Origin: an uncultured Pelagibacteraceae bacterium | GTDB lineage: Bacteria; Pseudomonadota; Alphaproteobacteria; Pelagibacterales; Pelagibacteraceae | Direction of reading: 5' to 3' | DNA: 64,000 nucleotides | Assembly: GCA_902599335.1 (NCBI GenBank) | Contig: CACKFA010000005.1 | Coordinates: 39,420-103,419, forward strand | Part shown: positions 1 through 64,000 of the stretch, piece after piece | Layout: each line of letters starts with the position of its first letter | How positions within the stretch are numbered: position 1 is the first letter of the stretch | Position numbers and translations under genes: made by a program | Notes under the pieces: model-generated | The model's input: the letters and a program-made list of their open reading frames with translations, nothing else | Told to the model about the DNA's origin: nothing | Databases searched by the model: none

Positions 1-752
1 CCATCAGATAATCTTTGTAAAAAATTTCCTTGATCCATATTTTGAGGTTCTGGAAATTGATCTATATAAGATATCGTTGGTCTTCCCTCTTTATCAGTTG
101 AAAAAACTGGGTGCTCTACCTTGTAATCAATATTTTTACTTTTTGGTGACCCCCAAACAAAATTTTGTCTCCCAACTGGATCGTTGTATAGATCATCACA
201 ATGCTCCCAGTCATCAAGGTGCAACATAGCTGTTTCACCACCTTCAACATTTTGCTCATCAATTTTTGTCATAATTAACCAATCGGTCACATCTTTCACA
301 TAAGTCCCATCTGTATGAAGATCCATATTTCTATAAGCCTTTCTTAAATAAGAGTCGCTGCTATCTTCATGTTTAACATGAAAACGAGCATAATATTTTC
401 CTGCCATGGCATCATGATTAGGTACACCAATTAGATGAGCTATTGCAGTTGATAACTTAACTAAAAACGTATCATTAATTTTTGCAGTTATATTTTTTGG
501 TCCAATAATAAAGCAACCTGTAGATCTATCTCTAATAATTGAGTTCATTAATTCGCTTAATTTATTATTTGTTAAATCATCTAAACTTTTAGCTAAAGTA
601 AATCTTGTAAATGGTTTTAGCTCTAATGCTGTTAAATCAAATTTATTAAACGGAAAAATTAATTTATCTATTATATCATTTTCTAAACTAATTTTTATAA
701 TCCTATTTGATTTATCGTGTTTTTGAATGTCTATGCCAGTAATTTTTTGCAT
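1..752 (-). CDS. glaH: Glutarate 2-hydroxylase / carbon starvation protein CsiD (Fe/2OG dioxygenase), 3' end outside window
   Basis: Manual translation from ATG at 752 (MQKITGIDIQKHDKSNRII...) gives DSSDSYLRKAYRNMDLHTDGTYVKDVTDWLIM...GGETAMLHLDDWEH, the CsiD/GlaH signature with the HTD facial triad. Not in ORF track; open to window edge. Confidence 0.9.
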   Translation of the reverse strand, partial: MQKITGIDIQKHDKSNRIIKISLENDIIDKLIFPFNKFDLTALELKPFTRFTLAKSLDDLTNNKLSELMNSIIRDRSTGCFIIGPKNITAKINDTFLVKLSTAIAHLIGVPNHDAMAGKYYARFHVKHEDSSDSYLRKAYRNMDLHTDGTYVKDVTDWLIMTKIDEQNVEGGETAMLHLDDWEHCDDLYNDPVGRQNFVWGSPKSKNIDYKVEHPVFSTDKEGRPTISYIDQFPEPQNMDQGNFLQRLSD

Positions 753-791
753 TCTAAATTTTATTTTACCTTATTTTATAAATCAATTTAA

Positions 792-1115
792 TCAGATATA
801 ATTGTTAATAATTGCCATGCAAATAGCTGAGAAAATTGTAGGATAAACAAAGTTTTTCTTAGAAAGAAAAAAAACAAACAAGGATAAAAATACAACAATT
901 GATCTACTGTAATAACTAGATTCTATTAACACGCCAGCAGGAAAAATTATAGTTCTTGCTATTAATGCTGCTAAAGTTGCATAGGCTAAACAATTAAACC
1001 ACTTAAAAAGTTTTGATGTTTCCTTAATACCTTGAGAGGTAAGAGCACCTAAAAATCTAGATAAAAATGTAGCAAAAGATGTAACTAAAATTGCATAAAC
1101 GATATTAGCTGACAT
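792..1115 (-). CDS. azlD: AzlD-family membrane protein
   Basis: Small hydrophobic protein directly after azlC. Start probably the ATG at 1115 rather than 1127. Confidence 0.75.
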   Translation of the reverse strand: MSANIVYAILVTSFATFLSRFLGALTSQGIKETSKLFKWFNCLAYATLAALIARTIIFPAGVLIESSYYSRSIVVFLSLFVFFLSKKNFVYPTIFSAICMAIINNYI

Positions 1116-1809
1116 TATACTCTCCAACTAAATAGGCTATAGTTCCACCGATTATACCTGCTAACAGAATTGACCACTCAGGTGAAAATAAATAAATAAT
1201 TGGTCCTAAAATAATTCCAAGTAAGACAGATAATGTAACTTGTATAGTTTTTGATGCTCCGACCATCATGCATAAAAAATATACAGGATTAAGAATTGCC
1301 AATCCAATCATCATATCTTTATTCATGTACTCTGAAAAATAAAAACCTATAAATGTTCCAATAACAGATACGCTTACTGTTGCACTTCCAATTCCAATCC
1401 AATAATCAATCCTAAATTCTTTTGGAATTTTCTTATAATTGCTTTTCATGATTAACCACGCTGAAACAGCAATAAAATGACAAGAAAAGTAATACTTCCA
1501 CTTAGGTTGAGATTTGTGCATCATTAATGGAAATAAAGATACAGCCATTGGATAAAGTCGAGCATTTACAAACCAAACTGCTAGAAAAATATTTAATAAA
1601 GATGCTCCAATCAACATTGACTCTGCCATTACCAATGAACCTGGTAAAGCATAAGTTAAAACAGTTGAAAAAATACTTTCCTGAATATTAAAACCTAAAT
1701 TTTTAAAGAGAGCACCAATTGCTATAAAGCAACAAGTAAGAGCTATAGCTGGACTATCATGAGTAAATATAGATCTATATCCTTTAAAGAAAAAATTTTT
1801 ATTAATCAT
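1105..1809 (-). CDS. azlC: AzlC-family permease
   Basis: ALPGSLV...VNARLYPM pattern, multi-TM, paired with azlD. Confidence 0.8.
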   Translation of the reverse strand: MINKNFFFKGYRSIFTHDSPAIALTCCFIAIGALFKNLGFNIQESIFSTVLTYALPGSLVMAESMLIGASLLNIFLAVWFVNARLYPMAVSLFPLMMHKSQPKWKYYFSCHFIAVSAWLIMKSNYKKIPKEFRIDYWIGIGSATVSVSVIGTFIGFYFSEYMNKDMMIGLAILNPVYFLCMMVGASKTIQVTLSVLLGIILGPIIYLFSPEWSILLAGIIGGTIAYLVGEYNVS

Positions 1810-2594
1810 TATCCACCTAGGAACAGTCTACCAACATCAGGATTTTGAAGTAAATCGTCTCCTTTACCTGCAATTGCAGTTTGCCCTGATACTAAAACGT
1901 ATCCTATATCCGCAAACTCCAATCCTTTTTTGGCATTTTGTTCTACTAGAATGATTGTTTTTTTTTCATTTTTCTGAAGATCTCTTAATATTTCAAAAAC
2001 CATCTCAATATATCTGGGTTCAAGTCCAATTGACGGTTCGTCTACTAAAAGCACTGAAGGTTTCATAACTAATGCTCTAGATATTTCTAGCAATCTTCTC
2101 TCTCCACCAGATAAAACTTTTGCTGGTTGGTTTCTTCTATTTCTTAACCTTTCATACTTTTCAAAAATTCTTTCAGCCTCTTCATATGACTCATCTGTTT
2201 TTTCTTTTATATATCCTCCCATTAAGAGGTTTTCTTCTACTGTCATATCTGGAAATACAGAATTATCTTGCAATATATAAGCTATACCGACTGACTTTAA
2301 CTTTTCTGCTGGGGTAAGATTTGTAATTTCTTTTCCTTCAAGTTCAATTTGACCAGAAAAAATATTTGTAAAACCATATATTGAATGAAGAATTGTAGAT
2401 TTACCTGCACCATTAGGTCCAATTAAACATAAAGACTGAGCTTTATTTACGAATAAATCAAAGTTATGTAAAATTTCCATTTTTCCATAACCTGCGTTTA
2501 AATTTTTAATAGTTAAATGAACTTCGTTTGGAGATAATTTTTTTAAATCATCTGGTGTCGGAGCTTTTCCTAATACTTCATATTGGTTAGACAT
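1809..2594 (-). CDS. livF: Liv-type ABC transporter ATP-binding protein
   Basis: Walker A GPNGAGKST, LSGGE signature, LLVDEPSIGL, EQNA. Confidence 0.9.
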   Translation of the reverse strand: MSNQYEVLGKAPTPDDLKKLSPNEVHLTIKNLNAGYGKMEILHNFDLFVNKAQSLCLIGPNGAGKSTILHSIYGFTNIFSGQIELEGKEITNLTPAEKLKSVGIAYILQDNSVFPDMTVEENLLMGGYIKEKTDESYEEAERIFEKYERLRNRRNQPAKVLSGGERRLLEISRALVMKPSVLLVDEPSIGLEPRYIEMVFEILRDLQKNEKKTIILVEQNAKKGLEFADIGYVLVSGQTAIAGKGDDLLQNPDVGRLFLGG

Positions 2595-3334
2595 TATTGA
2601 GCTCCTAAATACGCGTCAATGACACGTTTATCATTTTTAATTTCATCTGGCGATCCATTAGCTAACATTTTACCATGAGCTAAACAAAAAATATTCTCTG
2701 CTAATTGCATAATGACTCTCATGTTGTGCTCAATAACCAAAAGAGTTATTCCAAAATCTTGATTAACTTTAATTAATCTATCAATAATACCATTTATTAG
2801 TGTTGGATTAATCCCAGCTGTAGGTTCGTCTAGTAATAGCATCTCTGGTTCATTCATTAATGCCATAGCAAGCTCAAGTAATTTTTGTTGACCAAAAGAT
2901 AAATCTCCAGCTCTTAGCTTTCTTTTTTGATATAATCCCACAAAATTTAATAAATTTTCAGCTTTATCTGTTAATTCTTTTGGAATCTTTGAAAATATTT
3001 TCATTAAATCTGCGTCACTACCTTTATGACTAATAAGCATATTTTCTATACAATTAAGCTTTCCATAAATTCTTGTTTGTTGAAAAGTTCTCAATAATCC
3101 TAACTTTGCAATTACAGGGACTGGTAACTCAGAAACTTCTTTTCCATTAAATTTAATAGATCCATTATCGATTGGGTAAGTTCCTACAATCGAATTAAAT
3201 AATGTAGTTTTTCCTGAACCATTTGGTCCAATTAATCCAACTATCTTCCCTTTTTCAACATTCATTGAAATATCAACGTTAGCTTTAACACCACCAAAAG
3301 ATTTACTTACATTGCTAACTTCTAAAATACTCAT
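2594..3334 (-). CDS. livG: Liv-type ABC transporter ATP-binding protein
   Basis: GPNGSGKTT, LSFGQQK, LLLDEPTAG, EHNM, VIDAYLG C-terminus. Confidence 0.9.
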   Translation of the reverse strand: MSILEVSNVSKSFGGVKANVDISMNVEKGKIVGLIGPNGSGKTTLFNSIVGTYPIDNGSIKFNGKEVSELPVPVIAKLGLLRTFQQTRIYGKLNCIENMLISHKGSDADLMKIFSKIPKELTDKAENLLNFVGLYQKRKLRAGDLSFGQQKLLELAMALMNEPEMLLLDEPTAGINPTLINGIIDRLIKVNQDFGITLLVIEHNMRVIMQLAENIFCLAHGKMLANGSPDEIKNDKRVIDAYLGAQ

Positions 3335-4380
3335 TTAAGTTCTACCTGTGCTTTACGATCTTTTTCATCAACCACTTCACCAAATCGCTCTGGATATTTT
3401 TCTCTAAGCCATCCCATAATTCCTTCTGGAAAATAAATCACAATCACAACAATCAAAACTCCTAGAGCAACATACTGCCAACCCAAAAAGAATGTCCAAA
3501 AGCCTTCTTTAAAAATATGAAATATAGTTGCACCAATAATTGGGCCCCAAAGAGTTCCTTTACCTCCAAGTATTGCCATCAGTACCATGAATACTCCCAT
3601 TTCTCTTCCATCAAATGCAACATCTGTTGAATCGATGTATCCAACTAAGCCACCCATTATTCCTCCTGCCAATCCACAAAAGAAAGCTGAGATCATCCAA
3701 CCAATAATTTTATACTTCATTGTTTCAATACCCATTGCTTCAGCTTTATCCTCATTATCTCTAATAGCGTTAAGTATTAATTTAAATCTTGTAGAATAGA
3801 TTGAACGAACAGCAATGAATGTGAGCACTAATGTGAAGAAGCTTAAGAAATAGAAAAACTCCCCCCTTGCTTCTAAGCTACCAACATTTGGAAAAGGTGG
3901 TGTAGTAAATCCTTGACCAGCTCCAATAATTTCTATTCCACCAGAAATTTCACCCGCAGCTACACCTAAACCTAATGTACAAATTGCAAAATAATGTCCT
4001 CTAAGTCCAAGAATAGAATATCCTATCAAACCAGCCACAATAGTTGGAACTACAGCAGCTACGACTAGTCCAGCTGCCATACCTTGAAAAAACTGTGTTG
4101 GAGTATGAACAAATGTTTTTTCCCCTCCACTCTCCGTCCATTCAGCTAATGGAAAAAACATTCCAACTTGAACAGAAGCACATAGGTACATTCCTAATCC
4201 ATAAAATAATATATTTCCAAATGAATTATAGCCCATCTCCCCACCTTGGATGTTCCAAGTAGTAGCAAGAACTATTAAAACACAAAGAATTGATAGCTGA
4301 ACTTTAAAGGCTGGAAATAAAAAAGGGGCAGCTAATCCAAATATTAATATTACTGCATATAAAATAAAATTCTTATTCAT
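3331..4380 (-). CDS. livM: Liv-type ABC transporter permease
   Basis: LRGHYFAICTL, AIRDNEDKAEAMGI, MAILGGKGTLWGP. Confidence 0.9.
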   Translation of the reverse strand: MNKNFILYAVILIFGLAAPFLFPAFKVQLSILCVLIVLATTWNIQGGEMGYNSFGNILFYGLGMYLCASVQVGMFFPLAEWTESGGEKTFVHTPTQFFQGMAAGLVVAAVVPTIVAGLIGYSILGLRGHYFAICTLGLGVAAGEISGGIEIIGAGQGFTTPPFPNVGSLEARGEFFYFLSFFTLVLTFIAVRSIYSTRFKLILNAIRDNEDKAEAMGIETMKYKIIGWMISAFFCGLAGGIMGGLVGYIDSTDVAFDGREMGVFMVLMAILGGKGTLWGPIIGATIFHIFKEGFWTFFLGWQYVALGVLIVVIVIYFPEGIMGWLREKYPERFGEVVDEKDRKAQVELK

Positions 4381-4394
4381 CTTTCATCTCAATC

Positions 4395-5288
4395 TTACTT
4401 TAAATATTCTCTTTTCCTCGAAAGTTTAAATCTTCTATAAACCAGGATTAATACTAATAATAAAAATACTGAACCAATTCTAAATTCTGTACCCAATATA
4501 TAATCTGCAAATTCTTCAAATACTCCTAATCCCATTCCCGACATTGCTACACCAGGTAAGTTTCCTAATCCTGCAACAATTACGATCATGAAAGATCTGA
4601 TTGTGTAGGGTAGTCCCATGTAAGGATGAATTGTGAAAGTTATAGATATCAAAGCACCAGCAACACCACAAAGAGCAGCATTTATTCCAAATGTTGCGGC
4701 ATAAACTTTTTCTGTATCGACACCTAAAATCTTTGCAGCTCTTGCATTTTGAGCTGTAGCTCTAATTGCACGTCCTAGCTTTGATTTTTTCATATAAATT
4801 ACCAAACAAACTGCAAATACAATGCTAATAAACGCTGAAAATATTTTTGAATTTGGTAAAACAACATTGTTATCAAACAACATAGTTGTTCCATAACCAG
4901 AATTTGCAAGTACGACGTCTGCGCCAAATGCAAAATTCATTAATTGCATGAAAAGAATACTTATTCCAAAAGTAGCTAAAATAGAGATAAATAGATCTCT
5001 ATCTACTACTTTATTAATTACGAGTTTGTAAATTGCTATACCAACAAAGTACATTATTACCGGCGCAACAATAACTCCCCATGCTGGATGAATACCATAA
5101 AGATACATAAAGTATGCAATGTATCCTCCTAAAATTACAAGATCTCCTTGAGCAATGTTAATTATATTCATCACACCCCATTGAAGTGCCATTCCATATG
5201 CAATCAATGCAAACAAAACTCCTAGCAAAATACCATCCAAGCAAGCTTGAAGAGTTATCATAGGATATTGAAATACAAGAAAATCCAT
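4395..5288 (-). CDS. livH: Liv-type ABC transporter permease
   Basis: GVMNIINIAQG, GRAIRATAQN, IVAGLGN motifs. Confidence 0.9.
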   Translation of the reverse strand: MDFLVFQYPMITLQACLDGILLGVLFALIAYGMALQWGVMNIINIAQGDLVILGGYIAYFMYLYGIHPAWGVIVAPVIMYFVGIAIYKLVINKVVDRDLFISILATFGISILFMQLMNFAFGADVVLANSGYGTTMLFDNNVVLPNSKIFSAFISIVFAVCLVIYMKKSKLGRAIRATAQNARAAKILGVDTEKVYAATFGINAALCGVAGALISITFTIHPYMGLPYTIRSFMIVIVAGLGNLPGVAMSGMGLGVFEEFADYILGTEFRIGSVFLLLVLILVYRRFKLSRKREYLK

Positions 5289-5310
5289 AAAAAATATTTT
5301 TGGGTTATAT

Positions 5311-5340
5311 AAAAAAAAGCCCCCTATGACTAGGGGGCTT
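5311..5340 (-). terminator. Intra-operon Rho-independent terminator-like hairpin after the SBP gene
   Basis: Minus strand AAGCCCCCTA-GTCA-TAGGGGGCTT continuing into a T8 tract. Confidence 0.85.
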
Positions 5341-5352
5341 TAGTATTTTATT

Positions 5353-6591
5353 TTATCTTTCTGACCACTTAGGAATTGGATGTATCAACTTAGCTGATGC
5401 CCATTTTAATGGAGCAACAACTTTGTTTTCACAACTTCCTGAAGCATCACACATTACTTGGAAAAGTACCATTGGTTTGTCAACGTTCTGACCACCAGGT
5501 GCAAATTTAATATTTCCATAGAATGTTTGCATATTCGTAGCTGCAAGAGCATCTCTTACTTTCTTTTGATCGAAAGAATTTGCTCTTTCAAATGCATCTT
5601 TGAATACCAATAAAGCAGCTGAAGATTCAGCAGATTGGTAAGGTGGATCATATCCAAACTCTTTCTCAAAGTCTGCAGCATAAGTCATGCCATCTTTAAA
5701 GAAATCATCTTTATAAGTTAGTGACTTGTGCCATTGAGAAGCACAAAGTGCATACTGTGAATTTTTACCATGCTGTTTAGATAGCTTAGCAGCATCACAG
5801 TGAGTCATAGCTAACATTGGAACATCAACTTTCATTTCAGCAATTTGTCTGATCGCAGTTAATGCACCTTTTGTGTGGCCTGATACAACAAGTACATCTG
5901 GTTTCATCTGTTTTACTTTAACCAAAGTAGCAGCCATATCATTTAGCTCTTTAGGCAATTTATCGTCGATTATGATTTTAGAACCAGTTCTTTCTGCAGC
6001 ATCTAAAATACCTAATCTAACGTCCTGTGAGAATGCATCTTGTTCAAACGCTTGTGCAATTCTTACTGGTTTTCCACCATTTAACTCAACTGCTGTTTCG
6101 ATAGCAACATCAAGATATAAGTTAGCTGGAGCTAATACAGCAAATAGATATTTGTAACCTTTAGTAAACAAAGATCTAGATGCACCATTTGCTTCAACCA
6201 TTGGAACACCATATTTTTCAGTCACTGGCGCAATCGCTTTAGTTAAACCAGAACTGTAAGGGCCAAGCATAAACTCAACACCATCTTGTGATATTAATCT
6301 TTCTGCAAGCTGTGCAGCTCTCTTAGGGTTTGACTCATCATCGTAATAAATAATGTCAAACTTATAAGTCTTTCCACCAACTTTAACTCCGCCCATGCTG
6401 TTAATTCTATCAACGGCCATGTTATAACCATTTTGAGTATGAACACCATTAGATGAGTATTTACCAGTTAAGGAAATCGCAGCACCTAAAATAATTTTGT
6501 CACCAACAACTTTTGCAAAAGATGCAACAGAAGTTGAAAATAAAATTACTAATGCAGAAACAAAACTTAAAATTATTTTATTCAATCTCAT
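5353..6591 (-). CDS. livK: Liv-type (LivJ/K family) periplasmic substrate-binding protein; substrate uncertain
   Basis: Signal peptide, SLTGKY, YYDDES, LGPYSSGLT type I periplasmic binding protein motifs. Confidence 0.85.
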   Translation of the reverse strand: MRLNKIILSFVSALVILFSTSVASFAKVVGDKIILGAAISLTGKYSSNGVHTQNGYNMAVDRINSMGGVKVGGKTYKFDIIYYDDESNPKRAAQLAERLISQDGVEFMLGPYSSGLTKAIAPVTEKYGVPMVEANGASRSLFTKGYKYLFAVLAPANLYLDVAIETAVELNGGKPVRIAQAFEQDAFSQDVRLGILDAAERTGSKIIIDDKLPKELNDMAATLVKVKQMKPDVLVVSGHTKGALTAIRQIAEMKVDVPMLAMTHCDAAKLSKQHGKNSQYALCASQWHKSLTYKDDFFKDGMTYAADFEKEFGYDPPYQSAESSAALLVFKDAFERANSFDQKKVRDALAATNMQTFYGNIKFAPGGQNVDKPMVLFQVMCDASGSCENKVVAPLKWASAKLIHPIPKWSER

Positions 6592-6677
6592 TTTATTTCC
6601 TCTTTAATTAATTAATTATGGGGTGATTAAATAAAGAAATTTTATTTTATGCAAGTGGCAATAAAGGCCAAATCTAA

Positions 6678-7292
6678 TTAATATTGTTGAGTTACAACAA
6701 TTATTGTGGCAATAATTACTAAAACACTCGCAGAAATTGTATTAATTGTTTTTGGATTAGCAGTTATCCACTTTATTAATTTTTGTGCGAGCATTGCGTA
6801 TCCAATCAAAGATACAAAATCTAAAACGATGTAAGTTGTAATTAAAATTATAAATTGAACCAATAAATTAGAATTAAAGTCAATAAATTGAGGAAAAATA
6901 AATGGAAAAAACATCCAAGCCTTAGGACTTGTACCAGCAACTAAAAAACCATCTCTAAAAAAAGATAAGTTACTTTTTTCTATTTCGCCTTCGCTTGAAA
7001 TACTTTTTGGTCGAGATTTATAAATATCGTAAGCTAAATATAATAAATAAATTATTCCTATCCATTTAAACGCATTAAGTATCGTTGAATTTTCTGAAAA
7101 AAAGGATCCAATCACAAAAATAACTAAAGTTGCCTGAATCAAATTTGCAGTTACATCACCTAAAGCAGACCATACACATTTTCCAACACCATAATTCATT
7201 GAATAAGAGATAATTACAATCCTGGGAGTTCCAGGTGTAATAAATAAAAAAATAATTATCTGTAGATAAAGTATAAAATCTAGGGGGAGCAT
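6678..7292 (-). CDS. rhtB: LysE/RhtB-family amino acid exporter
   Basis: ITPGTP, GFLVAGTSPKAWMFF, about 6 TM segments, 204 aa. Confidence 0.8.
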   Translation of the reverse strand: MLPLDFILYLQIIIFLFITPGTPRIVIISYSMNYGVGKCVWSALGDVTANLIQATLVIFVIGSFFSENSTILNAFKWIGIIYLLYLAYDIYKSRPKSISSEGEIEKSNLSFFRDGFLVAGTSPKAWMFFPFIFPQFIDFNSNLLVQFIILITTYIVLDFVSLIGYAMLAQKLIKWITANPKTINTISASVLVIIATIIVVTQQY

Positions 7293-7361
7293 AAAAAAAG
7301 ATAGTCCTTAAAAACCGGGAGCTAAAGATGGCTAAGAAGGACTATCTGATACATAATATCA
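7293..7361 (-). promoter_or_regulatory. Structured 5' leader of rhtB: 11-bp stem covering AAGGA, T-tract, possible 10-aa uORF
   Basis: AGATAGTCCTT (7347-7337) pairs with AAGGACTATCT (7309-7299), followed by T tract then ATG. uORF 7354-7322 reads MYQIVLLSHL*. Confidence 0.65.
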
Positions 7362-7409
7362 GAGGCTAAAAAAAATGCATTAAATTTTTTTTTCAAATAT
7401 AAAGGATTT

Positions 7410-7706
7410 ATGAAAAAAAAAGGTCACAGGCCAGTTACTAAAGTTAAAAATCCAGAGCCCAAAATGGACGATCCCGATTGGATCATTTGGGCAGCCTGGG
7501 CAGACAGGATTACTTTTGAGGAAATTGAAAAAAAAACTGGAAAGAAGGAATCAGATGTAATTAAAATTATGCGAAGATCTCTAAAACCATCATCTTTCAG
7601 ATTATGGAGAAAAAGAGTAAACCAAAAAAGCATAAAACATCGAAAAAAGTTTGAGTACTCAAGAAAAGAAATAACTAGTAAAATTAAAAAAGGTGACTAT
7701 TTATAA
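7410..7706 (+). CDS. TIGR03643-family protein of unknown function
   Basis: IIWAAWADRITFEEI...MRRSLKPSSFRLWRKRV matches the family pattern. Confidence 0.75.
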   Translation: MKKKGHRPVTKVKNPEPKMDDPDWIIWAAWADRITFEEIEKKTGKKESDVIKIMRRSLKPSSFRLWRKRVNQKSIKHRKKFEYSRKEITSKIKKGDYL

Positions 7707-7709
7707 CTC

Positions 7710-7967
7710 ATGAAAAAAATTACGATGTATACAGGTCCACTTTGTAATTATTGTGAGGCTGCAAAAAGATTATTAGCTAGAAATAATGCTCCTTACAATG
7801 AAATTGATATTTCAAAAGTAGATGGTGCAATGGATGAAATGATTAAAAAAGCTAATGGAAGAAGAACAATTCCACAAATTTTTTTTAATGACCAGCATAT
7901 TGGTGGTTATGATGAAGTAAGAGCTTTAGAAAAAGAAAATAAACTTCAAGATCTTTTAAAAAATTAA
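7710..7967 (+). CDS. grxC: Glutaredoxin 3
   Basis: CNYC active site, RTIPQIF, IGGYD. Confidence 0.9.
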   Translation: MKKITMYTGPLCNYCEAAKRLLARNNAPYNEIDISKVDGAMDEMIKKANGRRTIPQIFFNDQHIGGYDEVRALEKENKLQDLLKN

Positions 7968-7977
7968 TTTAAATAAT

Positions 7978-8352
7978 TTATTCTTTGGGTTTAAAAACTA
8001 AACAAACACCATTATTACAAAATCGTTTTCCTGTAGGTTCAGGTCCATCATCAAAAATATGACCATGATGTCCTCCACATTTTTTACAGTGATATTCAGT
8101 TCTTGCATAACCTATGTGATGATCAGTTTTAGTTTCAAATACATCTGGTAAAGACTCATAAAATGAAGGCCATCCTGATCCGCTCTCATATTTTGTTTTT
8201 GAGTCAAATAATTTTTCTCCACAATTTGCACAATGAAAAGTTCCTTCTCTCTTTTCATGGTTAAGTTCGCTTGAACCTGCGCGCTCAGTTCCTTCTTCGA
8301 ACAAGATTAACTTTTGCTCTGCAGTTAAATTTGGATTTATTTTTTTTGTCAT
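7978..8352 (-). CDS. msrB: Peptide-methionine (R)-S-oxide reductase
   Basis: KYESGSGWPSF, GHHGHIFDDGP, RFCNNG. Confidence 0.95.
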   Translation of the reverse strand: MTKKINPNLTAEQKLILFEEGTERAGSSELNHEKREGTFHCANCGEKLFDSKTKYESGSGWPSFYESLPDVFETKTDHHIGYARTEYHCKKCGGHHGHIFDDGPEPTGKRFCNNGVCLVFKPKE

Positions 8353-9248
8353 GATCCTATATATTTAGCACAGGATTTATGTAAGATTGAATGTAATTCA
8401 ACTAATTTTTTAAAATCTTTATTATAGCCACCACCTAAAACACCACAAAAGGGTATTCTTTTAGAAAAAAAGTTTTCAATAACAAGCTCGTCTCTAGATT
8501 TAATCCCTTCATCAGATATTTTTAGTCTACCTAATCTATCGTTAAAATGAATATCTACTCCAGCTATATAGAAAACAAAATCAAAATTTTCTTGATTTAA
8601 CTCATTTAAATAATGTTTAAGTGTATTGATATAATCATCATCCTCTAAATTATCTTCTAGCTCCACATCTAAATCGCTATTAGATTTTTTGGCTGGATAG
8701 TTAGTTTTAGAGTGCATACTGAACGTAAAAACGCTTCTATTTTCTTTAAAAATTTCTGAATTTCCGTTTCCTTGATGAACATCTAGATCAACAATTAATA
8801 TTTTGTTAGCCAAACCTCGATTTAGTAAATAATGAGCAGCAACAGCTACATCATTAAAAACGCAGTATCCAGCTCCGCCATCGTAGTTTGCGTGATGACT
8901 ACCTCCAGCAGTATTACATGATATTCCATAATTAATTGCAAGTTTAGAAGCCAAAACAGTACCACCAGTAGCTACTAATGATCTCTGAACAACACTTTCA
9001 ACAAGTGGAAATCCAATTTTTTTTACTTCCTCTTTACTTAATGTTTTATTTTTGATTTTAGAGATATAATCTTTTGAATGTGCGTAACTCAATGTTTCAA
9101 GCGAACAAGCATATGGTTGATAAAACTTTTTAACGATTTTATTTTGGATCAAATAATCTGCCAATTCTCCAAACTTGTTTATAGGAAATTTATGATCATC
9201 TCCAATTTTGGCAAAATAATCCTCATGATTAACCACTGGTAAATCCAT
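8349..9248 (-). CDS. Histone deacetylase family protein
   Basis: GGSHHA, GYCVFND, DLDVHQGNG, FYIAGVD, LGGGY. Confidence 0.9.
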   Translation of the reverse strand: MDLPVVNHEDYFAKIGDDHKFPINKFGELADYLIQNKIVKKFYQPYACSLETLSYAHSKDYISKIKNKTLSKEEVKKIGFPLVESVVQRSLVATGGTVLASKLAINYGISCNTAGGSHHANYDGGAGYCVFNDVAVAAHYLLNRGLANKILIVDLDVHQGNGNSEIFKENRSVFTFSMHSKTNYPAKKSNSDLDVELEDNLEDDDYINTLKHYLNELNQENFDFVFYIAGVDIHFNDRLGRLKISDEGIKSRDELVIENFFSKRIPFCGVLGGGYNKDFKKLVELHSILHKSCAKYIGS

Positions 9249-9250
9249 CG

Positions 9251-10201
9251 TTACTCTAAAACACGTACTGGCTTTCCATTAACACAAGCCTCTAATCCTT
9301 CAATCATTTGATTATAAAAAATACTATAATTTTCTGCTGTAACATAACCTATGTGTGGAGTAAGAAGTGCATTAGGTAAAAATCTTAGTTTATTATTTTC
9401 AGGTAAAGGTTCTTTATCATAGACATCAATTCCAGCTCCCGCAATTACATTGGTTGATAATGCAATAATTAAATCATCCTCATTAACAATAGGTCCTCTA
9501 GAAGTATTTATCAAAAAAGCTGTCTTTTTCATTTTATCAAATTCTTTTATGGTAATACAGTCTTTGTATCTTTCACCTCCTTGAACGTGAATTGAAAGTA
9601 CATCAGAATTTGTGATTAAGTCATCTTTGCTACGAGGGAGTACATCTAATTCTTTGCACTTATCTAAGCTCAAATTTTCACTCCAGGCCATTACTTGCAT
9701 TCCAAATGCTTTTCCAATTTTTGCAACTTCTGTACCTACTCTGCCTAGACCAATTAATCCTAAGATTTTTCCTTTTAATTCTACACCAATGGTTGTTTGC
9801 CAGTATCCTTGGTACATATTATCAAACTCTTCCTTAAAATTTCTTGCTAAACCAAGGATAAGTGCCCAAGTCAATTCAGGTGTTGGATTTAAGTTTATAT
9901 CTGTTCCACAAACTATAATTTTTCTTTTCTTTGCAGCATCTAAATCAATAGATTTGTTTCTTAATCCACTTGTGATAATAAATTTTAAATCATTTAAATT
10001 ATCAATTAAATTTTTTGTAATTGGAGTTCTTTCTCTCATTATTAATAAAGCTTCAAAATCAGCTAACTGATCAATTGCATCTGCTTCATCTAAAAAAGGT
10101 TCGCTAAAAATCTTAAACTCATATTTTCCTGAAAGTTTTTCTAAATCTACAAATTGTTGAGCAACATTTTGATAATCGTCTAATATAGCAACTTTAAGCA
10201 T
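9251..10201 (-). CDS. D-2-hydroxyacid dehydrogenase family protein
   Basis: GLIGLGRVG, LINTSRG, DVYDKEP, TPHIG. Start probably MLKVAILDD at 10201. Confidence 0.9.
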   Translation of the reverse strand: MLKVAILDDYQNVAQQFVDLEKLSGKYEFKIFSEPFLDEADAIDQLADFEALLIMRERTPITKNLIDNLNDLKFIITSGLRNKSIDLDAAKKRKIIVCGTDINLNPTPELTWALILGLARNFKEEFDNMYQGYWQTTIGVELKGKILGLIGLGRVGTEVAKIGKAFGMQVMAWSENLSLDKCKELDVLPRSKDDLITNSDVLSIHVQGGERYKDCITIKEFDKMKKTAFLINTSRGPIVNEDDLIIALSTNVIAGAGIDVYDKEPLPENNKLRFLPNALLTPHIGYVTAENYSIFYNQMIEGLEACVNGKPVRVLE

Positions 10202-11096
10202 TTTTAACTTTCTTATTTGATAACAATATTCCTGTAACAATAAAACAAGCGCCTAAAATATGATAAAACATAAATTTTTCACTAAAAAAAATCATCGCCA
10301 TTATGGCACTTAAAATTGGCATTAAATGTAAAAAAACTCCAGATCTATTAGCACCAATCATAGATATTCCTTTTATCCATAAAAGAAATGATGCTAAACC
10401 TGGGAACAAAACTACATAAGACAAGATTAAAATGAATGGTAATTCTAAATTAATTCTGAAACCAATTTGATATTCAATAAAATAAACTGGAATTAAAAAT
10501 ATTAAGCCAAAAGTAATTACAACTTGTAATAATGATATTTGAGTTAACTCATATTGCTTTCCCTTTAACAATGTTGAGTATAAAGCCCATGAAAACATCG
10601 CAATCACCATTGTAATATCACCTTTATTAAAATCTAAATTTTTTAATATTTCCAAATTTGCTTTTGTGATAATCATAATCACACCTGCAAAAGAGAATAC
10701 TACCCCTATAATTTGAAAAATATTTGTCTTTTCAATTTTTAAAATTGAAGAAAATAACATGATCATCACAGGTATAGTTGAAATCATTAAAACTCCACTA
10801 ATCACCTGAGTAAAATTTAATGAATAATAAACAATTGAATTAAATACCGTTATACTAGTAACTCCCAAAACAATAAAAAGTTTATAGTTTTTAATTATGT
10901 AGTTTCTTTTTTCTAAAATTTCAGTAATTGTGAAAGGGGCTAAAATTAACCAAGCAAAGAGCCATCGGTAAAAATTTAGTGAAAAAGGAGGAACTTCATA
11001 AAAACTTGCAAGTTTACCTACTACAAAATTTCCCGCCCAAAAAGTTACTGTTAAAAATAGATATAAATAAGCTAAAAAATTATTATCTTTAGTCAC
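10194..11096 (-). CDS. EamA/DMT-family transporter
   Basis: About 10 TM segments, FWAGNFVVGK, duplicated EamA architecture. Confidence 0.85.
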   Translation of the reverse strand: MTKDNNFLAYLYLFLTVTFWAGNFVVGKLASFYEVPPFSLNFYRWLFAWLILAPFTITEILEKRNYIIKNYKLFIVLGVTSITVFNSIVYYSLNFTQVISGVLMISTIPVMIMLFSSILKIEKTNIFQIIGVVFSFAGVIMIITKANLEILKNLDFNKGDITMVIAMFSWALYSTLLKGKQYELTQISLLQVVITFGLIFLIPVYFIEYQIGFRINLELPFILILSYVVLFPGLASFLLWIKGISMIGANRSGVFLHLMPILSAIMAMIFFSEKFMFYHILGACFIVTGILLSNKKVKNA

Positions 11097-12338
11097 TTAA
11101 CTAAATCTAAGCGAACTATAAGGTTTTAAATCTAAATTTGTATTTTCGTTCGCTATCATCCCTGAAACAATCTTTCCAGAAATTGGTCCTAAAGTCCATC
11201 CTAAATGATGATGTCCAAAGCAATAATAAATATTTTTGTAATTTTTTGATGGCCCCATAATAGGTAAAAAATCCGGTAAAGTTGGTCTAAAACCTAGCCA
11301 CTCATCCTCATGCTCTGGTAAATCACCAAGCATATATTTTGCATTATTTATCAAATTTTTAACTCTTGATTTAGATAATGGATTATCTAATCCACCAAAT
11401 TCTACAGTTCCAACAACTCTTAAACCTTGTTCCATCGGTGTAATTCCAAATCCACGATTGGAAAATATTACGGGTCTACTTAATAAATGATCACAATTTT
11501 TGAAATGAACATGATATCCACGCTCTGTATCTAAGGGTATTTTTTCACCAAGATTATCTGTTAATTTTTTTGAAAAAGCTCCACAAGCTATTACTGCTTT
11601 ATCAAAAATATAACTTTGGGTTTCAGTTTTAAAAACTGGTTTTTCTTCATCAAAATTAATATCTTTAACATTTACTTTGTTAAATTTTCCACCTTTTTGC
11701 AAAAATAAATCAAATAATTTTAAAAGAATTTTTTTTGGATTTCTTGCATGTCTTGCAGAAGGATAGAATACACCTGCATGATAAAATGGTTTTATATGTG
11801 GTTCAAGATCATGAATCTCAGCTTTATTTACTAATTGTTGTTCAACTCCTAATTCTTCCCTTACTCTGATTTCTAATTCTCTGCTTTTTAAATCCTTGTC
11901 ATTCCAAATATAAAGAATGCCTTTGTTTTCAACCAAACCTTCTAAGTTTATCTCTTCAAACAATTCATCATATGCAGGTAAAGCCAGATCTAAAATTTGG
12001 TGCATATTTTTAGCAGTATGCATCATCTTAGTTTTAGTAGTATTCATTATAAATTTTATAAACCATGGAATCATTTTAGGAACATAATTCCATTTTAAAG
12101 CAAGGGGACCTGAAGAACTAAGCAACATTGCGGGCACATCCGCTAAAATATCAGTTCTGTTTAAAGAAAGAGATGCATATGGCGAAAAGTGACCTGCATT
12201 ACCATAAGAGGCGGCTTGGCTCCCTGGATTATCTCTATCAAAAATAGTTACGTTGAAACCTTTTTTTTGAAGAAACAAAGCGTTAGATACACCTTGAATT
12301 CCTGCTCCAACTATTCCTACTTTAAGATTTTTATTCAT
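11097..12338 (-). CDS. FAD-dependent oxidoreductase (D-amino acid dehydrogenase DadA-like)
   Basis: GAGIQG FAD site, ASYGNAG, WLGFRPTLPD, GHHHLGWTLGP. Start probably 12338. Confidence 0.85.
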   Translation of the reverse strand: MNKNLKVGIVGAGIQGVSNALFLQKKGFNVTIFDRDNPGSQAASYGNAGHFSPYASLSLNRTDILADVPAMLLSSSGPLALKWNYVPKMIPWFIKFIMNTTKTKMMHTAKNMHQILDLALPAYDELFEEINLEGLVENKGILYIWNDKDLKSRELEIRVREELGVEQQLVNKAEIHDLEPHIKPFYHAGVFYPSARHARNPKKILLKLFDLFLQKGGKFNKVNVKDINFDEEKPVFKTETQSYIFDKAVIACGAFSKKLTDNLGEKIPLDTERGYHVHFKNCDHLLSRPVIFSNRGFGITPMEQGLRVVGTVEFGGLDNPLSKSRVKNLINNAKYMLGDLPEHEDEWLGFRPTLPDFLPIMGPSKNYKNIYYCFGHHHLGWTLGPISGKIVSGMIANENTNLDLKPYSSLRFS

Positions 12339-12381
12339 ACGATTGTTATACAAGTAAATATTAAATTATTAGAGTGACAAA

Positions 12382-13506
12382 TTATGCAATCATTTGTTTG
12401 TGATTTATTTTTGCACTCAATACTATGCCAAAACCAATCATAGTAGCTAACATTGAAGAACCTCCATAGGACATGATGGGTAATGGAGAACCAACTATAG
12501 GTAGCAGACCCAAAACCATAGATAGGTTTACCACTACGTAAATAAAAATTGCAAAAGCATAACCAAAACAAAAAAGTCTAGCAAAATTACTCCTCGAAAT
12601 AGATCCTATTCTTACAATTCTAAAAATTATTATTGAGTATAATATTAAAAGACCAACTGAGCCTATAAAACCAAACTCTTCTGAAAATAAAGTGAATATA
12701 AAATCTGTATGTTTTTCAGGTAAAAAATCTAAATAACTCTGGGTTCCTTTTAAAAAACCTTTTCCATTAATACCACCTGAGCCAATAGCTATTTTTGACT
12801 GTATAATTTGATATCCAGCACCCAATGGATCTCTGTCTGGATCTAAAAAAGTTAATATTCTTAATTTTTGATATGGTTTAAGGAATGAAATTATAAATGG
12901 TAGAGAAATTAAGAAAGTAATAAATGAATATATAAAGTATTTAATTTTTACACCTCCTAACCACAAAATAATTAATCCACTTAAAGCAATTAATATAGAG
13001 GTACCAAGGTCAGGCTGAGAAATTACAAAAATTATTGGAATTATTATTATTGATAAAACAATAATTATACTTGTAAATGAATTAACATTTTCTATTTTTA
13101 ATCTATGATAATATTTCGCAAGACACATTATAATTGCTATTTTCATAAGTTCTGAGGGTTGAAGCACAAAAAGATATACATCCATCCATCTTTGTGAACC
13201 AGAGGACTTTATTCCAAAAAATGAAACATAAATTAATAAAAGTATTACTATAAAATAGATTATATAAGAAAAGTTATGCCAAAATTTTATGTTAAAGAAA
13301 GCCACAAAAATCATTAAGGGGAAAAAAACTGCAAGTTTTACAAAATGATTTTTAGTATGAAAAAGTATTTCACCCCCATCAGTAGAATACATAACAAAAA
13401 CACTTATTACAGAAAGAGCGATAACAGAAATTAATAATATATAATCTAAGTTTTTTATTTTTTGAAATAATGTAATCTCACTATTCAATCTGTCGTGTTG
13501 AAACAT
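12382..13506 (-). CDS. rodA: Rod shape-determining protein RodA (SEDS)
   Basis: QRW, QPSE, QPDLGT, GYQIIQSKIAIGSGG, LPEKHTDFIF. Confidence 0.95.
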   Translation of the reverse strand: MFQHDRLNSEITLFQKIKNLDYILLISVIALSVISVFVMYSTDGGEILFHTKNHFVKLAVFFPLMIFVAFFNIKFWHNFSYIIYFIVILLLIYVSFFGIKSSGSQRWMDVYLFVLQPSELMKIAIIMCLAKYYHRLKIENVNSFTSIIIVLSIIIIPIIFVISQPDLGTSILIALSGLIILWLGGVKIKYFIYSFITFLISLPFIISFLKPYQKLRILTFLDPDRDPLGAGYQIIQSKIAIGSGGINGKGFLKGTQSYLDFLPEKHTDFIFTLFSEEFGFIGSVGLLILYSIIIFRIVRIGSISRSNFARLFCFGYAFAIFIYVVVNLSMVLGLLPIVGSPLPIMSYGGSSMLATMIGFGIVLSAKINHKQMIA

Positions 13507-15429
13507 TTAAATAGTAATCCTCTCAAAATTTGATTGTTTATTTCTTAATTCGTGTCTATCAATAATTAATTTGAATAATTTTTTTGCAATAGGTGCGGCT
13601 GCTTTACTTCCTGAGCCACCATGCTCTACAATAATACTCAAAGCATATCTTGGATTTATATAAGGACCATAAGCAATATATAAGGCATGGTCTCTATCTT
13701 TGTAAGGTATTTGCTCTAATTCCAAATCTAGTTCTCTTTCTCTTTTGCTTATTCTCTTAACCTGTGCTGTTCCAGTTTTTCCTGCAAATTGATATTTAGG
13801 ATCATCAATTCTTGACTTATAAGAGGTTCCAAATCTTTCATTAGTTGAACTGAACATTGCTTCCTGAACAATTTTAATATTTTTTTTATCTTTAAATAAT
13901 TTTTTATCCAATAAAGACTCTGAGTTAGTGTCAAATAATAACCCGCTTTCCATTGATTGCTTTGCATCTTCATAAGAAATTGGGTTGTTATCAACAATTA
14001 TTTTAGGTTTGATCGCATAACCTCCATTCGCAATTTGTGCCGTCATCATGCAGAGTTGTAGGGGCGTTGATTGGATATAACCTTGACCAATACCTGTTAT
14101 TAAAGTCTCACCTAATACCCAGCCCCTGCCAAGATTATTTTTTTTCCATTTTGTATTTGGGAATAGTCCTTTTTTTTCAGTATCAAAATATTCACCAAGT
14201 ACTTTTTTGCCTAAACCAAACTTTTCAGCTGTAATATTTAATCGGTCAACACCTAACAGTCTTGCAACCTCATAAAAATATGTATCACATGATTGTTTCA
14301 TTGCATTTTTCAAGCTTACCCAACCATGTCCTTTTTCCTTCCAACAGTGAAATGTTTGTCCATATAACTCCATTTTTCCTGTGCATTTAACTTTAAACTT
14401 TGTATCTATTACTTTGTTTTCTAAAGCTGAAAGCGCAACGATAGGTTTTATTGTTGAACCTGGCGAGTATAGACCCGAAAGAGTTTTGTTTATTAATGGT
14501 TTTAATGGATTATTTCTAATTAATTGCCACTCATCTTGACTTATTCCGAATAAAAATAAATTTGGATTATAAGATGGAGATGAATACATTGCTATTATAT
14601 CTCCAGTATAGATATCCATTACACTTATAGATCCTGCTTTTTCATTTAACAATTTCCCACAAGCTTTTTGTATTTCTGTATCTACAGTTAAACGTATTTT
14701 TGATCCTTGCTCACCTTTTTGATGCTCGAGTTGATTAATTCTTTTACCGTAAGCATTTACTTCATATCTTTGAATAGCATTTGTTCCAATTAAATGATTT
14801 TCAAGTCTTTTCTCTAAGCCCAGTTTTCCAATTTTCATTCCTGGTACAAATCTTTCTTGGATAATTTCATTTTCTAAAATTTCTTGTTCATTTGGTTGAC
14901 TCACATATCCAAGAACATGTGTATATACATCATTAAATGGATAGTTTCTGGATATTGTCATTACTGGTTTAATACCAACAAGATCGTATAAATAATTATT
15001 AATTTTTACAAATTGACTCCAGCTTAAGTTTTCAGAAACAATAATACTGTCCCACGGTTTTAGCTCTGCCTTTAATTTATTTATTCTTGCAATTCTTTTG
15101 TCACTTAGATTTAAAAGATTTTTCAATCTAACTAGTAAATAATTAAAATTCTCAACTTGCTCTGGAATTATATGTAATTGATAAACTTTTAAATTCCCCG
15201 CAATTACATTTCCAAAATAATCAACAATATTTCCCCTTGTAGGTGGGAGTTTCCATTCTCTAATTCTGTTCTTGTCTGAAAGAGTAAGATATTTTTTATT
15301 TTCGTTTATTTGAAGAGAAAACAAACGAGCAACGATACCAACAAAAACTACTACTTTTGCTGCTCCGATTATGAACATCCTTCTATTAATTACATCTGTT
15401 TTTCTTATTCCTGAATTAGATTTAATCAT
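13507..15429 (-). CDS. mrdA: Penicillin-binding protein 2
   Basis: PGSTIK (SxxK), SCD, KTGTAQ; lies between mreD and rodA. Confidence 0.95.
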   Translation of the reverse strand: MIKSNSGIRKTDVINRRMFIIGAAKVVVFVGIVARLFSLQINENKKYLTLSDKNRIREWKLPPTRGNIVDYFGNVIAGNLKVYQLHIIPEQVENFNYLLVRLKNLLNLSDKRIARINKLKAELKPWDSIIVSENLSWSQFVKINNYLYDLVGIKPVMTISRNYPFNDVYTHVLGYVSQPNEQEILENEIIQERFVPGMKIGKLGLEKRLENHLIGTNAIQRYEVNAYGKRINQLEHQKGEQGSKIRLTVDTEIQKACGKLLNEKAGSISVMDIYTGDIIAMYSSPSYNPNLFLFGISQDEWQLIRNNPLKPLINKTLSGLYSPGSTIKPIVALSALENKVIDTKFKVKCTGKMELYGQTFHCWKEKGHGWVSLKNAMKQSCDTYFYEVARLLGVDRLNITAEKFGLGKKVLGEYFDTEKKGLFPNTKWKKNNLGRGWVLGETLITGIGQGYIQSTPLQLCMMTAQIANGGYAIKPKIIVDNNPISYEDAKQSMESGLLFDTNSESLLDKKLFKDKKNIKIVQEAMFSSTNERFGTSYKSRIDDPKYQFAGKTGTAQVKRISKRERELDLELEQIPYKDRDHALYIAYGPYINPRYALSIIVEHGGSGSKAAAPIAKKLFKLIIDRHELRNKQSNFERITI

Positions 15430-15940
15430 TTGTTTGATATGAAATTCTTTCGTTTAAAAAATTAAAAAATAAAAAAAATATTGGATAAAATAAAAAAGTA
15501 AAACCTGAGTTAATCAAATAATTTGTGTAATCAACTTTAATTAAAAAGACTAAATCCAAAATAATCACTTGAATTGAATTTATTAATAAAATTGTGAATA
15601 ATAATGATATCCAGTCCTTCATAAAGTTTGGAGTCAAAGTAATGTTTCTTATGTAAGCTGTTACAGAGCAAAGAATAAGGTAACAAAAACTACTAATTCC
15701 TATTGGTATACCTATTACAACATCATTAATTATTCCTGCAAAGAAAATTGCTAGATAACCTAATTGATCAGGATTTCTTAAAGTCCAAAAGAAAATTAAT
15801 AAATGAATAAAATTAAAAGCAAAATAATCAAGTTTTAAGTAATTAAAATCAAATTCGTTAAATACAGAAAAAAATAACATCATAAATGGTACGTAGGATA
15901 AGAATATTTTTAATAAAGGACTTTTATTAAGTGATGACAT
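15422..15940 (-). CDS. mreD: Rod shape-determining protein MreD
   Basis: Hydrophobic 172 aa in mreBCD-mrdA order. Confidence 0.8.
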   Translation of the reverse strand: MSSLNKSPLLKIFLSYVPFMMLFFSVFNEFDFNYLKLDYFAFNFIHLLIFFWTLRNPDQLGYLAIFFAGIINDVVIGIPIGISSFCYLILCSVTAYIRNITLTPNFMKDWISLLFTILLINSIQVIILDLVFLIKVDYTNYLINSGFTFLFYPIFFLFFNFLNERISYQTND

Positions 15941-16788
15941 TATTCTTCTCCACCTATTTTATAAGAAACTATTTTTACATAGTTGAGTTGTGTAAAATCA
16001 GAAAAAAAATTAATTTTTCCTTCTGAAATGTTGTTAATTTTTCCAATTGGTATACCAGGTTTGAATAAACCACCAAGACCTGAGGTGTAAGCAAAAATTT
16101 CTTTATTTTTAAAATCTTCTCTCAGTTCTTCTTGGGTATGTTCAATTTTTCCAAATTCACCTCCTGTACCAGAAATTACAGCTTGTATGTCATCTGGCTC
16201 TAGAACAGATGGTATTTTACTATTAAGGTCAGACAATAGTAATGCCCTTGAATTGGTATAATTTACTTCAATTATCTGGCCAACTAGATAAACATCATCA
16301 ATAACTGCCATTCCAATTTTTACTTTATCTTTTGTGCCTTTATTTAATACTACTGATTTTAAATATGGGCTGTCTTTATCAATTAAAACTCTGGCAAAAA
16401 TTTCTTGTGAATTTATACTTTCATCAAGTAACTCTCTAAGCTTTTTATTTTCTACAGTTAAAAACTTATTTTGTAATTTAAGTTTATCAGAATTTTCTAT
16501 TTTAATTAAATCTTTCTGATGACTTTCATATAAGTCAATATGTGATTTTAATTTTGATGATATTTCTTTTAATTTATTTTCTGGGATTGATGCAATATGA
16601 GATGATCTATAAATTACTTCATTAATTCCTAATTTAATAAATTGTATTGCTTTAAAATTAAAATTACTTAGAACAATTACAAAAATTGATAAAATAATTA
16701 AGGTTAGTAAAGAAAATTTTTGTTTATCTTTTTTTTTTAAGAAAGCTGACCTGATGGCAATTACAAAATCATCTCTGCCAGTAGCCAT
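15940..16788 (-). CDS. mreC: Rod shape-determining protein MreC
   Basis: N-terminal TM and coiled coil, TSGLGGLFKPGIPIG. Confidence 0.9.
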   Translation of the reverse strand: MATGRDDFVIAIRSAFLKKKDKQKFSLLTLIILSIFVIVLSNFNFKAIQFIKLGINEVIYRSSHIASIPENKLKEISSKLKSHIDLYESHQKDLIKIENSDKLKLQNKFLTVENKKLRELLDESINSQEIFARVLIDKDSPYLKSVVLNKGTKDKVKIGMAVIDDVYLVGQIIEVNYTNSRALLLSDLNSKIPSVLEPDDIQAVISGTGGEFGKIEHTQEELREDFKNKEIFAYTSGLGGLFKPGIPIGKINNISEGKINFFSDFTQLNYVKIVSYKIGGEE

Positions 16789-16793
16789 TTTTC

Positions 16794-19399
<2,606 letters not shown>

Positions 19400-19421
19400 A
19401 ACTAAAATTTTTTAGAAAATC

Positions 19422-19450
19422 TATAATACAATCTATGAGAGAGATTGCAA
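19422..19450 (-). promoter_or_regulatory. Candidate sigma70 promoter for leuA-mreBCD-mrdA-rodA
   Basis: TTGCAA-N17-TATATA with TG immediately upstream (TGn extended -10). Confidence 0.45.
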
Positions 19451-19502
19451 AATAATTAGTTAAATAATCACTTTTAATCGACCAATTTAGGCTTATGAAA
19501 AA

Positions 19503-21185
19503 TTAATTATAAATAGACTCGATTTTAGGCATTAACCTTAAAAGTTCTCTTGTGTATTCATGGCTGGGTTTTAAAAATAAATCCTCAGTGTTTGAAACCT
19601 CACACAATTTGCCATCTTTTAAGACTCCAATTTTATCACACATTTGTCTAACAACCGGTAGGTCATGGCTAATAAATAAAATTGTTAAATTTAATTGTTC
19701 TTGTAGATCTTTAAGTAAATTTAATATTTGAGCTTGGATACTTACATCCAAAGCAGAGGTAGGTTCGTCGCAAACCAAAAGTCTTGGTTGTGTAGCAAGC
19801 GCTCTTGCAATTGATATTCTCTGTCTCTGTCCTCCTGAAAATTCATGTGGATATCGATCTGCAGATTTTTGAGTTAATTCTACAGACTCAAGTAAATCAT
19901 AAATATAACTATTTAAATCTATATTTGATATTGATGGGTTATGAAGTGTGATTGGTTCTGCAATTATATCTTTTACTTTTAATCTTCCATTTAGTGAAGA
20001 ATATGGATCTTGAAATATCATTTGAATTTGTTTTCTAAATTTCATTAATCCAGATCTTTGTTTTATTTTTGTAATACAAACGTTATCAAAAAAGATATCT
20101 CCAGAAGTAGGTTTAAATAAATTTACGATCATTTTTGCAATTGTAGATTTTCCACTTCCACTTTCTCCTACTAAGCCAAAAGACTCACCTTCTTTTATAT
20201 CAAAAGAAACATCATTAACAGCCATCACTGAATTCTTAGAACTTTCTGTAAAAAAATTATCATCAAAACTTTTATTCAAATTTTTTATCTGAACTAAATC
20301 TTGATTTATAATTTCTTTCTTTGACCATCTGCTTAATATTTTGATATTATTCTCTTTTTTATTATTTTTTTCTTTTTCAACTATTACAAATCTTGAAATT
20401 TTTTTATTAGTTGGTGGAACTGAACTTACTAAACTTTTAGTATAATTTTCTTGTGGTTTAGTTAATATTTTTTTAGTTTCACCAATTTCAATTAAATTGC
20501 CGCTTTTCATAACTGCAACTCGGTCTGCAGTTTCAGCTATAACTCCCATATCATGTGTAATTAAGATAACCGCAAGGTTTCTTTCTTTTGTTAATTTTTT
20601 AATAAGTTCTAAAATCTGAGATTGAATTGATACATCTAATGCTGTTGTCGGTTCATCTGCAATTAACAATTCTGGCTCGCAACATAGAGCTAAAGAAATT
20701 ACTACTCGCTGTCTCATTCCACCTGAGAATTGATGAGGATAATTATCAAATCTTGTTTCTGCATCTTTTATGCCAACTTCTTTCAATAGATTGATAGATT
20801 TATTTTTTGCTTCCTCTTTACTTAGTTTAAGATGAGTTTGAATTGTTTCAATTAACTGTTCACCCACAGTAAGAATTGGGTTAAGTGAAGTTTGAGGATC
20901 TTGAAATATCAATCCAATTTTATTTCCTCTATATTTTACAATACTTTCAGAATTTTCATGAATGTTGAGATCACCTAAAATAACTGCACCACTAGAAACC
21001 TTACCTGGTTCATCAATTAAATTTATAATAGCGTTTCCTACAGTGCTTTTTCCTGATCCAGATTCTCCTACTAATCCTAAAATTTCTCCTTTATTAACCT
21101 CAATATTTATATTCTTAGCAGCGTAAATTGTTTCTTTTCTCATTTGATAATCAACACTAAGATTATTTATTTTTAAAAATGTCAT
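19503..21185 (-). CDS. Dpp/Opp-type ABC transporter, fused double ATPase
   Basis: Two GESGSGKST, FSGGMRQR and FSGGQRQR. Start MTFLKINN at 21185 (ATGA overlap with upstream stop). Confidence 0.9.
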   Translation of the reverse strand: MTFLKINNLSVDYQMRKETIYAAKNINIEVNKGEILGLVGESGSGKSTVGNAIINLIDEPGKVSSGAVILGDLNIHENSESIVKYRGNKIGLIFQDPQTSLNPILTVGEQLIETIQTHLKLSKEEAKNKSINLLKEVGIKDAETRFDNYPHQFSGGMRQRVVISLALCCEPELLIADEPTTALDVSIQSQILELIKKLTKERNLAVILITHDMGVIAETADRVAVMKSGNLIEIGETKKILTKPQENYTKSLVSSVPPTNKKISRFVIVEKEKNNKKENNIKILSRWSKKEIINQDLVQIKNLNKSFDDNFFTESSKNSVMAVNDVSFDIKEGESFGLVGESGSGKSTIAKMIVNLFKPTSGDIFFDNVCITKIKQRSGLMKFRKQIQMIFQDPYSSLNGRLKVKDIIAEPITLHNPSISNIDLNSYIYDLLESVELTQKSADRYPHEFSGGQRQRISIARALATQPRLLVCDEPTSALDVSIQAQILNLLKDLQEQLNLTILFISHDLPVVRQMCDKIGVLKDGKLCEVSNTEDLFLKPSHEYTRELLRLMPKIESIYN

Positions 21186-22111
21186 TTTTTTAATTTTGGA
21201 TTTAAAGTATCTCTCATCCAATCCCCTAATAAATTTATTGAAAATGCTAAAATAACTAAGAAAATTGCTGGAAAAAAAGTTATCCACCATTCTCCTGAAA
21301 ATAAAAAGTCATTACCAAGTCTTATCAATGTACCTAAAGAAGGTGTTGTTGGAGGTACGCCAACTCCTAAAAAACTTAAAGTAGACTCAGCTAAAATAGC
21401 AAGAGCTAAACCAATAGTTCCAATTACTAATACTGGTCTTAAAATATTTGGTAAAATATGTTTAAACATAATTATTATATTTGAAACACCGATGATAGTT
21501 GATGCTGAAACATAGTCTTTATTTTTTTCCACCAAAGTTGCAGCTCTAGAAACTCTTGCAAATTGTGGCCACTCTGAAATTCCGATTGCAAATATTAAAA
21601 CATAAATTGCCATTTCATCATGCATTTCTCTAGAGATTAATCCTCTTGCTATTCCATCAACCAACAATGCCATCAAAATACTAGGTACTGTTAACTGAAC
21701 ATCAGTTAACCTCATTACTATCATTTCGTATTTTCCTCCAAAAAATCCAGCTGTTAATCCCAATCCAACTCCAAGAATTAAACTAAAAATTATCGCAGAA
21801 AAACCTACAATTAAAGAAATTCTACATCCATACAAAATTGTAGATAACATATCTCTTCCTTGTCCATCAGTACCTAAAATAAATTTAGCAAGACCATCTT
21901 CTGTCCATGATGGTGGTGTGAAGGCATCCATAAGTGAAAGAGAGGATGGGTCAAAAGGATTATATGGTGTTATTAGCTCAACAAAGAAAGAGCAGAAAAA
22001 GATTATAAACAGAATTGTAGATGATACAATTGCAGTAGGAGATTTAATAAAGCTATGATAAATATCACTATCTTTTATTCTTTTCCAAGTACTTAAAGAT
22101 TTATTATCCAC
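21182..22111 (-). CDS. Dpp/Opp-type ABC permease (DppC-like)
   Basis: LGTDGQGRD, KHILPN, ESTLSFLG. Confidence 0.9.
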   Translation of the reverse strand: MDNKSLSTWKRIKDSDIYHSFIKSPTAIVSSTILFIIFFCSFFVELITPYNPFDPSSLSLMDAFTPPSWTEDGLAKFILGTDGQGRDMLSTILYGCRISLIVGFSAIIFSLILGVGLGLTAGFFGGKYEMIVMRLTDVQLTVPSILMALLVDGIARGLISREMHDEMAIYVLIFAIGISEWPQFARVSRAATLVEKNKDYVSASTIIGVSNIIIMFKHILPNILRPVLVIGTIGLALAILAESTLSFLGVGVPPTTPSLGTLIRLGNDFLFSGEWWITFFPAIFLVILAFSINLLGDWMRDTLNPKLKK

Positions 22112-23087
22112 TTGCGGTATCTCCTTTAACTCTTATTCTTGGATCAATTAAATAATAAAGAATATCAACTATAAAATTTATCATTACGAAAACAAAAGCT
22201 ATAAATACCAAATAAGCTGACATGATTGGTATATCTACGAATTGAACTGCTTGAATAAATAAGAAGCCCATTCCAGGCCATTGAAAAACAGTTTCAGTAA
22301 TAATTGAAAACGCAATTAGTGTTCCAATATTTATTCCTGCTATAGTTATTACAGGTATCAATCCATTTTTTAGTGCATGTTTATATTTAATACTATTTTC
22401 ACTAATACCTCGAGCACGCGCAAATTTAATATAATCTGTTTGTAATATTTCCATCATCTCTGCTCGCACTAATCTGATTATATATGTCATTTGGAAAAGG
22501 CTTAATGTTACTGAAGGAAGTATAATTGCTTTAAGTCCTGAAACTGTTAAAAAGCCTGTGGTCCAAAAACCTAAATCAACAACCTCTCCTCTTCCAAAAG
22601 AGGGTAGTATTCCTAAGATTACTGCAAACAAATATATAAATAATATACCAATTACAAATGTGGGGAGTGAAACTCCCAATAAGGAGATGGCTAAAACAAA
22701 ATCACTTAAAAAACCTTTTCGATTTATACCTGTATAAACTCCTAGTAATGTGCCTGTTACAAGTGCAATTAGTGCTGAGATAACTACAAGTTCAATAGTT
22801 GCGGGTAATCTTTCAACTATTAATTCTGAAACAGGTCTTCTTAATTGATATGAAATTCCAAACTCACCCTTAGAAGCATTAACTATAAATCTAGAAAATT
22901 GGACGTGAATTGGATCCATCAAACCCAATGTTTCTCTTAATTCTGCTCTTTCCTCATCAGAAGTTTCTTCTCCAACCATGTTATTGATTGGATCTCCAAC
23001 AAAATTAAATAAAGAGAAAGACACAAAGGCGACAACCAACATCACCAAAGCAGATTGAAACAGCCTTTTAAAAAAATAATTTATCAA
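22104..23087 (-). CDS. Dpp/Opp-type ABC permease (DppB-like), TTG start
   Basis: DYIKFARARG, HALKN, ETVFQWPGMG. Confidence 0.9.
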   Translation of the reverse strand: MINYFFKRLFQSALVMLVVAFVSFSLFNFVGDPINNMVGEETSDEERAELRETLGLMDPIHVQFSRFIVNASKGEFGISYQLRRPVSELIVERLPATIELVVISALIALVTGTLLGVYTGINRKGFLSDFVLAISLLGVSLPTFVIGILFIYLFAVILGILPSFGRGEVVDLGFWTTGFLTVSGLKAIILPSVTLSLFQMTYIIRLVRAEMMEILQTDYIKFARARGISENSIKYKHALKNGLIPVITIAGINIGTLIAFSIITETVFQWPGMGFLFIQAVQFVDIPIMSAYLVFIAFVFVMINFIVDILYYLIDPRIRVKGDTASG

Positions 23088-23104
23088 TTTGTGAAGGTTT
23101 AAAT

Positions 23105-23138
23105 TTACAAGCCCTTTAAATTTTTAAAGGGCTTGTAA
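23105..23138 (-). terminator. Perfect 16-bp inverted repeat after the SBP gene (terminator or stabilising hairpin)
   Basis: TTACAAGCCCTTTAAA-tt-TTTAAAGGGCTTGTAA. Confidence 0.7.
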
Positions 23139-23148
23139 TAATTTTTAA

Positions 23149-24711
23149 TTAGTTAAAACTAGCAGTTCTGAATAACGGTTCGTTATTCGGTCTGATAGGA
23201 ACATTAACATTGCTTTTAGATGCCCAAGAAATTACTTGGTGATGTAAAGGAAGATAAGAAATATCATCTTTTACAATTTTCCAAGCTTTTGCAATTGCAG
23301 CATTTCTTTTATCTAAATCAACTTCACCTTCCATAACTCTAATTGCAGCATCAACATCAGCGTTACTAAAGTTAACTTTGTTCCAGCTAGCACCAGTTTC
23401 ATATAGGTAATGGAAAACATAGTGACTATCTAAAGTTGGAACACCCCATCCTAGCATATAAAAATCACCTTGATCATCTTTAAGCTCTTTGAAGTGTTTA
23501 CTTTTAGTTTGAGCAAATAAGTTGACGTTAACTCCAATTTTACCCAACATTCCAACAACAGCAGTACATATTGCCTCATCGTTTACATATCTGTCATTAG
23601 GACATCTAAGTTCAACGTCAAAACCATTAGGATAACCCGCGTCAGCTAAAAGTTTTTTTGCGGCATTAACATCGTAAGGTAATCTTTTATCAAGATCAGC
23701 TGTATATCCATTTACGCCTGGGAAAGTTATAATTCCTGCTGGTTCACTTAAACCTCTCATAACTTTTTTCTTGATCGCTTCAATATCAATTGCTTGATAA
23801 AGAGCTTGTCTTACTTCTTTTTTCTTAAATGGATTATCGCCTGTATTACCAGTTCTTAATTTGTCAGCTGCTTGATCCATACCTAAGAAAATTGTTCTCA
23901 TTTGAGCTGTACTTTCAACTTTGTGACCTGAAGAAGATCCAATTCTTTTTAAATCTTGAACTGGAGCATCAGTAACTATATCAATTTCACCTGATAATAA
24001 AGCTGCTACTCTTGTAGCTGCATTTTTAATAGGCATTAATTCAATTTGAGTAACTTTTTTGTCCTTCATTTCACCCCACCAGTGTTTATTTCTTTTGAAC
24101 ACAGTTTTGGTATTTGGCTCTCTTAAAGTAATTTTGAAAGGACCAGTTCCTAATGCATTTGTAGCTGAGAAAGTTTCTTGTCCTGCATCCCAGTTTTGTG
24201 GTGACATTGCAAAGTTTTTTTCTGACCAAGCTTTAGACATTATAAAAATGTTTGATAATTGGTTTAAAAGAATAGGATTTGGTTTGCTCGTCGTAATTTT
24301 AACAGCGTAATCTCCAGCTGCTTCAACATTAGCAATGGTACTAATATATTCTTTAAAGTCAGATGTTCTTTGTTTTGCTCTCAATATACTGAACACCACA
24401 TCCGCAGATGTCATTCCAGAACCATCAGAAAACTTAGCATCTTCTCTTAAAGTAAAAATCCAAGTATTTGGATCAGTAGCTTTCCATTTTGTTGCTAAAG
24501 CAGGTCCTATTTTCATGTCCAAACCCCTTTGAACTAGAGCTTCATAAACTTGTCTAGATACTTGTGTAGTTGGACCCTCATTTTGTGCATGTGGATCTAG
24601 TGTTAAACTGTCTCCTTGCATAGACCATTTAATAGTTTTTGCCCATGCTGAAGAAAATCCGAATACTAGAACTAATGACAATAGTATTCTTACTATATTT
24701 TTAGTTTTCAT
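23149..24711 (-). CDS. Family 5 ABC substrate-binding protein (DppA/OppA-like)
   Basis: Signal peptide, TLDPH, GTGPFK, VRQALYQAID. Confidence 0.9.
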   Translation of the reverse strand: MKTKNIVRILLSLVLVFGFSSAWAKTIKWSMQGDSLTLDPHAQNEGPTTQVSRQVYEALVQRGLDMKIGPALATKWKATDPNTWIFTLREDAKFSDGSGMTSADVVFSILRAKQRTSDFKEYISTIANVEAAGDYAVKITTSKPNPILLNQLSNIFIMSKAWSEKNFAMSPQNWDAGQETFSATNALGTGPFKITLREPNTKTVFKRNKHWWGEMKDKKVTQIELMPIKNAATRVAALLSGEIDIVTDAPVQDLKRIGSSSGHKVESTAQMRTIFLGMDQAADKLRTGNTGDNPFKKKEVRQALYQAIDIEAIKKKVMRGLSEPAGIITFPGVNGYTADLDKRLPYDVNAAKKLLADAGYPNGFDVELRCPNDRYVNDEAICTAVVGMLGKIGVNVNLFAQTKSKHFKELKDDQGDFYMLGWGVPTLDSHYVFHYLYETGASWNKVNFSNADVDAAIRVMEGEVDLDKRNAAIAKAWKIVKDDISYLPLHHQVISWASKSNVNVPIRPNNEPLFRTASFN

Positions 24712-24793
24712 TATTCCCCTCGTTTTTTAAATTTATTTGAAAAAGTATAAGTGAAATAATTGAATTATAGTAGCAATAATTTACTGATAAAAT

Positions 24794-25834
<1,041 letters not shown>

Positions 25835-26383
25835 TTAATTAAATATTTTAGCACCTCTGGTCATAGCTACTGCCCCTGTTCTCGAAGTACTTATAAGTCC
25901 CAAAGGCTTTAATTTTTTATTCATTACATCAATTTCTCTTCTTAAAGCAGTTATTTGAATTACCGCTGAAGATTTTGTTTCATCTAATATTACGGGATTA
26001 AATTTTTTACAAGCATTTAAGCATTTTTCAATTTTATTTCTTTTGCCCACAACTTTAAATAAAGCCATTTCCTTAAATATTACGTCTTTGTCTTCTCTTT
26101 TAAACTCAGCAACTTTATGAACAGGTACTAATTTAGTTAACTGAAGTCTTATTTGATCAATTACTTGAGGTGTTCCGGTAGTAACAATTGTTATTCTTGA
26201 AATATTTTTAACAGCATCAACCTCAGCAACAGCTAACGACTCGATGTTATAACCTCGACCAGAAAATAAACCAACTACTCTTGCAAGAACTCCAGCCTCA
26301 TTATCTACCCAAACCACAAAAATGTAAGTATCTGGTTTTTGTTTCTTTGTAGGAATGCTATAAGCTGATTTTGATTTCGGCAT
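25835..26383 (-). CDS. ilvH: Acetolactate synthase small subunit
   Basis: NEAGVLARVVGLFSGRGYNIESL ACT domain. Confidence 0.95.
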   Translation of the reverse strand: MPKSKSAYSIPTKKQKPDTYIFVVWVDNEAGVLARVVGLFSGRGYNIESLAVAEVDAVKNISRITIVTTGTPQVIDQIRLQLTKLVPVHKVAEFKREDKDVIFKEMALFKVVGKRNKIEKCLNACKKFNPVILDETKSSAVIQITALRREIDVMNKKLKPLGLISTSRTGAVAMTRGAKIFN

Positions 26384-26388
26384 TATGA

Positions 26389-28155
26389 TTATACTAAGGC
26401 TTTGCCTTTTCCTTTAATTTTATTTTCCTCTTGATCATTTGGGCCCAAGATCATTTGGTTATGAGGTTTTCCAGATGGTATCATTGGGAAGCAATTCTCG
26501 CTAGGATCCACATGACAATCAAATATAACTGGTCCATCATAATCAATCATTTCTTGAATTTTATCATCAAGCTCAGATGGATTGTCTGCTTTAATTCCTT
26601 TGCATCCATAAGCTTCTGCCATTTTCATAAAATCAGGTAAAGCTTCAGAATAACTTTCAGAATAATTTTTTTCATGCAGTAACTCCTGCCATTGTCTTAC
26701 CATTCCCATATATTGGTTATTTAAAATAAATATTTTTATAGGAAGATTATATTGAACTGCAGTAGACATTTCTTGCATGGTCATTAAAACTGAAGCTTCT
26801 CCAGCAATATCAATTACTAATTTTTCAGGATGAGCAATTTGAACACCAACTGCTGCTGGCAATCCATACCCCATAGTTCCTAAGCCACCAGATGTCATCC
26901 ATCTATTTGGTTTATTAAATTTATAATGCTGAGCAGCCCACATTTGGTGTTGTCCAACCTCGGTAGTAACATAAGTATCTTTATTCTTAGTTAATTCATA
27001 AAGTCTTTGAACGGCATGTTGAGGTTTTATACTTTCATCACTATTTACAAAATTAAGAGAGTCTTTTTCTCTCCATTTTTCAATTTGCTCCCACCACTTA
27101 GCTATATTTGATTTATTTGACTTGCTATGACCATTTTTTCTTTTAGCAATTGTCTTATTAATTTTACTGATGACACTCGTAACGTCTCCAACAATTGCAA
27201 GATCTACTTTGATAATTTTATTAATTGATGATGGATCTATATCTATATGAACCTTTTTTGAATTTGGTGAAAACTCATCAATTTTTCCGGTAATACGATC
27301 GTCAAATCTTGCACCAATATTAATTAAAAGATCACAATCATGCATAGCATTATTTGCTTCATAAGTACCATGCATACCAAGCATTCCTAAAAATTGATTA
27401 TCATCTCCCGGATACGCACCTAATCCTTGAAGTGTAGAAGTTATAGGAAAACCAGTTAAATCTACTAATTCTCTTAGGGCCTGGCTTGCTTTTGGACCTG
27501 AGTTAATCACTCCTCCACCGCTGTAGATGATTGGTTTTTTGGTCTTGCTTAATAATTTTACTAATTCATCAATTTGATCTTGAGAAAATTTATTATGTGA
27601 TTTTCCATTTAATTTTTTTTCTTTATTTGGTTTTTTATATTTTGTTTTTGCAAACTGAATATCTTTTGGAATATCAATTAAAACTGGTCCTGGTCTTCCA
27701 GTTGTTGCAACTCTAAAAGCTTCATGCATAACTTTAGAAAGATCATTAATATCTTTTACTAACCAATTGTGTTTTGTACAAGGTCTCGTAATTCCTGTAG
27801 TATCACATTCTTGGAAAGCATCAGTTCCAATTAAATGTGTGGGAACCTGACCAGAAATACAAACTAACGGAACAGAATCCATATAAGCATCTGTTAAAGC
27901 CGTAACAACATTTGTAGCTCCAGGGCCTGATGTAACTAAAACTACACCTGGTTTTCCTGATGACCTCGCATAGCCTTCAGCTGCGTGACCAGCACCTTGT
28001 TCGTGTCTGACTAAAATATGTTTTATAGAGGGATGATTTTTTAACTCATCATAAATCGGTAACACTGCGCCACCTGGATAACCAAAGATATGTTCTACCT
28101 TTTGGTCTTCAAGACATTTAAATACAATTTCTGCTCCAGTTAATAATTTTGGCAT
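26389..28155 (-). CDS. ilvI: Acetolactate synthase large subunit
   Basis: FGYPGGA, RHEQGA, TSGPGATN, SGGLGTMG. Confidence 0.95.
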   Translation of the reverse strand: MPKLLTGAEIVFKCLEDQKVEHIFGYPGGAVLPIYDELKNHPSIKHILVRHEQGAGHAAEGYARSSGKPGVVLVTSGPGATNVVTALTDAYMDSVPLVCISGQVPTHLIGTDAFQECDTTGITRPCTKHNWLVKDINDLSKVMHEAFRVATTGRPGPVLIDIPKDIQFAKTKYKKPNKEKKLNGKSHNKFSQDQIDELVKLLSKTKKPIIYSGGGVINSGPKASQALRELVDLTGFPITSTLQGLGAYPGDDNQFLGMLGMHGTYEANNAMHDCDLLINIGARFDDRITGKIDEFSPNSKKVHIDIDPSSINKIIKVDLAIVGDVTSVISKINKTIAKRKNGHSKSNKSNIAKWWEQIEKWREKDSLNFVNSDESIKPQHAVQRLYELTKNKDTYVTTEVGQHQMWAAQHYKFNKPNRWMTSGGLGTMGYGLPAAVGVQIAHPEKLVIDIAGEASVLMTMQEMSTAVQYNLPIKIFILNNQYMGMVRQWQELLHEKNYSESYSEALPDFMKMAEAYGCKGIKADNPSELDDKIQEMIDYDGPVIFDCHVDPSENCFPMIPSGKPHNQMILGPNDQEENKIKGKGKALV

Positions 28156-28207
28156 TAGGCAATCTAGCTGAAGTTGTGCTCATTGGTCAAGTTTAAGAAT
28201 GAAAATT

Positions 28208-29116
28208 TTAAATTTTTTTCAAAAAATTATTTATGTCTTGTGGCTTTAGTTTCATCCAACTAATCATGTTACCTCTAGCCCAAGTACTTTGTCTTTTGGC
28301 GTATTGTCTAGTTTTTATGGCTATTTTATCTATAGCATCATTCAAATTTTTTTGTTTTTCTAAATATTCTTTAATTTCATTAACTCCTATGGCCTTGTTG
28401 GCACTTTTATCTTTTCTAACCCTTAGCTTTATGAAGTCTTTTACTTCTTTTATTGCTCCATTTTCTATCATCTCCCTTGTTCTTACATTGATACGCTCAA
28501 TTAATTCTTGTCTAGGAAAATCAATATAGACTTTAAAAAAATCATCTTCCACAAAGTTTGATTTTGTGTTTTTAAACCATTCAGTCAGAGATTTTTTTGT
28601 AAACTTTTTAACTTCATAAGCTCTGATGGATCTTTGAGTGTCTGTAGGATTTATTTTTCCTCTTGAATATGGATCTAATTTTAATAATTTTTCATAAAAC
28701 TTCTTTTGTCCAAGTTTTTTTTGTAAATTTCTAATTTGATTTCTTAATTTTAATGAAATATTTGGTATTTTAACTAAACCATCAGTTACAGCTTTAAAGT
28801 ATAAACCTGTCCCTCCAACAAGAATTGGAGTTTTTTTTCTTTTTTTAACTTCCTTAATTTTTTTAATTACTAACTTAAGCCAATCACCTGTTGAGAAGTT
28901 TTTAGTTACATTATGAAAACCATATAAGTGATGTTTTATTTTCTTATATTTTTTTGGATCTAGTCTAGCTGACAAGATTTTTAGCTCTTTGTATACTTGC
29001 ATGCTATCTGCATTAATAATTTCTCCATCGACTTTTTTTGCAACTTTAATTGCAAAACTTGATTTTCCTGAAGCTGTGGGTCCAGATATTAATATTATCT
29101 TGGATTTTAAATCCAT
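28208..29116 (-). CDS. miaA: tRNA dimethylallyltransferase
   Basis: GPTASGKS, DSMQVY, VGGTGLY, TRQYAKRQ. Confidence 0.95.
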   Translation of the reverse strand: MDLKSKIILISGPTASGKSSFAIKVAKKVDGEIINADSMQVYKELKILSARLDPKKYKKIKHHLYGFHNVTKNFSTGDWLKLVIKKIKEVKKRKKTPILVGGTGLYFKAVTDGLVKIPNISLKLRNQIRNLQKKLGQKKFYEKLLKLDPYSRGKINPTDTQRSIRAYEVKKFTKKSLTEWFKNTKSNFVEDDFFKVYIDFPRQELIERINVRTREMIENGAIKEVKDFIKLRVRKDKSANKAIGVNEIKEYLEKQKNLNDAIDKIAIKTRQYAKRQSTWARGNMISWMKLKPQDINNFLKKI

Positions 29117-29118
29117 TA

Positions 29119-30534
29119 TTAGTCTAGCTTAACACCAATGTATCGTCTTTGATTTTGACTATTATAGATTGCAAATAAAACTGTCTTTTGATTTGAATTA
29201 AGAACTTCTTTAGTAATATCTCTTAAGTCATTAGCTGATCTAATTTTTTTCTTTTGAGCTTCAATAATAATACTGTTGAGCTCTATTGAATTTACTAAAG
29301 GGCTGTTATTTGCAATTTTTGTTATCACAAGTCCTGTTATCTGATTTGGTAAATTTCTATTTTTTATATCTTCTTTAGTTAATGGTCTTACTGCAATTCT
29401 TAAACTTTCAATTATTTCTTCATTATTTTGCTTTTGAGTTTCTCGATTTTTACTTATTTTAAAATCATCTGAGGTTTCTAACCTTCCTAAAATAACATTT
29501 TTAATAATCTCTTTCTTATCTCTCCAAACTTTAACTTCTACTTTTTTTCCAACTTCTGTTCTTGCTACAATAGCTGGAAGCTCTTTCATTTGGTTTATTT
29601 TTTCTCCATTAAACTCTAAAATAATATCACCAGCTTGTATTCCTGCTTTTTCTGATGGACTATTCTCTGCAACACTAGCAACTAATGCTCCTCTTGCTTT
29701 GTCTAATTTTTCAACTTCAGCAATTTCTTTTGTTACATCTTGAATTCTAACACCCAGCCAACCTCTTTTTGTTTCGCCATACTCAATTAATTGTTTAATT
29801 ACAATTTGTGCACTGTTGGAAGGTATAGAAAATCCAATTCCAATAGAACCATTACGTCCAAGAATTGCTGTATTAATTCCAATTACATTTCCATCCATAT
29901 CAAACAAAGGTCCTCCTGAATTACCAGAGTTTATAGAAGCATCTGTTTGAATAAAATCTTCATATCTTGATAAACCAATTGATCTATTTCTAGCTGAAAT
30001 AATTCCAGCAGTAACGGTTCCACCTAAACCAAATGGATTTCCAATTGCCAAAACCCAATCCCCAATTCTTGCTTTATCTGAATCTCCAAATGCTACAGGG
30101 ATAAATTTTTCATCTGTTTCTAATTGTAAAACAGCAATATCCATTAGAGGGTCAGCACCCAGAACCTTTGCTTTAAATTCTTGATCCCCATTTACTCTAA
30201 CAATAATATCGTCAGCATCTTGGATTACATGATTATTTGTAACAACAATTCCTTTCTGATCAATTATAAATCCAGAGCCTAATGCAGCTGATTGTCTTTC
30301 TTGAGGTGTTCCAAATTCCTTAAACATATCCTCAAAAGGAGACCCTGGAGGGAATTGAAAAGGAAAAGGATTAGAATTTGTTGTGATTGTAGTTTTTGTA
30401 GAAATATTTACAACAGATGGCATTAATTTTTCTGCAAGATCTGCAAAAGAAGCAGGAACTGGTTTAGAATTTACATTTAATGAAAAAGTAAATGATAAAA
30501 CTATTGTTAAAAATATAATTTTAATTTTTTTCAT
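29119..30534 (-). CDS. degP: Periplasmic serine protease Do/HtrA with PDZ domains
   Basis: TNNHV, QTDASINSGNSGGP. Confidence 0.95.
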   Translation of the reverse strand: MKKIKIIFLTIVLSFTFSLNVNSKPVPASFADLAEKLMPSVVNISTKTTITTNSNPFPFQFPPGSPFEDMFKEFGTPQERQSAALGSGFIIDQKGIVVTNNHVIQDADDIIVRVNGDQEFKAKVLGADPLMDIAVLQLETDEKFIPVAFGDSDKARIGDWVLAIGNPFGLGGTVTAGIISARNRSIGLSRYEDFIQTDASINSGNSGGPLFDMDGNVIGINTAILGRNGSIGIGFSIPSNSAQIVIKQLIEYGETKRGWLGVRIQDVTKEIAEVEKLDKARGALVASVAENSPSEKAGIQAGDIILEFNGEKINQMKELPAIVARTEVGKKVEVKVWRDKKEIIKNVILGRLETSDDFKISKNRETQKQNNEEIIESLRIAVRPLTKEDIKNRNLPNQITGLVITKIANNSPLVNSIELNSIIIEAQKKKIRSANDLRDITKEVLNSNQKTVLFAIYNSQNQRRYIGVKLD

Positions 30535-30535
30535 A

Positions 30536-30721
30536 TTAGTTCTTAATGTAATAAATAATTATAAAACCTATTACTGCAAAAAAAAGTCCACCTGATCTAA
30601 GCTGACTATCTTTAACAAGTTCTAATTTTTTCAACATACTTTTCATTTTTGCTGGAAATAAGGCGTACAAAATTCCTTCAATAAATAAAAAAAGACCTAA
30701 AGCTATAACTAGCTCACGCAT
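30536..30721 (-). CDS. DUF2065-family small membrane protein
   Basis: IEGILYALFP...LRSGGL, conserved position after hflC. Confidence 0.85.
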   Translation of the reverse strand: MRELVIALGLFLFIEGILYALFPAKMKSMLKKLELVKDSQLRSGGLFFAVIGFIIIYYIKN

Positions 30722-30728
30722 TTAATTA

Positions 30729-31601
30729 TTATTGTTGAATTTCAGGTTTTATATTTCCAAAAAATTTAAAAAATTCACTATCTGGTGATAAAATCAGAGA
30801 AGTTTCACCACCAATAAGAGCTTTTTCATATGCCTGCATGGCTCTGTAGAAAGCAAAAAATTCTGGATCTTGGCCAAAGGCTTCAGCAAATATTTTATTT
30901 CTTTCTCCATCGCCTTCCCCTTTCATAATCTCAGATTGTTTCTGGGCATCTGCTAAGATTACAGTAACTTCTTTGTCAGCAGTTGATGTTATAGTAACGG
31001 CCATCTCTGCTCCTTTTGCTCTAAATTCTTTAGCTTCTCTCTCCCTTTCAGTTTGCATTCTTCTGTAAATAGCATCACTGTTCGCTTGAGGGAGGTCTGC
31101 TCTTTTAATTCTGACATCAACAATATTAATTCCAAAATTTTGTGCTTCGTTATTAACACCTTCTTTAATTAAAGCCATTTGCTTAGATCTATCTTTGGAT
31201 AATAATGTTTGTAATTCTTCTTGACCTAATACATTTCTTATCCTTGAGTTTATAATTGTTGATAATCTTGATCTTGCAACTCTTTCATTTCCAACAGAAA
31301 TATAAAACTTTAATGGATCAACGATTTGAAATCTTGCAAATGCATCTACTATCAAACGTTTCTGATCCGATGCAATAACCTCTTCTGGTGGAGCATCTAA
31401 ATTTAAAATTCTTTTATCTAAATAAACAACATTTTGAATAAATGGAATTTTAAAGTTTAAACCTGGTTTCATTATAATTCTTTTTGGATCACCAAATTGA
31501 AGGATAATTGCTTGATTAACCTCTTTAACTATAATTACTGATAAAAAGGCTACAACTCCAATTGCAACTAATACTCCTGCTATTATTTTTCCAGCTTTCA
31601 T
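30729..31601 (-). CDS. hflC: FtsH modulator HflC
   Basis: SPFH domain, DVRIKRADLP, RMQTERERE. Confidence 0.95.
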   Translation of the reverse strand: MKAGKIIAGVLVAIGVVAFLSVIIVKEVNQAIILQFGDPKRIIMKPGLNFKIPFIQNVVYLDKRILNLDAPPEEVIASDQKRLIVDAFARFQIVDPLKFYISVGNERVARSRLSTIINSRIRNVLGQEELQTLLSKDRSKQMALIKEGVNNEAQNFGINIVDVRIKRADLPQANSDAIYRRMQTEREREAKEFRAKGAEMAVTITSTADKEVTVILADAQKQSEIMKGEGDGERNKIFAEAFGQDPEFFAFYRAMQAYEKALIGGETSLILSPDSEFFKFFGNIKPEIQQ

Positions 31602-31602
31602 T

Positions 31603-32703
31603 TTAGTTCGTCGCTTTCTTTTTTAATTCAGGCAAAGGTAAATATGGAACTACACCTGAACCTGCATTTTTTTCAATAATTACTTTGTCAATATCTGCTA
31701 AAACTTTTTCCATAGTTTCTAAATACATTCTCTCTTGAGTAACAGCTTTTGCATTTTTATACTCATTGTATATAGCTATAAATCTACTTGCTTCACCCTC
31801 TGCTTTTGCAACGACTTCTTTTTTATAAGCTTCTGCTGCTTGTAAAATTTTTTGCGCTTCCCCTCTTGCTCTTGGTATTACATCGTTTGCATAAGCTTCA
31901 GCTTCGTTTTTTGATCTTTCCATGTCTGCTCTTGCAGCCTGTACGTCCCTAAATGCATCAATTACTTGATCAGGTGGGTCAGCTTTTTGAGTTTGCACTT
32001 GGGTAATTTGTATTCCACTTTCGTAGTCATCTAAAATAGTTTGAATAATCTCTTGAGTTTCAAGCTCAATTTTAGATCTTCCCTCGGTTAAAATTGGTTG
32101 AATGTCACTTTTTGCAATTACTTCTCTCATCGCAGTTTCAGCAGCTGCTTTAACCGTACCTTCTGGATCTTGAATTTTAAATAAAAAATTCCCAGCGTCT
32201 TTAATTACCCAAAAGACTGAAAAATCTATATTAACAATATTTTCATCTCCAGTTAACATTAAGCTTTCTTGTGGTACATCAGCAACACCACCACCTGTAG
32301 AGAAACCACTGTCTCTTTCAGATCTAAAACCAATATCCATTCGGTTAACCTTAGTGACTTTAGGAGTTTGCACAGTTTCAACTGGAAAAGGTATATGATA
32401 ATTCAATCCAGGCTGTGTAGTTTTTACAAATTTACCAAATCTTAACACCACACCTTGTTCATCTGGTAGTACTCTATAAAGACCACTTGCTAACCATACA
32501 AAAACTAAAACTAATAAAATTAAACTTATTGATTTTCCACCTGAACTTTTACCACCTGGTAAAAATTTTTTTATTTTATCTTGCAGATCTCTAATTAACT
32601 CATCAACATTTGGAGGTGTTGGGCCTCTACCTGATCCATTACCACTACCACCTCCGCCAGGAGGTGCGCCCCAAGGACTTTGACCTTTAAAATTGTCAGA
32701 CAT
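31603..32703 (-). CDS. hflK: FtsH modulator HflK
   Basis: MLTGDENIV, AFRDVQAA, PRARGEA. Confidence 0.95.
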   Translation of the reverse strand: MSDNFKGQSPWGAPPGGGGSGNGSGRGPTPPNVDELIRDLQDKIKKFLPGGKSSGGKSISLILLVLVFVWLASGLYRVLPDEQGVVLRFGKFVKTTQPGLNYHIPFPVETVQTPKVTKVNRMDIGFRSERDSGFSTGGGVADVPQESLMLTGDENIVNIDFSVFWVIKDAGNFLFKIQDPEGTVKAAAETAMREVIAKSDIQPILTEGRSKIELETQEIIQTILDDYESGIQITQVQTQKADPPDQVIDAFRDVQAARADMERSKNEAEAYANDVIPRARGEAQKILQAAEAYKKEVVAKAEGEASRFIAIYNEYKNAKAVTQERMYLETMEKVLADIDKVIIEKNAGSGVVPYLPLPELKKKATN

Positions 32704-32713
32704 ATGCCAAAGT

Positions 32714-32741
32714 ATATAGTGTCTTTATGACAAAAAACAAG
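32714..32741 (-). promoter_or_regulatory. Candidate RpoH/RpoD-type promoter of hflKC-degP
   Basis: CTTG-N17-ACTATAT, 10 nt upstream of the ATG. Confidence 0.45.
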
Positions 32742-32754
32742 TAATGATGCTTTT

Positions 32755-33579
32755 ATGACTGATAAAAAACCTGAACTTAGTGCCGCAATGAAAAGTAAAT
32801 TAGAGCCTAAAAAATTCAGTAAAAATCCAATTCTTGGTACAAAATTTACAATAGCTATCTCTAGTGCAAAAGGTGGGGTTGGAAAATCTACATTTGCAAC
32901 TAATCTTGCAATAGGCTTAAAAAAAATTGGTTGTAAAGTTGGTCTCCTAGATGCAGATATTTATGGTCCATCAATTCCTAAAATGTTCGATATCTGTGAA
33001 AAGCCGAAAAGTGACGGACAAAAATTAGAACCAATTACAAAATACGGCATTCAATGTATATCAATTGGTTTTTTGGCAGACCAACAAACGCCAATGATAT
33101 GGCGTGGTCCTATGGTAACAAGTGCAATTAAAACTTTTACTCAGAAAGTAAATTGGAAAGATTTAGATTTTATTATAGTGGACATGCCCCCAGGGACTGG
33201 GGACACTCAACTTACATTCTCTCAAGAAATAAAAATAGATGGTGCAATAATTGTAAGTACACCACAAGAGGTAGCTCTTTTAGACGTTAAGAGAGGAATT
33301 AAAATGTTTGATAAACTAGGAGTTAAAATTTTAGGTTTAGTTGATAACATGAGCTACTTTAAAGGAGACGATGGAAAAAAATACAAAATTTTTGGAGAAG
33401 GTGGGGTTAAAAAAACTGCTGAAGAATTCCAAAAAGAATTTTTAGGTGAAATTCCAATTGATCCAGAAGTTGGAAAAACTAGTGATGAAGGAAAGCCAAT
33501 TGTGGAAGCTAATCCTGATCATGAAATTTCAAAAATATATTTAAATTTTGCTGAAAAAATTAAATCAACTTATCTTTAA
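32755..33579 (+). CDS. mrp: Mrp/NBP35 (ApbC) Fe-S cluster carrier ATPase
   Basis: GKGG-like [31 protein letters not shown]. Confidence 0.92.
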
Positions 33580-34507
33580 GATCAAAAGCAGTCATTAATT
33601 CATTCCATTCCCTTTTAGATAATCCAGAACTTTCAATATCTACTTTTTCACCTTTGATAAATTTTTGAATAATTAATTTTCCTTTTGCAGAAACCTCAGT
33701 TCCACCAACTCTATAATCCATAAAAGCGTCATAAGTAATAGGAACCCATTTTTTTACAGTGTCTAACATTATATCTGCATAAACTCTAATTTCATATTGG
33801 GCATGGATATCAGCTCTTAATCTTAAAAAATTCATTAAATTTAAAAGATCAGTTTTCCAATACCATTGGGTATAAGTATTTAAAGTTAAATTCATTCTCG
33901 CAAGTTCTCTAGCCAGACCCTTCTTATTTTCATCAATAGTTGAACCATCAAACCTTTCATTTAGCATTATTTCATAATTATCATAAGTTCTTTCGGCGTC
34001 ACTTTTTAAAAGTTCTAAAACTTCCTCTGCCTGTCTTCCCTCTAAAATATCTCCTCTACCTTGCCTATTGCTAGTTGATTGAGCCGCTAAATTTTCTGAT
34101 GAAGGTAAATAAAATTCTTTATCTAAAATTGAGTATCTTGCCGAGTACTCATTTACATTAGCAGTTCTATGTCTAATCCACTGTCTTGCGATAAAAATTG
34201 GGAGCTTAACATGATATTTGATTTCGCACATTTCGAAAGGTGTGCTATGCCAGTGTCTCATTAAATATTTTATTAAACCTTTATCAGTTGAAACTTGTTT
34301 AGTACCTTTACCATAAGAAACTCGAGCAGATTGAACTATGGAAGTGTCATCGCCCATATAATCTACTACTCTCACAAAACCATGGTCTAACGCTGGAATT
34401 GCATCATAAAGGATATTTTCTAGACTGGGTACTGTAACTCTTTTTGTCTCATTGGTTTGAGATTGCTGATTTTTTATTTCCTCTGATTGCTCTTTTGTTA
34501 ATTTCAT
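33560..34507 (-). CDS. thyX: FAD-dependent thymidylate synthase
   Basis: [24 protein letters not shown]. Confidence 0.97.
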
Positions 34508-34552
34508 GATTTTAATAGAATCTAATTTTTTATCTTTACATTATTAATCTTT

Positions 34553-34565
34553 GTTTTCCAACTAT
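34553..34565 (+). repeat. 13-bp direct repeat, left copy (GTTTTCCAACTAT)
   Basis: Identical to 37266-37278; the two copies bracket the glycosyltransferase-epimerase cassette. Confidence 0.7.
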
Positions 34566-34715
34566 GTCGTAAGAAGTAATTTTAATATCATTATTAAAGC
34601 CAACCATAGAGTAAAATTAAATTGTATATTTTCAACTCAGAAGAGTGAATATAAATAAAAGATTATCTAATAAATAATTAAAGTTTAATATATGATAAAA
34701 CCTTTTCAATCTTAG

Positions 34716-36137
34716 ATGATAATACTGAATAAACTAAATTTAATAACAATAATATTTTTTGCTTTTTTAATAAAACTATTATTTGCTTACAATTATCCTG
34801 TAATTACTGGAGATTGGGCATCATATAACACAATAGCTAATAATATTATTAATGGCTGTGGAGTGTCATTAAGTCTTGATGGAGATCCATGTATAAAACA
34901 TTTTGGAGGTAATCAAGGACCTGGTTACCCTTTTTTTATATCTATAATTTATTCTCTTTTAGGAAAAAACACTTTTAATATTATTATAGTTCAAAATATA
35001 ATTTTAGCAATTTCTCAATTATATTTACTCAGTCAATTAAGAAAAAAAAAATTTAATGATAAATTTTTTATATTTTCAGCTTTAATAATCTGCTTCTCTC
35101 CATTGATTTTTGCTTGGTCCAGATTTTTATTAACTGAACCAATAATAATATCAGTTACTTACTTTTTAATGGGGTATTTAATAAATGGAAAAAGAAATAT
35201 TTTATTTATTGGTTTAATTTTGAGTATTGGTACTTACATCAGATTAGATTTTATTTTAATTAGTATTTTATTATTTTACTTAATATTAATTGAAAATAAA
35301 AACAAAAGTTTAATATTAAAAAAATTTATCCAAATTATTTTAATTGTTAGTGTTGCATGGTCCCCATGGTTGGCAAGAAATTATTATGCAGGAATAGATG
35401 TTTTTCCATCCGGATATCCTCAAAAAGATAATTTTTATTATCCAAGGGGATATATTAAATGGACATCAACATGGATCACAAATAGCTATCAGAGAGCTGG
35501 AGCATTAAATCATATAATGACTAATAAATATTCTAACATTAATTTAGGGAACAAATATTATTTTAAAAATAAAGAAGAAAAAAAAGTAATTGATGAACTT
35601 TTACAAAAATTAAAAGATTTCGATAATAAAAGCTTCCCGTTACAAATAGATGAAAAATTTAATAATATTGCTAAAGAATTTATTAAAAATAATAAAATTA
35701 ACTACTATATCCTCATACCCTCAAAGAGATTAGTAAATATAATATTTAATTTTACTAACAGTAATGGTTGGCCGATCGAATTTGGAAGCTCCTTTTCTCA
35801 AGAAGAAAGGGTTAAAATTAGTGAATTAAATATTTTTGAAAAAGCTTTATTTGCAATAAAAAATCTTAATAAAAAGATTTTTTATAAAATAACAATTAAT
35901 TCTTATAAGATATTTGTTTTGATAATATTTTTAGGACTTCTAATTTATAAACATAAAATTTCTATTAATAATTTATATGCAAGTATTTTTCTCTATTTTA
36001 TAACTAAATTAATCTTCATGATTATTTTTAATTATACAGAAATAAGATACTTAATAACCTGTTTTGCTCTTATAGATATCGCTATCATTTTAAAATTAGG
36101 AGATTTTTTTAAAAATAAAAATAAAATAAATTATTAA
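34716..36137 (+). CDS. Polytopic membrane glycosyltransferase (GT-C, ArnT/PMT-like)
   Basis: TM1 followed by a DWASY acidic loop, PGYPFF, LLTEP, many TM segments. Extremely A+T-rich. Confidence 0.65.
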   Translation: MIILNKLNLITIIFFAFLIKLLFAYNYPVITGDWASYNTIANNIINGCGVSLSLDGDPCIKHFGGNQGPGYPFFISIIYSLLGKNTFNIIIVQNIILAISQLYLLSQLRKKKFNDKFFIFSALIICFSPLIFAWSRFLLTEPIIISVTYFLMGYLINGKRNILFIGLILSIGTYIRLDFILISILLFYLILIENKNKSLILKKFIQIILIVSVAWSPWLARNYYAGIDVFPSGYPQKDNFYYPRGYIKWTSTWITNSYQRAGALNHIMTNKYSNINLGNKYYFKNKEEKKVIDELLQKLKDFDNKSFPLQIDEKFNNIAKEFIKNNKINYYILIPSKRLVNIIFNFTNSNGWPIEFGSSFSQEERVKISELNIFEKALFAIKNLNKKIFYKITINSYKIFVLIIFLGLLIYKHKISINNLYASIFLYFITKLIFMIIFNYTEIRYLITCFALIDIAIILKLGDFFKNKNKINY

Positions 36138-36144
36138 AATAAAA

Positions 36145-37170
36145 TCATTTAAATAAAAAAGAAAAAAACTTAAATATATAAAATATCTTCATACTCGGTT
36201 TTTTATCTGATCCAGTTTCAATCGTATTTATTTTATTTAAATTCTTATAATAATAGTTATATGAATCTAGTAAGATTTCTTTTGTTGAATTTTTAAATTT
36301 TAATTTAAGTTTTTTATTCACTTTGTCAGTGTTTAAAACAATATTTTTAGTTAGAAGTACCTTGTGGTAAAAATTAATATCCACTAAATTAAAAAAAATT
36401 AGAACATTCAATAAATATGAACCAATATAATTATTAATACTTATAATTTTTGAATTTGATTTAGATTTTTTTAATATATATTCAATATTTTCTCTAAAAG
36501 TATTTATATATTTTGCCCCAACGTTAAACAAATTTCTTTTTTTTAATTTTAAACATTTTTCAATAATGATCACTAATTCTTCTACAGATATAAAATGAAT
36601 TTTATGTTTTCCATTATCAATAAGTAATAGAGGCAGGTTGTTTCTAATTAACTCGAACAATATACCCATTCTATGACTTCTTGATTTGCCTACTACAACT
36701 GGAACTCTTAAAATTGTGAAATTGCTAATTTTTGATTTTTTTAATCTTTTTTCAATTGCAAATTTAGATTTTCCATAAAAATTTTTTGCACTCGGTATTT
36801 CATTTTCTTTAATGGATTTTGTATAATTTTTTTCATAAATAGAAAATGTTGAAGTAAAAATAAAATTTTTAATCTTATATTTTTCTGCCATAGATATAAG
36901 ATTTTGAGATGTTTTTAAATTAAAGTTATAAACATTATTATCATCATCAAATATTTCAGATGCTAAATGAATAATAGTATTGATTTCATTTTTTTTAAAA
37001 AAGTTTTCTAACTTGTCTATATCCAATAAATTGATTTTAAAAAATTTTGATTTATTTACGGAAGCATAATTTTTATCAATTAAAAATAAGTTGTGTTTTT
37101 TTTGTAATAATGCAACTAATTTTTTACCAATAAAACCAGACGAACCAGTTATTAAAATTTTTTGTTTCAT
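36145..37170 (-). CDS. NAD-dependent epimerase/dehydratase (extended SDR)
   Basis: TGSSGFIG, IHLAS, FTSTFSIY, YGKSK (YxxxK). Confidence 0.9.
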   Translation of the reverse strand: MKQKILITGSSGFIGKKLVALLQKKHNLFLIDKNYASVNKSKFFKINLLDIDKLENFFKKNEINTIIHLASEIFDDDNNVYNFNLKTSQNLISMAEKYKIKNFIFTSTFSIYEKNYTKSIKENEIPSAKNFYGKSKFAIEKRLKKSKISNFTILRVPVVVGKSRSHRMGILFELIRNNLPLLLIDNGKHKIHFISVEELVIIIEKCLKLKKRNLFNVGAKYINTFRENIEYILKKSKSNSKIISINNYIGSYLLNVLIFFNLVDINFYHKVLLTKNIVLNTDKVNKKLKLKFKNSTKEILLDSYNYYYKNLNKINTIETGSDKKPSMKIFYIFKFFSFLFK

Positions 37171-37265
37171 AGTTAAATTAGTATTAATAACAAAAAATTT
37201 GCAATAATTAATTTAAGTAATAAATATTTTTTTTGATAAAAAAATAATGTAAGATAAACACGTTG

Positions 37266-37278
37266 GTTTTCCAACTAT
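37266..37278 (+). repeat. 13-bp direct repeat, right copy, overlapping the probable ssrA -10 region (TATAAC 37276-37281)
   Basis: Identical to 34553-34565. Confidence 0.7.
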
Positions 37279-37287
37279 AACGATAAA

Positions 37288-37522
37288 TGAATTTCGTAAT
37301 AACCATTGCGGACGTGGGGGCAGTACCCACCACCTCCACCATTAAAAAATTATGGGGGTGAAATAGATTCGACGGGTGTCTAAAGGCTATTCTTTCGTTC
37401 GGGATTGTTCCACCGCAACGGGCTATTTTATAATTGCTAACGAAAGTTATGCACTTGCTGCCTAATTAACTAAGTTAATTAAGCAAACGGGGTTTGGGGC
37501 ACCTGGCAACAGAACGCCCCTT
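37288..37522 (+). ncRNA. ssrA: Permuted (two-piece) tmRNA; 5' boundary approximate
   Basis: Acceptor piece ends GTGGG-GGCAGTA-CCCAC-CACCTCC-ACCA (CCA at 37341). A 12-nt spacer precedes the coding piece, which starts GGGGGTG at 37354 (G3:U70 pair). Tag reading frame 37436-37465 encodes ANESYALAA*. Confidence 0.95.
37484..37522 (+). repeat. attL-like copy of the island direct repeat (ssrA 3' end)
   Basis: 37496-37522 is identical to 39752-39778 (27 bp); the match extends to 39 bp with 4 mismatches. Confidence 0.9.
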
Positions 37523-37578
37523 CTCATTATTAAAAAAGTTTTAATTTTCAACGTAGATTTAAATATACAACTTAGTTA

Positions 37579-37600
37579 GACGACTATAGGACGACTAGAG
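37579..37600 (+). repeat. Left arm-type repeats GACGACTA x2 (11-bp period)
   Basis: GACGACTATAGGACGACTAGAG. Confidence 0.7.
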
Positions 37601-37615
37601 ATTTAATTTTTAATT

Positions 37616-37816
37616 TTAAATTATATCGCAAGATTTTAGAATAATTGATCCAAATATTATAATTGGAACAATACCCCAAATTGCATCCATGTCTTTTTCT
37701 TTCTTTTTTTGTTTTGCAAGTTCAGAAACTGTAGGGTCAGGTTTTCCACAATGAGGACAAGCTTTGGCTGATCTTGAAACTTCTTTTCCACACTCTAAAC
37801 ATTTTGCTAAAGCCAT
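37616..37816 (-). CDS. Zinc-ribbon protein with C-terminal TM helix
   Basis: CLEC-x10-CPHC, basic linker, AIWGIVPIIIFGSIIL. Confidence 0.8.
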   Translation of the reverse strand: MALAKCLECGKEVSRSAKACPHCGKPDPTVSELAKQKKKEKDMDAIWGIVPIIIFGSIILKSCDII

Positions 37817-37820
37817 AAAA

Positions 37821-37934
37821 TTATTTCCTCATTAGAGATAATAGTAATATTAAAATTGGAATACAAATTATAAATGTTGCTGCATCAGGTGAAACACCGA
37901 GAATATCCGCCACTAAATCTCTTATTGCACTCAT
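37821..37934 (-). CDS. 37-aa single-TM microprotein (not in ORF track)
   Basis: MSAIRDLVADILGVSPDAATFIICIPILILLLSLMRK*. AAGGA lies upstream and the ORF exactly fills the gap (2 nt and 4 nt) between its neighbours. Confidence 0.7.
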   Translation of the reverse strand: MSAIRDLVADILGVSPDAATFIICIPILILLLSLMRK

Positions 37935-37936
37935 AT

Positions 37937-38479
37937 TTAATTTCCTTCCATACAATTTTTATATATTCTTTTTCCAATAGCAACTGTATCAGCGTTATCT
38001 TTACGTCTTAAACACTGTTTTCTTTTTTCAAAATAATTTAAAGGGTTTAAATCACTCAGCGCATCTCCAACAGAGTCCACAGCAGAACCAACGTTGTCTG
38101 ATAAGGAATTTTCATATGGCTTTTGATATTTACATTCATATCCCGCTGTCTTTCCGTAAGTATAAGCTGATGAATTACCAAATTTCCAAGTATATTCTTT
38201 ATATGGATTTACAAATGTACGTCCCAATCCAACACTAAAAACACTTTTAGATGATTTTTTTATTTTAATATCTGAAATTTTATCTCCATCAGAATCATTA
38301 ACGTATACTCTAGTAATTCTAACAAACTTAGAGCCATTATTTTTAAATTTAAAATTTAGAAGATTTGTTTTGTTATAATCTTTAGACCAGCTAAAATCGA
38401 TATCATTCTTACAACCTGCTTCAGCAATGTTATTAAATAGTAGAGTTATAAATAAAGTTACAAAAATATTTCTAATCAT
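37937..38479 (-). CDS. Secreted Cys-containing protein, family A (long form)
   Basis: Signal peptide ending AEA. The C-terminal 35-aa module is shared with 38771-39055. Confidence 0.85.
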   Translation of the reverse strand: MIRNIFVTLFITLLFNNIAEAGCKNDIDFSWSKDYNKTNLLNFKFKNNGSKFVRITRVYVNDSDGDKISDIKIKKSSKSVFSVGLGRTFVNPYKEYTWKFGNSSAYTYGKTAGYECKYQKPYENSLSDNVGSAVDSVGDALSDLNPLNYFEKRKQCLRRKDNADTVAIGKRIYKNCMEGN

Positions 38480-38482
38480 TTA

Positions 38483-38764
38483 TTAAGAAACCTTATCAAA
38501 ACATTTTTTGGCTAAAGGTCTTATTTCGTTTATCATATAATCATAGCCTTTATCAACCAAAGCATCTAATTGTTTATCAGTATATTTTCCATCAAACTCC
38601 TTCGCAACACAATTGCAATAGGCTTTAGCAAAACTTTTGGACTCACCATCATTTACTGAAGCAGTATAACAAGTTTGACGTTCATATAGCCTTCTCTTCT
38701 CACTTAACGCAAAAGCATTTCCAGCAAAAACTATTAGTATTAAAATTAATATTATTTTTCTCAT
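38483..38764 (-). CDS. Secreted 4-Cys protein, family B
   Basis: Signal peptide ending AFA; C-x17-CxC-x35-C; paralogue of 39055-39342. Confidence 0.85.
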   Translation of the reverse strand: MRKIILILILIVFAGNAFALSEKRRLYERQTCYTASVNDGESKSFAKAYCNCVAKEFDGKYTDKQLDALVDKGYDYMINEIRPLAKKCFDKVS

Positions 38765-38770
38765 TAAATA

Positions 38771-39055
38771 TTATCTGTATTGTTCCATGCATTGTTTATA
38801 AATTTGCTTACCTTGATATACCGTATCAGCTTGATCTCTATATCTTGAACATCTTTTACGTTTTTTAAAATAATCTGTTGGACTAAGATTGTAATCACTT
38901 GTTTTACACTTAATTTTAGTAAAAATTGATTTGTTACACCTTTCAGCCTCTTCCATTCGTAATTCTCGTAGAGTTTTTGCTTCACTACTTGAATAGAATG
39001 AGAAAATAAATGTAAATAATAATACAGATAATGAAACTTCCAATAATCTTTTCAT
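38771..39055 (-). CDS. Secreted 4-Cys protein, family A (short form)
   Basis: Signal peptide ending SEA; shared C-terminal module; TAATG coupling to the upstream gene. Confidence 0.85.
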   Translation of the reverse strand: MKRLLEVSLSVLLFTFIFSFYSSSEAKTLRELRMEEAERCNKSIFTKIKCKTSDYNLSPTDYFKKRKRCSRYRDQADTVYQGKQIYKQCMEQYR

Positions 39056-39342
39056 TAATCTCCTGGTGCTCTAGCATTTACATTACAATAATCTACAGCA
39101 AAGCTGAACATCTCATTTTGCTTCTGTTGACTCATCAAAGCAGCTCTTTCAAGTTGTGTAATAGTATATTTATCAGTAACCATTATCGTAACACATCTGC
39201 AGTATTGTTTGGCTCTTTTGCTACCAAGATGTTGTGAGGTTTCTAAGCATCCTTGGTAAATTTCATTTTGATATTCATTTAATGCAAAACCTATGTTGGG
39301 CCATATTAATATTAGGAATATTACAGATAATATTTTTTTCAT
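39055..39342 (-). CDS. Secreted 4-Cys protein, family B
   Basis: Signal peptide ending GFA; C-x15-CxC-x35-C; ATGA coupling to the upstream gene. Confidence 0.85.
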   Translation of the reverse strand: MKKILSVIFLILIWPNIGFALNEYQNEIYQGCLETSQHLGSKRAKQYCRCVTIMVTDKYTITQLERAALMSQQKQNEMFSFAVDYCNVNARAPGD

Positions 39343-39629
39343 TTAAATTGCTTAAGACCAAGTTCTGTATACGTTTCTCTGTATTCAGCACTACAATCTC
39401 CCCAAATTTGATCGTCTGTTCTGTCATTCCATGCTATTATCATACCATCAAAACAAGTTCCCATCACACTAACATTTGTTTTTCTCACATAACCAAGAAA
39501 AATATCATCTGTGCAATCTCCTAAAACTGAATTGCCCGAATCCATTTCCCAACCAATACATGGAACACCGCTCCAAGATGTATTAACTGAGAATAAACTT
39601 AAAAATAATATTGATAATATCTTTCTCAT
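39339..39629 (-). CDS. Secreted protein with three 20-aa GxC repeats
   Basis: Signal peptide followed by PCIGWEMDSGNSVLGDCTDD / IFLGYVRKTNVSVMGTCFDG / MIIAWNDRTDDQIWGDCSAE. Confidence 0.8.
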   Translation of the reverse strand: MRKILSILFLSLFSVNTSWSGVPCIGWEMDSGNSVLGDCTDDIFLGYVRKTNVSVMGTCFDGMIIAWNDRTDDQIWGDCSAEYRETYTELGLKQFK

Positions 39630-39659
39630 AATTCAAGATTATCAAATCCTTTAACACGT

Positions 39660-39700
39660 GACGACTCGATTTTTGGACGTCATTTGGACGACCAGAGACG
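39660..39700 (+). repeat. Right arm-type repeats GACG(A/T)C
   Basis: GACGAC 39660, GACGTC 39676, GACGAC 39687, GACG 39697. GGACGACCAGAG (39686-39697) vs GGACGACTAGAG (37589-37600). Confidence 0.7.
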
Positions 39701-39739
39701 TAAAATTTATATATTTATTGAAAAATAACTGGCTATAAT

Positions 39740-39778
39740 CAAACAAAGTTCGGGGCACCTGGCAACAGAACGCCCCTT
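39740..39778 (+). repeat. attR-like copy of the island direct repeat
   Basis: CAAACAAAGTTCGGGGCACCTGGCAACAGAACGCCCCTT, followed by further T residues. Confidence 0.9.
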
Positions 39779-39794
39779 TTACAAATTAAAAATT

Positions 39795-40472
39795 ATGAAA
39801 TTAATTAAAGAAATATTAAATATTATAATTACTTTTATTGAAAACAAAAAACTTTATGTAAATGATATTTGCTTTGAAAAAACAAGAAGCTATAGGATAA
39901 ATCAAATTTACAACTTTTTTTATATAAACAAAAACAAAATAAAACATTATAAAAAAGTTTCTAAGTATAACGAAAAATATAACAAAAAATTTAGTGATAG
40001 TATAAAACATGCAAAAAATGCTGAAGTATCACCATTGTTAAGATTAAACAAATTATTAAAATCTTTAGAAATTAAATATGAAAATTTTAATTTTTTAGAC
40101 ATTGGATCTGGACAAGGAATAGCATTACATTTTGTGATGAGAAACTATCATTTTAAGAATTATTATGGAGTAGAATTTAATGAATATTTGTGTGATATTT
40201 CAAAAAAAAATTTAGCCCCTTTAAATAAAAAATTTAAAATTATTCATAACGATGCGAAAAAATTTTTTCTCGATAATTATCGATATATTGTTTATCTCTA
40301 CAATCCATTTGATGAAATTATTTTAAATAAATTTTTAGAAAATAATTTAAATTTATTAAAAAAAAATGAATGTATAGTTATTTATCAAAATAATTTTCAT
40401 ACTAAAGATATTAAAAAACTTTGTAAAAGAGAAGTTTTCATTGAAGAAGGTTTGTCCGTATACTATTTTTAA
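39795..40472 (+). CDS. Class I SAM-dependent methyltransferase
   Basis: FLDIGSGQG, GVEFN, HNDA, YLYNPF. Very A+T-rich. Confidence 0.8.
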   Translation: MKLIKEILNIIITFIENKKLYVNDICFEKTRSYRINQIYNFFYINKNKIKHYKKVSKYNEKYNKKFSDSIKHAKNAEVSPLLRLNKLLKSLEIKYENFNFLDIGSGQGIALHFVMRNYHFKNYYGVEFNEYLCDISKKNLAPLNKKFKIIHNDAKKFFLDNYRYIVYLYNPFDEIILNKFLENNLNLLKKNECIVIYQNNFHTKDIKKLCKREVFIEEGLSVYYF

Positions 40473-40474
40473 AT

Positions 40475-43138
40475 TTATTTTTTATTTTTAAGATCAGCTT
40501 GCGCTGCAGCTAATCTTGCAACTGGGACTCGATAGGGTGAACAAGAAACATAGTTTAAACCTGCTTTTGAGCAAAAAAATATACTATTTGGATCTCCACC
40601 ATGTTCTCCACAAATTCCTAATTTTAAATTTTTATTTTGTTTCCTTCCTTTTTCAACTGCTATTTCAACTAAATCAGATACACCTTCATCAATTGAAACA
40701 AACGGATCAACTGAAAATATTTTATTCTCTAGATAATCATTCAAAAATTTTCCACTATCATCTCTACTTATTCCAAAAGTAGTTTGCGTTAAATCATTGG
40801 TTCCAAAGCTAAAAAATTCAGCATGCTTGGCAATTTCCTTTGCTTTAATTGCAGCTCTGGGTAATTCAATCATAGTACCTACTAGAAACTCAATTTTTAA
40901 TTTATGTTCTTTCTGAACTTTGCTTGCAGTTCTAATTACTAAATCTTTCATAATTTTTATCTCAGCCTCTGTTGACACTAAAGGAATCATTATTTCTGGA
41001 AAAGCTGATTTAATTTTATTTTTTTTAAGTTCTGCTAAAGCTTCAAATATTGCTCTACATTGCATTTCATAAATTTCAGGAAATGAAATTCCCAGCCGAC
41101 AACCTCTATGACCTAACATTGGATTTTGTTCATGTAGCTCATCAATTCTTGACTCAATCTCTTTAACTGAAATATTAACTATATTAGCAACTTCACTAAT
41201 TTCCTTGTTTGTACGAGGCAAAAATTCGTGCAATGGTGGGTCCAGCAATCTAACTGTAACTGGTAATCCACTCATAATTTTAAAAATATCAATAAAATCT
41301 TTTCTTTGATGTGGCAATAGTTTCTCTAATGCTATTGCTCTATCTTCTTTTGTTTTTGATAATATCATTTCTCTTACAGACAAAATTCGTTCTTCATCAA
41401 AAAACATATGTTCAGTTCTACATAGTCCGATACCTTCTGCACCAAAGTCTTTTGCTGTTTTGGTATCTTTTGGTGTCTCAGAATTTGTTCTTACTTTTAA
41501 TTTTCTAAAACTATCAGCCCAAAACATTAATTTCGAAAAATCACCAGATATTTCAGGTTTCACAGTTGAAACACTTCCAGCAATAATTCTTCCTGTTGAG
41601 CCATCTATAGTAATAATATCGCCTTCTTTAATCTCAATTGAAGAAGTTTTAAAAGATTTATTTTCGTAGTTTATATCAATTTCACTTGATCCTGATACAC
41701 ATGGTCTGCCCATACCTCTAGCCACAACAGCTGCATGACTTGTCATTCCTCCTCTAGAAGTCAAAATTCCTTTAGCGGCATGCATTCCTTGTATATCTTC
41801 TGGAGAGGTCTCTACTCTTACCAAAATAGTATCTTGCATCATTGCAGTTAGTCTTTCAGCCTCCTCTGATGTAAATACAACTTTACCACTGGCTGCACCT
41901 GGTGATGCTGGCAATCCATTTGCTATTACATTAATTGAACTTTTTTCGTCTAAAGTCGGGTGCAAAAGTGTATCCAGAGAGTTTGGATCAATTCTTAATA
42001 CGGCTTCTTTTTTAGAAATCAATTTTTCTTTAACCATATCAACTGCAATTTTGACTGCAGATTTTGCTGTTCTTTTTCCTGATCTTGTTTGAAGCATCCA
42101 TAGTTTATTGCTTTCGACTGTAAACTCTACGTCTTGCATATCCTTATAATGCATCTCTAATTTTTTTAAAATTTTTTGAAGTTCTTTAAAGACTTTTGGC
42201 ATAGACTCTTCCATCGATAATTCTTTTACTTTAGCATCTTGTCTAGCTTTTTTTGTGATGTATTGAGGGGTTCTTGTGCCCGCAACAACATCTTCTCCTT
42301 GTGCATTAATTAAATACTCACCATATATTTCATTTGATCCATCTGATGGATTTCTTGTAAACACAACTCCTGTTGCACAATCATTACCCATATTTCCAAA
42401 TACCATAGATTGAACATTTACTGCAGTTCCCCACTCAGCTGGTATTTGATTTATTTTTCTATAAACTTTTGCTCTATTGCTTTCCCAAGATAAAAATACT
42501 GCACTTATTGCTCCTAGTAATTGTTTGAAAACATCTTGTGGAAAATCTTTTTTAGCCTTTTCTTTAACTGTCTTTTTGAAATCTTCAATTAATCCATCCC
42601 AATCACTTTCATCTAAATCCGTATCTAACAAAACGCCTTTTGTAAGTTTATAATTCTCAATTAGTTCCTCAAAGTGATAACTTTCAACACCCATTACTAC
42701 ATTTCCATACATTTGTATGAACCTTCTATAACTGTCTTTAGCAAATCTTCCATTAGAAGTTTTAATTGCTAAAGCTTTGACTGTTTTATCGTTCAAACCC
42801 AGATTTAGAATAGTATCCATCATGCCTGGCATTGATACTCTTGCGCCAGACCGCACAGACAACAAAAGTGGTTTTTTTAAGTCCCCAAATTTCTTAGAAA
42901 CATCTTTTTCGATTAATTTTAATTCTTTTTTAATTTGTGAAATTAAATTTTTATTTAATTTTTTTTTATCCTTATAAAAAATTTCACAAACTTTTGTAGA
43001 TATTGTAAAACCAGGAGGCACTGGAAGACCCATTCTTCCCATTTCAGAAAGATTGGCACCCTTTCCTCCTAAAAAGTTTTTAGGATTTTTAATTTTTTTA
43101 CTATCCTTAGAATTAAAGTTTAATATAAGTTTTTTCAT
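40475..43138 (-). CDS. ppdK: Pyruvate, phosphate dikinase
   Basis: LGGKGANL, SVRSGA, GGMTSHAAVVARG, GIGLCRTEHM. Confidence 0.97.
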   Translation of the reverse strand: MKKLILNFNSKDSKKIKNPKNFLGGKGANLSEMGRMGLPVPPGFTISTKVCEIFYKDKKKLNKNLISQIKKELKLIEKDVSKKFGDLKKPLLLSVRSGARVSMPGMMDTILNLGLNDKTVKALAIKTSNGRFAKDSYRRFIQMYGNVVMGVESYHFEELIENYKLTKGVLLDTDLDESDWDGLIEDFKKTVKEKAKKDFPQDVFKQLLGAISAVFLSWESNRAKVYRKINQIPAEWGTAVNVQSMVFGNMGNDCATGVVFTRNPSDGSNEIYGEYLINAQGEDVVAGTRTPQYITKKARQDAKVKELSMEESMPKVFKELQKILKKLEMHYKDMQDVEFTVESNKLWMLQTRSGKRTAKSAVKIAVDMVKEKLISKKEAVLRIDPNSLDTLLHPTLDEKSSINVIANGLPASPGAASGKVVFTSEEAERLTAMMQDTILVRVETSPEDIQGMHAAKGILTSRGGMTSHAAVVARGMGRPCVSGSSEIDINYENKSFKTSSIEIKEGDIITIDGSTGRIIAGSVSTVKPEISGDFSKLMFWADSFRKLKVRTNSETPKDTKTAKDFGAEGIGLCRTEHMFFDEERILSVREMILSKTKEDRAIALEKLLPHQRKDFIDIFKIMSGLPVTVRLLDPPLHEFLPRTNKEISEVANIVNISVKEIESRIDELHEQNPMLGHRGCRLGISFPEIYEMQCRAIFEALAELKKNKIKSAFPEIMIPLVSTEAEIKIMKDLVIRTASKVQKEHKLKIEFLVGTMIELPRAAIKAKEIAKHAEFFSFGTNDLTQTTFGISRDDSGKFLNDYLENKIFSVDPFVSIDEGVSDLVEIAVEKGRKQNKNLKLGICGEHGGDPNSIFFCSKAGLNYVSCSPYRVPVARLAAAQADLKNKK

Positions 43139-45204
43139 TAATGGGGGTCGATTAGGGAAAAATTAACATAAATGTTGAACGTTTTACACATCATTTGGAT
43201 AAGTTCCAGCCTATTTTTCTTTATGACCGGATTATCTTCGTTCACAATTACATTATCAAAAAAGTCAAAAACCTCTCTTTTGATGCTAGCTAGATTGTGC
43301 AATGTTTGAACATAATTTTCATCTTTATTAATGCCCAAAAAATATTTCCTTAATTCACTAATTTTTTTAAATAAGTTTTTTTCTAACTCAGTTTTAAAAA
43401 TACCAGGATCAGTTGTATTTGATAATTCTATTTTATCATTTTTTAATTCACCATCTAAAATGTTCGAGGCTCGTTTATAGCTTGCAATAATATCTAAACC
43501 ATCTGGTTTGTTAATTATCTTATTTAAATGTTTGGCTTTATTAAAAATAATAACGGATTGATCTAAGTTAAAAGAACTGGTTGATGCTTGGATAATATCA
43601 TTTCTAATATTTTCTTCCTTCATGTGATATTTTAATCTATCCATTAAAAAATCTGATAATTCATTTTGTAAAGATTGGTTATCAATTTCAAAACCTTGAT
43701 CTAAATACAGGCTTGAAGAATAATTAATTAGATCTTTTATTTTAAAATCTTTTTTATTTTCAATTATTATTCTTATTACTCCTAATGCTAATCTTCTTAG
43801 AGCATATGGATCTTTAGAGCTTGTTGGCTTTTGATTTAAACCAAAAAAACCAACTAAAGTATCTATCTTATCAGCCAAAGAAAGAGCTATACTAAATGGT
43901 TTTTTTGGAACTCTTGAGCCAGAACCTGTAGGTAAATATTGCTCACTTATAGCCAAAGCCAAATCTTTATCAAAACCTTGTGCAACAGCAAAATAACCTC
44001 CCATCACACCTTGGAGTTCTGGGAATTCACCCACTAGTTCTGATAATAAATCAACTTTACAAATTGATGCTGATAATTCAACTTTTTCTTTACTGATTAA
44101 AAGTTCATCTGATATCATTCCACCCAATTTTCTCATTCTTTGGGCTTTATCAAAATAACTTCCTAATCCTTTAAAATAATTCATTGATTTTAAATCAGTA
44201 ACTTTTTTAACCATATTTTGTGATTTATCTTTTTTCCAAAAAAATTCTGCATCACTTAATCTTGCTTCAACCACTCTTTCATTTCCTAATTTAATTAATC
44301 CCTTTTTGTCTTTTTTGTTTGCAACAACTAAAAACTCATTGGTAATATTTTCTTTATTATCAAATATAGGAAAATATTTTTGATGGTATTGCATGGTAAT
44401 AATTAATATTTCTTTTGGAATATTTAAAAATTTCTTATCAAATTCACAAAGAAGGATATTTGGTTGATCTGTTAAATCTACAACCTCATTAAGTAATCTA
44501 GGATTATGTTGAATCTTAATATTTTTATTTTTTAATATATTGTTAAATTTTTTTTCTATTAACTTTTTTCTTTCGTTGTGATCAACGATAATGTCAATTT
44601 TTTTAAAAAAACTTTTATAATTTTTAAATTCTAAGAATGACTTTTTATTTTCCTCAAATTCTTTATCAATAAAAGTTGAGTTAGAAGATGTTAAGTGATG
44701 AAAATTAAAATTTAATTTTTTTTTATCAAATACAGCTAGAATTGATTTTAACGGTCTACCCCAATTTAGGTCAAAAGTTCCCCAATACATTGATTTTTTC
44801 CATTGAATTTTACTTAACAATATTGGGATAAATTCCTCCAGCAATTCATGAGTGTGCAATTTTTTTGATTTTGTCTTGAAAAAATAAAATTCTCCTTTGT
44901 CTGTATTCTTTTGGTAAAGATCCTTTTTAACGATTTTATTTGACCTAAGAAACCCCTCAAGTGCTACCTCTGGTGACTTGATATTTGGACCTTTAATCTC
45001 CTTGGATTTTAGTACAACATTTTTTTGAACACCTTCAAACAATACCACTAGTCTGTTTGGTGTTGAGTATGATGAGCTTTTTTTAAATAAAATTGATTTT
45101 TCTAAAAAAAAATCATTAAAATTTTTAAGTAAATCTTCCCTTAAATTTTGTTGAAGATTTGAAGGTATTTCTTCACTAAATAGTTCTAAAAAAAACTCTG
45201 ACAT
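43138..45204 (-). CDS. glyS: Glycine-tRNA ligase beta subunit
   Basis: LELFSEEIP, EFPELQG, KDPYALRR. Confidence 0.95.
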   Translation of the reverse strand: MSEFFLELFSEEIPSNLQQNLREDLLKNFNDFFLEKSILFKKSSSYSTPNRLVVLFEGVQKNVVLKSKEIKGPNIKSPEVALEGFLRSNKIVKKDLYQKNTDKGEFYFFKTKSKKLHTHELLEEFIPILLSKIQWKKSMYWGTFDLNWGRPLKSILAVFDKKKLNFNFHHLTSSNSTFIDKEFEENKKSFLEFKNYKSFFKKIDIIVDHNERKKLIEKKFNNILKNKNIKIQHNPRLLNEVVDLTDQPNILLCEFDKKFLNIPKEILIITMQYHQKYFPIFDNKENITNEFLVVANKKDKKGLIKLGNERVVEARLSDAEFFWKKDKSQNMVKKVTDLKSMNYFKGLGSYFDKAQRMRKLGGMISDELLISKEKVELSASICKVDLLSELVGEFPELQGVMGGYFAVAQGFDKDLALAISEQYLPTGSGSRVPKKPFSIALSLADKIDTLVGFFGLNQKPTSSKDPYALRRLALGVIRIIIENKKDFKIKDLINYSSSLYLDQGFEIDNQSLQNELSDFLMDRLKYHMKEENIRNDIIQASTSSFNLDQSVIIFNKAKHLNKIINKPDGLDIIASYKRASNILDGELKNDKIELSNTTDPGIFKTELEKNLFKKISELRKYFLGINKDENYVQTLHNLASIKREVFDFFDNVIVNEDNPVIKKNRLELIQMMCKTFNIYVNFSLIDPH

Positions 45205-46085
45205 TATTTTTGACTATCTAACCAAACGCCTGCTGCAGATTTTGTAATATCTCTTATCCTAGCAATATAACCTGCTCTTTGTGCAACACTGATTGCGCCC
45301 CTTGCATCTAAAATATTAAACACATGACTAGCTTTTAAACATTGATCATATGCTGGTAGAGAAACTTTTTTTTGTACCAAATCTTTTGCCTCGGACTCAT
45401 GCATTTCAAACATTTTCAAAAGTGTTTCTACATTCGCATGTTCAAAATTGTATGCTGAAAATTCTTTTTCGGCTTGATGAAATACTTCGTGATATTTTAC
45501 ACCTTCATCATTCCACAATAAATCATAAACGTTTTTTTCTTTTTGAGTGAACATGCAAATTCTTTCTAAACCATAAGTGATTTCAACTGATACAGGTTTA
45601 CAATCAAATCCAGCCATTTGTTGAAAATAGGTGAATTGAGTAATTTCCATTCCATCACACCATACTTCCCATCCCAATCCTGCAGCACCTAATGTTGGAC
45701 TTTCCCAATCATCTTCAACAAACCTTATATCATGATCATTATGATCAATTCCTATAGTAGATAAACTATTTAAATAAAGTTTTTTTATATTTTCAGGGGA
45801 AGGTTTAATTAAAACTTGAAATTGATAATAGTGTTGCAACCTGTTTGGATTATCTCCATATCTTCCATCTGTAGGTCTTCTTGATGGTTGTACGTAAGCT
45901 GCTTTCCATGGTTTATTTCCAAGTGATCTTAGGGTAGTAGCTGGATGAAAAGTTCCTGCACCAACCTCCATATCATAAGGCTGAAGAATAACACATCCTT
46001 TTTTACTCCAAAATTTCTGAAGATTTAAAATTGTATCTTGGAATGTTTGAGTTTTATTTTTTTCTTTTTTTGCTTTAGAAACCAT
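45204..46085 (-). CDS. glyQ: Glycine-tRNA ligase alpha subunit
   Basis: [28 protein letters not shown]. Start probably 46085. Confidence 0.95.
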
Positions 46086-46881
46086 ATCTTTGCCAAATTG
46101 ATCTTTCATCTAAAATACTTGCTATTTGATCTACTTGATTGTTGGATGAAGAAAGTTTTTGACTTAACCATCCTTTTGATTTTTCAAATTTTTTAATAAT
46201 TACATCTTCACCAAATTTATCTTTTAATATTTCATGTGCGTTACCTATTCCGTCAATCAATCCTAAATTTTTTGCTTTACTACCTGACCAAAACTCACCT
46301 GAAAAAAGTTCTACATCAGATTTGTTTAATTTTGATCCTCTGCTTTTTTCAACAACATCTATAAAGTCTTTATGAAGATCCAATTGAATATTTTTTAATC
46401 TTTCAATATCCTCGTTTTTTTCTTCTAAAAATGGATCAAGTGTGCTTTTGTTTTTGCCAGCAGTATGAACTCTTCTTTCAACTCCAATTTTTTTTATCAA
46501 CTCAGTAAATCCAAAAGAAGAATATATCACTCCTATAGATCCAATTATTGAACTTGAATTTGCATAAATTTCGTCCCCAGCACAAGAAATTAAATAACCC
46601 CCGGAAGCTGCTACATCTTCAGCAAATACAATAACTTTTTTTTTGTGTTTTTTTGCTTGTTGTCTAATAAAATTGTAGATTAAATGAGATTGAACTGGTG
46701 ATCCTCCTGGAGAATTGATTGATATAGCAACACATGCCGCTTTTTTCAGAGAAAAAGCCTTTTTAATTAGTTCTTCTTGACCTGCAAAATCAATACCTTG
46801 TTTAAATTTTCCTGCATTTCCAATAACCCCACTTAACTTTAAGTGAGCAACGATTTTTTTCTTTTTAAAAAAAGAGAACAT
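46075..46881 (-). CDS. S49 family peptidase (SppA/SohB-like)
   Basis: [19 protein letters not shown]. Confidence 0.9.
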
Positions 46882-46995
46882 AGGTAAGTCTTATAGAATT
46901 ATTTATTGAATATAAAGACTACTTATAATTGAAGAAACTGGTGCGTCAATTGATAAGTAATATATATAAACAAATTATACTAATTTAAAAATGTT

Positions 46996-48009
46996 ATGGG
47001 AACAGTTGTACAGCTTAAAAATCAGATAAATGATTCATATTTTCAACTTAAAGACTCGGTTGAAGAAAAACTAGTTTTAACCGAAGAAAAAATAAAATCA
47101 AAATTATCCAGTGACGTACAGTTGGTTCAAAAAATGACAGATTATCACATAGAAACTGGAGGAAAAAGACTAAGAGCTTTACTAACATTGGGGAGTGCAA
47201 AATTATGTGGTTACTCTAAGGGATCTAGAGATATAAATTTAGCTGCGTGTGTTGAATTAATTCACAGCGCAACGTTGATGCATGATGATGTAATTGATGA
47301 AGGCACTGTTAGAAGAGGTAAAGAAACTTTAAACAAAGTTTGGGATAATCATTCGTCAGTTTTAATAGGAGATTATCTATTGAGTAGATGTTTTGAAATG
47401 ATGGTAGAAGACGGAAACCTAGAAGTTTTGAAATTATTGTCGTCCACTTCATCTAAAATTGCTCAAGGAGAAGTTCTACAACTTCAACACAAAGGTGAAG
47501 TTGATATGCTGGAGGAAACATATTTAAAAATAATCTCAGCTAAAACTGCTGAGTTATTTGCAGCAGCAACTAAAGTTGGTGCAATTTTATCTGCTGCAGA
47601 AAATAAAGAAAAAGATGCTTTAGAATTTTATGGAAGAAACTTAGGATTAACTTTTCAAATAGCAGACGACACACTAGACTATAATGCTGAGCTCAAGCTA
47701 TTTGGTAAAAAAATTGGTCAAGATTTTTTTGAAGGAAAAATTACCTTACCAATAATTTTACTTTTTCAAAAATTAGGAAATGATGAAAAGAAAATTTTAT
47801 CAAATATGTTTAAAAAAAAGTTTAGAACAAAAGATGACTTTAATGAAATTATTGCTCTTATAAATAAATATAAAATAATTCAGGAATGCTATCAAAAAGC
47901 ACAGCACTATATAAATTTAGCCTCAAATTCTCTAAGTGTATTTAAAGATTCTGAAGAAAAAAATATTCTTAAAAGATTAACATCATTTAGTTTAACAAGA
48001 AATTTTTAA
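46996..48009 (+). CDS. ispB: Long-chain polyprenyl diphosphate synthase
   Basis: GGKRLR, HDDVID, ADDTLD, GKITLP. Confidence 0.9.
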   Translation: MGTVVQLKNQINDSYFQLKDSVEEKLVLTEEKIKSKLSSDVQLVQKMTDYHIETGGKRLRALLTLGSAKLCGYSKGSRDINLAACVELIHSATLMHDDVIDEGTVRRGKETLNKVWDNHSSVLIGDYLLSRCFEMMVEDGNLEVLKLLSSTSSKIAQGEVLQLQHKGEVDMLEETYLKIISAKTAELFAAATKVGAILSAAENKEKDALEFYGRNLGLTFQIADDTLDYNAELKLFGKKIGQDFFEGKITLPIILLFQKLGNDEKKILSNMFKKKFRTKDDFNEIIALINKYKIIQECYQKAQHYINLASNSLSVFKDSEEKNILKRLTSFSLTRNF

Positions 48010-48632
48010 GGACTTAATAAAGACTTTTTCCACTTCCCGGAGTTATCTTTATTATATTTTAATCTCTCGTGGATTCTGTTCTCACCATCTAGCCAAAATT
48101 CAATACTATCTGGAGATAAAATCCATCCAGACCAGTGACTTGGTCTTGGTACATCTGATTTGTTGCTATATTTTTTTTTGTAATCTTGTATAGATTTTAA
48201 CAATTGTTCTCGCGAATTTAATTCTTCACTTTGCTTAGAAGCCCATGCTCCTATCCGACTTTCATATGCTCTAGATGAATAATATTCATCTGCAACCTGA
48301 TCAGAAACTAATGACACCTTTCCATTAATTCTTATTTGTCTTAGCAGACTTTTCCAATGGAAACACATCGCGGCATACGGATTTTCTTTTAATTCATTTC
48401 CCTTTTGACTATTTAAATTTGTATAAAATACAAATCCATCTTTATTGAAATCTTTAAGTAAAACCATTCTAACTGAAGGAATGTTATTTTTATCTGATGT
48501 GGCCAAAGCAACAGCGTTTGGATCATTTGGCTCAGTTTTCTTTGCTTCCTCCATCCATTCATGAAATAAATGAATTGGATCATCTATATCAAGAAAGCAA
48601 CTATTAAGACCTAAAGAGTTTTTTTGATTCAT
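48006..48632 (-). CDS. pdxH: Pyridoxine/pyridoxamine 5'-phosphate oxidase
   Basis: RMVLLK, FYTN, SRIGAWAS, IEFW, RIHERL. Confidence 0.95.
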   Translation of the reverse strand: MNQKNSLGLNSCFLDIDDPIHLFHEWMEEAKKTEPNDPNAVALATSDKNNIPSVRMVLLKDFNKDGFVFYTNLNSQKGNELKENPYAAMCFHWKSLLRQIRINGKVSLVSDQVADEYYSSRAYESRIGAWASKQSEELNSREQLLKSIQDYKKKYSNKSDVPRPSHWSGWILSPDSIEFWLDGENRIHERLKYNKDNSGKWKKSLLSP

Positions 48633-48665
48633 AATTTAAACAAAATAATCTATATAATATAAATA

Positions 48666-49748
48666 ATGTCATTTAATACTTTTGGAAAGCTATTTCGTTT
48701 CACAACTTGGGGAGAGTCTCATGGACCTGCAATTGGTTGTATTGTTGATGGTTGTCCTCCAAACATAAATCTTAAAGAGCAAGATATTCAAATAGAATTA
48801 GACAAAAGAAAACCAGGACAATCTAAATTTACAACTCAGAGAAAAGAGGATGATAAAGTTCAAATATTGTCAGGTGTATTTGAGGGTAAAACTACAGGAA
48901 CACCTATTTCTCTAATAATCTATAACAAAGATATGAGATCTAAAGATTATAGTAATATTAAAGATAAGTTCAGACCAGGTCATGCAGATTTTACTTATTT
49001 TAAAAAATATGGAATTAGAGACTATAGAGGTGGTGGCAGATCTTCTGCTAGAGAAACTGCAGCACGAGTTGCGGCCGGCGCTATAGCAAAAGTTGTGCTT
49101 CAAAAAAAATTAGGTAAAAAATTTAAAGTAATTGGTGCAGTAACTCAGCTAGGAATTCTTGGATGTGATACAAATCAATGGAACGATAAAGTAATTTCAA
49201 AAAATCCATTTTTTTGTCCAGATAAATCAATGATTAAATTATGGGAAAAATATTTGCTTGGTGTAAGAAAATCAGGATCCTCATGTGGAGCAGTGATTGA
49301 AATAAGAGCAAGAGGTATCCCGGTTGGTTTAGGTGCTCCAATTTATTCAAAATTGGATACTGACATAGCTTCAGGTCTAATGAGTATTAATGCAGTTAAA
49401 GGTGTAGATATTGGTGCAGGAATGAACTCAGCACAATTAAGTGGAGAACAAAATTCAGATGAAATTTCTTCAAAAGGAAATAAATTAAAATTCAATTCAA
49501 ATAAAGCGGGTGGAATTCTTGGTGGAATTTCTACGGGCCAAGAAATTATTGCATCTTTTGCTGTAAAACCAACATCTTCAATTTTAACTAGTAGAAAAAC
49601 TATAAATAAATTTGGGAAAAATACTTCAATATCTGTTAAAGGTAGACATGATCCTTGTGTAGGAATTAGAGCTGTACCAATTGGTGAAGCTATGATGAAC
49701 TGTGTTTTACTTGACCACTACTTAATGAATAAAGCCCAATGTAGTTAG
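48666..49748 (+). CDS. aroC: Chorismate synthase
   Basis: GESHG, RPGHAD, RSSARET, RHDPC. Confidence 0.97.
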
Positions 49749-49754
49749 GTTAAA

Positions 49755-51671
49755 TTAATTTTTCACAACTCTTATTGTTTCCTTTTGAAACAAAATATCA
49801 GCAATTTTCTTGGAAATTTGAGAACTGTTTAATCCAGCTTTATCATACATTTTTTTTGGATCATTTTGTTCAATAAATTCATCTGGTAAAGTCATTGATC
49901 TAAATTTTAAACCTTTATCAAATACTCCTCTTTCAGCTAATAAATTTTTAACATGAGAAGCAAAACCACCTATTGATCCCTCTTCAATAGTTATAATGAG
50001 CTCATGTTCCTTAGCAGATTTTAATATAAGTTCTTCATCTAAAGGCTTAGCAAATCTGGCGTCTATCAAAGTTGTTGAAACTCCTTTTGCTTTTAATTCC
50101 TCTACAGCTAGCTTGCACTCCTCAAGTCGAGTACCGAGGTTTAAAATACAAACTTGTGTCCCTTGTTGAACGACTCTCCCTTTACCAATTTCAATTTTTT
50201 CGTCTATTGGTGGGAGGTCAACACCTACTCCGGTTCCTCTTGGATATCTAATTGCAGAAGGTCTGTCATTTATATCTACTGAAGTATTAATCATTTTAAC
50301 AAGTTCAGCTTCATCACTTGCTGCCATTACTACAAAGTTAGGTAAAGTTGATAAGTAAGTTATATCAAATGATCCTGCATGTGTTGATCCATCAGCACCA
50401 ACTAATCCTGCTCTATCTATAGCAAATCTAACTGGTAAACTTTGAATGGCAACATCGTGGACAACTTGATCATATGCTCTCTGTAAAAATGTAGAGTAAA
50501 TTGCAGCATATGGTTTGTATCCTTCGGTTGCGAGACCAGCTGCAAAAGTTACAGCATGTTGTTCTGCTATTCCTACATCAAACATTCTATTTGGAAACTC
50601 ATTTCCAAAAATATCCATACCAGTCCCTCCGGGCATCGCTGCTGTTATTCCTACTATTTTGCTATCTTTTTTGGCATGTTTAACTAACGTGTTTGCAAAT
50701 ACTTTTGTATAAGCTGGAAGGTTTGATTTGCTCTTTAATTGTTCTCCAGTCTCAACATTAAATTTTGAAACACCATGATAATGATCATTTGCTTTTTCTG
50801 CATAAGAATAACCTTTTCCTTTTTGAGTTTTGATATGAATCATTATAGGACCCTCGTGTCTTGATTCTTTTGCGTTTTTTAAAATTGGAACTAGGCTTGA
50901 TAAATCATGACCATCTATTGGACCTGCATAATAAAAACCAAGTGAACTAAACAATGTACCTCCAGTGACTGCTGAACGAAAAAAATCCTCTGCTTTTCCT
51001 GCTTTAGCACTAAATCTTTTTGAAAATGCAGATGTAATTAACTTTAAGGTTTCTCTAAGACTAAAATATATTTTACCAGTAAATAATTTTGCCAAGTAAG
51101 TTCTCATTGCTCCAACTGGTTTTGCAATTGACATGTCGTTATCATTTAAAATAACAATTATTTTTGTTTTAGATGCCCCAGCATTATTCATAGCTTCATA
51201 AGCCATACCTGCACTAATTGCTCCATCACCTATTACAGCTATTACATTGGAAGACTTATTTTCTAATTTATTTGCCTCTGCAATTCCTAATGCAGATGAG
51301 ATAGATGTTGAACTATGTGCTGCTCCAAATGGATCATACTCACTTTCAGATCTTTTTGTAAATCCTGATAAACCATCGCCCTGTCTTAAAGTTCTAATTT
51401 TATCTTTTCTTCCAGTTAAAATTTTATGTGGGTAAGATTGATGGCCAACATCCCATATTAATTTATCATTTGGGGTATCAAAAACATAATGAAGTGCAAC
51501 TGTCAATTCAACTACTCCCAAACCAGCACCTAGGTGACCTCCTGTTTCTGAAACAGCACTTATCATTTCCTCCCTCACCTCATCTGCTACTTTTTGTAAA
51601 TTATCTTCAGAAACTTTTCTTAAATCAGATGGAAAGTTGATATTATTTAAAAATTGATAATTTTTTTTCAT
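49755..51671 (-). CDS. dxs: 1-deoxy-D-xylulose-5-phosphate synthase
   Basis: [29 protein letters not shown]. Confidence 0.97.
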
Positions 51672-52540
51672 TTTTTTCTATTCAATATATAGCCTAATGT
51701 TTCATTTATTTTTTCAGATCTTGAACCATATTTTCTTAAATTATTATTAATATCTTTTATTATCTTATCACAATACTTAACTGAGTCATTATAGCCTATT
51801 AAATTTATAAGTGTTGCCTTACCTTTTTTTTGATCTTTTCCTGTTTTTTTCCCGGCTTCCTTAGATTTGCTTTTCAAATCAATTAAATCATCGGCTATTT
51901 GAAATAAAAGACCAATTTTTGATCCAATATTTTCAAAAAATTTAATTTCTTGTATAGTTTTTTTCTTAATTATTGCTGGAGCCGCACAACAAAAACTAAA
52001 CAACATTCCTGTTTTCTTTATTTCCATTTCTAATATTTTATTCCTTGATATTTTTTTTTTCTCATAGCTCAAATCTAAATATTGACCACCAGCTATTCCT
52101 AAATGACCCGAACATTCTGACAATTTTTTGATTAAGTTAATTTTTATTTTTTCATTTAATTTCAATTTAGGACTTGATAAAATTTCAAAAGCTAAAGTTA
52201 GTAATGAATTTCCTGCTAGAACTGCTGTAGACTCACCAAATTTAATATGAGTTGAAGGCTTCCCCCGTCTTATATCATCATCATCCATGCAGGGTAGATC
52301 GTCATGAATCAGTGAATAAGCATGAATACATTCAACAGCTGACCCAACTATTATCAATGTTTTATAATTAATTGAAAATAATGACCCTAAGTCAATTAAG
52401 ATTTTAGATCTTATTTTTTTTCCACCTGGAAATAAACCATACTTCATGGGTGACATTAACTGAGAATATTTCTGTGAATTAATATATTTTTTAAGAAATA
52501 TATTTGTATCTTTAGCTATTTTATTAAGCTGTTTTTTCAT
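51668..52540 (-). CDS. ispA: Farnesyl/geranyl diphosphate synthase
   Basis: [33 protein letters not shown]. Confidence 0.93.
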
Positions 52541-52772
52541 TTTTTTTAGTTATCTCTTTAATCTTTTTATTTGTCTCTTCTCCAATTGATTTAAAATTTT
52601 TATGAAATTTCTTTTCAATAATATTATTTAATTTTAAAAGTTCTTGGTAACTGTCAACTGAATTGTTTAAATTGTTTTCCTTCTCTAGAGACTCTATAAT
52701 CTTGTTTGCTTTTTCTGTAAGCTCCTCAACTGAGTACTGATCATAATCAAGTGGTAATATTTTATCTTTCAT
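52524..52772 (-). CDS. xseB: Probable exodeoxyribonuclease VII small subunit (divergent)
   Basis: 82-aa helical protein in the conserved xseB-ispA-dxs position; weak motif match. Confidence 0.6.
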   Translation of the reverse strand: MKDKILPLDYDQYSVEELTEKANKIIESLEKENNLNNSVDSYQELLKLNNIIEKKFHKNFKSIGEETNKKIKEITKKNEKTA

Positions 52773-52792
52773 ATAATAATAATTATTAATAC

Positions 52793-53725
52793 ATGAAATT
52801 TATTCAATCAAATATCAAAAAAGCAAAAAAATATTTAGATAATAATCATTGTGTTGCGGTGCCAACAGAAACTGTTTATGGGCTGGCTGCAAATGCGTAC
52901 TCTAATAGTGCTGTTAAGAAAATATTTAGTCTTAAAAAAAGACCATTAAACAATCCACTTATTGTTCATTATTATGATATTCATAGACTTAAGGAGGACT
53001 GTGACATCAATGATAATTTAGTAAAACTTTACAAAAAATTTTCTCCAGGCCCGATAACTTATGTTTTGAAATTAAAAAATAACTCAAAAATATCGAAATT
53101 TGTCACTAATAAAAAAAAAAGTATTGCTGTTCGTTTTCCTAATCATAAATTGTTCAGAAATTTATTAAAAAATTTAGATTATCCGGTAGCAGCACCTAGT
53201 GCAAATATATCATCAAGATTAAGCTCGGTTAAACCATCTGATGTAAAAGAAGAATTTGGTTCAAAAATTAAATATATTTTAAATGGAGGAAAAAGTAAAA
53301 TTGGGGTTGAATCCACAATATTAAATCTTTTAGAAAAACCATCACTTTTAAGATATGGAGGCCTTGATACTAAAAAAATTGAAAATGTTTTAAAAAAAAA
53401 ATTATTAATTAATACAAATTCAAAAAAAAAATTATCACCTGGTTTATTTCCGTTACATTACTCACCTGGGATACCTTTAAGAGTCAATGTAAAAAAACCA
53501 AAAAAAGATGAGGCTTATTTATTAATACAAAAAAGAAAATCAAAATTAAAAAACTATTATTATTTATCCAAAATAAAAAATATGAAGGAGGCTGCAAAGA
53601 ATTTATACTCAACTTTAAGAAAAATTAAAAACGATGGTTTTAAAAAAATTGCAGTTGAAACGATACCAAACAAAGGTCTTGGCAAAACAATTAACGATAG
53701 ATTAAAGAGGGCCTCTAAATACTAA
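52793..53725 (+). CDS. tsaC: L-threonylcarbamoyladenylate synthase (Sua5 form)
   Basis: PTETVYGL, KKRPLNNPLIVH, APSANIS, plus C-terminal SUA5 domain. Confidence 0.93.
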   Translation: MKFIQSNIKKAKKYLDNNHCVAVPTETVYGLAANAYSNSAVKKIFSLKKRPLNNPLIVHYYDIHRLKEDCDINDNLVKLYKKFSPGPITYVLKLKNNSKISKFVTNKKKSIAVRFPNHKLFRNLLKNLDYPVAAPSANISSRLSSVKPSDVKEEFGSKIKYILNGGKSKIGVESTILNLLEKPSLLRYGGLDTKKIENVLKKKLLINTNSKKKLSPGLFPLHYSPGIPLRVNVKKPKKDEAYLLIQKRKSKLKNYYYLSKIKNMKEAAKNLYSTLRKIKNDGFKKIAVETIPNKGLGKTINDRLKRASKY

Positions 53726-54447
53726 TGACAAATTCTATTGAAGTAATCAATCTATCAAAAAATTATAAAGATAAAGAAGCAGTAACTAATATAAATTTTA
53801 AAATTAATGAAAATGAAATGGTTGGTTTATTGGGACCTAATGGATGTGGAAAAACTACAACTATTGGAATGATTTTAGGATTATTAAAACCAAGTAGTGG
53901 TAAGGTTTTAATCAACGGAGAGAATATTGAAAAAAATAAAATCTCGCTTCTTCATAAAATGAATTTTATTTCACCATATATTGAATTGCCTAAAAAACTT
54001 AAAGTTGAACAAAATTTAATTGTTTATGGAAAATTATATAACATTCAAAATTTAAATGACCGAATAGATTACCTTGCAAATAAACTTAGATTAAAAGACC
54101 TTTTAAACAAAATTACAGGAGAACTTTCTTCTGGACAAAAAAATAGAGTGAGTCTTGCTAAAGCTTTAATAAATGATCCAACGGTACTTTTGTTGGATGA
54201 ACCCACTGCTTCATTAGATCCTGAAACTGGTGATTTTGTAAGATCATTTTTAGAAGATTACAAAAAGGAAAAAAAAATATCAGTTTTGCTTGCCTCTCAT
54301 AATATGGAAGAAGTAAAAAGATTATGTAGTTCTGTTTTAATGATGAAAGATGGTTTAATAGTGGATAGAGGAACTCCTGAAGAGCTAATAACAAAATATG
54401 GAAGAAGAAATTTAGAGGAAGTATTTTTAGAAATTGCGAGAAAATAA
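53725..54447 (+). CDS. ABC-2 type exporter ATP-binding protein
   Basis: GPNGCGKTT, LSSGQ, LDEPTASLD, SHNM. Confidence 0.9.
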   Translation: MTNSIEVINLSKNYKDKEAVTNINFKINENEMVGLLGPNGCGKTTTIGMILGLLKPSSGKVLINGENIEKNKISLLHKMNFISPYIELPKKLKVEQNLIVYGKLYNIQNLNDRIDYLANKLRLKDLLNKITGELSSGQKNRVSLAKALINDPTVLLLDEPTASLDPETGDFVRSFLEDYKKEKKISVLLASHNMEEVKRLCSSVLMMKDGLIVDRGTPEELITKYGRRNLEEVFLEIARK

Positions 54448-54449
54448 AA

Positions 54450-55241
54450 ATGAATTTAATTAGAATTTATGGTCTTTTTTTAAGACACTTTTATTTAATA
54501 ACTAGATCATTTCCAAGAATATTAGATTTAATTTATTGGCCTTCAATTCAAATTACTCTTTGGGGATTTATTTCTAATTTTTTTGCAGCTCATAGCTCTT
54601 ATTACAGTGGTGCAGTAGGGGTCATTCTTTCATGTGCAATTCTTTATGATTTTTTATTTAGAACTAGTATTGGCTTTAATATGTTGTTTTTGGAGGAAAT
54701 TTGGAGCAGAAATTTCACAAATCTATTTATTGCACCGATGAAAATTAGTGAGATAATTGTCTCTCTAGTTTTTACTGCTTTAATAAGAGCATTAATTGGT
54801 TTGATCCCAGCTATATTATTAACTTCTCCGTTGTTTGGTATATCTTTGCTAAAACTTGGTCTTCCTTTAGCATTTCTTTTCTTAAGTCTGTATTTATTTG
54901 GAATAACACTTGGTCTTTTTGTTTCAGCAGGATTGTTAAGATTTGGACCATCTTTTGAGAATATTGCATGGTCTACCATGTTTTTATTAGCACCTTTCGG
55001 CTGTATTTACTATCCAGTTGAAACACTGCCAGGAATCTTCCAATCAATCGCTTTCGCACTTCCATTAGTTTATATTTTTGAAGAGACTAGAAATATCTTG
55101 GTCAATGGAATGGTAAATTATGAAAATATCATTAATGCAATCTATCTGAACGGGTTTTATTTAATTTTGTCTATATTTGTATTTTATTACTCTTTTGACA
55201 AAGCAAGAGATAAAGGAACTTTAATAAATATAGGTGAATAA
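54450..55241 (+). CDS. ABC-2 type exporter permease
   Basis: Six-TM ABC-2 pattern, YYPVETLP. Confidence 0.85.
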   Translation: MNLIRIYGLFLRHFYLITRSFPRILDLIYWPSIQITLWGFISNFFAAHSSYYSGAVGVILSCAILYDFLFRTSIGFNMLFLEEIWSRNFTNLFIAPMKISEIIVSLVFTALIRALIGLIPAILLTSPLFGISLLKLGLPLAFLFLSLYLFGITLGLFVSAGLLRFGPSFENIAWSTMFLLAPFGCIYYPVETLPGIFQSIAFALPLVYIFEETRNILVNGMVNYENIINAIYLNGFYLILSIFVFYYSFDKARDKGTLINIGE

Positions 55242-55243
55242 AC

Positions 55244-55320
55244 TGGTGCGCCTGCTAGGAGTCGAACCCAGAACCTCCTGATCCGAAGTCAGGCGCTCTA
55301 TCCAGTTGAGCTACAAGCGC
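55244..55320 (-). tRNA. tRNA-Arg (anticodon TCG), CCA encoded
   Basis: GCGCTTG acceptor stem, CCTGA-CTTCGGA-TCAGG anticodon arm, GGTTCGACTCC T arm, ACCA end; 77 nt. Confidence 0.97.
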
Positions 55321-55343
55321 ATATAGTATTAATATTATATTTT

Positions 55344-56324
55344 ATGGAAAAAAACATTAATTTTATAGTCAAAGAGAATGAGAAGAATTTAAGGGTTGAT
55401 GTCTTAATTAATAAAAGAGAGGAATTAATTAGTAGAACTAGAATTAAAAATTTAATTTTAAAAGAAAAGTTAACACTAAATAATGAAATAATTAAAAGTC
55501 CGTCAAAAAAAGTCTCAATTGGTGATACTATAAATCTTAAGATTCCAGAGCCTGAAATAGCATCTCTTAAACCTTACGAATTTAAATTAGAAATAATATA
55601 CGAAGATGATGATCTATTAGTAATTAATAAACCTGCTGGAATAATCATGCATCCAGGAGCTGGAAATTATGATAAAACAATTGTCAATGCATTGATGCAT
55701 TATGATAAAGATTCTTTATCAAATATAGGTGACGAGTTAAGACCTGGTATTGTTCATAGAATTGATAAAAACACATCTGGTTTAGTTGTAATTGCAAAAA
55801 ACAATGAAACTCATGAAAATTTATCAAAACAATTTAGTGATCATACAATTATAAGAGAGTACCAACTTTTAATATGGGGAAAATTAAGACCCTCCTCGGG
55901 AAGGATTGAAACATTTATAACTCGTAGTTCAAAAAATAGACAACTAATGGAAGTTAGTAGTTCTAAAGGAAAGAAAGCTATAACAAATTATAAAACAATT
56001 GAAATTTTTGAAAATCAAAAAACACCAACTTTAAGTTTAGTTGAATGTAAATTAGAAACAGGAAGAACACATCAGATAAGAGTTCATATGAACTTTAAAG
56101 GTAATAGTCTAGTTGGAGATGACAAATATAAAAAAAAATATAAAAAATTAAAAAATATTGATGTTGATGTACAAAATTCAATTACTAAATTAAATAGACA
56201 ATTTCTGCATGCAAAAACTTTAGGATTTATACATCCACGTACTAAGAAAGAGATGATTTTTTCCTCACTTTTGCCACAAGATCTAAATAATATTCTAAAA
56301 ATGCTTAGAAACACTGAAGAATAA
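55344..56324 (+). CDS. rluD: RluD-family 23S rRNA pseudouridine synthase
   Basis: S4 domain, VHRIDKNTSG, TGRTHQIR, LHAKTLGF. Confidence 0.92.
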   Translation: MEKNINFIVKENEKNLRVDVLINKREELISRTRIKNLILKEKLTLNNEIIKSPSKKVSIGDTINLKIPEPEIASLKPYEFKLEIIYEDDDLLVINKPAGIIMHPGAGNYDKTIVNALMHYDKDSLSNIGDELRPGIVHRIDKNTSGLVVIAKNNETHENLSKQFSDHTIIREYQLLIWGKLRPSSGRIETFITRSSKNRQLMEVSSSKGKKAITNYKTIEIFENQKTPTLSLVECKLETGRTHQIRVHMNFKGNSLVGDDKYKKKYKKLKNIDVDVQNSITKLNRQFLHAKTLGFIHPRTKKEMIFSSLLPQDLNNILKMLRNTEE

Positions 56325-56365
56325 ATTATTGAAAATTAGGTATAATTAATTAAATAAACATCCTT

Positions 56366-57259
56366 ATGAGCACAACAATGAGCAACAATCTGCCAACCCT
56401 TTCTAATGAAGGTGGACTGTCTGCATATTTAGAGCAGATTAAAAAATTTCCGATGTTAGCTGCAGAAGAGGAATATATGCTAGCAAAAAACTGGAAAACG
56501 ACTGGTGATATTAAAGCTGCAGAAAAACTAGTGACTAGTCACTTAAGATTAGTTGCAAAGATTGCCATGGGCTACAAAGGATATGGTTTGCCTATTAATG
56601 AAATGATTTCAGAGGGAAATGTAGGTCTTATGCAAGCTGTTAAGAAATTTGAACCAGAAAAAGGTTTTAGATTGGCAACTTATGCAATGTGGTGGATTAA
56701 GGCTTCTATTCAAGAATATATTTTAAGATCTTGGAGTCTTGTCAAAATTGGAACTACTACTGCTCAAAAAAAATTATTTTTTAATCTAAAGAAAATTAAA
56801 AATCAAATTTCTCCTGAAACTGAAGGTGATTTAAGAGATGAACACGTTGATCATATATCTAATAAGCTCGATGTAAGTAAAGAAGAAGTCATTTCAATGA
56901 ATAGAAGACTTTCTGGAAAGGAGTTCTCGCTAAATGCTCAAATTGGGGAAGATGGCGATGAATGGCAAGACTGGTTGGTTGATAAAGAACTTGATCATGA
57001 CTTAAAATTTGCTCACCACGAGGAAATGGAACAAAGAAAAGATTTATTAAGAGACTCTATTAAAGTTCTTAACGATAGAGAAAGAGAAATTTTATACTCA
57101 AGAAGACTAAATGATGACCCAACTACACTAGAAGATTTAAGTAAAAAATATAAAATTAGCAGAGAAAGAGTTAGACAAATAGAAAATAAAGCATTTGAAA
57201 AACTCCAAAAGCACATGCTTCTATTAGCTAAATCAAAAAATCTTTTACCAGCAAACTAA
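56366..57259 (+). CDS. rpoH: Heat-shock sigma factor sigma-32
   Basis: RpoH box [29 protein letters not shown]. Start may be 56378. Confidence 0.95.
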
Positions 57260-58548
57260 ACTTCAAAAGGATTTTCAATTAAAATAGTATCATCTCTTTC
57301 TGGACTAGTTGAGATACTTGATACTTTTGCACCAATAAAATCTTCAACAGCAAAAATATATTTTTTTGCATTTTCAGGTAATGAGTCCAGATTTTTAATT
57401 CCATTTGTAGAAACTTTCCAACCTGGAAAAGTTTCATAAATTGGTTTTATTTTTATTTGATCTTCTACAGCAGCAGGTAAATAATCTAATCTTTTACCAT
57501 CAAGCTCATAAGCAACACACATTTTAATTTCATCTAATTCATCGAGCACATCTAATTTCGTTAAAGCGATACCATCAATCCCTGAAACTTTAATAGTTTG
57601 CCTTACCAAAACACCGTCAAACCATCCGCATCTTCTTTTTCTACTTGTAACAGTTCCAAATTCTTTTCCACGTGTTCCTAAAAGTTCACCAACATCATCT
57701 GTTAACTCTGTAGGAAAAGGACCTTCCCCAACTCTTGTTGTATAAGCTTTTGTAATTCCAAGAACAAAATTAATCGAATTAGGGCCACAACCAGTTCCTG
57801 TAGCTGCGCTTGATGCAACAGTATTAGATGAAGTTACAAAAGGATAAGTTCCATGATCTACATCAAGTAAAATACCTTGGGCTCCTTCAAATAAAATTCT
57901 CTTTTTTTGTTTTTTAAATTGATCAATCTTTAGCCAAACTGGCTGTGAAAATTCCAATATTTTAGGTGCTATTTTAAGTAAATCAGATTTAAGCTCATCT
58001 TTTTCAAAAATTTTTTTTCCTAGGCCTTTTCTTATTGCATTATGATGAACTAGTACAGAGTCGAGTCTTTGATCTAAATTTTTTTCACATCTTAGATCCA
58101 TAACTCTTATAGATCTTCTTCCAACTTTATCTTCATATGCTGGTCCAATTCCACGTCTTGTAGTACCTATTTTGCTTTTTCCTGCTGCATCCTCTCTAAT
58201 CTCATCCATTTCTCTATGAAAAGGCAAAATTAAATTTGCGGACTCCGAAATAATAAAATTATTTACATTTACTTCTACACCTTTAGATTTTATTTCTTCT
58301 ATTTCCTCTAATAAAGCCCATGGATCTACAACAACTCCGTTGCCAATAATTGATATTTTGCCTTTTCTAACTATTCCAGATGGCAATAATCTCAATTTAT
58401 ATGTAACACCATCAATCACTAAAGTATGGCCGGCATTATGACCTCCTTGAAATCTTATTACTACATCAGCCTGTTCAGATAACCAATCAACAATTTTTCC
58501 TTTACCTTCGTCACCCCATTGAGATCCAACAACGACTATATTTTTCAT
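57256..58548 (-). CDS. purA: Adenylosuccinate synthetase
   Basis: [22 protein letters not shown]. Confidence 0.97.
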
Positions 58549-59360
58549 TATTTAAATTTTCTGTTTACTTTTAAGGAAGTGAGATGGTTAATTGGGCCAT
58601 GACCTTTTCCATATTTCGGGTTTGATTTAATTGCAGAATTTACATACTTAATTCCTAGCTCACAAGATTTCTTTACTGTTTTTCCACATGATAAAAAAGT
58701 TGTAACTGAGCTAGATAATGTACAACCTGTACCATGGGTATTCTTTGTTTTGTGACGCTCACTTTTGAAGATCTTTATGTCTTTTTTGTTTATTAAAATA
58801 TCTATTACATTTTTATGTTTTAAATGACCACCTTTTATAAGTACATTTTTGGCTCCTAATCCAATAAGTTTATTAGCAGCAAAAATCATATCCTCTTTTG
58901 TTATGATTGTTGTTTTAGTCAAAATTTCTGCCTCTGGGATATTGGGGGTAATAAGTGATACTTTTTTAATTAATTTTAATTTTAATAATTGAATAGCTTT
59001 ACTATCTATAAGTTTAGTCCCTCCTTTAGCAACCATAACTGGATCTAATACGATTTTTTTAAATTTAATTACATCCAGAGCTTTCAATACCATTTTAATA
59101 ACCTCTGAAGAATGTAACATACCAATTTTTATTGCATCAGGTCTTATATCTTTGCAACTATAAATGATTTGATTAAAAATTTCTTTAGGATTAATTCCAA
59201 CAATTGATTTTACACCTGTGGTATTTTGAGAAGTGACTGCTGTTATTGTAGTCATTGCATATGAGCCAAGAGCAGTAACAGTTTTTATATCAGCTTGAAT
59301 ACCTGCTCCACCAGATGAATCGGATCCTGCAATTATTAAAATTTTAGACTTTGGTTTCAA
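58548..59360 (-). CDS. thiD: Hydroxymethylpyrimidine/phosphomethylpyrimidine kinase
   Basis: [26 protein letters not shown]. Confidence 0.93.
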
Positions 59361-59361
59361 T

Positions 59362-60693
59362 TTATTTAATTTTTTTCGTAATCATGTTCACACATTTATA
59401 TAGTAGATCTTTGTTTTCACTTTCTCCCATTACTCTTATTTTAGATTCTGTTCCTGATTTTCTTACTAAAATTCTTCCATTACCTTTGATTAATTTATCT
59501 GCATTTTTTATAATTTTTTTTATCTCTGGTTTGTTAATAATATTTTTATCTTTTACTTCGATATTTTCTAAGAGCTGAGGTGTTTTCTTAAATTGTTCAA
59601 AAAATTCGCTTGCCTTTTTTCCTTTTCTTAAAGCAAAAAGAGCTTCTAAAGCTACTAACAAACCATCTCCTGTAGTTGCAAATTTACCTAAGATAATATG
59701 TCCTGATTGTTCACCACCTAAATTAAAATTATATTTTTGCATTTTTTCTTTAACATATCTGTCTCCAACATTTGCTCTTAAAAATTTGATTCCTATTAAT
59801 TTAAAATATTTTTCTAAACCATAATTTGACATTAATGTTCCAACAACTCCTCCTTTTAACATTTTTTTATTTTTCCATCTTGTTGCTAAAGCGGCAATAA
59901 TTTGATCTCCATCTATTATATTGCTTTTCTCATCACACATAATAATTCTATCAGCATCTCCGTCTAAAGATATTCCTATATGAGCTTTATATTTTTTTAC
60001 AGCAGACCTTATATTTCTTGGAAAAGTTGACCCACATTTTTTATTAATATTTAAACCATTTGGTTTAATACCTATTGCTATCACTTTAGCTCCTAATGAT
60101 TTCAATAATTCAGGGCCTGCCTTATAACCAGCACCGTTTGCACAGTCGATTACTATTCTTAGTCCTCTTAAATTGAACTCTTTTGTGAAATTTTTTTTTA
60201 ATATTTTAATATAATTTTTGGTGCCTGTTTCTAATCTTTTAACTCTTCCTAATTTTTCAGAATGTGAGAGATTTTTTGAGATTTTCTTATCTATGAGGCT
60301 CTCAATTTTTTTTTCTATTTTATCTGATAATTTCATTCCATCAGGACCAAACAATTTTAAACCGTTGTCAAAATGTGGATTATGAGAAGCGGTAATCATT
60401 ATACCCATATTTGCCTTCATCTCTTTTGTTAACATTGCCAACCCATTAGTTGGTAGGGGTCCTAAGGTGTAAACATGCATACCAGCTGAAGTCAAACCTG
60501 AGACAAGAGCTGGTTCAAGTGTATATCCAGACAATCTCGTATCTTTTGCAATTATTGCCGTTTGTTTTCTTTTTTTTTGAGATTTAAAGTATGTTCCACT
60601 AGCAAGTCCAAATTTAAAGAACATATCTCCATTTATATATTTGCTATTAACTGCTCCTCTTATTCCATCTGTTCCAAAATATTTTTTTGCCAT
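59362..60693 (-). CDS. glmM: Phosphoglucosamine mutase
   Basis: FGTDGIRG, TASHNP, DGDADR, GEQSGH. Confidence 0.96.
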   Translation of the reverse strand: MAKKYFGTDGIRGAVNSKYINGDMFFKFGLASGTYFKSQKKRKQTAIIAKDTRLSGYTLEPALVSGLTSAGMHVYTLGPLPTNGLAMLTKEMKANMGIMITASHNPHFDNGLKLFGPDGMKLSDKIEKKIESLIDKKISKNLSHSEKLGRVKRLETGTKNYIKILKKNFTKEFNLRGLRIVIDCANGAGYKAGPELLKSLGAKVIAIGIKPNGLNINKKCGSTFPRNIRSAVKKYKAHIGISLDGDADRIIMCDEKSNIIDGDQIIAALATRWKNKKMLKGGVVGTLMSNYGLEKYFKLIGIKFLRANVGDRYVKEKMQKYNFNLGGEQSGHIILGKFATTGDGLLVALEALFALRKGKKASEFFEQFKKTPQLLENIEVKDKNIINKPEIKKIIKNADKLIKGNGRILVRKSGTESKIRVMGESENKDLLYKCVNMITKKIK

Positions 60694-61745
60694 TAATTTT
60701 TGATTATTTGATTAAAAACTTTAATACCTTGCATAACTTCATTAACATCATGAATTCTTAAAATCTGAATTCCTTGCATCATTAAATAAATTGAGGAGGC
60801 CATAGTTCCACCAATCCTTGTTTTGCTATCATTTTTTTTTGATATATCTTTAATAAATCTTTTTCTTGAATTTCCTACTAGTATAGGAAAACCTAATGAA
60901 TGAAAAATAGAAACATCTCTTATAAGATTCATATTATGTTTCAAATTTTTTCCAAATCCAATTCCAGGATCTAAAATTATATTATTGTGTTTAATACCTT
61001 TAGACCTTATTAACTTAATCTTATCTTCAAAATAATCATATATATCTAATAATTCATTTTTATATACTGGATTCTTTTGCATATTTTCTGGTGTCCCAAC
61101 TGAATGCTGTATTACAAATGGAATTTTATACTTTTTTAAAACATTTATTGTTTTAGGATCATGGCTTAATCCCGAAACATCATTAATAAGTTTAACCCCC
61201 ATTCTAATACCATTTTCCATAATTGCAGATTTTCTTGTGTCTAAAGATATTGGTATTTTTTTTACAATTAATTTTAATGTCTTATCAATTCTATACCATT
61301 CTCGATTTTCATTTACTTCCTTCGATCCTGGTCTTGTAGACTCTCCACCAACATCTACTAACGAGGCACCAGTTTTATATAAATTGATAGCATGACTGAC
61401 ACCTTTATTTTTTTTATTAAATTTTCCTCCATCGGAAAAACTATCAGGAGTTAGATTTAAAACACCCAATATGTTTGGAATTTTTTTAAAATTTAAATTT
61501 GAAAAATTTGATTTTTTTGACCTAATTTTTTTTAAATCTGAATTTATTTTTATTTTTAGTTTTTTTGGTAAATTCCTAATTTTATTTGTTGAAATTTTTC
61601 TAGTTTTTTTTCTTGTAATTATCTCAACATGGTCAAAAGATATTTCTTTAATCTGATGTAAAGGAATAGATTGTTTTTTATTTACTAAAATTTTTGATTG
61701 TTTGCCAAAGTAGAAATTACACGCTCTTGTGTAATATCTTGGCAT
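60693..61745 (-). CDS. folP: Dihydropteroate synthase with N-terminal extension
   Basis: NLTPDSFSDGG, GGESTRPG, DPGIGFGK, SRK. Confidence 0.95.
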   Translation of the reverse strand: MPRYYTRACNFYFGKQSKILVNKKQSIPLHQIKEISFDHVEIITRKKTRKISTNKIRNLPKKLKIKINSDLKKIRSKKSNFSNLNFKKIPNILGVLNLTPDSFSDGGKFNKKNKGVSHAINLYKTGASLVDVGGESTRPGSKEVNENREWYRIDKTLKLIVKKIPISLDTRKSAIMENGIRMGVKLINDVSGLSHDPKTINVLKKYKIPFVIQHSVGTPENMQKNPVYKNELLDIYDYFEDKIKLIRSKGIKHNNIILDPGIGFGKNLKHNMNLIRDVSIFHSLGFPILVGNSRKRFIKDISKKNDSKTRIGGTMASSIYLMMQGIQILRIHDVNEVMQGIKVFNQIIKN

Positions 61746-61751
61746 TATTTA

Positions 61752-63659
61752 TTAATGAACAATTTTTGGTTTCAAACCCATCGCACCCAAAGCTGAGTCT
61801 TGATCATCTTTTGATTCTGGATTATCTAAAATTTTATCTTTAGGATATAAATTTTTATTAATTATATTCTCTATTTCTTCACCAGTTAAGGTCTCATAAG
61901 TTATTAGAGCTTTTGCAATTTTATGTAGATCATCTATTTTTTCTGTTAAGATTTCCTTTGCTTTATTATATCCTTCATCTACAAGCTTTCTTATTTCTTT
62001 ATCAATTTTCTGAGCAACTTCCTCTGATACCGATTGAGTTTGAGTAACTGATCTTCCCAAAAACACTTCTTCTTGGTTTTCCCCATATTCAACTGGACCC
62101 ATTTCTTCACTCATTCCATATTTTGTTACCATTGCTCTTGCAAGCTGTGTAGCCTGGTTAATATCAGAACCATTTCCTCCACCTGCTCCTGTAGATATAT
62201 TATCTTTTCCAAAAATTAATTCTTCAGCCACTCTTCCTCCAAAACAAACAGCTAGTCTCGCTTTAAGATATTTTATTGAGTAACCATGTTTGTCTCTTTC
62301 AGGTAAGTTCATTACCATTCCAAGAGCTCTTCCTCTTGGTATAATAGTAGCTTTATGAATTGGATCATAACTTGGCATATTAAACGACACTAGAGCATGT
62401 CCACCTTCATGGTATGCAGTTAGTTTTTTCTCATCTTCTGTCATGACCATTGAACGTCTTTCAGCACCCATCATAACTTTATCTTTTGCTTCCTCAAATT
62501 CTAGTAATGTGACTATCCTCTTATTTTTTCTCGCTGCTAACAAAGCTGCTTCATTAACTATATTTGCAAGATCAGCTCCTGAAAATCCTGGCGTACCTCT
62601 TGCTATTGTTCTTAAATTAACATCTGGCGCCATTTTTATTTTTTTTACATGAACTTTTAAAATTTTTTCTCTTCCTATAATATCTGGGTTTGAAACTACT
62701 ACCTGTCTATCAAACCTTCCTGGTCTTAATAAAGCTGGATCGAGCACATCTGGTCTGTTTGTAGCGGCTATAATTATGACACCTTCATTTGTATCAAAAC
62801 CATCCATTTCAACTAACAACTGGTTTAAAGTTTGTTCTCTCTCATCATTTCCACCTCCTAGACCTGCCCCTCTACTTCTTCCAACAGCATCTATCTCATC
62901 TATAAAAATAATACATGGAGAATTTTTTTTACCTTGTTCAAACATGTCTCTTACTCTAGATGCTCCTACCCCAACGAACATCTCAACAAAATCAGAACCC
63001 GAAATAGTAAAAAACGGAACACCTGCTTCGCCCGCAATTGCCCTCGCTAATAAAGTTTTACCAGTTCCCGGTGGTCCAACAAGTAAAGCTCCTCTTGGAA
63101 TTTTACCACCTAACCTACTAAATTTTTTTGGGTCTTTTAGGAACTCTACCATTTCCTCTACTTCTTCTTTAGCTTCCTCTACACCAGCAACATCATTAAA
63201 AGTAACCTTTCCTTTTAATTCATTCATCATTTTAGCTTTTGATTTTCCAAATCCCATTGCCCCACCTTTGCCACCTTGCATTTGTCTCATAAAGAAAATC
63301 CATACTGCAATAAGCAATAACATAGGAAACCATGATAAGAGCACACCAAACAACGAAGGCATTTTTTCCTCTAGAGGTGCTGCTGAAATACTTACACCTT
63401 TTTCTGATAATTTTTCTATAAGATTTGGATCATTAGGAGCATAAGTTGAAAAAGAACTTCCATTTGAATAAACACCTTTAATGTTATTTCCTTGGATCTC
63501 AACTTTTAGAACCTCGCCTTTTTCAACTGAATTTAAAAAATCTGAAAATATAATTTGATTTCCACCTCTAATATTAGACTGAGGATTTTTAAACATGTTA
63601 TAAAGACCTATAGTTAAAAAAACTATAATTCCCCACAAAGCGAGATTTTTTAAATTCAT
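61752..63659 (-). CDS. ftsH: ATP-dependent zinc metalloprotease FtsH
   Basis: [20 protein letters not shown]. Confidence 0.97.
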
Positions 63660-63666
63660 AGGTTTA

Positions 63667-63694
63667 AAATAAGAATTATTATTAAATTAACAAG
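63667..63694 (-). promoter_or_regulatory. Candidate RpoH-type promoter of ftsH
   Basis: CTTG-N17-CTTATTT, 7 nt before the ATG. Confidence 0.5.
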
Positions 63695-63722
63695 TGACAA
63701 AATATCAGTTATTTCATCAACT

Positions 63723-64000
63723 TTAACGCTCTTTTGATACTATAATTGAGTTATTTACCTTCTTTATTAGACAATTTCCTAAAGTAGTCTTAAATGAGTT
63801 ATCTTTTTTAATTTGATAAATTAATTTGTCAATTTTTTTTCCTCTTACTGGATAGTATTTTTTACCAACACTTTTTAATACTTCTGTTAGAGACCTAAAA
63901 ACTACTTCTTCTGGTTGAAGAAAAAAATTTTTATCCAAAATAACAAACTTATTTAAATTTGAAATCGTTGAATTGTCTTTTAAATTTTTTTCTACAAAGT
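63723..64000 (-). CDS. tilS: Probable tRNA(Ile)-lysidine synthetase, C-terminal part (5' end outside window)
   Basis: Frame is open to the window edge. Assignment rests mainly on the conserved tilS-ftsH adjacency; catalytic motifs are not in the window. Confidence 0.65.
   Translation of the reverse strand, partial: FVEKNLKDNSTISNLNKFVILDKNFFLQPEEVVFRSLTEVLKSVGKKYYPVRGKKIDKLIYQIKKDNSFKTTLGNCLIKKVNNSIIVSKER

What the first reader, a model, noticed from the sequence alone, without database searches (positions are those of the whole stretch)
37496..39778. Integrase-less 2.26-kb mini-island with apparently intact att ends carrying an operon of secreted micro-proteins (main candidate new system)
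Seen: a perfect 27-bp direct repeat 2256 bp apart, arm-like repeats inside both ends, and seven tightly coupled minus-strand genes (ATGA/TAATG overlaps, gaps of 6 nt or less). Five encode signal-peptide, even-Cys proteins of 93-180 aa and two encode small membrane proteins. There is no integrase, replication or capsid gene. Inference: a non-autonomous cassette mobilised in trans by a phage or island integrase, whose whole payload acts in the periplasm or at the cell surface. Possible roles are phage receptor masking or superinfection exclusion, toxin-immunity pairs, or ligand decoys. I recognise no named family for the cargo.
Basis: partly seen in the sequence, partly recalled or inferred. Interest (0 to 1): 0.85.

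Follow-up and report, generated by a model that had tools for sequence, protein, structure and literature searches.

The report
Integrase-less satellite cassette at tmRNA gene
This 2.26-kb segment of a SAR11 (Pelagibacter) genome is a stripped-down copy, without its own integrase, of a known kind of small ocean mobile element that inserts at the end of the tmRNA gene; it carries seven tiny secreted or membrane proteins of unknown function.

Summary
A perfect 27-nt direct repeat (37496-37522, 39752-39778) brackets seven tightly coupled minus-strand genes, with GACGAC repeats inside both ends.

The left repeat is the 3' end of the permuted tmRNA gene ssrA, so this is an insertion at ssrA. It is one case of a SAR11-wide pattern:
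- 36 of 87 same-genus genomes carry two or more copies of this ssrA end.
- Some genomes hold arrays of up to eight cassettes.
- Other genomes have an empty site.

Each cassette has its own 7-9-nt motif repeated at both ends, like lambda attP arm sites. I found relatives that carry an integrase, at the same site and as free 4.6-6-kb circles. One free form (L333) has the window's arm pair directly before its integrase gene. The same ends enclose unrelated cargo elsewhere.

The "non-autonomous cassette served in trans" reading is therefore supported. "New system" is not: the parent elements match Pelagibacter phage satellites (VEIMEs) and resemble Prochlorococcus tycheposons. The cargo families are rare, under purifying selection and of unknown function.

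The parts
37223..37524 (+). ssrA, the circularly permuted (two-piece) alphaproteobacterial tmRNA gene; its last 27 nt form the left att core
   Evidence: Rfam RF01849, 223 bits, full model. ARAGORN places tmRNA* at 37247-37556 with tag ANESYALAA.
37496..37522 (+). attL core: the terminal hairpin of the tmRNA coding piece (GGGGC-N15-GCCCC, then TT)
   Evidence: Perfect 27-nt identity with 39752-39778. The same 21-nt core lies directly upstream of the integrase in the int+ elements and free attP forms sampled.
37523..37610 (+). P' arm (left end of the cassette) with two arm-type sites, GACGACT at 37579-37585 and 37590-37596, 11 nt apart
   Evidence: GACGACTATAGGACGACTAGA matches 21/22 the sequence just before the integrase start codon in free element L333. 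The same arm occurs in L105, L171, L326, L328 and L341-L343.
37616..37816 (-). ORF7, 66 aa: N-terminal CxxC-x10-CxxC zinc ribbon followed by a C-terminal TM helix
   Evidence: PF13240/PF13248. A Zn-ribbon protein also occurs in the GACGACT-type cassette L328.
37821..37934 (-). ORF6, a 37-aa single-TM peptide (MSAIRDLVADILGVSPDAATFIICIPILILLLSLMRK)
   Evidence: Conserved directly after ORF5 homologues, or last before the left arm, in L066-L069 and L341-L343. Codon differences split into 11-13 synonymous and 8-10 non-synonymous of 37.
37937..38479 (-). ORF5, 180 aa: secreted, beta-sandwich N-domain, linker, and a C-terminal two-Cys helical hairpin (family A)
   Evidence: Twelve homologues at 40-81% identity, several of them partial. 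Only 37 representatives among 1.84 billion proteins, about 24 of which hit only residues 133-180. Model pLDDT 70, no PDB match below E=1e-3. dN/dS 0.22-0.42.
38483..38764 (-). ORF4, 93 aa: secreted, 4 Cys (family B, paralogue of ORF2)
   Evidence: tblastn of ORF4 hits ORF2-type genes, and a 40%-identical homologue lies in L342.
38771..39055 (-). ORF3, 94 aa: secreted, carries the same C-terminal two-Cys module as ORF5 (family A)
   Evidence: The C-terminal 35 aa match ORF5 homologues at 59-61%. 4 Cys.
39055..39342 (-). ORF2, 95 aa: secreted, 4 Cys (family B)
   Evidence: 90.5% identical homologue in L066 with dN/dS 0.17. 87% identical in L341.
39339..39629 (-). ORF1, 96 aa: secreted, three ~20-aa G-x-C repeats, acidic
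   Evidence: Four metagenomic homologues at 79-94% identity. Model pLDDT 75, six strands and one helix, no PDB or BFVD match.
39630..39751 (+). P arm (right end of the cassette): arm-type sites GACGAC at 39660, GACGTC at 39676 and GACGAC at 39687, then a conserved ~50-nt module ending ...GGCTATAATCAAACAAAGTTCGG
   Evidence: The module is 79-89% identical to the right ends of L035, L105 and L171, and aligns with the P arm of free attP forms L333 and L322.
39752..39778 (+). attR core: the second copy of the ssrA 3' end, followed by TTTT
   Evidence: The upstream bases (CAAAGTTCG) are of the element type, not the tmRNA type (CGGGGTTTG).

Best explanation
The segment is an integrase-less, non-replicating derivative of a family of small Pelagibacter integrative elements. 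These elements carry a lambda-type tyrosine integrase with arm sites, plus a primase or Prim-Pol, and exist as free 4.6-6-kb circles. They are best equated with the Pelagibacter-associated VEIME phage satellites.

**Shown**
- The ends are the ssrA 3' end.
- The arm-site architecture is shared with members that carry an integrase.
- Relatives have empty sites and tandem arrays.
- The same vehicle carries different cargo in other cells.
- The cargo is under purifying selection.

**Inferred: how it arrived.** An ancestral element recombined its attP with the terminal hairpin of the tmRNA coding piece (attB). This rebuilt an intact ssrA at attL and displaced a copy of the ssrA end to attR. The integrase and replication genes were then lost. 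Intermediates with a truncated integrase exist.

**Inferred: whether it can still move.** Both cores are identical and all five arm-type sites are kept, so the cassette should still be a substrate for a cognate integrase supplied in trans by an incoming or co-resident element. That would allow excision as a 2,256-bp circle and re-insertion at ssrA or its copies.

**Speculative: what the payload does.** It is a translationally coupled operon of four-Cys periplasmic proteins (families A and B, and ORF1), a 37-aa membrane peptide and a Zn-ribbon membrane protein. I take these to be envelope accessory proteins, most plausibly altering phage adsorption or entry (superinfection-exclusion-like).
For: **Site**
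- The left repeat is the ssrA 3' end.
- These are the only two copies in the genome.

**Arm sites**
- Five GACG[AT]C sites lie at the ends only, P about 1.6e-13.
- Other cassettes have their own motif matched at both ends: GACCGCA, ACTCGTC, GTACGGGAT, GATCGCA, CGTCGCA, GGTCGTA, GGACGCA.

**Relatives with an integrase at the same site**
- G176/L062: 13,968 bp with an integrase, a primase-like protein, HNH and a secreted trypsin-like protease.
- L071, L072 and L338/L339.

**Free attP forms**
- L333 has GACGACTATAGGACGACTAGA directly before its integrase gene.
- L322 has ACTCGTC arms on both sides, matching the integrase-less cassette L035.
- L334 is a 4,601-bp unit repeated 2.01 times at 99.98% identity.
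- About ten ~6-kb contigs from different samples have shifted start points.

**Decay intermediate and abundance**
- L063 keeps only an integrase remnant, MASIKKMNGKFINHRSL*.
- The integrase family has 1,348 clusters at E<=1e-30, nearly all from ocean metagenomes.

**Variable occupancy**
- Empty sites in L039 and L047; arrays of up to 8.

**Cargo turnover in the same vehicle**
- L105 carries a protease and L171 an HNH-like protein.
- L341-L343 carry reshuffled ORF1/2/4/5/6 homologues.

**Selection**
- dN/dS 0.17-0.42.

**Literature**
- PMC9618062 describes Pelagibacter VEIME modules with the same gene set, and reports that about 20% of VEIMEs lack an integrase.
Against:
- The own genome (92.6% complete) has no cognate integrase, only one divergent Xer-like recombinase.
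- The P arm of L333 (GAGTCGAC-type sites, 30-nt longer spacer) differs from the window's P arm. An integrase matched to both arms of this exact attP lineage has not been found.
- No copy with an integrase and GACGACT arms occurs among 401 SAR11 genomes.
- IMG/VR holds no close integrase homologue (best 32% identity) and no attP with this core. The link to virions therefore rests on the literature, not on my data.
- The cargo has no domain, defence-model or fold match, so the proposed function is a guess.
Confidence: 0.7

Rival explanations
1. Inert fossil. The origin is the same (site-specific insertion of a satellite-type element at ssrA, then loss of the integrase), but the cassette no longer moves. 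Under this view the arrays are a sediment of past insertions, and the cargo is simply domesticated flexible-genome content.
For: - No integrase in the genome.
- Copies with an integrase are rare in reference genomes: 3 loci in 185,579 species genomes for close relatives of the G176 integrase.
- In genera g2 and g5 the left and right arms of many cassettes no longer match, which points to decay or internal deletions.
- L328 has a degenerate left core.
- Recent SAR11 population studies see recurrent positions and little sign of recent mobile-element traffic (10.64898/2026.10.07.757358).
Against: - In this copy both 27-nt cores are identical and all five arm sites are intact, with none in the interior.
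- The ends are 85-89% identical to those of cassettes with unrelated cargo from other samples, so the vehicle turns over faster than it decays.
- L341 shows a junction of right end, core, left end of the same type, as expected of a circle or a fresh tandem.
- Integrases of the family are abundant in ocean metagenomes.
Confidence: 0.25
2. Homologous-recombination replacement island. Under this view the cassette is exchanged between cells by recombination in conserved flanks (ssrA on one side, ppdK on the other). The repeats would then be passengers, not active sites.
For: - SAR11 recombines heavily, and its flexible genes sit at conserved slots (PMC11796062 and 10.64898/2026.10.07.757358).
- The regions on both sides of the cassette are also strain-variable: genes between thyX and ssrA, and the 225-aa methyltransferase found in no other of 150 genus genomes.
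Against: This does not explain several observations:
- the exact duplication of the ssrA end;
- arm motifs that are cassette-specific and matched at both ends;
- the same ends at a second locus downstream of pnp;
- free attP forms with the same architecture.

Recombination may still act on top of site-specific insertion.
Confidence: 0.1
3. A genuinely new, integron-like or Xer-driven capture system. Under this view the host's single conserved Xer-like recombinase, or an unknown enzyme, shuffles cassettes at copies of the tmRNA end, with no dedicated integrase.
For: - The 20 array-bearing genomes examined in detail, and most of the 301 sampled, have only the one ~325-aa recombinase, far from the arrays.
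- Arrays are directional and cassettes are small, like integron cassettes.
Against: - Dedicated integrases of one family sit directly behind the same core and the same arm motifs.
- The diversity of arm motifs fits many integrase N-domains, not a single host enzyme.
- The integrases score far below the integron-integrase cut-off: 42.6 bits against 265.
- No attC-like palindromes are present; the boundaries are copies of ssrA.
Confidence: 0.03

Closest known systems
VEIMEs, virion-encapsidated integrative mobile elements (marine phage satellites; Eppley et al. 2022, PMC9618062), Pelagibacter-associated modules 2, 6 and 8
   Same: - Host (Pelagibacter).
- Small size.
- Tyrosine integrase and primase/helicase.
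- HNH plus periplasmic serine protease (module 2; compare L062 and L105) or TerS (module 6; compare L322).
- Head-to-tail concatemers or circles (compare L334).
- No capsid genes.
- A fraction without an integrase.
   Different: - The window element has none of the hallmark genes, only the att ends and cargo.
- The paper does not describe the ssrA target, the arm sites or the cassette arrays ('tmRNA' and 'attP' occur 0 times).
- I did not compare sequences with the VEIME data set, so the equation rests on gene content and host.
Tycheposons of Prochlorococcus (Hackl et al., bioRxiv 10.1101/2020.12.28.424599)
   Same: - Integration at tRNA genes and the tmRNA gene.
- Successive insertions that push older elements outwards.
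- Elements separated by partial copies of the RNA gene.
- Degenerated remnants that build genomic islands in a streamlined ocean bacterium.
- Both cargo-carrying and satellite-like forms.
   Different: - Different host and a different integrase lineage (relatedness not tested).
- Here the remnants keep complete, cassette-specific arm-site sets and are very small (0.25-3.6 kb).
CIMEs (cis-mobilisable elements) and integrase-less ssrA islands such as those of Dehalococcoides (from my own knowledge: Pavlovic 2004, Bellanger 2014, McMurdie 2011)
   Same: attL and attR are retained without recombination genes. The element derives by deletion from an autonomous element. A related element's integrase can mobilise it. 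Such elements accrete in tandem at ssrA.
   Different: - CIMEs derive from conjugative elements, and Dehalococcoides uses a serine recombinase.
- Here the parent is a satellite- or plasmid-like circle with a tyrosine integrase.
- Trans-mobilisation is not demonstrated.
Phage lambda attP (from my own knowledge: Landy 1989)
   Same: A core flanked by a P arm and a P' arm, with several arm-type sites about one helical turn apart. These are read by the integrase N-terminal domain. The integrase gene lies next to attP.
   Different: - The reconstituted attP is about 210-260 bp, with 3+2 sites.
- The arm motif varies greatly between otherwise similar elements.
- No Xis or IHF sites were identified.
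Integrons and CALINs
   Same: Directional arrays of small, mostly promoter-poor cassettes at one platform, with cargo turnover and no recombinase inside the cassettes.
   Different: There is no attC, attI or IntI. The boundaries are copies of the tmRNA end plus double-stranded arm sites.

Membership tests
tRNA/tmRNA-targeting tyrosine-integrase integrative elements (Pelagibacter VEIME-type / tycheposon-like) | Element bounded by a direct repeat of the 3' end of the target RNA gene, with the gene kept intact | tested here: met
   27-nt repeat. The left copy is the end of ssrA, and the full Rfam model matches.
tRNA/tmRNA-targeting tyrosine-integrase integrative elements (Pelagibacter VEIME-type / tycheposon-like) | Own tyrosine integrase next to attL | tested here: not met
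   No PF00589 or PHROG integrase in the seven ORFs. The genome has only one Xer-like recombinase, on another contig. The element is therefore a derivative, not an autonomous member.
tRNA/tmRNA-targeting tyrosine-integrase integrative elements (Pelagibacter VEIME-type / tycheposon-like) | Same attP architecture (core, P and P' arm-type sites) as members that carry an integrase | tested here: met
   The alignment of reconstituted attP with free forms L333 and L322 shows the same layout. The P' arm matches L333 at 21/22. The P arm has the same layout but different site sequence and spacer length.
tRNA/tmRNA-targeting tyrosine-integrase integrative elements (Pelagibacter VEIME-type / tycheposon-like) | Replication module (primase/helicase or Prim-Pol) | tested here: not met
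   Absent from the window cassette. Present in L062, L303-L312, L332 and L334.
tRNA/tmRNA-targeting tyrosine-integrase integrative elements (Pelagibacter VEIME-type / tycheposon-like) | Variable occupancy: empty site and other elements at the same site in relatives | tested here: met
   Empty sites in L039 and L047. One to eight cassettes elsewhere. 36 of 87 same-genus genomes have two or more cores.
VEIME (phage satellite) | DNA found as concatemers inside virions; dependence on a helper phage | not testable with these tools
   Only indirect evidence: contig L334 holds 2.01 head-to-tail units. IMG/VR has no close relative.
CIME-like cis-mobilisable element | Intact attL and attR, no recombination or transfer genes, and a cognate element with an integrase and the same att | tested here: met
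   Identical cores and five arm sites. No mobility genes. The cognate P' arm lies before the integrase in L333. A full two-arm match is shown for the sister type, L035 against L322/L071.
CIME-like cis-mobilisable element | Excision or integration when the integrase is supplied in trans | not testable with these tools
This needs an experiment.
Integron / CALIN | attC recombination sites and an IntI-type integrase | tested here: not met
   The boundaries are copies of the ssrA end. The associated integrases score 42.6 bits against a cut-off of 265 for integron integrase. No attC covariance model was run.
IMEX (Xer-exploiting element) | dif-like 28-bp site recombined by the host XerC/D | not tested
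   A host Xer-like recombinase exists. No dif comparison was made. Dedicated integrases make this reading unnecessary.
Decayed pelagiphage prophage | Remnants of phage structural or replication genes; a known pelagiphage att site | tested here: not met
   PHROGs hits only for the generic Zn-ribbon. Known temperate pelagiphages use tRNA-Cys, tRNA-Leu and tRNA-Arg (10.1101/410191). IMG/VR hits to the core are complete phage tmRNA genes.

The most novel reading that the evidence does not exclude
The integrase-less cassettes may be more than debris. They could form a working gene-cassette economy in SAR11 that is served in trans.
- The hypervariable arm motifs would act as address codes, tying each cassette lineage to one lineage of free 4.6-6-kb integrase circles.
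- Cassettes would be excised, exchanged and stacked at ssrA and at a second site behind pnp.
- This would make the system a functional analogue of an integron in a bacterium reputed to lack mobile elements.

Within this picture, the recurrent payload would be a new envelope module that blocks helper or competing pelagiphages. That payload is the family A and B four-Cys periplasmic proteins plus the 37-aa membrane peptide.
Probability: 0.15. Interest if true: 0.7.

Novelty: new member of a known kind. Interest (0 to 1): 0.4.

Why it matters
[quoted passage not shown] How its flexible genes move is therefore unresolved.

This locus gives a concrete, sequence-level handle on one route:
- a defined attB, the terminal hairpin of the permuted tmRNA, with a second site after pnp;
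- a readable attP grammar with cassette-specific arm sites;
- an abundant integrase family on free circles;
- a population of integrase-less cassettes that swap small envelope proteins, proteases and nucleases.

It links island content in SAR11 genomes to the satellite-like elements seen in virus-particle fractions. It also supplies testable pairs of integrase and att site.

The cargo proteins are rare families with no detectable relatives outside a handful of ocean sequences. They are candidates for phage-host interface functions.

Tried and rejected
1. **Core in IMG/VR.** The search gave 8 hits, all complete phage-encoded two-piece tmRNA genes and none an attP. This gives no support for a pelagiphage attP.
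2. **Arm pattern in metagenomes.** GACGACTNNNGGACGACT was too loose. 
3. **Close relative with an empty site.** A search using the downstream methyltransferase found only AT-rich noise. The gene is unique to this genome among 150 genus members.
4. **Cognate integrase in reference genomes.** Among 401 SAR11 genomes there is no copy with an integrase and GACGACT arms.
5. **Cargo function.**
   - Pfam, PHROGs, PADLOC and NCBIfam gave nothing beyond the Zn-ribbon.
   - The AlphaFold models of ORF5 and ORF1 have no PDB or BFVD match below E=1e-3. The ApaG/DUF1425-like beta-sandwich resemblance of ORF5 (TM about 0.3) is generic, and I reject it as a lead.
6. **Promoter and terminator scan.** No better than shuffles in this AT-rich DNA.
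8. **Other readings.** Xer/IMEX and integron readings were considered and rejected; see the rival explanations.
9. **dN/dS for ORF6.** The first calculation was unreliable. It was replaced by direct codon counts.


Full report
**Observation**

The repeat is real. GGGGCACCTGGCAACAGAACGCCCCTT lies at 37496-37522 and again at 39752-39778. The 25-nt core has two matches in the window and none in 100 shuffles. These are the only two copies in the 1.27-Mb genome, even allowing six mismatches.

ARAGORN and Rfam place the circularly permuted alphaproteobacterial tmRNA gene at 37223/37247-37524/37556 (tag ANESYALAA; RF01849, 223 bits, full-length). The left repeat is therefore the terminal hairpin of the tmRNA coding piece, and the right repeat is a second copy of that end.

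Seven minus-strand ORFs fill the interval. They overlap by ATGA or TAATG, or are 2-6 nt apart.
- The five larger products each have four Cys and a hydrophobic N-terminus.
- ORF6 is a 37-aa single-TM peptide.
- ORF7 is a zinc ribbon plus a TM helix.

The arm-like repeats are highly non-random. GACG[AT]C occurs 70 times in the whole genome on both strands. Five copies sit on the + strand within the 262 nt of the two ends (37579, 37590; 39660, 39676, 39687), and none lies in the 1,969-nt interior. The Poisson P is about 1.6e-13.

**A SAR11-wide pattern**

- In a sample of 301 genomes of the family, 252 carry the 21-nt core.
- By my hand count of that table, 36 of 87 same-genus genomes have two or more copies.
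- Genomes of two other genera reach seven or eight copies.

In 20 fetched loci the copies start at ssrA and run downstream on the same strand. They delimit 1-8 cassettes of 0.25-3.6 kb, whose genes lie mostly on the strand opposite to ssrA. Most encode small proteins with a signal peptide or lipoprotein-like N-terminus. Empty sites exist: L047 and L039 have a single core followed directly by conserved chromosomal genes.

The same core also bounds cassettes at other loci, notably downstream of pnp (L041, L046, L326).

**Arm-site grammar**

Each cassette has its own 7-9-nt motif. The motif is repeated twice at the left end and two or three times at the right end, in one orientation, 11-16 nt apart:

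| Cassette | Motif |
|---|---|
| window | GACGACT |
| L034 | GACCGCA |
| L035 | ACTCGTC |
| L037 | GTACGGGAT |
| L038 | GATCGCA |
| L042 | CGTCGCA |
| L045 | GGTCGTA |
| L048 | GGACGCA |

Joining the right end, the core and the left end of a cassette gives a site of roughly 210-260 bp with 3+2 arm sites. This is the layout of a lambda-type attP (comparison from my own knowledge). In genera g2 and g5 the two ends of a cassette often no longer match, which indicates later deletions or reshuffling.

**Where the recombinase is**

It is not in the cassettes and not in these genomes. The own genome and the 20 array-bearing genomes each have just one ~325-aa tyrosine recombinase, far from the arrays. 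It is a divergent Xer-like protein.

Screening 301 genomes for PF00589 and cross-checking against core positions found G176 (Ca. Pelagibacter nBUS_49). There a 13,968-bp element lies between two cores at ssrA, in this order:
- the core;
- three GACGTT arm sites;
- a 334-aa integrase (phrog_1, 1.6e-53);
- a primase-like 511-aa protein;
- secreted proteins, including a trypsin-like protease;
- an HNH endonuclease;
- a winged-helix regulator.

Two further genomes have homologous integrases (54% and 62% identity) in the same position behind ssrA.
- L071 has ACTCGTC arms, the motif of the integrase-less cassette L035.
- L072 has GGCGTCA arms, the motif of the 10.9-kb element L063. In L063 only an integrase remnant survives, MASIKKMNGKFINHRSL*.

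This remnant is a direct intermediate between elements with and without an integrase.

**Abundance and free forms**

A profile of the three integrases finds 1,348 protein clusters at E<=1e-30. The best 120 are 53-98% identical, and almost all come from ocean metagenomes. IMG/VR holds nothing closer than 32%.

Contigs encoding these integrases show the following.
- **P0088.** About ten contigs of 5,980-6,388 bp from different samples share one gene order but start at different points. The core lies 68 nt before the integrase gene, with element DNA rather than ssrA upstream of it. A 693-aa DUF5906 primase-helicase gene is split across the contig ends such that 552 + 1,526 nt equals its length. 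I infer a circle of about 6.06 kb.
- **P0044.** Contig L334 holds 2.01 head-to-tail copies of a 4,601-bp unit at 99.98% identity. The unit is integrase, 88 aa, 55 aa, Prim-Pol and 252 aa, with GGCGTCA arms.
- **P0018 / L322.** A free attP with ACTCGTC-type sites on both arms and a TerS-like gene.
- **P0051.** The element sits directly after the pnp terminator, so the pnp site is a true second attB.
- **P0096.** An element at ssrA that carries a 1,113-aa Mrr/DEAD helicase.
- **P0047 / L333.** A free attP whose P' arm reads GACGACTATAGGACGACTAGAAAGAGATAATTGTT-ATG. It matches window 37579-37600 at 21/22 and lies directly before the integrase start codon.

The P arm of L333 has the same layout as the window's, but GAGTCGAC-type sites and a 30-nt longer spacer. 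The match to the window lineage is therefore half proven. For the sister type (L035 against L322/L071) both arms match.

**Same vehicle, different cargo**

Two metagenome contigs carry the window's ends at ssrA (GACGACT arms, ends 85-89% identical) with unrelated cargo:
- L105 carries a 514-aa trypsin-like protease fusion, in 1,774 bp.
- L171 carries a 382-aa HNH-like protein plus a 64-aa membrane protein, in 1,570 bp.

Other contigs with the same left arm carry reshuffled members of the window's gene families:
- L341: ORF1 (79%), ORF2 (87%), a 150-aa protein and ORF6.
- L342/L343: an ORF4-like gene, a 137-aa protein, ORF5 (72%) and ORF6.

In L341 the left arm is preceded by the core and a right-end module of the same type. 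That junction is expected of a circle or a tandem duplicate, and the contig is too short to decide.

The module ORF2-ORF5-ORF6 also occurs away from ssrA, next to a T5orf172 protein in another SAR11 genome (L066). ORF5-ORF6 also occurs in a cassette with other arms (L067).

The refuting condition "cargo fixed in all relatives with no empty site" is therefore not met.

**Cargo**

No Pfam, PHROG, PADLOC or NCBIfam family fits, except the generic zinc ribbon of ORF7.

- **ORF5.** It has only 37 representatives among 1.84 billion proteins. About 24 of them match only the C-terminal two-Cys helical hairpin (residues 133-180). This module always sits at the C-terminus of otherwise unrelated small proteins, ORF3 among them.
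- **Models.** ORF5 (pLDDT 70) is a beta-sandwich, a disordered linker and a helical hairpin. ORF1 (pLDDT 75) is six strands and one helix. Neither has a significant PDB or BFVD neighbour.
- **Selection.** dN/dS is 0.17 for ORF2 and 0.22-0.42 for ORF5. ORF6 keeps its sequence with 11-13 synonymous against 8-10 non-synonymous codon changes.

These are real, selected genes, not decaying pseudogenes. Their role is unknown. They have periplasmic or membrane character and travel on satellite-derived vehicles alongside proteases and nucleases. On that basis my best guess is an envelope function at the phage-host interface. I give that about one chance in three.

**Comparison with what is known**

- Eppley et al. 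(PMC9618062) describe marine phage satellites (VEIMEs) found as concatemers in virions. Modules 2, 6 and 8 are mostly in Pelagibacter. They carry tyrosine integrases and primase/helicases, and either HNH plus a periplasmic serine protease or a small terminase. About 20% lack an integrase. The elements with an integrase found here fit that description, but the paper does not mention tmRNA or attP.
- Hackl et al. (10.1101/2020.12.28.424599) describe the same accretion logic for tycheposons in Prochlorococcus: insertion at tRNA genes and the tmRNA gene, tandem elements separated by partial tRNA copies, and remnants.
- Molina-Pardines et al. (PMC11796062) note one SAR11 island next to a tmRNA and "no canonical mobile genetic elements".
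- Known temperate pelagiphages use tRNA-Cys, tRNA-Leu and tRNA-Arg.
I reproduced its core claim independently here.

**Verdict**

The "trans-served, non-autonomous cassette" reading is well supported as to origin and architecture, but unproven as to present activity. The "new system" claim is not supported.

The locus is a new, integrase-less member of a known kind, with novel cargo families.

Three details appear not to be spelled out in the papers I could read:
- the attB in the terminal hairpin of a permuted tmRNA;
- the second site behind pnp;
- the cassette-specific arm motifs shared with free circles that carry an integrase.

Noticed in passing
window 34716-37170: A 473-aa GT39-like membrane protein and a 341-aa NAD-dependent epimerase lie between thyX and ssrA. 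In several relatives thyX abuts ssrA directly; others carry different membrane or epimerase genes there. The upstream side of ssrA is thus a second variable slot.
   Followed up: partly
window 39795-40472: A 225-aa SAM-methyltransferase-like gene lies between the cassette and ppdK. It has no DNA homologue in 150 other genomes of the genus. Other cells have a TauE-like gene (L105) or nothing (L063) at this place.
   Followed up: partly
L043 (G170:C1:211000-226000): Two complete, identical-tag ssrA genes lie 3.3 kb apart. They flank a glycosyltransferase and radical-SAM cassette, so an element here seems to carry a whole tmRNA gene rather than only its end.
   Followed up: no
L313-L321, L041, L046, L326: A second attachment site for the same integrase family lies just after the pnp terminator, or after a 63-65-aa gene that follows pnp. 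It is occupied by elements with an integrase and by integrase-less cassettes. The full core is present at attL, although empty genomes such as G000 have no such sequence there. How that happens is unexplained.
   Followed up: partly
L334, L335, L337: A 4,601-bp unit (integrase, 88 aa, 55 aa, Prim-Pol 528 aa, 252 aa) is assembled as more than one head-to-tail copy. One such contig sits in a MAG labelled Hyphomonas (GCA_002692925.1), which is probably a binning error.
   Followed up: partly
L048-L053 (genera g2 and g5 arrays): A recurrent secreted protein family (...ADDIRDFQIEGMSIGDSLL...) fills many cassettes, often two paralogues per cassette. After the left arm lies a conserved ~30-nt block (gaaaagaaattttagtgtgcgggggaatt) that may be the remnant of the integrase 5' end.
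   Followed up: no
L040, L051 (9039-9305), L052 (11074-11356): A 68-85-aa secreted protein gene (…GSCPMMAKNLDAKIAEAQELRDAGMKAHDDG…) on the + strand is always followed at once by a tmRNA-like core. That core has the tmRNA-type upstream bases (GGGGTnnGG) rather than the usual element-type right end.
   Followed up: no
L054-L061 (IMG/VR): Eight viral contigs carry complete two-piece tmRNA genes (tag ADENLALAA) whose 3' hairpin is identical to the SAR11 core. This agrees with reports of tmRNA genes in pelagimyophages and Melnitz-like phages.
   Followed up: partly
L066 (GCA_902523425.1, 4737-7943): The ORF2-ORF5-ORF6 module sits beside a 402-aa T5orf172/MUG113 protein and a SHOCT protein, with no tmRNA core nearby. 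This is a different kind of island context for the same cargo.
   Followed up: no

What the first reader, a model, noticed from the sequence alone, without database searches (positions are those of the whole stretch)
37579..39700. GACGAC repeats inside both island ends resemble tyrosine-integrase arm-type sites
Seen: left GACGACTA at 37579 and 37590; right GACGAC 39660, GACGTC 39676, GACGAC 39687, GACG 39697. All have the same orientation, with an 11-bp (one helical turn) spacing in both clusters. GGACGAC(T/C)AGAG is shared at 11 of 12 positions between the ends. They lie about 50-90 bp from the cores in otherwise very AT-rich DNA. Known: lambda-type attP has tandem arm sites on both sides of the core. 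Inference: excision would rebuild a roughly 220-bp attP, so the element may still be recombination-competent and the motif can fingerprint its helper integrase.
Basis: partly seen in the sequence, partly recalled or inferred. Interest (0 to 1): 0.7.

Follow-up and report, generated by a model that had tools for sequence, protein, structure and literature searches.

The report
Integrase docking repeats on ssrA cassette
The GACGAC repeats are most likely docking ("arm-type") sites for a site-specific integrase, sitting on the two ends of a small, integrase-less gene cassette inserted at the tmRNA gene of a SAR11 ocean bacterium; the matching integrase itself was not found.

Summary
A 2,256-bp insert follows the permuted tmRNA gene and is bounded by an exact 27-bp repeat of the gene's 3' end. 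GACGAC-N5-GACGAC (one mismatch allowed) occurs only twice in the 1.27-Mb genome, once inside each island end.

At least 25 other Pelagibacteraceae cassettes carry the same ends. Their cargo is unrelated (HNH and GIY-YIG nucleases, proteases, secreted proteins) and none encodes a recombinase.

I found a large family of marine 4-7 kb satellite-like elements (integrase, primase, small terminase) whose attP contains the same tmRNA core. In all 12 integrase classes read:
- a pair of class-specific direct repeats lies 11 bp apart, with its central CG 59-61 nt past the core, as in the window;
- a second pair lies 77-105 nt before the core.

The integrase has a predicted lambda-Int-like N-terminal beta-sheet domain, which is the most variable region among classes.

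So the arm-site reading is well supported by architecture. Caveats:
- No integrase with GACGAC arms was found, and the genome has no integrase of this family, so competence is untested.
- The fourth right-hand "GACG" is window-specific.
- The first right-hand GACGAC lies in a conserved GACGACTCGA box of unclear role.
- The relatives are satellites, not pelagiphages.

The parts
37223..37524 (+). Permuted (two-piece) tmRNA gene ssrA, tag ANESYALAA. It is the integration target.
   Evidence: Rfam RF01849 at 223 bits; ARAGORN.
37496..37522 (+). Left copy of the 27-bp core (attL core), which is the 3' end of ssrA.
   Evidence: Exact repeat, with none found in shuffles. The 25-nt core is identical in the tmRNA genes of nearly all genus relatives.
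37523..37578 (+). P' spacer between the core and the left repeats.
   Evidence: Conserved at 60-95% among 11 sister left ends. Not detectably similar to the spacers of integrase-bearing classes.
37579..37595 (+). P' (left) arm: GACGACtatagGACGAC, two direct repeats 11 bp apart.
   Evidence: Same position in 8 of 9 genus hits. 15 of 16 cassettes chosen only by their right arm have GACGAC here. Conservation of the left end stops right after the second repeat.
37616..39629 (-). Cargo: an operon of small ORFs, all on the minus strand. A Zn-ribbon membrane protein is at 37616-37816. Secreted Cys-containing proteins are at 37937-38479, 38483-38764, 38771-39055, 39055-39342 and 39339-39629. No recombinase.
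   Evidence: ORF list. Pfam finds only a Zn ribbon.
39630..39659 (-). Conserved leader box (..gattatcaaatcctttaac..) directly upstream of the first cargo ATG. Probably the 5' UTR of a leftward promoter carried by the P arm.
   Evidence: Conserved in 22 right ends with unrelated cargo. A similar box lies in the P arm of an integrase-bearing element, L173.
39660..39669 (+). GACGACTCGA box, containing the first right-hand GACGAC.
   Evidence: At least 95% conserved in sister cassettes. GACGACTCGG and GACTCGA occur in P arms of other arm classes, L167 and L164, so its role is uncertain.
39676..39692 (+). P (right) arm: GACGTCatttgGACGAC, two repeats 11 bp apart, ending 59 nt before the core.
   Evidence: The pattern GACGTCATNTGGACGACCAGA was found in 15 metagenome contigs and 7 genome contigs, always in this context.
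39693..39751 (+). P spacer (..ctataatcaaacaaagttc) between the right repeats and the core.
   Evidence: 80-100% conserved in 22 right ends.
39752..39778 (+). Right copy of the 27-bp core (attR core).

Best explanation
The island (37523-39778) is an integrase-less gene cassette. It consists of a split lambda-type attP with cargo between the two halves, inserted by site-specific recombination into the last 27 bp of the tmRNA gene.

The GACGAC/GACGTC repeats are the arm-type sites. In this reading, the small N-terminal beta-sheet domain of a heterobivalent tyrosine integrase binds them, while the core-binding and catalytic domains act on the tmRNA-derived core. The 11-bp phasing puts neighbouring sites on one face of the helix.

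The integrase is supplied in trans by a rare 4-7 kb satellite-like element of the same family (integrase, primase or helicase, small terminase). Each integrase class uses its own arm word of the general form G-N-C-G-N-N at a fixed distance from the shared core.

The right arm also carries the leftward promoter and leader that drive the cargo.

Shown here:
- the architecture, its recurrence with unrelated cargo, and its match to integrase-bearing relatives;
- the predicted N-terminal fold of those integrases.

Inferred:
- actual binding;
- the existence of a GACGAC-specific integrase;
- present-day mobility.
For: 1. Uniqueness. The phased pair occurs only at the two island ends in 1.27 Mb and is rare and single-copy in the genus.

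2. Conserved ends, variable cargo.
- 22 distinct right ends and 11 or more left ends flank unrelated genes: HNH, GIY-YIG/NUMOD, trypsin-like, MrcB_N-HNH, GT47-like and secreted proteins. None is a recombinase.
- Among cassettes chosen only by the right arm, 15 of 16 have GACGAC 58 nt after the left core.

3. The same 243-aa cargo cassette sits at two different loci, behind another cassette (L089) and behind rnhA (L104).

4. A dedicated integrase family.
- P0001 lies directly 3' of tmRNA in G592.
- It has 1,020 metagenomic homologues at E<=1e-20.
- Un-integrated copies, one of them assembled more than once around (L151), carry P arm, exact 25-nt tmRNA core, P' arm and int in that order.

5. Shared geometry. 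In 12 integrase classes, a class-specific pair of direct repeats 11 bp apart has its first CG 59-61 nt past the core (GACGTT, TGACGTA, TGGCGTCA, TGGCGTA, TGGCGGA, TGGAGGA, AGTCGGC, CGTACGTA, TAGGTCGTA, TGTACGTC). Another pair lies 77-105 nt upstream. The window's pair is at +60/61.

6. The arm word tracks the integrase N-terminus, not the replication module. L170 (Prim-Pol) and L173 (different gene set) share TGGCGTC and an ..INKKGFPRI.KRF N-terminus.

7. Integrase structure. The AF2 model of P0001 (pLDDT 84) has three N-terminal strands plus a helix (residues 2-45). It aligns with full-length lambda Int over 338-362 columns, against 273-279 for lambda Int 75-356. Residues 1-40 are more variable than residues 41-150 and most later blocks.

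8. An independent control. L085, a tRNA-Leu-specific relative, has GAGCACACT repeats 11 bp apart at both ends.

9. A link to integrase loss. L082/L187 keep a P0002-type P' arm and the int leader, but the int gene is replaced by a GACGAC-type end.
Against: - No integrase-bearing element with GACGAC arms was found. Searches covered IMG/VR, cultured-phage records, 185,579 species genomes, one metagenome scan, 12 integrase context look-ups and contigs of four marine metagenomes.
- The window's genome, 92.6% complete, has only a Xer-like recombinase without an arm-binding domain.
- The window's P' spacer shows no similarity above shuffles to those of integrase-bearing classes.
- The whole right end is highly conserved, so conservation does not single out the hexamers.
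- The right-hand repeats lie where a promoter or operator for the cargo could be.
- Five sister cassettes have a hybrid left arm, GACGAC plus GTCGGAAT, and two have the 17-mer inverted. A simple one-protein model does not predict either.
- No binding or recombination data exist.
Confidence: 0.72

Rival explanations
1. The repeats are operator or promoter elements that regulate the cargo operon. A transcription factor would bind the right-hand sites upstream of the first gene, and the left-hand pair would be a terminator-side or unrelated element.
For: - The right-hand repeats lie 30-70 nt upstream of the first cargo ATG.
- They adjoin a conserved leader box present in all sister cassettes.
- In L077 the leader-plus-repeat module occurs upstream of two successive cargo genes, once without a core.
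- In integrase-bearing relatives the P' repeats lie 20-45 nt upstream of the int ATG, and one overlaps it in class A. A regulatory role may therefore coexist with recombination.
Against: - The left pair lies downstream of the operon, at a distance fixed relative to the core and not to any gene.
- The motif is found nowhere else in the genome, so it is not a general host regulator site.
- The cassettes share no protein that could be the regulator.
- The promoter scan finds nothing above background in the right end.
- The motif covaries with the integrase N-terminus in related elements.
Confidence: 0.1
2. The repeats bind another recombination accessory protein, such as an excisionase (directionality factor) or a nucleoid protein, rather than the integrase N-terminal domain.
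For: - P arms of integrase-bearing elements hold additional phased words. One is GAGTCC-N5-GAGTCC. Another is a near-universal AGTCGGAAT/AGTCGTAAT shared across integrase classes.
- Five sister cassettes pair GACGAC with GTCGGAAT.
- The elements encode small unannotated proteins next to int.
Against: - The class-specific word at +59-61 follows the integrase N-terminus across 12 classes.
- The same word is found on both sides of the core, as expected for integrase bridging.
Confidence: 0.08
3. The single conserved host Xer-like recombinase moves the cassettes, and the repeats are accessory sites for it, as with cer/psi accessory sequences or the attI direct repeats.
For: - Nearly every genome of the genus has exactly one tyrosine recombinase of about 325 aa, scoring far below the XerC/XerD cut-offs.
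- Most cassette-bearing genomes have no other integrase.
Against: - Many mutually different repeat words flank the same core in different cassettes, while the host enzyme is conserved.
- The host enzyme has a SAM-like N-domain and no arm-binding fold.
- A dedicated integrase family with matching att architecture exists.
Confidence: 0.05
4. The repeats are a chance cluster of a G+C-rich hexamer in AT-rich DNA, or replication iterons of a former plasmid-like element.
For: The hexamer is short, and the elements of this family do carry primase or helicase genes.
Against: - Genome-wide and genus-wide counts against controls argue against chance.
- The repeats recur at fixed distances in at least 25 cassettes.
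- The repeats flank the core rather than the replication genes, and they persist in cassettes without any replication gene.
Confidence: 0.02

Closest known systems
Phage lambda attP with arm-type sites (P1, P2, P'1-P'3) bound by the N-terminal domain of heterobivalent Int; also the Tn916/Tn1549 integrases (established knowledge; PDB 1z1b, 1z1g, 6en0 matched)
   Same: - A core identical to the bacterial site.
- Short repeats, different from the core, on both sides at tens of base pairs.
- The integrase is predicted to have an N-terminal three-stranded sheet plus helix, a core-binding domain and a catalytic domain.
   Different: - The target is the far 3' end of a permuted tmRNA gene.
- The arms are simple 11-bp-phased pairs at a nearly invariant distance.
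- Many integrase classes share one core but use different arm words.
- The window carries the sites without any integrase.
CIMEs, cis-mobilisable elements of Streptococcus thermophilus and other Firmicutes: att-flanked islands without recombination genes, moved by a related ICE's integrase
   Same: - Flanked by attL and attR of an integrating element family.
- No integrase of its own.
- Found in tandem with other elements at the same site.
   Different: - Much smaller (0.9-2.6 kb, one to a few genes).
- Promoter-equipped.
- The helpers are satellite-like elements rather than conjugative elements.
- Trans-mobilisation has not been demonstrated.
VEIMEs, virion-encapsidated integrative mobile elements (marine phage satellites; Eppley et al. 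2022, PMC9618062)
   Same: - The integrase-bearing relatives found here are 4-7 kb marine elements with a tyrosine integrase, Prim-Pol or AAA_25 helicase and a small terminase.
- The paper reports modules 2, 6 and 8 in Pelagibacter, and reports module 2 cargo of HNH endonucleases and serine proteases. These are the same cargo types as in the cassettes.
   Different: - The window's island has none of the hallmark genes, so it is a derivative and not a member.
- The paper's main text does not mention tmRNA, att sites or arm repeats.
- I did not test identity of my elements with their modules.
tRNA/tmRNA-targeted genomic islands (Williams 2002; Islander, PMC4383910), Dehalococcoides ssrA islands, and the SAR11 islands bounded by tRNA or tmRNA with partial repeats (Molina-Pardines et al. 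2025, PMC11796062)
   Same: - Integration into the 3' part of ssrA with regeneration of the gene.
- A displaced fragment marks the far end.
- Elements accrete in tandem.
   Different: - The SAR11 paper states that no canonical mobile elements were found in the islands.
- Here the ends are shown to be halves of the attP of a defined integrase family, with class-specific arm words.
Integron gene cassettes (attC x attI, IntI)
   Same: - Small, mostly single-gene, recombinase-less cassettes stacked in one orientation at one site.
   Different: - No attC-type imperfect inverted repeat and no IntI.
- The cassette carries its own promoter.
- The recombination site is a lambda-type attP split by integration.

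Membership tests
Lambda-type attP/attL/attR of a heterobivalent tyrosine integrase | A core sequence shared by the element and the bacterial site, bounding the insert as a direct repeat | tested here: met
   An exact 27-bp repeat of the ssrA 3' end at 37496 and 39752. The same 25-nt core is present in un-integrated elements.
Lambda-type attP/attL/attR of a heterobivalent tyrosine integrase | Repeated arm words, unlike the core, on both sides of the core | tested here: met
   GACGAC/GACGTC pairs lie 58 nt after the left core and end 59 nt before the right core. They are conserved in sister cassettes.
Lambda-type attP/attL/attR of a heterobivalent tyrosine integrase | A cognate integrase with a separate N-terminal arm-binding domain | tested here: inconclusive
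   The family that targets this core has the predicted domain. No member with GACGAC arms was found (and the 12 look-ups), and there is none in this genome.
Lambda-type attP/attL/attR of a heterobivalent tyrosine integrase | Arm word specific to the integrase (covariation of the N-domain and the arm sequence) | tested here: met
   12 classes have 10 distinct words at the same position. Similar N-termini share words: class A, and P0002/P0111/P0117.
Lambda-type attP/attL/attR of a heterobivalent tyrosine integrase | Physical binding of the N-domain to the arm sites, and dependence of recombination on them | not testable with these tools
   Needs EMSA or footprinting and recombination assays.
CIME-like cis-mobilisable cassette | att sites of an integrating element family at both ends, with no recombinase or transfer genes inside | tested here: met
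   window; sister cassettes.
CIME-like cis-mobilisable cassette | Excision and integration in trans by the integrase of a related element | not testable with these tools
   There are only indirect signs. The same cassette is found at two loci. Contig data gave no reliable excision joint.
VEIME / phage satellite | Own integrase plus replication and packaging-hijack genes | tested here: not met
   The window's island holds only small secreted or membrane proteins. Relatives L151, L153 and L085 do have these genes.
Integron cassette | An attC site (imperfect inverted repeat folding as a hairpin) and an IntI integrase | tested here: not met
   The ends are direct repeats of a tmRNA core with direct arm repeats. 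The only recombinase in the genome scores 29.9 bits against the integron-integrase model, whose cut-off is 265.

The most novel reading that the evidence does not exclude
The tmRNA 3' end of SAR11, together with copies of it seeded behind rnhA, pnp and sodB, may be a population-wide landing pad.

- More than 20 integrase classes would serve it. They keep one core specificity but have diversified, mutually orthogonal arm-binding domains.
- These domains would read a simple word of the form G-N-C-G-N-N-A-T.
- Promoter-equipped, integrase-less cassettes, each a split attP plus one to a few cargo genes, would outnumber their helpers by more than ten to one.
- Together they would act as an integron-like gene exchange in an organism described as free of mobile elements.
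- The GACGAC class would be a live 'orphan' class whose helper is a rarely sampled satellite.
Probability: 0.4. Interest if true: 0.75.

Novelty: new variant of a known kind. Interest (0 to 1): 0.5.

Why it matters
[quoted passage not shown] Recent pangenome papers state that its flexible islands contain no canonical mobile elements, and they leave open how gene variants get into conserved slots.

This finding, with the related elements, gives a concrete and testable mechanism for at least the tmRNA-linked island:
- site-specific insertion of tiny cassettes that keep only the two halves of an attP;
- helpers that are satellite-type integrases;
- cargo that includes nucleases typical of defence and homing functions.

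The arm words also offer a practical bar-code for sorting cassettes by helper class in metagenomes. They form a natural series of integrase N-domain/DNA-word pairs that could be used to study, or to borrow, orthogonal recombination specificities.

Tried and rejected
- Pelagiphage attP. An exact-core scan of IMG/VR found only complete phage-borne tmRNA genes in myophage-like contigs and no attP. Arm-pattern scans of IMG/VR gave only chance hits in high-GC phages. blastn of the left end against 50,697 phage records gave only one short chance match, to Acinetobacter phage Ac42. Published pelagiphage att sites are all in tRNAs.
- Cognate integrase. Scans of species genomes, with a long or short core anchor or with no anchor, found only cassettes. 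The one metagenome scan, with the right-arm pattern, found 15 cassettes and no integrase. Twelve integrase look-ups gave 12 other arm words.
- Crude code from N-terminus to arm word. For P0103 it correctly predicted 'TC' at word positions 6-7 but not positions 2-3.
- Excision evidence. Laying contigs of four marine metagenomes on the island gave only short, ambiguous joints at the repeated core. Contigs diverging after the left arm lead into other cargo, not into an int leader.
- Promoter scan of the ends found nothing above shuffles.
- Spacer homology between the window's P' arm and integrase-bearing classes was not above shuffles. I dropped that argument, except for a local 18/20 match in the L064 type.
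- Host Xer-like recombinase as helper. Considered and given low weight.
Full report
**The observation**

The window holds a permuted alpha-proteobacterial tmRNA gene at 37223-37524 (Rfam RF01849, 223 bits; ARAGORN). Its last 27 bp, GGGGCACCTGGCAACAGAACGCCCCTT, recur exactly at 39752-39778. This delimits a 2,256-bp insert.

- GACGAC at 37579 and 37590, 11 bp apart;
- GACGAC at 39660, GACGTC at 39676, GACGAC at 39687 and GACG at 39697, with spacings of 16, 11 and 10 bp.

The evidence that this is not chance:
- The window has six GACGAC against 2.2 expected, and four are in these two patches.
- In the whole 1.27-Mb assembly, GACGAC-N5-GACGAC with at most one mismatch occurs exactly twice, at the two island ends. 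The reversed control gives none.
- Across 401 genomes of the genus, the 17-mer GACGACTANAGGACGAC (at most 1 mismatch) occurs in nine genomes, once each, against two control hits.

**What is inside and around the island**

All island ORFs are on the minus strand. They encode a Zn-ribbon membrane protein and small secreted Cys-containing proteins, and no recombinase.

The assembly is 92.6% complete. It has a single tyrosine recombinase of 317 aa, with a SAM-like N-domain and 70 bits against XerD, whose cut-off is 330. Nearly all genus relatives have one orthologue of it, elsewhere in the genome.

The tmRNA end is an integration hot spot:
- About half of 36 genus relatives carry extra copies of the core, behind tmRNA or behind rnhA, pnp and sodB.
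- The DNA next to those cores carries other short tandem repeats. Examples are TTTACATTGAAG, ACACGAAG, CTATGTAC, GTACGGGAT, TGGCACAAT, TGGCGTCAT and GGTCGGC.

**A family of cassettes with the same ends**

Pattern scans found the GACGAC-type ends repeatedly in Pelagibacteraceae single-cell genomes and marine metagenome contigs.
- The left arm lies 58 nt after a core.
- The right arm, GACGACtcgatttttgGACGTCatatgGACGACcaga, lies about 59 nt before a core, in 15 metagenome and 7 genome contigs.
- Every case has the same layout: core, left end, cargo on the minus strand, a conserved leader box, right arm, core.

The cargo is unrelated from one cassette to the next: HNH endonucleases, GIY-YIG/NUMOD nucleases, trypsin-like peptidases, MrcB_N-HNH, a GT47-like protein and secreted proteins. 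It never includes a recombinase.

Further points on these cassettes:
- Of 16 cassettes selected only by their right arm and having a left core on the contig, 15 have GACGAC at +58. Ten have the full GACGACtatagGACGAC and five have a hybrid GACGACtatgaGTCGGAatt.
- Conservation of the left end stops immediately after the second repeat.
- The right end is conserved from the leader box to the core.
- One 243-aa cargo cassette is found behind another cassette in L089 and behind rnhA in L104.
- In two genomes the 17-mer is inverted in place. In L100 the first right-hand hexamer reads GTCGTC.
- The window's fourth 'GACG' is not conserved.

**The integrases**

A first positive control came from G008 (L085). 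It is a satellite-like element with an integrase, an AAA_25 helicase and a small terminase.
- It is integrated in tRNA-Leu(GAG) with a 34-bp repeat.
- It has GAGCACACT words 11 bp apart at both ends.

Searching 401 family genomes with that integrase found relatives in 34. Two of these lie directly 3' of tmRNA.
- In G592 (L148) the core is followed after 57 nt by GACGTTcatagGACGTT. A third copy overlaps the ATG of a 334-aa integrase (P0001). A 106-aa ORF and a 511-aa ORF homologous to Prim-Pol-annotated genes of related elements follow.
- In G294 (L149) the pair is TGGCGTCAtggTGGCGTCA.

P0001 has 1,020 homologues at E<=1e-20, all from marine metagenomes and mostly on 1-7 kb contigs. Their contexts show two kinds of copy:
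- un-integrated copies with a complete attP upstream of int; one of them, L151, was assembled more than once around a circle of about 4.4 kb;
- integrated copies at tmRNA, behind pnp and elsewhere (L175-L177).

In all 12 classes read, a class-specific pair of direct repeats 11 bp apart has its first CG 59-61 nt beyond the core. A second pair lies 77-105 nt before the core. The window's pair, with CG at 60-61, fits this geometry. Its word fits the series GACGTT, GACGTA, GGCGTC, GTACGTC, GTCGTA and GTCGGC.

The arm word follows the integrase N-terminus, not the replication genes. The first 40 residues are more variable than residues 41-150 and most of the catalytic domain.

An AlphaFold model (pLDDT 84) gives three N-terminal strands and a helix ahead of typical core-binding and catalytic domains. 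It aligns to full-length lambda integrase over 338-362 columns, against 273-279 for the N-terminally truncated protein. The other top hits are Tn1549 integrase.

**Interpretation**

The best reading is that the island is a cis-mobilisable derivative of such an element. The integrase and replication module have been replaced by cargo, and both attP halves have been kept. L082/L187 show such a loss directly: a P0002-type P' arm and int leader are fused to a GACGAC-type end where the int gene should start.

The GACGAC/GACGTC pairs would be the arm-type sites. The right end also supplies the leftward leader for the cargo, and a comparable box sits in the P arm of the integrase-bearing L173.

**What remains open**

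- I did not find the integrase that goes with GACGAC, despite using every collection available.
- The window's spacer is not recognisably related to those of the integrase-bearing classes.
- The role of the GACGACTCGA box and of the widely shared AGTCGGAAT word is unclear.
- No excision product could be shown.

The claim is therefore that the repeats work like arm-type sites of this integrase family, with confidence about 0.7. It is not shown that the cassette is currently mobile.

**Relation to what is known**

- Lambda-type arm sites and CIME-like integrase-less islands are established concepts.
- Marine phage satellites (VEIMEs) in Pelagibacter, with HNH and serine-protease cargo, are published.
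- SAR11 islands bounded by tRNA or tmRNA with partial repeats are published too, although described as lacking mobile elements.
- I did not find a description, in the papers searched, of the att architecture, of the class-specific arm words or of the abundance of minimal cassettes.

Earlier agents of this scan reported the same class of cassette, with other arm words, in other SAR11 genomes. I used these as leads only and re-derived the integrase family independently here.

Noticed in passing
L069-L076 (IMG/VR contigs; e.g. L069:10600-10850): Myophage-like viral contigs encoding ribonucleotide reductase and other phage genes carry a complete permuted tmRNA gene of their own. Its tag is ADENLALAA, and its last 25 nt are identical to the SAR11 ssrA core.
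   Followed up: partly
window 38753-39330: Contigs from three marine metagenomes carry the island with a clean 578-bp deletion. The deletion removes one of the two paralogous gene pairs (the 94-aa and 95-aa ORFs), so the duplicated pair is polymorphic in nature.
   Followed up: no
L045, L047-L049, L104, L175 (relatives); L064/L262 next to sodB: Copies of the tmRNA core, with cassettes or integrase-bearing elements attached, also sit just downstream of rnhA, pnp and a small ORF next to sodB. The landing site has therefore been seeded at secondary loci.
   Followed up: partly
G000:C9:791-1744 (L053): The only tyrosine recombinase in the assembly is a 317-aa Xer-like protein, far below the XerC/XerD model cut-offs. 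Nearly every genome of the genus has exactly one orthologue. No canonical XerC/XerD pair was detected by the PF00589 search.
   Followed up: partly
L151, L153, L164, L167, L168, L174: about 130-170 nt upstream of the attP core: P arms of integrase-bearing elements contain a small hairpin with a conserved CAACAG/AACA loop. Its stem changes in a compensatory way between classes (GGCAT/ATGCC, GCCCG/CGGGC, GCTT/AAGC, GCGC/GCGC). Its function is unknown, and it is absent from the window's cassette.
   Followed up: no
window 39795-40472: A 225-aa methyltransferase-like ORF with 19% G+C lies between the right core and the conserved flank gene (pyruvate phosphate dikinase, 40475-43138). In several relatives the dikinase gene directly follows the last core, so this ORF may be an older insertion whose far core has decayed.
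   Followed up: no
L004, L014, L024, L049, L103 (left ends next to tmRNA cores): Another cassette class carries three 12-bp-spaced repeats (TTTACATTGAAG, TTCAATGAAG or ACACGAAGTTT) about 45 nt after the core. Its cargo is restriction-modification genes plus a conserved 110-aa ORF. These words do not fit the G-N-C-G-N-N series, so they may belong to a different integrase family.
   Followed up: no
window 37937-39342: The island's secreted proteins form two paralogue families. The 180-aa and 94-aa proteins share a C-terminal YF.KRK.C...D.ADTV..GK.IYK.CME module, and the 93-aa and 95-aa proteins resemble each other. A homologue of the 95-aa protein and of the Zn-ribbon protein occurs in a different sister cassette (L094).
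   Followed up: partly

What the first reader, a model, noticed from the sequence alone, without database searches (positions are those of the whole stretch)
37937..39055. Family A: constant 35-aa C-terminal two-Cys module on unrelated N-terminal domains
Seen: LNPLNYFEKRKQCLRRKDNADTVAIGKRIYKNCME (38050-37946) vs LSPTDYFKKRKRCSRYRDQADTVYQGKQIYKQCME (38887-38783), 22 of 35 identical and ungapped. Many third positions differ, consistent with an old duplication under selection. The N-terminal parts are unrelated: a ~100-aa beta-rich two-Cys domain plus an amphipathic linker (SLSDNVGSAVDSVGDALSDL) vs a ~30-aa two-Cys segment. Inference: a modular variable-head/constant-tail architecture in which the basic tail docks on a partner or the envelope.
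Basis: partly seen in the sequence, partly recalled or inferred. Interest (0 to 1): 0.7.

Follow-up and report, generated by a model that had tools for sequence, protein, structure and literature searches.

The report
Constant two-cysteine tail on exported Pelagibacter proteins
Two small exported proteins of a marine Pelagibacter (SAR11) genome share a previously undescribed 36-residue two-cysteine C-terminal module that, in ocean metagenomes, sits at the end of about twenty different N-terminal "heads" swapped by recombination exactly at the module boundary; its function is still unknown.

Summary
The 180-aa and 94-aa ORFs share 22 of 35 C-terminal residues without gaps (BLASTP E 2e-14; shuffles reach at most 10 of 35).

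The module (NPxxYFxKRKxC-x19-CM) matches nothing in Pfam, NCBIfam, PHROGs, PADLOC or PDB. AlphaFold2 predicts a confident helix-turn-helix hairpin.

An exhaustive profile search found 43 clusters at 50% identity. A DNA pattern scan found 71 marine contigs. Together they give 159 distinct proteins. The module is always at the extreme C-terminus, with C-x19-C invariant, on about 20 head classes: Sec-soluble, lipoprotein, membrane-anchored and an Ig-like beta-sandwich.

In five contigs DNA homology to the window collapses over the head and resumes at 38047-38051, the module start, so heads are exchanged at a fixed locus. dN/dS is lowest in the tail.

All attributable sequences are Pelagibacter; none is viral.

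The genes lie in a seven-gene operon of small exported and membrane proteins, inside a tmRNA-linked flexible island. A genes are usually followed by "family B" genes.

The modular reading is supported. The docking function is inferred and untested.

The parts
37937..38479 (-). Family A, long form (180 aa): signal peptide (aa 1-21, 38417-38479), Ig-like beta-sandwich head with 2 Cys (aa 22-122, 38114-38416), acidic disordered linker (aa 123-143, 38051-38113), C-terminal module (aa 144-180, 37940-38050), stop 37937-37939
   Evidence: ORF. AF2 model: strands over residues 27-118 at pLDDT about 86, linker pLDDT about 33, tail helices 146-161 and 166-178 at pLDDT about 81. Orthologues in metagenomes and one NCBI MAG. 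The AxA cleavage site is inferred from the sequence.
37940..38050 (-). C-terminal module of the long form (LNPLNYFEKRKQC-x19-CMEGN)
   Evidence: DNA homology to L012, L048, L050, L054 and L072 resumes at 38047-38051.
38771..39055 (-). Family A, short form (94 aa): signal peptide (aa 1-26), helical 2-Cys head CNKSIFTKIKCKT (aa 27-56, 38888-38977), C-terminal module (aa 57-94, 38774-38887)
   Evidence: ORF. 37 homologous clusters. AF2 gives tail helices 59-74 and 79-91 at pLDDT 88-95. Metatranscriptome contigs cover 38705-38940 in 4 of 4 runs.
38483..38764 (-). Family B1 (93 aa): exported 4-Cys (C-x17-CxC-x35-C) helical protein, immediately downstream of the A short form
   Evidence: A genes are followed by a B-labelled gene in 51 of 87 cases not at a contig edge. 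That label includes some false signal-peptide hits: 56 of 65 B ORFs are true B.
39055..39342 (-). Family B2 (95 aa), paralogue of B1 (38% identity)
   Evidence: 90% identical orthologue directly upstream of the long form in L007.
39339..39629 (-). First gene of the operon: exported 96-aa Cys protein ('GxC')
   Evidence: Orthologues head the same cassettes in L037, L038, L074 and L078.
37821..37934 (-). 37-aa single-helix membrane peptide, 2 nt after the long-form stop
   Evidence: Conserved ORF; 23 ORFs carry this label across the loci.
37616..37816 (-). 66-aa N-terminal zinc-ribbon protein with a C-terminal membrane helix, last gene of the operon
   Evidence: Pfam Zn_Ribbon_1, E 4.5e-6. 50 related ORFs of 30-261 aa next to A genes.
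37223..37556 (+). Permuted alphaproteobacterial tmRNA gene (ssrA) bordering the island
   Evidence: Rfam RF01849, 223 bits; ARAGORN.
39736..39792 (+). Direct repeat (82% over 57 nt, exact 25-nt core) of the tmRNA 3' end at 37480-37536; marks the far border of the 2.26-kb island
   Evidence: The same core repeat occurs three times near the tmRNA of the other genome that carries the family.

Best explanation
SHOWN. The shared 36 residues are a real, autonomous and previously undescribed protein module. The motif is NP-x2-Y-F-x-K-R-K-x-C-x4-D-x-A-D-T-V-x2-G-K-x2-Y-K-x-C-M, with C-x19-C invariant. It is always at the extreme C-terminus and is predicted to form a basic helix-turn-helix hairpin. It occurs only in small proteins that are sent across or anchored in the inner membrane of Pelagibacter (SAR11). 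These include Sec-exported soluble forms, lipoproteins made of little more than the module, type-II membrane-anchored forms, and one class with an Ig-like beta-sandwich head. The genes sit in tightly packed operons with family B (an exported 4-Cys protein), zinc-ribbon membrane proteins and a 37-aa membrane peptide. These operons lie in strain-variable islands next to tmRNA or tRNA genes. Heads are exchanged by recombination, with breakpoints at the module start and in the signal-peptide codons. The tail is under the strongest purifying selection.

INFERRED. The two tail cysteines form an intradomain disulfide that staples the hairpin in the periplasm. The hairpin is the constant element that binds one conserved periplasmic or envelope ligand. 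The best candidate is the genetically linked family B protein or an anionic envelope component. The N-terminal parts set location (soluble, lipid-anchored, membrane-anchored) or add a second, diversifying binding surface. The set would then belong to the strain-specific envelope gene pool of SAR11, plausibly shaped by phage or other surface-directed pressure.
For: - **Paralogy:** BLASTP E 2e-14; shuffles reach at most 10 of 35.
- **No known family:** Pfam, NCBIfam, PHROGs, PADLOC and PDB sequence profiles, and Foldseek of both models against PDB, give nothing.
- **Structure:** tail helices at pLDDT 81-95 in two independent models.
- **Spread:** 43 clusters at 50% identity among 1.84 billion representatives. 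71 metagenome contigs carry 92 ORFs, up to 3 paralogues per contig.
- **Module constancy:** in 159 distinct proteins the spacing is C-x19-C in all, and 0-8 residues follow CM. 146 of 159 have an N-terminal hydrophobic signal.
- **Cysteine parity:** head Cys counts are 0 (25 proteins) or 2 (105 proteins), which fits separate intradomain disulfides.
- **Head diversity:** about 20 head clusters against 13 tail clusters, and one tail subtype sits on several heads.
- **Breakpoints:** identity to L012, L048, L054 and L072 is 80-90% through B1, collapses over 38470-38051, and is 73-100% from 38050 on. In L072 the tail is 96-100% identical while the flanks are 63-90%.
- **Selection:** dN/dS for tail, head and signal peptide is 0.10, 0.19 and 0.73 in the short form. 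In the long form it is 0.19 (tail), 0.38 (head), 0.35 (linker) and 0.75 (signal peptide).
- **Independent head:** the beta head also occurs alone (L097:10605-10964). A related N-terminal half carries a membrane anchor in place of the tail (L049:4573-5151; hhalign 95% over 65 columns that include the signal peptide).
- **Sister tail:** a C-x19-CM tail on membrane-anchored heads occurs in Ca. Pelagibacter sp. HIMB1321. P0076 combines that head type with the canonical tail.
- **Linkage:** an A gene is followed by a B-labelled gene in 51 of 87 cases.
- **Host:** contigs are attributable to Pelagibacter. There are 0 hits in IMG/VR and in 50,697 phage records.
- **Island:** tmRNA plus a direct repeat of its 3' end. 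SAR11 islands of this kind are described in PMC11796062.
- **Transcription:** metatranscriptome contigs cover the short form.
Against: - No binding partner was tested, and no complex could be modelled with the tools at hand.
- Family B is far more widespread than A. Full-length B hits occur in more than 30 same-genus genomes, including a copy at a core locus. The canonical tail is in 2 of 301 family genomes. One genome has A beside a zinc-ribbon gene with no B next to it. B is therefore not an obligate, dedicated partner.
- Module-only lipoproteins show that the tail can act without any head, which weakens the 'dock for a variable head' reading.
- The disulfide is inferred from parity and location only.
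- Phage-related pressure is conjecture. No defence-system or phage family matched.
- The RNA evidence is low depth and cannot exclude DNA carry-over.
Confidence: 0.5

Rival explanations
1. The tail is itself the effector, not a dock. It would be a small disulfide-stapled cationic hairpin that inhibits or titrates a periplasmic target, for example a cell-wall hydrolase or phage lysin, a transporter component, or a metal ion held by Cys/Met. The N-terminal parts would be only spacers, anchors or decoys.
For: Lipoproteins and exported forms exist that are little more than the module (P0080, P0082, P0073). The tail is the most constrained part. Conserved residues are mostly polar or charged surface positions (KRK, DxADTV, GK, YK). 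The module occurs free, lipid-anchored or membrane-anchored.
Against: There is no similarity to any known inhibitor or metal-binding family. It does not explain why a folded Ig-like domain or conserved 2-Cys helices are repeatedly fused to the module, or why heads are exchanged exactly at its boundary.
Confidence: 0.25
2. A and B are toxin-immunity (bacteriocin-like) pairs. A would be a cationic, membrane-active disulfide peptide and B its periplasmic immunity protein, arrayed in tandem in mobile islands as in polymorphic toxin loci.
For: Tandem alternating A-B arrays with up to 3 A paralogues per contig. The tail has a median net charge of +5. The genes lie in islands bordered by tmRNA or tRNA genes, sometimes with integrase genes or fragments. 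B subtype correlates with the subtype of the upstream A head (adjusted mutual information 0.74).
Against: The polarity is the reverse of polymorphic toxins: the constant part is C-terminal and the variable part N-terminal. A Sec signal peptide delivers the protein only to the producer's own periplasm, and no dedicated exporter or double-glycine leader is present. Lipid- and membrane-anchored forms cannot diffuse to a target cell. B also exists without A at a core locus in many genomes. The correlation is confounded by shared ancestry of whole cassettes.
Confidence: 0.12
3. The genes are remnants of a prophage or satellite (morons such as superinfection-exclusion or lysis-associated proteins), and are not part of the host's own envelope biology.
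For: The island is bounded by a duplicated tmRNA 3' end. One contig carries an integrase-like ORF (Pfam Phage_integrase, 26.2 bits, just below the 27.1 cut-off) with A, zinc-ribbon and peptide genes. Other islands hold an integrase N-terminal fragment or a T5orf172 gene.
Against: The module pattern gives 0 matches in 2.9 million IMG/VR contigs, and the long form gives no tblastn match in 50,697 phage records. No PHROG matched at a convincing level. No structural or replication phage genes lie in any of the contigs.
Confidence: 0.1
4. The similarity is a chance or compositional match, or the ORFs are not real genes.
For: The genome is AT-rich (about 29% GC locally), and the proteins are short and lysine-rich.
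Against: E 2e-14, with shuffles reaching at most 10 of 35. There are 159 distinct homologues with invariant Cys spacing. dN/dS is well below 1. Structure predictions are confident. Metatranscriptome contigs cover the short form.
Confidence: 0.01

Closest known systems
tRNA/tmRNA-linked flexible genomic islands of SAR11 (gMED population; Haro-Moreno et al. 2025, PMC11796062) and the exported-protein-rich 'metaparalog' pool (bioRxiv 10.64898/2026.10.07.757358)
   Same: The island borders a tmRNA gene and carries a partial repeat of it. There is no integrase in the window. Gene content varies between strains, and Sec-exported proteins of unknown function are over-represented.
   Different: In the passages I searched, those papers treat islands and paralogue families in general. 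I found no mention there of this module, the A-B gene pairing or head exchange at a module boundary. I did not read them in full.
Polymorphic toxin / bacteriocin-immunity cassette arrays
   Same: Tandem arrays of small paired genes in mobile islands. A constant module is joined to exchangeable parts, with recombination at the junction.
   Different: The constant part is C-terminal, not N-terminal. Export is by Sec signal peptide, lipobox or membrane anchor only. No toxin domain or exporter was found, and the 'immunity-like' family B also exists alone at a core locus.
Disulfide-stapled helical hairpins such as twin-Cx9C (CHCH) proteins of the mitochondrial intermembrane space
   Same: A small helix-turn-helix unit in an oxidising compartment, with Cys on both helices.
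   Different: There is one Cys pair with C-x19-C spacing, not two Cx9C motifs. There is no sequence or Foldseek match. The module is bacterial and always C-terminal.
C-terminal sorting or anchoring modules (PEP-CTERM, GlyGly-CTERM, T9SS CTD, Braun lipoprotein C-terminal Lys)
   Same: A constant C-terminal element on proteins with diverse N-terminal parts.
   Different: There is no C-terminal hydrophobic helix, no conserved terminal Lys and no beta-sandwich CTD. 0-8 variable residues follow CM. Heads are often only 10-30 residues, so there is little 'cargo' to sort.
Small Ig-like periplasmic proteins and lipoproteins (ApaG, DUF1425/YcfL, Cj0090), for the long-form head only
   Same: Foldseek's top hits share a beta-sandwich of about 100 residues.
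   Different: All hits have E > 1e-3, TM-score below 0.35 on the query and 8-18% identity. This is a generic fold resemblance, not family membership.

Membership tests
Any curated protein family (Pfam-A, NCBIfam, PHROGs, PADLOC) | Score at or above the family's threshold, or a convincing E-value | tested here: not met
   0 Pfam families at E<=1 for both A proteins and both B proteins. 24 tails scanned singly at E<=5 gave only scattered noise. NCBIfam, PHROGs and PADLOC gave nothing significant.
Any solved structure | Sequence-profile or fold match to a PDB chain | tested here: not met
   Tail profile against PDB: best E 0.29. Foldseek with the short-form model: best E 7.3. Foldseek with the long-form model: generic Ig-like hits only, E >= 1.6e-3.
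Twin-Cx9C / CHCH helical hairpin | Two Cx9C motifs forming two interhelical disulfides | tested here: not met
   A single Cys pair with spacing 19 in all 159 sequences.
Polymorphic toxin-immunity systems | Constant N-terminal delivery region with a variable C-terminal toxin domain | tested here: not met
   The variable part is N-terminal and the constant part C-terminal.
Polymorphic toxin-immunity systems | Cognate small gene immediately downstream | tested here: inconclusive
   A B-labelled gene follows A in 51 of 87 cases, but B also occurs without A at a core locus.
Polymorphic toxin-immunity systems | Toxicity neutralised by the partner | not testable with these tools
   Needs expression assays.
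C-terminal sorting signals (PEP-CTERM, GlyGly-CTERM, LPXTG type) | Short motif followed by a hydrophobic helix and a basic cluster at the C-terminus | tested here: not met
   The tail is polar and basic, is predicted as two amphipathic helices, and has no hydrophobic stretch.
tRNA/tmRNA-linked flexible genomic island of SAR11 | Lies beside a tRNA or tmRNA gene, with a partial direct repeat of that gene at the far border | tested here: met
   tmRNA at 37223-37556. 57-nt repeat at 37480-37536 and 39736-39792, 82% identical with an exact 25-nt core.
tRNA/tmRNA-linked flexible genomic island of SAR11 | Gene content differs between related strains at the same site | tested here: met
   Some contigs lack the long form, some carry other heads, and one lacks the short form and B1. 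The canonical tail is in 2 of 301 family genomes.
Phage or prophage gene | Presence in viral genomes or contigs, or next to phage structural or replication genes | tested here: not met
   0 in IMG/VR by pattern. 0 by tblastn in the phage collection. Neighbours are small exported or membrane proteins.

The most novel reading that the evidence does not exclude
The C-x19-CM hairpin would be the common docking handle of an unrecognised envelope system in Pelagibacter. In it, homologous recombination across the conserved tail and signal-peptide codons swaps head cassettes at a fixed locus. Each strain would then display a different periplasmic or surface specificity, for example against pelagiphage entry. 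This would be a cassette-exchange diversification mechanism for exported proteins in the ocean's most abundant bacterium. Family B, the zinc-ribbon membrane protein and the 37-aa peptide would be its invariant machinery.
Probability: 0.15. Interest if true: 0.8.

Novelty: new variant of a known kind. Interest (0 to 1): 0.5.

Why it matters
SAR11 is the most abundant bacterial lineage in the sea. Its strain-level diversity is concentrated in small flexible islands whose genes are mostly unannotated.

This work defines a new, easily recognised protein module, its domain partners and a conserved gene neighbourhood: A, B, a zinc-ribbon membrane protein and a 37-aa peptide. It also shows DNA-level evidence that heads are exchanged exactly at the module boundary.

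That gives a concrete, testable handle on what these islands do. One member of the wider family is in a cultured strain, Ca. Pelagibacter sp. HIMB1321. If the tail proves to be a docking or inhibitory unit, it would be a new minimal periplasmic interaction domain. If not, it is still a new domain family worth a database entry.

Tried and rejected
- **The search for related loci with the tail alignment:** failed because no stretch was conserved enough. I replaced it with a degenerate DNA pattern for DTVxxGKxxYKxCM.
- **Rfam on L004 and L007:** nothing found.
- **Promoter and terminator scan of the island:** at background level, so uninformative.
- **Foldseek of both models:** only generic or no hits.
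- **PDB profile searches for A and B:** nothing.
- **hhalign of A against B:** only the signal peptides align, so the two families are not homologous.
- **PADLOC and PHROGs:** nothing usable.
- **Second-round BLAST labelling of family B:** it pulled in unrelated exported proteins through their signal peptides (clusters 2 and 4-8). The '51 of 87' adjacency therefore slightly overstates true-B adjacency.
- **Rejected: lipoprotein status for the long form.** The AEA|GC site fits signal peptidase I, not a lipobox.
- **Rejected: Braun-lipoprotein-like peptidoglycan attachment.** There is no conserved C-terminal Lys.
- **Rejected: RiPP precursor.** The proteins have a Sec signal and a folded domain.
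- **Rejected: spanin or holin cassette.** There is no endolysin and no phage context.
- **Disulfide geometry:** could not be checked because model coordinates are not returned.
Full report
**Setting.** The window is about 30% GC and lies in a 1.27-Mb, 23-contig genome. I read it as a SAR11 genome because:
- the only other species-representative genome with the module is an 'uncultured Pelagibacteraceae bacterium' single-cell assembly;
- flanking genes of related contigs are 100% identical to a Candidatus Pelagibacter MAG;
- a same-genus genome is named Ca. Pelagibacter sp. HIMB1321 by NCBI.

**1. Observation.** The two ORFs are 37937-38479(-), 180 aa, and 38771-39055(-), 94 aa.
- The quoted peptides are exactly what the DNA encodes.
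- They share 22/35 identical residues without gaps and 70/105 identical bases. Nine of the 22 conserved residues use different codons. The best 35-mer in 200 shuffles had 10 identities.
- BLASTP aligns only this stretch (E 2e-14), and nothing else in the two proteins aligns.
- The genome holds just these two copies.

**2. Anatomy of the two proteins.**
- Both start with a hydrophobic signal sequence followed by an AxA-type site (AEA|GC and SEA|KT). This is read from the sequence; no predictor was run.
- The short form is modelled by AlphaFold2 as all-helical. The tail forms helices 59-74 and 79-91 at pLDDT 88-95.
- The long form is modelled as a beta-sandwich (residues 23-120, pLDDT about 86), a disordered acidic linker (126-147, pLDDT about 33) and the same two-helix tail (146-161 and 166-178).
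- Foldseek places the head only among generic Ig-like periplasmic domains (ApaG, DUF1425, Cj0090), all above E 1e-3. The short form matches nothing.

**3. No known family.** None of the following gives a credible match to the tail or to the neighbouring family B:
- Pfam, including 24 tails scanned singly at E<=5;
- NCBIfam;
- PHROGs;
- PADLOC;
- PDB sequence profiles.

**4. How widespread is the module?**
- Word-indexed searches found 37 and 12 clusters for the short and long forms, all from marine metagenomes or MAGs.
- An exhaustive HMMER search of 1.84 billion representatives, using a profile of both forms, found 43 clusters at 50% identity.
- A degenerate DNA pattern for DTVxxGKxxYKxCM found no IMG/VR viral contigs, one further genome among 185,579 species representatives and 71 marine metagenome contigs. 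Those contigs, together with two contigs fetched for P0075 and P0076, carry 92 module ORFs, up to three per contig.
- tblastn against 50,697 phage genomes found nothing.
- Whole-genome searches found the canonical tail in 2 of 301 genomes of the family and in no other genome among 400 of the class.

The module is rare per genome but diverse in the sea, as expected for flexible-island genes that MAGs tend to lose.

**5. What the module looks like across 159 distinct proteins.**
- It is always C-terminal, with 0-8 residues after CM.
- The spacing is C-x19-C in every case.
- Invariant or nearly invariant positions are P, Y, K, C, D, T, V, G, K, K, C and M.
- Median net charge is +5.
- 146 of 159 have an N-terminal hydrophobic signal. 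Most of the rest look truncated or mis-started.
- The region between signal and module has 0 Cys (25 proteins) or 2 Cys (105 proteins). This parity is what separate intradomain disulfides would give. The disulfide itself is inferred.

**6. The heads.** There are about 20 clusters at 45% identity, against 13 tail clusters at 75%. The types are:
- CxxSIFxKxKCK (the window's short form);
- ACH...HSxFEKLKCKA;
- Cys-free 'IFEKAGDALDDLNP' forms;
- KCKKDx6C forms;
- lipobox forms, including proteins that are essentially lipobox plus module (P0080, P0082);
- signal peptide plus module only (P0073);
- a 214-aa protein with a cytoplasmic region and one membrane helix (P0076);
- the beta-sandwich long form.

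Most short heads share a helix just upstream of the module. The long form's linker end (VGDALSDLNP) resembles the 'AGDALDDLNP' of Cys-free forms.

The beta head is itself modular:
- It occurs alone in HIMB1321 (119 aa, ending just after its second Cys; L097:10605-10964).
- A 192-aa protein with a related N-terminal half ends in a membrane anchor in place of the tail (L049:4573-5151; hhalign 95%, but only 65 columns that include the signal peptide).
- It occurs with a divergent tail (L021:150-686; hhalign 98%).

**7. Head exchange at a fixed locus.** BLASTN of the island against the contigs shows homology running through the short form, B1 and the first codons of the long form's signal peptide. 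It then breaks, and resumes at 38047-38051 in L012, L048, L050, L054 and L072.

A 30-nt identity profile for L012, L048, L054 and L072 shows the same pattern:

| Segment | Identity to the window |
|---|---|
| Up to about 38470 (through B1) | 80-90% |
| 38470-38051 (head) | collapse or gaps |
| From 38050 on (tail and downstream) | 73-100% |

- In those contigs a different, shorter head occupies the slot between B1 and the 37-aa peptide gene.
- In L072 the tail DNA is 96-100% identical to the window, while its flanks are 63-90%. This suggests recent exchange or conversion of the tail itself.
- Other contigs lack the long form altogether: L046, L056, L067, L069, L073 and L080.
- L007 joins B2 directly to the long form.

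**8. Selection.** Nei-Gojobori estimates among orthologues:

| Region | Short form (12 sequences) | Long form (7 sequences) |
|---|---|---|
| Signal peptide | 0.73 | 0.75 |
| Head | 0.19 | 0.38 |
| Linker | not applicable | 0.35 |
| Tail | 0.10 | 0.19 |

All are coding sequences under purifying selection, strongest in the tail.

**9. Neighbourhood.** In the window the genes form one tightly packed minus-strand operon, with gaps of at most 6 nt or overlaps of 1-4 nt. In transcription order they are:
1. exported 96-aa Cys protein;
2. B2;
3. A short form;
4. B1;
5. A long form;
6. 37-aa membrane peptide;
7. 66-aa zinc-ribbon protein with a C-terminal membrane helix (Pfam Zn_Ribbon_1, E 4.5e-6).

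The same families recur around A genes in the metagenome contigs. I labelled 83 B, 50 zinc-ribbon, 23 peptide and 5 'GxC' ORFs. An A gene is followed by a B-labelled gene in 51 of 87 cases not at a contig edge. Some B labels were false signal-peptide hits: 56 of 65 were true B.

- B is an exported helical 4-Cys protein and is not homologous to A.
- B is much more widespread than A. Full-length hits occur in more than 30 same-genus genomes. One copy sits at what looks like a core locus, between a phosphomutase-like gene and an aminomethyltransferase-like gene; those names are my reading of the translations.
- The window's own genome has a third B copy on another contig.
- B is therefore a general Pelagibacter periplasmic family with island paralogues, not a dedicated A partner.

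**10. The island.**
- The operon lies between a permuted tmRNA gene (37223-37556) and a 57-nt direct repeat of the tmRNA 3' end (39736-39792; 82% identical with an exact 25-nt core).
- In the other genome with the family, three copies of that core lie near the tmRNA gene, one of them at its 3' end, and the A gene sits next to one of them.
- Two contigs place the cassette next to the same pyruvate-phosphate dikinase gene as in the window.
- Other contigs show it next to tRNA genes or tRNA fragments.
- One contig has an integrase-like ORF, just below Pfam's cut-off.
- In HIMB1321 the related cassette follows an integrase N-terminal fragment, in an island full of small exported proteins.
[quoted passage not shown] I found no description of this module there.

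**11. A sister tail.** HIMB1321 has, in the slot between B and the 37-aa peptide gene, a 90-aa type-II membrane protein ending ...KKEICINQTRNIKNEFTAKKLYKQCMKR. This is again C-x19-CM.
- Its 15 homologous clusters have a nearly invariant tail and variable cytoplasmic heads with DWNWRKELGIDD repeats.
- P0076 combines that head type with the canonical tail.
- The hairpin therefore works at the periplasmic face whether it is free, lipid-anchored or membrane-anchored.

**12. Expression.** Contigs assembled from four marine metatranscriptomes cover 38705-38940 (short form) at low depth, and one covers the peptide gene. This is weak support, because DNA carry-over cannot be excluded.

**13. Interpretation.**
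- **Shown:** a real, new, autonomous C-terminal module. So far it is restricted to Pelagibacter and to extracytoplasmic small proteins. It is joined to many heads by recombination at its boundary, is under the tightest constraint in the protein, and is embedded in a recurrent cassette in tmRNA/tRNA-linked flexible islands.
- **Inferred:** a disulfide-stapled basic hairpin that binds one conserved periplasmic or envelope ligand. Candidates are family B or an anionic envelope component. The heads would set location or add a diversifying surface, with a role in strain-specific envelope properties.
- **Main rival:** the tail is itself an inhibitor or binder and the heads are accessory. Module-only lipoproteins favour this.
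- **Other rivals:** a toxin-immunity reading is disfavoured by the reversed polarity, Sec-only export, anchored forms and B's independent core copy. A phage origin is disfavoured by the module's absence from viral collections.

**14. Verdict.** The modular interpretation is supported and extended. The docking function is plausible but untested. This is a new domain family and a new, small variation on the known theme of cassette-like diversification in SAR11 flexible islands. It is of moderate interest now, and of high interest if the head-swapping turns out to serve phage or surface specificity.

Noticed in passing
window 37480-37536 and 39736-39792: A 57-nt direct repeat (82% identical, with an exact 25-nt core GGGGCACCTGGCAACAGAACGCCCC) of the tmRNA 3' end brackets the 2.26-kb operon. 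There is no integrase inside. The other genome with the family (L008) has three copies of the core near its tmRNA, one of them at the tmRNA's 3' end, which suggests stacked insertions.
   Followed up: partly
window 38483-38764 and 39055-39342; G000:C10:6838-7104; L094:1489-1839: Family B (an exported 4-Cys protein) is common in the genus. Full-length hits occur in more than 30 genomes, including a copy between a phosphomutase-like and an aminomethyltransferase-like gene. The window's genome has a third copy on another contig. The island copies are paralogues of a widespread periplasmic family that has no Pfam entry.
   Followed up: partly
L097:8841-9113 (Ca. Pelagibacter sp. HIMB1321): A sister family of type-II membrane proteins has a nearly invariant C-x19-CM tail (CINQTRNIKNEFTAKKLYKQCMKR). 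Its variable cytoplasmic heads carry DWNWRKELGIDD repeats. It occupies the same slot between B and the 37-aa peptide gene.
   Followed up: partly
L097:10605-10964 and L049:4573-5151: The beta-sandwich head of the long form also exists as a stand-alone exported 119-aa protein. A related N-terminal half is fused to a C-terminal membrane anchor in place of the tail.
   Followed up: partly
window 37821-37934: A 37-aa single-helix membrane peptide gene starts 2 nt after the long-form stop. 23 ORFs across the loci carry this label (up to 100% identity), and it almost always lies next to A or zinc-ribbon genes. Gene callers are likely to miss it.
   Followed up: partly
L072 (2033-bp metagenome contig): Both contig ends are copies of the tmRNA-end repeat, so the contig equals one island unit. 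This could be an assembly break at a repeat or an excised circle. The two were not distinguished.
   Followed up: no
L058:768-2465 and L058:7579-7869: One contig carries a 565-aa integrase-like ORF (Pfam Phage_integrase, 26.2 bits, E 7.6e-6). By eye it also has a small excisionase-like ORF, together with A, a 244-aa zinc-ribbon membrane protein and the peptide gene. This is a possible intact mobile version of the cassette.
   Followed up: partly
P0054 versus L021:1986-2516 and L043:2110-2646: An 81-aa protein starts with the first 30 or so residues of a neighbouring, unrelated 176-178-aa gene (MKFFPESLVPDPDKKINLNDKDLINKIIEKL) and continues into KCKA plus the tail. It is either a recombinant or an assembly chimera.
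   Followed up: no
L038:1221-1277, L074:216-272, L078:1893-1949: Partial tRNA-like matches (Rfam tRNA, model positions 9-63, 30.4 bits) lie just upstream of the 'GxC' first gene of related cassettes. This suggests that the same cassette type also sits at tRNA-derived repeats.
   Followed up: no
window 37400-37520: In four marine metatranscriptomes the summed contig depth over the tmRNA is thousands-fold above that over the island genes. Many variant contigs are present, as expected for mixed SAR11 populations.
   Followed up: no

What the first reader, a model, noticed from the sequence alone, without database searches (positions are those of the whole stretch)
37937..39342. Family B paralogues alternate with family A: a duplicated B-A gene pair
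Seen: both B proteins have FAL.E after the signal peptide and C-x(15/17)-CxC-x35-C with AK.YC.CV and KYT..QL conserved. Transcription order is B1(39342)-A1(39055)-B2(38764)-A2(38479). Inference: B-A is the functional unit, for example cognate binding partners such as effector/immunity or chaperone/client, expanded in tandem and diversified.
Basis: partly seen in the sequence, partly recalled or inferred. Interest (0 to 1): 0.65.

Follow-up and report, generated by a model that had tools for sequence, protein, structure and literature searches.

The report
Shuffled secreted mini-protein cassette operon
The alternating B-A-B-A genes are real, but they are interchangeable cassettes of small exported proteins, not a duplicated partner pair; the operon is one that SAR11 mobile elements carry, it sits here in a 2.3-kb islet inserted at the tmRNA gene, and its function is unknown.

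Summary
Observation confirmed. On the minus strand, B1 (39342-39055), A1 (39055-38771), B2 (38764-38483) and A2 (38479-37937) alternate. B1/B2 share the C-x15/17-CxC-x35-C pattern. A1/A2 share a 36-aa C-terminal module. All four are under purifying selection.

The genes belong to a seven-gene operon (X-B1-A1-B2-A2-tiny-Zn66). It lies in a 2.26-kb integrase-less islet bounded by a duplicated 27-nt 3' end of the tmRNA gene, in a SAR11 (Pelagibacter) genome.

In about 26 distinct related arrays the same families occur in shuffled order. The usual block is Zn-ribbon - A1 - B2 - (A2 | membrane-anchored A-like | nothing) - tiny. Some arrays sit on elements with integrase, primase or small terminase.
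- B1 followed by A1 occurs only in the window-type array.
- A1 followed by B2 occurs in 10 of 14 arrays, and B followed by A2 in 7 of 11.
- A occurs without B, and B without A. One B subtype is a fixed chromosomal gene, and B-domain relatives occur in a Bacteroidota MAG.

Signal-peptide coding regions are swapped between unrelated families, which gives a shuffling mechanism. No known family or fold matches either protein. The most likely role is envelope-acting accessory cargo, possibly phage exclusion; this is inferred, not shown.

The parts
37223..37556 (+). tmRNA gene (alphaproteobacterial two-piece, permuted); integration target
   Evidence: Rfam RF01849, 223 bits; ARAGORN permuted tmRNA, tag ANESYALAA
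37496..37522 (+). Left att core: exact 27-nt GGGGCACCTGGCAACAGAACGCCCCTT at the 3' end of the tmRNA gene
   Evidence: Direct repeat D2. The genome holds only these two exact copies.
37616..37816 (-). Zn66: 66-aa protein with an N-terminal CxxC-x10-CxxC zinc ribbon and a C-terminal membrane helix; last gene of the operon
   Evidence: Pfam Zn_Ribbon_1 E 4.5e-6. The same 66-aa form follows 'tiny' in L073 and L086, and longer 144-292-aa relatives open most related arrays.
37821..37934 (-). 'tiny': 37-aa single-helix membrane peptide (ATG at 37934; the ORF list starts it at TTG 37955)
   Evidence: 76% identical 37-aa orthologues close the array in nearly all related loci. dN/dS is about 0.2.
37937..38479 (-). 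A2: exported 180-aa protein with a variable N-terminal domain plus the A module (basic C-terminal hairpin, C-x19-C)
   Evidence: Orthologues lie in L029 and L080. Short (85-100 aa) A2-type forms occupy the same position before 'tiny'.
38483..38764 (-). B2: exported 93-aa protein; the mature part is a predicted four-helix domain with 4 invariant Cys
   Evidence: AlphaFold model pLDDT 89.4, pTM 0.74.
38771..39055 (-). A1: exported 94-aa all-helical protein ending in the A module
   Evidence: In the model, the C-terminal region that holds the hairpin (helices 59-75 and 79-89) averages pLDDT 89-95.
39055..39342 (-). B1: exported 95-aa B-family protein of a different subtype from B2
   Evidence: Orthologues in other arrays have other neighbours.
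39339..39629 (-). X: first gene of the operon; acidic exported 96-aa protein with 4 Cys
   Evidence: Homologues lie in L080 and L088. pI 4.1.
39752..39778 (+). Right att core: second exact copy of the 27-nt tmRNA 3' end
   Evidence: The same core lies between ppdK and a related array in L033.

Best explanation
The four genes are part of one operon, X-B1-A1-B2-A2-tiny-Zn66. It fills a 2.26-kb integrase-less islet inserted at the 3' end of the tmRNA gene of a SAR11 (Pelagibacter) genome. The operon is the accessory module of a family of SAR11 integrative elements. Elsewhere the same module lies next to a tyrosine integrase and near primase/helicase or small-terminase genes, as in the phage-satellite-like elements (VEIMEs) described for Pelagibacter.

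A and B are two unrelated families of small Sec-exported proteins with four Cys each.
- B is a compact predicted four-helix domain. It also exists as a fixed chromosomal gene and as tandem repeats within single proteins in other bacteria, including a Bacteroidota MAG.
- A is a strongly basic C-terminal helical hairpin (C-x19-C). It is carried on interchangeable N-terminal parts: a short Cys pair, a roughly 120-aa domain, or (in weaker, profile-only matches) a membrane anchor.

The alternation in this window is not a duplicated B-A pair. It is [X-B1] placed in front of the widespread block [A1-B2-A2-tiny]. Arrays are rebuilt cassette by cassette, by recombination in the shared signal-peptide coding 5' ends.

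Inferred function, not shown: the products act in the periplasm or envelope of the carrier cell as conversion-type cargo. The most likely role is blocking superinfecting phage at the envelope. A's constant hairpin would be a common docking piece, and B a stable binding domain.

My confidence is about 0.85 for the architecture and evolution part and about 0.3 for the function.
For: Islet and operon:
- tmRNA at 37223-37556 and an exact 27-nt repeat at 37496 and 39752.
- No element-type integrase lies nearby. The genome gives a single tyrosine recombinase hit, on another contig.
- The same 3'-end core is duplicated 0.3-6 kb from the tmRNA gene in other genomes of the genus, and up to 5 copies stand in a row on one further contig, with other cargo between them.

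Mobile-element link:
- L024: tRNA, then integrase, Zn, A, C151, B, tiny, then further along Trypsin_2 and DUF5906.
- L027: AAA_25 and Terminase_2 upstream of Zn-A-C151-A-B-tiny.
- L032: trypsin and HNH upstream of Zn-A-B.
- This matches the gene content reported for Pelagibacter VEIME modules 2 and 6 (PMC9618062).

Shuffled orders are shown.

Signal-peptide swaps:
- C151 of L026/L076 has a B2-type 5' end: 88% nt identity over the first 57 nt, then 22%.
- C151 of L024 has an A1-type 5' end: 91%, then 37%.

Real exported proteins:
- dN/dS is 0.05-0.42.
- By eye, each protein has a basic N-terminus, a hydrophobic stretch and an AxA-like cleavage site.
- Each mature protein has 4 Cys.
- The genome has two DsbA-family genes.

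Structure models: B pLDDT 89, four helices; A hairpin region mean pLDDT 89-95.

B beyond the array:
- The B3 subtype follows the PGM/PMM gene in 25 of 25 loci.
- The B profile matches 364 clusters, with 2-4 B domains per protein in many.
Against: - No experiment and no homology points to a function. Pfam, PHROGs, PADLOC, NCBIfam, PDB sequence search and Foldseek against PDB and BFVD give nothing significant.
- Neither family was found in INPHARED phages or IMG/VR contigs. The link to virus-packaged satellites rests on gene content of metagenome contigs only.
- Export is inferred by eye; no signal-peptide predictor was run.
- The frequent A1-B2 and B-A2 adjacencies could reflect a real physical partnership that this reading plays down.
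- The arrays are related by descent, so the counts are not independent samples.
Confidence: 0.42

Rival explanations
1. A and B do bind each other, but the unit is not a duplicated B-A pair. The A hairpin would dock on the B four-helix domain, giving A1-B2-A2-type periplasmic complexes. Cassette choice would then change the variable heads displayed on a constant B core.
For: - A1 followed by B2 in 10 of 14 arrays, and B followed by A2-type in 7 of 11.
- Membrane-anchored proteins with an A-like C-terminus also follow B2 in L006, L077, L033-35 and L032 (hhalign probability 82% for the L006 protein, the only one tested).
- A is strongly basic (+8/+9) while B is near neutral.
- B is more constrained than A.
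Against: - A occurs without B (L069, L084, L087).
- B occurs without A (B3 subtype, B-B tandems, L031, L057-59).
- No B-A fusion among the 150 best B-family representatives.
- B2 sequence is unchanged across different A neighbours.
- Adjacency may simply be inherited from one common block.
Confidence: 0.18
2. One reading: B-A is a cognate two-gene unit (effector/immunity or chaperone/client) that was duplicated in tandem and then diversified.
For: The alternation in the window and in L080. B1/A1 overlap by one base, which suggests translational coupling. B followed by A2-type recurs.
Against: - B1-A1 adjacency is found only in the window-type array.
- The same one-base junction after B1 leads into B2 in L033-35.
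- A1 and A2 are distinct old subtypes with different fixed positions: A1 after Zn and before B2, A2 before 'tiny'.
- B1 and B2 are only about 27-35% identical, yet each has orthologues of 85% or more in other arrays.
- No toxin or immunity family matches.
- Both partners carry export signals.
- A was found in 1 of 301 genus genomes, B in far more.
Confidence: 0.08
3. Housekeeping-type periplasmic proteins (redox, metal or substrate handling, envelope assembly) that vary between strains as flexible-genome paralogues. On this reading the mobile-element context is incidental.
For: - B3 is a syntenic chromosomal gene co-oriented with, and overlapping the end of, the PGM/PMM gene in 25 of 25 loci.
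- The B domain is widespread.
- The CxC motif and four invariant Cys could be redox- or metal-active.
- SAR11 flexible islands are reported to carry paralogous envelope and transport functions (PMC11796062; bioRxiv 10.64898/2026.10.07.757358).
Against: The A, B1 and B2 types are rare among species genomes but recur next to integrase, primase and terminase genes and inside att-bounded islets. No similarity to any known binding or redox family was found.
Confidence: 0.15
4. A bacteriocin-like antagonism locus. The small exported Cys-rich proteins would be released toxins, and the membrane proteins 'tiny' and Zn-ribbon would provide immunity or export.
For: Small disulfide-rich exported peptides sit next to small membrane proteins. 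Combinatorial diversity is high. A proteins are cationic.
Against: No dedicated exporter, leader-cleavage motif or known bacteriocin or immunity family was found. Standard Sec-type leaders would place the products in the periplasm of a Gram-negative cell. B also exists as a conserved chromosomal gene.
Confidence: 0.1
5. The ORFs are chance open frames in AT-rich DNA.
For: The window is about 30% G+C, where long chance ORFs are common.
Against: There are hundreds of conserved homologues of constant length. dN/dS is 0.05-0.42. The B fold model is confident.
Confidence: 0.01

Closest known systems
tRNA/tmRNA-linked flexible genomic islands of SAR11 (Molina-Pardines et al. 2025, PMC11796062) and tycheposon-type island accumulation at tRNA/tmRNA genes
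   Same: The insertion is at the 3' end of the tmRNA gene, with a partial repeat of that gene marking the far end. No integrase remains. Neighbouring genomes carry different cargo at the same site, sometimes several repeat-bounded units in a row.
   Different: The islet is very small (2.26 kb) and consists of a single operon of exported mini-proteins. I did not find its content described in the papers I read.
[quoted passage not shown] 2022, PMC9618062)
   Same: Related arrays lie on contigs with tyrosine integrase, DUF5906 or AAA_25 primase/helicase, small terminase, HNH and periplasmic serine protease. These are the gene suites reported for Pelagibacter VEIME modules 2 and 6.
   Different: The window copy has none of these core genes. 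Neither family was found in IMG/VR or INPHARED. Packaging into virions was not shown for these particular contigs.
Envelope-level superinfection exclusion proteins of phages, such as T4 Spackle (small periplasmic helical protein) and T5 Llp or phi80 Cor (receptor-blocking lipoproteins); comparison from my own knowledge
   Same: They are small, exported, encoded by a mobile element, highly variable between elements, and expressed from the integrated state as accessory cargo.
   Different: There is no sequence or fold match (one search gives no PDB hit better than E 1.7). There is no lipobox. No phenotype is known. This is an analogy only.
Orphan-cassette arrays of polymorphic toxin/immunity loci (CDI, Rhs, Maf), where conserved junction sequences let cassettes be swapped; comparison from my own knowledge
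   Same: Tandem cassettes are exchanged by recombination in a conserved 5' segment. Here that segment is the signal-peptide coding region.
   Different: No toxin or immunity domains are present, no large delivery protein is present, and every cassette is a complete exported protein.

Membership tests
Cognate two-gene pair (toxin/immunity or chaperone/client) duplicated in tandem | The two genes are adjacent in a fixed order wherever they occur | tested here: not met
   B1 followed by A1 occurs only in the window-type array. The orders B-A, A-B, B-B, A-C151, C151-B, A alone and B alone are all seen.
Cognate two-gene pair (toxin/immunity or chaperone/client) duplicated in tandem | The partners co-diversify, so each variant of one goes with its own variant of the other | tested here: not met
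   B2 stays 82-96% identical next to A1 (77-95%), A1' (63%), C151, A2 forms, A-like anchors or nothing.
Cognate two-gene pair (toxin/immunity or chaperone/client) duplicated in tandem | A recognisable toxin, immunity or chaperone domain | tested here: not met
   No significant hit in Pfam, NCBIfam, PADLOC, PHROGs, PDB or BFVD.
Cognate two-gene pair (toxin/immunity or chaperone/client) duplicated in tandem | Direct physical interaction of A with B | not testable with these tools
   Only single-chain prediction is offered. No natural B-A fusion was found among 150 B representatives.
tRNA/tmRNA-integrated genomic island | Direct repeat of the 3' end of the target RNA gene bounding the insert | tested here: met
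   Exact 27-nt repeat at 37496-37522 and 39752-39778. These are the only two copies in the genome.
tRNA/tmRNA-integrated genomic island | Site-specific recombinase within the island | tested here: not met
   No integrase lies between the repeats. The genome's single PF00589 hit is on another contig. Related arrays do sit beside an integrase (L024, and a fragment in L006).
Phage satellite / VEIME | Integrase plus replication (primase/helicase) and packaging-interference genes (e.g. small terminase) on one small element | tested here: inconclusive
   Not met in the window. Met piecemeal on related metagenome contigs: L024 has Int and DUF5906, and L027 has AAA_25 and Terminase_2. No complete element was delimited.
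Phage satellite / VEIME | Encapsidation in helper-phage virions | not testable with these tools
   No hit in IMG/VR or INPHARED. This needs virome long reads or experiments.
Envelope-level superinfection exclusion proteins (e.g. T4 Spackle) | Small exported protein encoded by a mobile element | tested here: met
   Leader-like N-termini were judged by eye. The mature parts are 68-159 aa with 4 Cys. The mobile-element context is shown.
Envelope-level superinfection exclusion proteins (e.g. T4 Spackle) | Fold or sequence similarity to a known exclusion protein | tested here: not met
   Best Foldseek PDB hit E 1.7 and best BFVD hit E 0.28, none an exclusion protein.
Envelope-level superinfection exclusion proteins (e.g. 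T4 Spackle) | Blocks infection by a second phage | not testable with these tools
   Needs phage challenge of Pelagibacter cultures with and without the operon.

The most novel reading that the evidence does not exclude
The Zn-ribbon ... tiny operon would be a combinatorial envelope 'immune repertoire' of SAR11 phage satellites. Interchangeable exported mini-domains (A, B, C151, X and others) would be re-dealt by recombination in their signal-peptide coding regions. Each combination would block a different set of pelagiphages at adsorption or DNA entry. In the ocean's most abundant bacterium this would be a periplasmic counterpart of cytoplasmic defence islands.
Probability: 0.2. Interest if true: 0.75.

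Novelty: new variant of a known kind. Interest (0 to 1): 0.4.

Why it matters
SAR11 is the most abundant bacterial group in the surface ocean, and most of its strain-variable genes have no known function. This operon type gives a concrete, recurrent and experimentally small target: seven genes in 2 kb. It links phage-satellite-like elements to the cell envelope.

It also defines two unannotated protein families. One of them, B, is a confidently modelled four-helix domain with four conserved Cys. It matches at least 364 sequence clusters, reaches a Bacteroidota MAG, and has no Pfam entry.

The signal-peptide swaps suggest a simple way in which exported-protein cassettes are re-dealt. For the finding as written, the main result is corrective. 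The B-A 'pair' comes from where one starts reading a shuffled array, so pair-wise toxin/immunity experiments should be redesigned around the A1-B2-A2-tiny block.

Tried and rejected
- The weak 'B' hits in another genus of the family (L014-L022) are CcmH-like proteins with an RCxxCQGQS motif, so they are false positives.
- I thought the A2 N-terminal domain resembled the N-terminal domain of a B-fusion protein (P0234). BLASTP shows nothing, so I dropped the idea.
- The C-terminal domain of B-fusion proteins against C151 gives only E 0.04. I did not use it.
- The search for related loci with the B alignment failed because there was no stretch conserved enough.
- Viral collections gave no hit for A, B2 or the Zn-ribbon protein: INPHARED and IMG/VR.
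- Foldseek of both models against PDB, and of B against BFVD, gave nothing below E 0.28. PDB sequence profiles gave nothing.
- The promoter and terminator scan was no better than shuffled sequence.
- P0216, a B3-like sequence fused to a eukaryote-type reverse transcriptase, looks like a chimeric assembly, so I ignored it.
Full report
**1. What is there**

The window is about 30% G+C. It belongs to a 1.27-Mb genome that is 93% complete. Close homologues of the proteins are named Candidatus Pelagibacter, so this is SAR11.

The minus strand between 39629 and 37616 carries seven tightly packed ORFs:
- X (96 aa)
- B1 (95 aa)
- A1 (94 aa)
- B2 (93 aa)
- A2 (180 aa)
- a 37-aa membrane peptide, 'tiny' (ATG at 37934)
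- a 66-aa zinc-ribbon protein with a C-terminal membrane helix, Zn66

A1 and A2 share only a 36-aa C-terminal module (61% identity, E 2e-14). A and B are unrelated to each other beyond their leaders.

All four have many metagenomic homologues of constant length. dN/dS is 0.05-0.42, so they are real genes. Each mature protein has four Cys. A1 and A2 are strongly basic and B is near neutral. The genome has two DsbA-family genes. Export is inferred from leader-like N-termini judged by eye.

**2. Where it sits**

A two-piece alphaproteobacterial tmRNA gene ends just left of the operon (37223-37556). Its last 27 nt (37496-37522) are repeated exactly at 39752-39778, just right of X. These are the only two copies in the genome.

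The operon therefore fills a 2.26-kb insert bounded by att-like repeats. The insert has no integrase. The genome's only tyrosine recombinase hit is elsewhere.

In other genomes of the genus the same tmRNA end is duplicated 0.3-6 kb from the gene. On one further contig (G180) five copies stand in a row. The cargo between the repeats differs and is often leader-bearing proteins, never A or B. A tmRNA-linked flexible island in SAR11 has been reported (PMC11796062).

**3. Related arrays**

I collected contexts from B-centred and A-centred searches. They give about 26 distinct arrays.

The usual frame is a 144-292-aa Zn-ribbon membrane protein first and 'tiny' last, with a variable set of exported proteins between them. 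The orders seen are:
- Zn-A1-B2-tiny
- Zn-A1-B2-A2-tiny
- A1-B2-A2-tiny-Zn66
- Zn-A-C151-B2-tiny
- Zn-A-C151-A-B2-tiny
- Zn-B1-B2-(anchored A-like)-tiny
- Zn-B2-(anchored A-like)-tiny
- B1-A2-tiny
- B1 followed by a 152-aa protein
- Zn-A2-tiny
- A2-Zn-tiny
- B-B
- B followed by a B-fusion protein, then tiny
- X-B1-A1-B2-A2-tiny, in the window and one Tara contig only

Some arrays lie on mobile elements:
- L024: tRNA, then integrase, then the array, then Trypsin_2 and DUF5906.
- L027: AAA_25 helicase and small terminase, then the array.
- L032: ppdK, trypsin, HNH, then the array.
- L033: ppdK, the same att core, then the array.

These gene suites match those reported for Pelagibacter VEIMEs (PMC9618062). 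No hit was found in INPHARED or IMG/VR.

**4. Test of the 'B-A unit'**

Adjacency counts over distinct arrays:
- A1-type genes: followed by B2 in 10 of 14 arrays and preceded by B in 1 of 14.
- A2-type genes: preceded by B in 7 of 11 arrays and followed by 'tiny' in 7 of 11.
- Element-borne B genes (B1 and B2 types): followed by a canonical A in 7 of 19 cases, by a membrane-anchored protein with an A-like C-terminus in 4 of 19, and by something else in 8 of 19. Only one of the anchored proteins (L006) was tested against the A profile (hhalign probability 82%).

So the window reads best as [X-B1] + [A1-B2-A2-tiny], not as (B1-A1)(B2-A2).

Other points against a cognate pair:
- B2 keeps 82-96% identity whatever stands next to it.
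- A is absent from 300 of 301 species genomes of the genus. Among 185,579 species genomes it occurs in one further single-cell genome.
- B gives E<=1e-3 hits in 31 of the same 301 genomes, about 24 of them clear.
- The B3 subtype follows the PGM/PMM gene in 25 of 25 loci.
- The B profile finds 364 clusters among 1.84 billion representatives. Many have 2-4 B domains in one protein, including one from a Bacteroidota MAG.
- None of the 150 best B representatives contains an A module.

The association of A with B is real, but a duplicated cognate pair is not what the data show.

**5. How the arrays are re-dealt**

The first 57 nt of C151 in L026/L076 are 88% identical to the 5' end of B2. Identity then drops to 22%. 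The first 57 nt of C151 in L024 are 91% identical to an A1-type 5' end, then 37%.

Unrelated mature domains thus carry each other's signal-peptide coding regions. This points to recombination in these shared 5' segments as the way cassettes are inserted, deleted and reordered. The one-base stop/start junction after B1 is the same whether A1 (window) or B2 (L033-35) follows.

**6. What the proteins look like**

B2, modelled with a 47-sequence alignment, gives a confident four-helix domain (pLDDT 89.4, pTM 0.74). The invariant Cys lie on helices 1, 2 (the CxC) and 4. Two disulfides are my inference.

A1 is all-helical. The C-terminal region that holds its conserved hairpin averages pLDDT 89-95.

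Neither model nor either profile matches anything known.

**7. Function**

Nothing here shows a function. The relevant observations are:
- The proteins appear to be exported.
- They are carried as cargo next to the integrase of satellite-like elements.
- They are strongly combinatorial.
- In A, a constant hairpin is combined with variable heads.
- Periplasmic proteases lie next to some arrays.

From these I favour envelope-acting conversion cargo, most likely exclusion of superinfecting phage. By analogy it would work like T4 Spackle or T5 Llp, but it is not a member of those families. I put this at about 0.3.

The rivals are an A:B complex with a different unit, housekeeping periplasmic functions, and bacteriocin-like antagonism. 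The report sections give the evidence for each.

**8. Verdict**

The islet and its element context are of a known kind. The operon type, the two protein families and the leader-mediated shuffling are, as far as I could find, undescribed. Interest is moderate.

Noticed in passing
window 37579-37595 and 39660-39692: Four of the five GACGAC hexamers in the whole 64-kb window lie just inside the two islet ends, all in the same orientation. They may be recombinase arm-type sites.
   Followed up: partly
G180:C12:55600-63300 (L123); also G166, G171, G177, G181, G186: The tmRNA 3'-end core is repeated up to five times in a row. Unrelated cargo sits between the copies, mostly leader-bearing proteins. 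In G160 a weaker copy lies 6.3 kb from the tmRNA gene, with two large ORFs (826 and 789 aa) in between that I did not annotate. The tmRNA site looks like an accumulating island hotspot in this genus.
   Followed up: partly
L128-L133 (G158, G175, G167, G159, G184): Single copies of the same core sequence stand far from the tmRNA gene, after unrelated genes. They could be secondary att sites or a shared terminator-like hairpin.
   Followed up: no
G000:C10:6832-7107 (L003 1432-1719, minus strand): A third B paralogue (B3) overlaps the end of a phosphoglucomutase/phosphomannomutase gene. This arrangement is conserved in 25 of 25 loci of the genus.
   Followed up: yes
window 34716-37170: Very low G+C (19-21%) stretch left of the tmRNA gene. 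It holds a 473-aa multi-pass membrane protein and a 341-aa ORF that looks like an NAD-dependent epimerase. Both are read by eye and neither was scanned. It looks like a separate flexible envelope cassette.
   Followed up: no
L024 3081-3300: tRNA-Val is followed by a second tRNA-like sequence with a CAT anticodon, which ARAGORN did not call. The integrase-bearing element appears to be inserted in its 3' part.
   Followed up: partly
L024 6165-7172, L029 5588-6004, L031 6255-6713, L057, L085: Further exported proteins in these arrays end in C-x(3-6)-K-F and often begin their mature part with GWFDK. They probably form one or more additional cassette families.
   Followed up: no
window 39339-39629: X is acidic (pI 4.1) with four Cys. 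It has homologues in L080 and L088, in the latter not next to B1-A1.
   Followed up: partly
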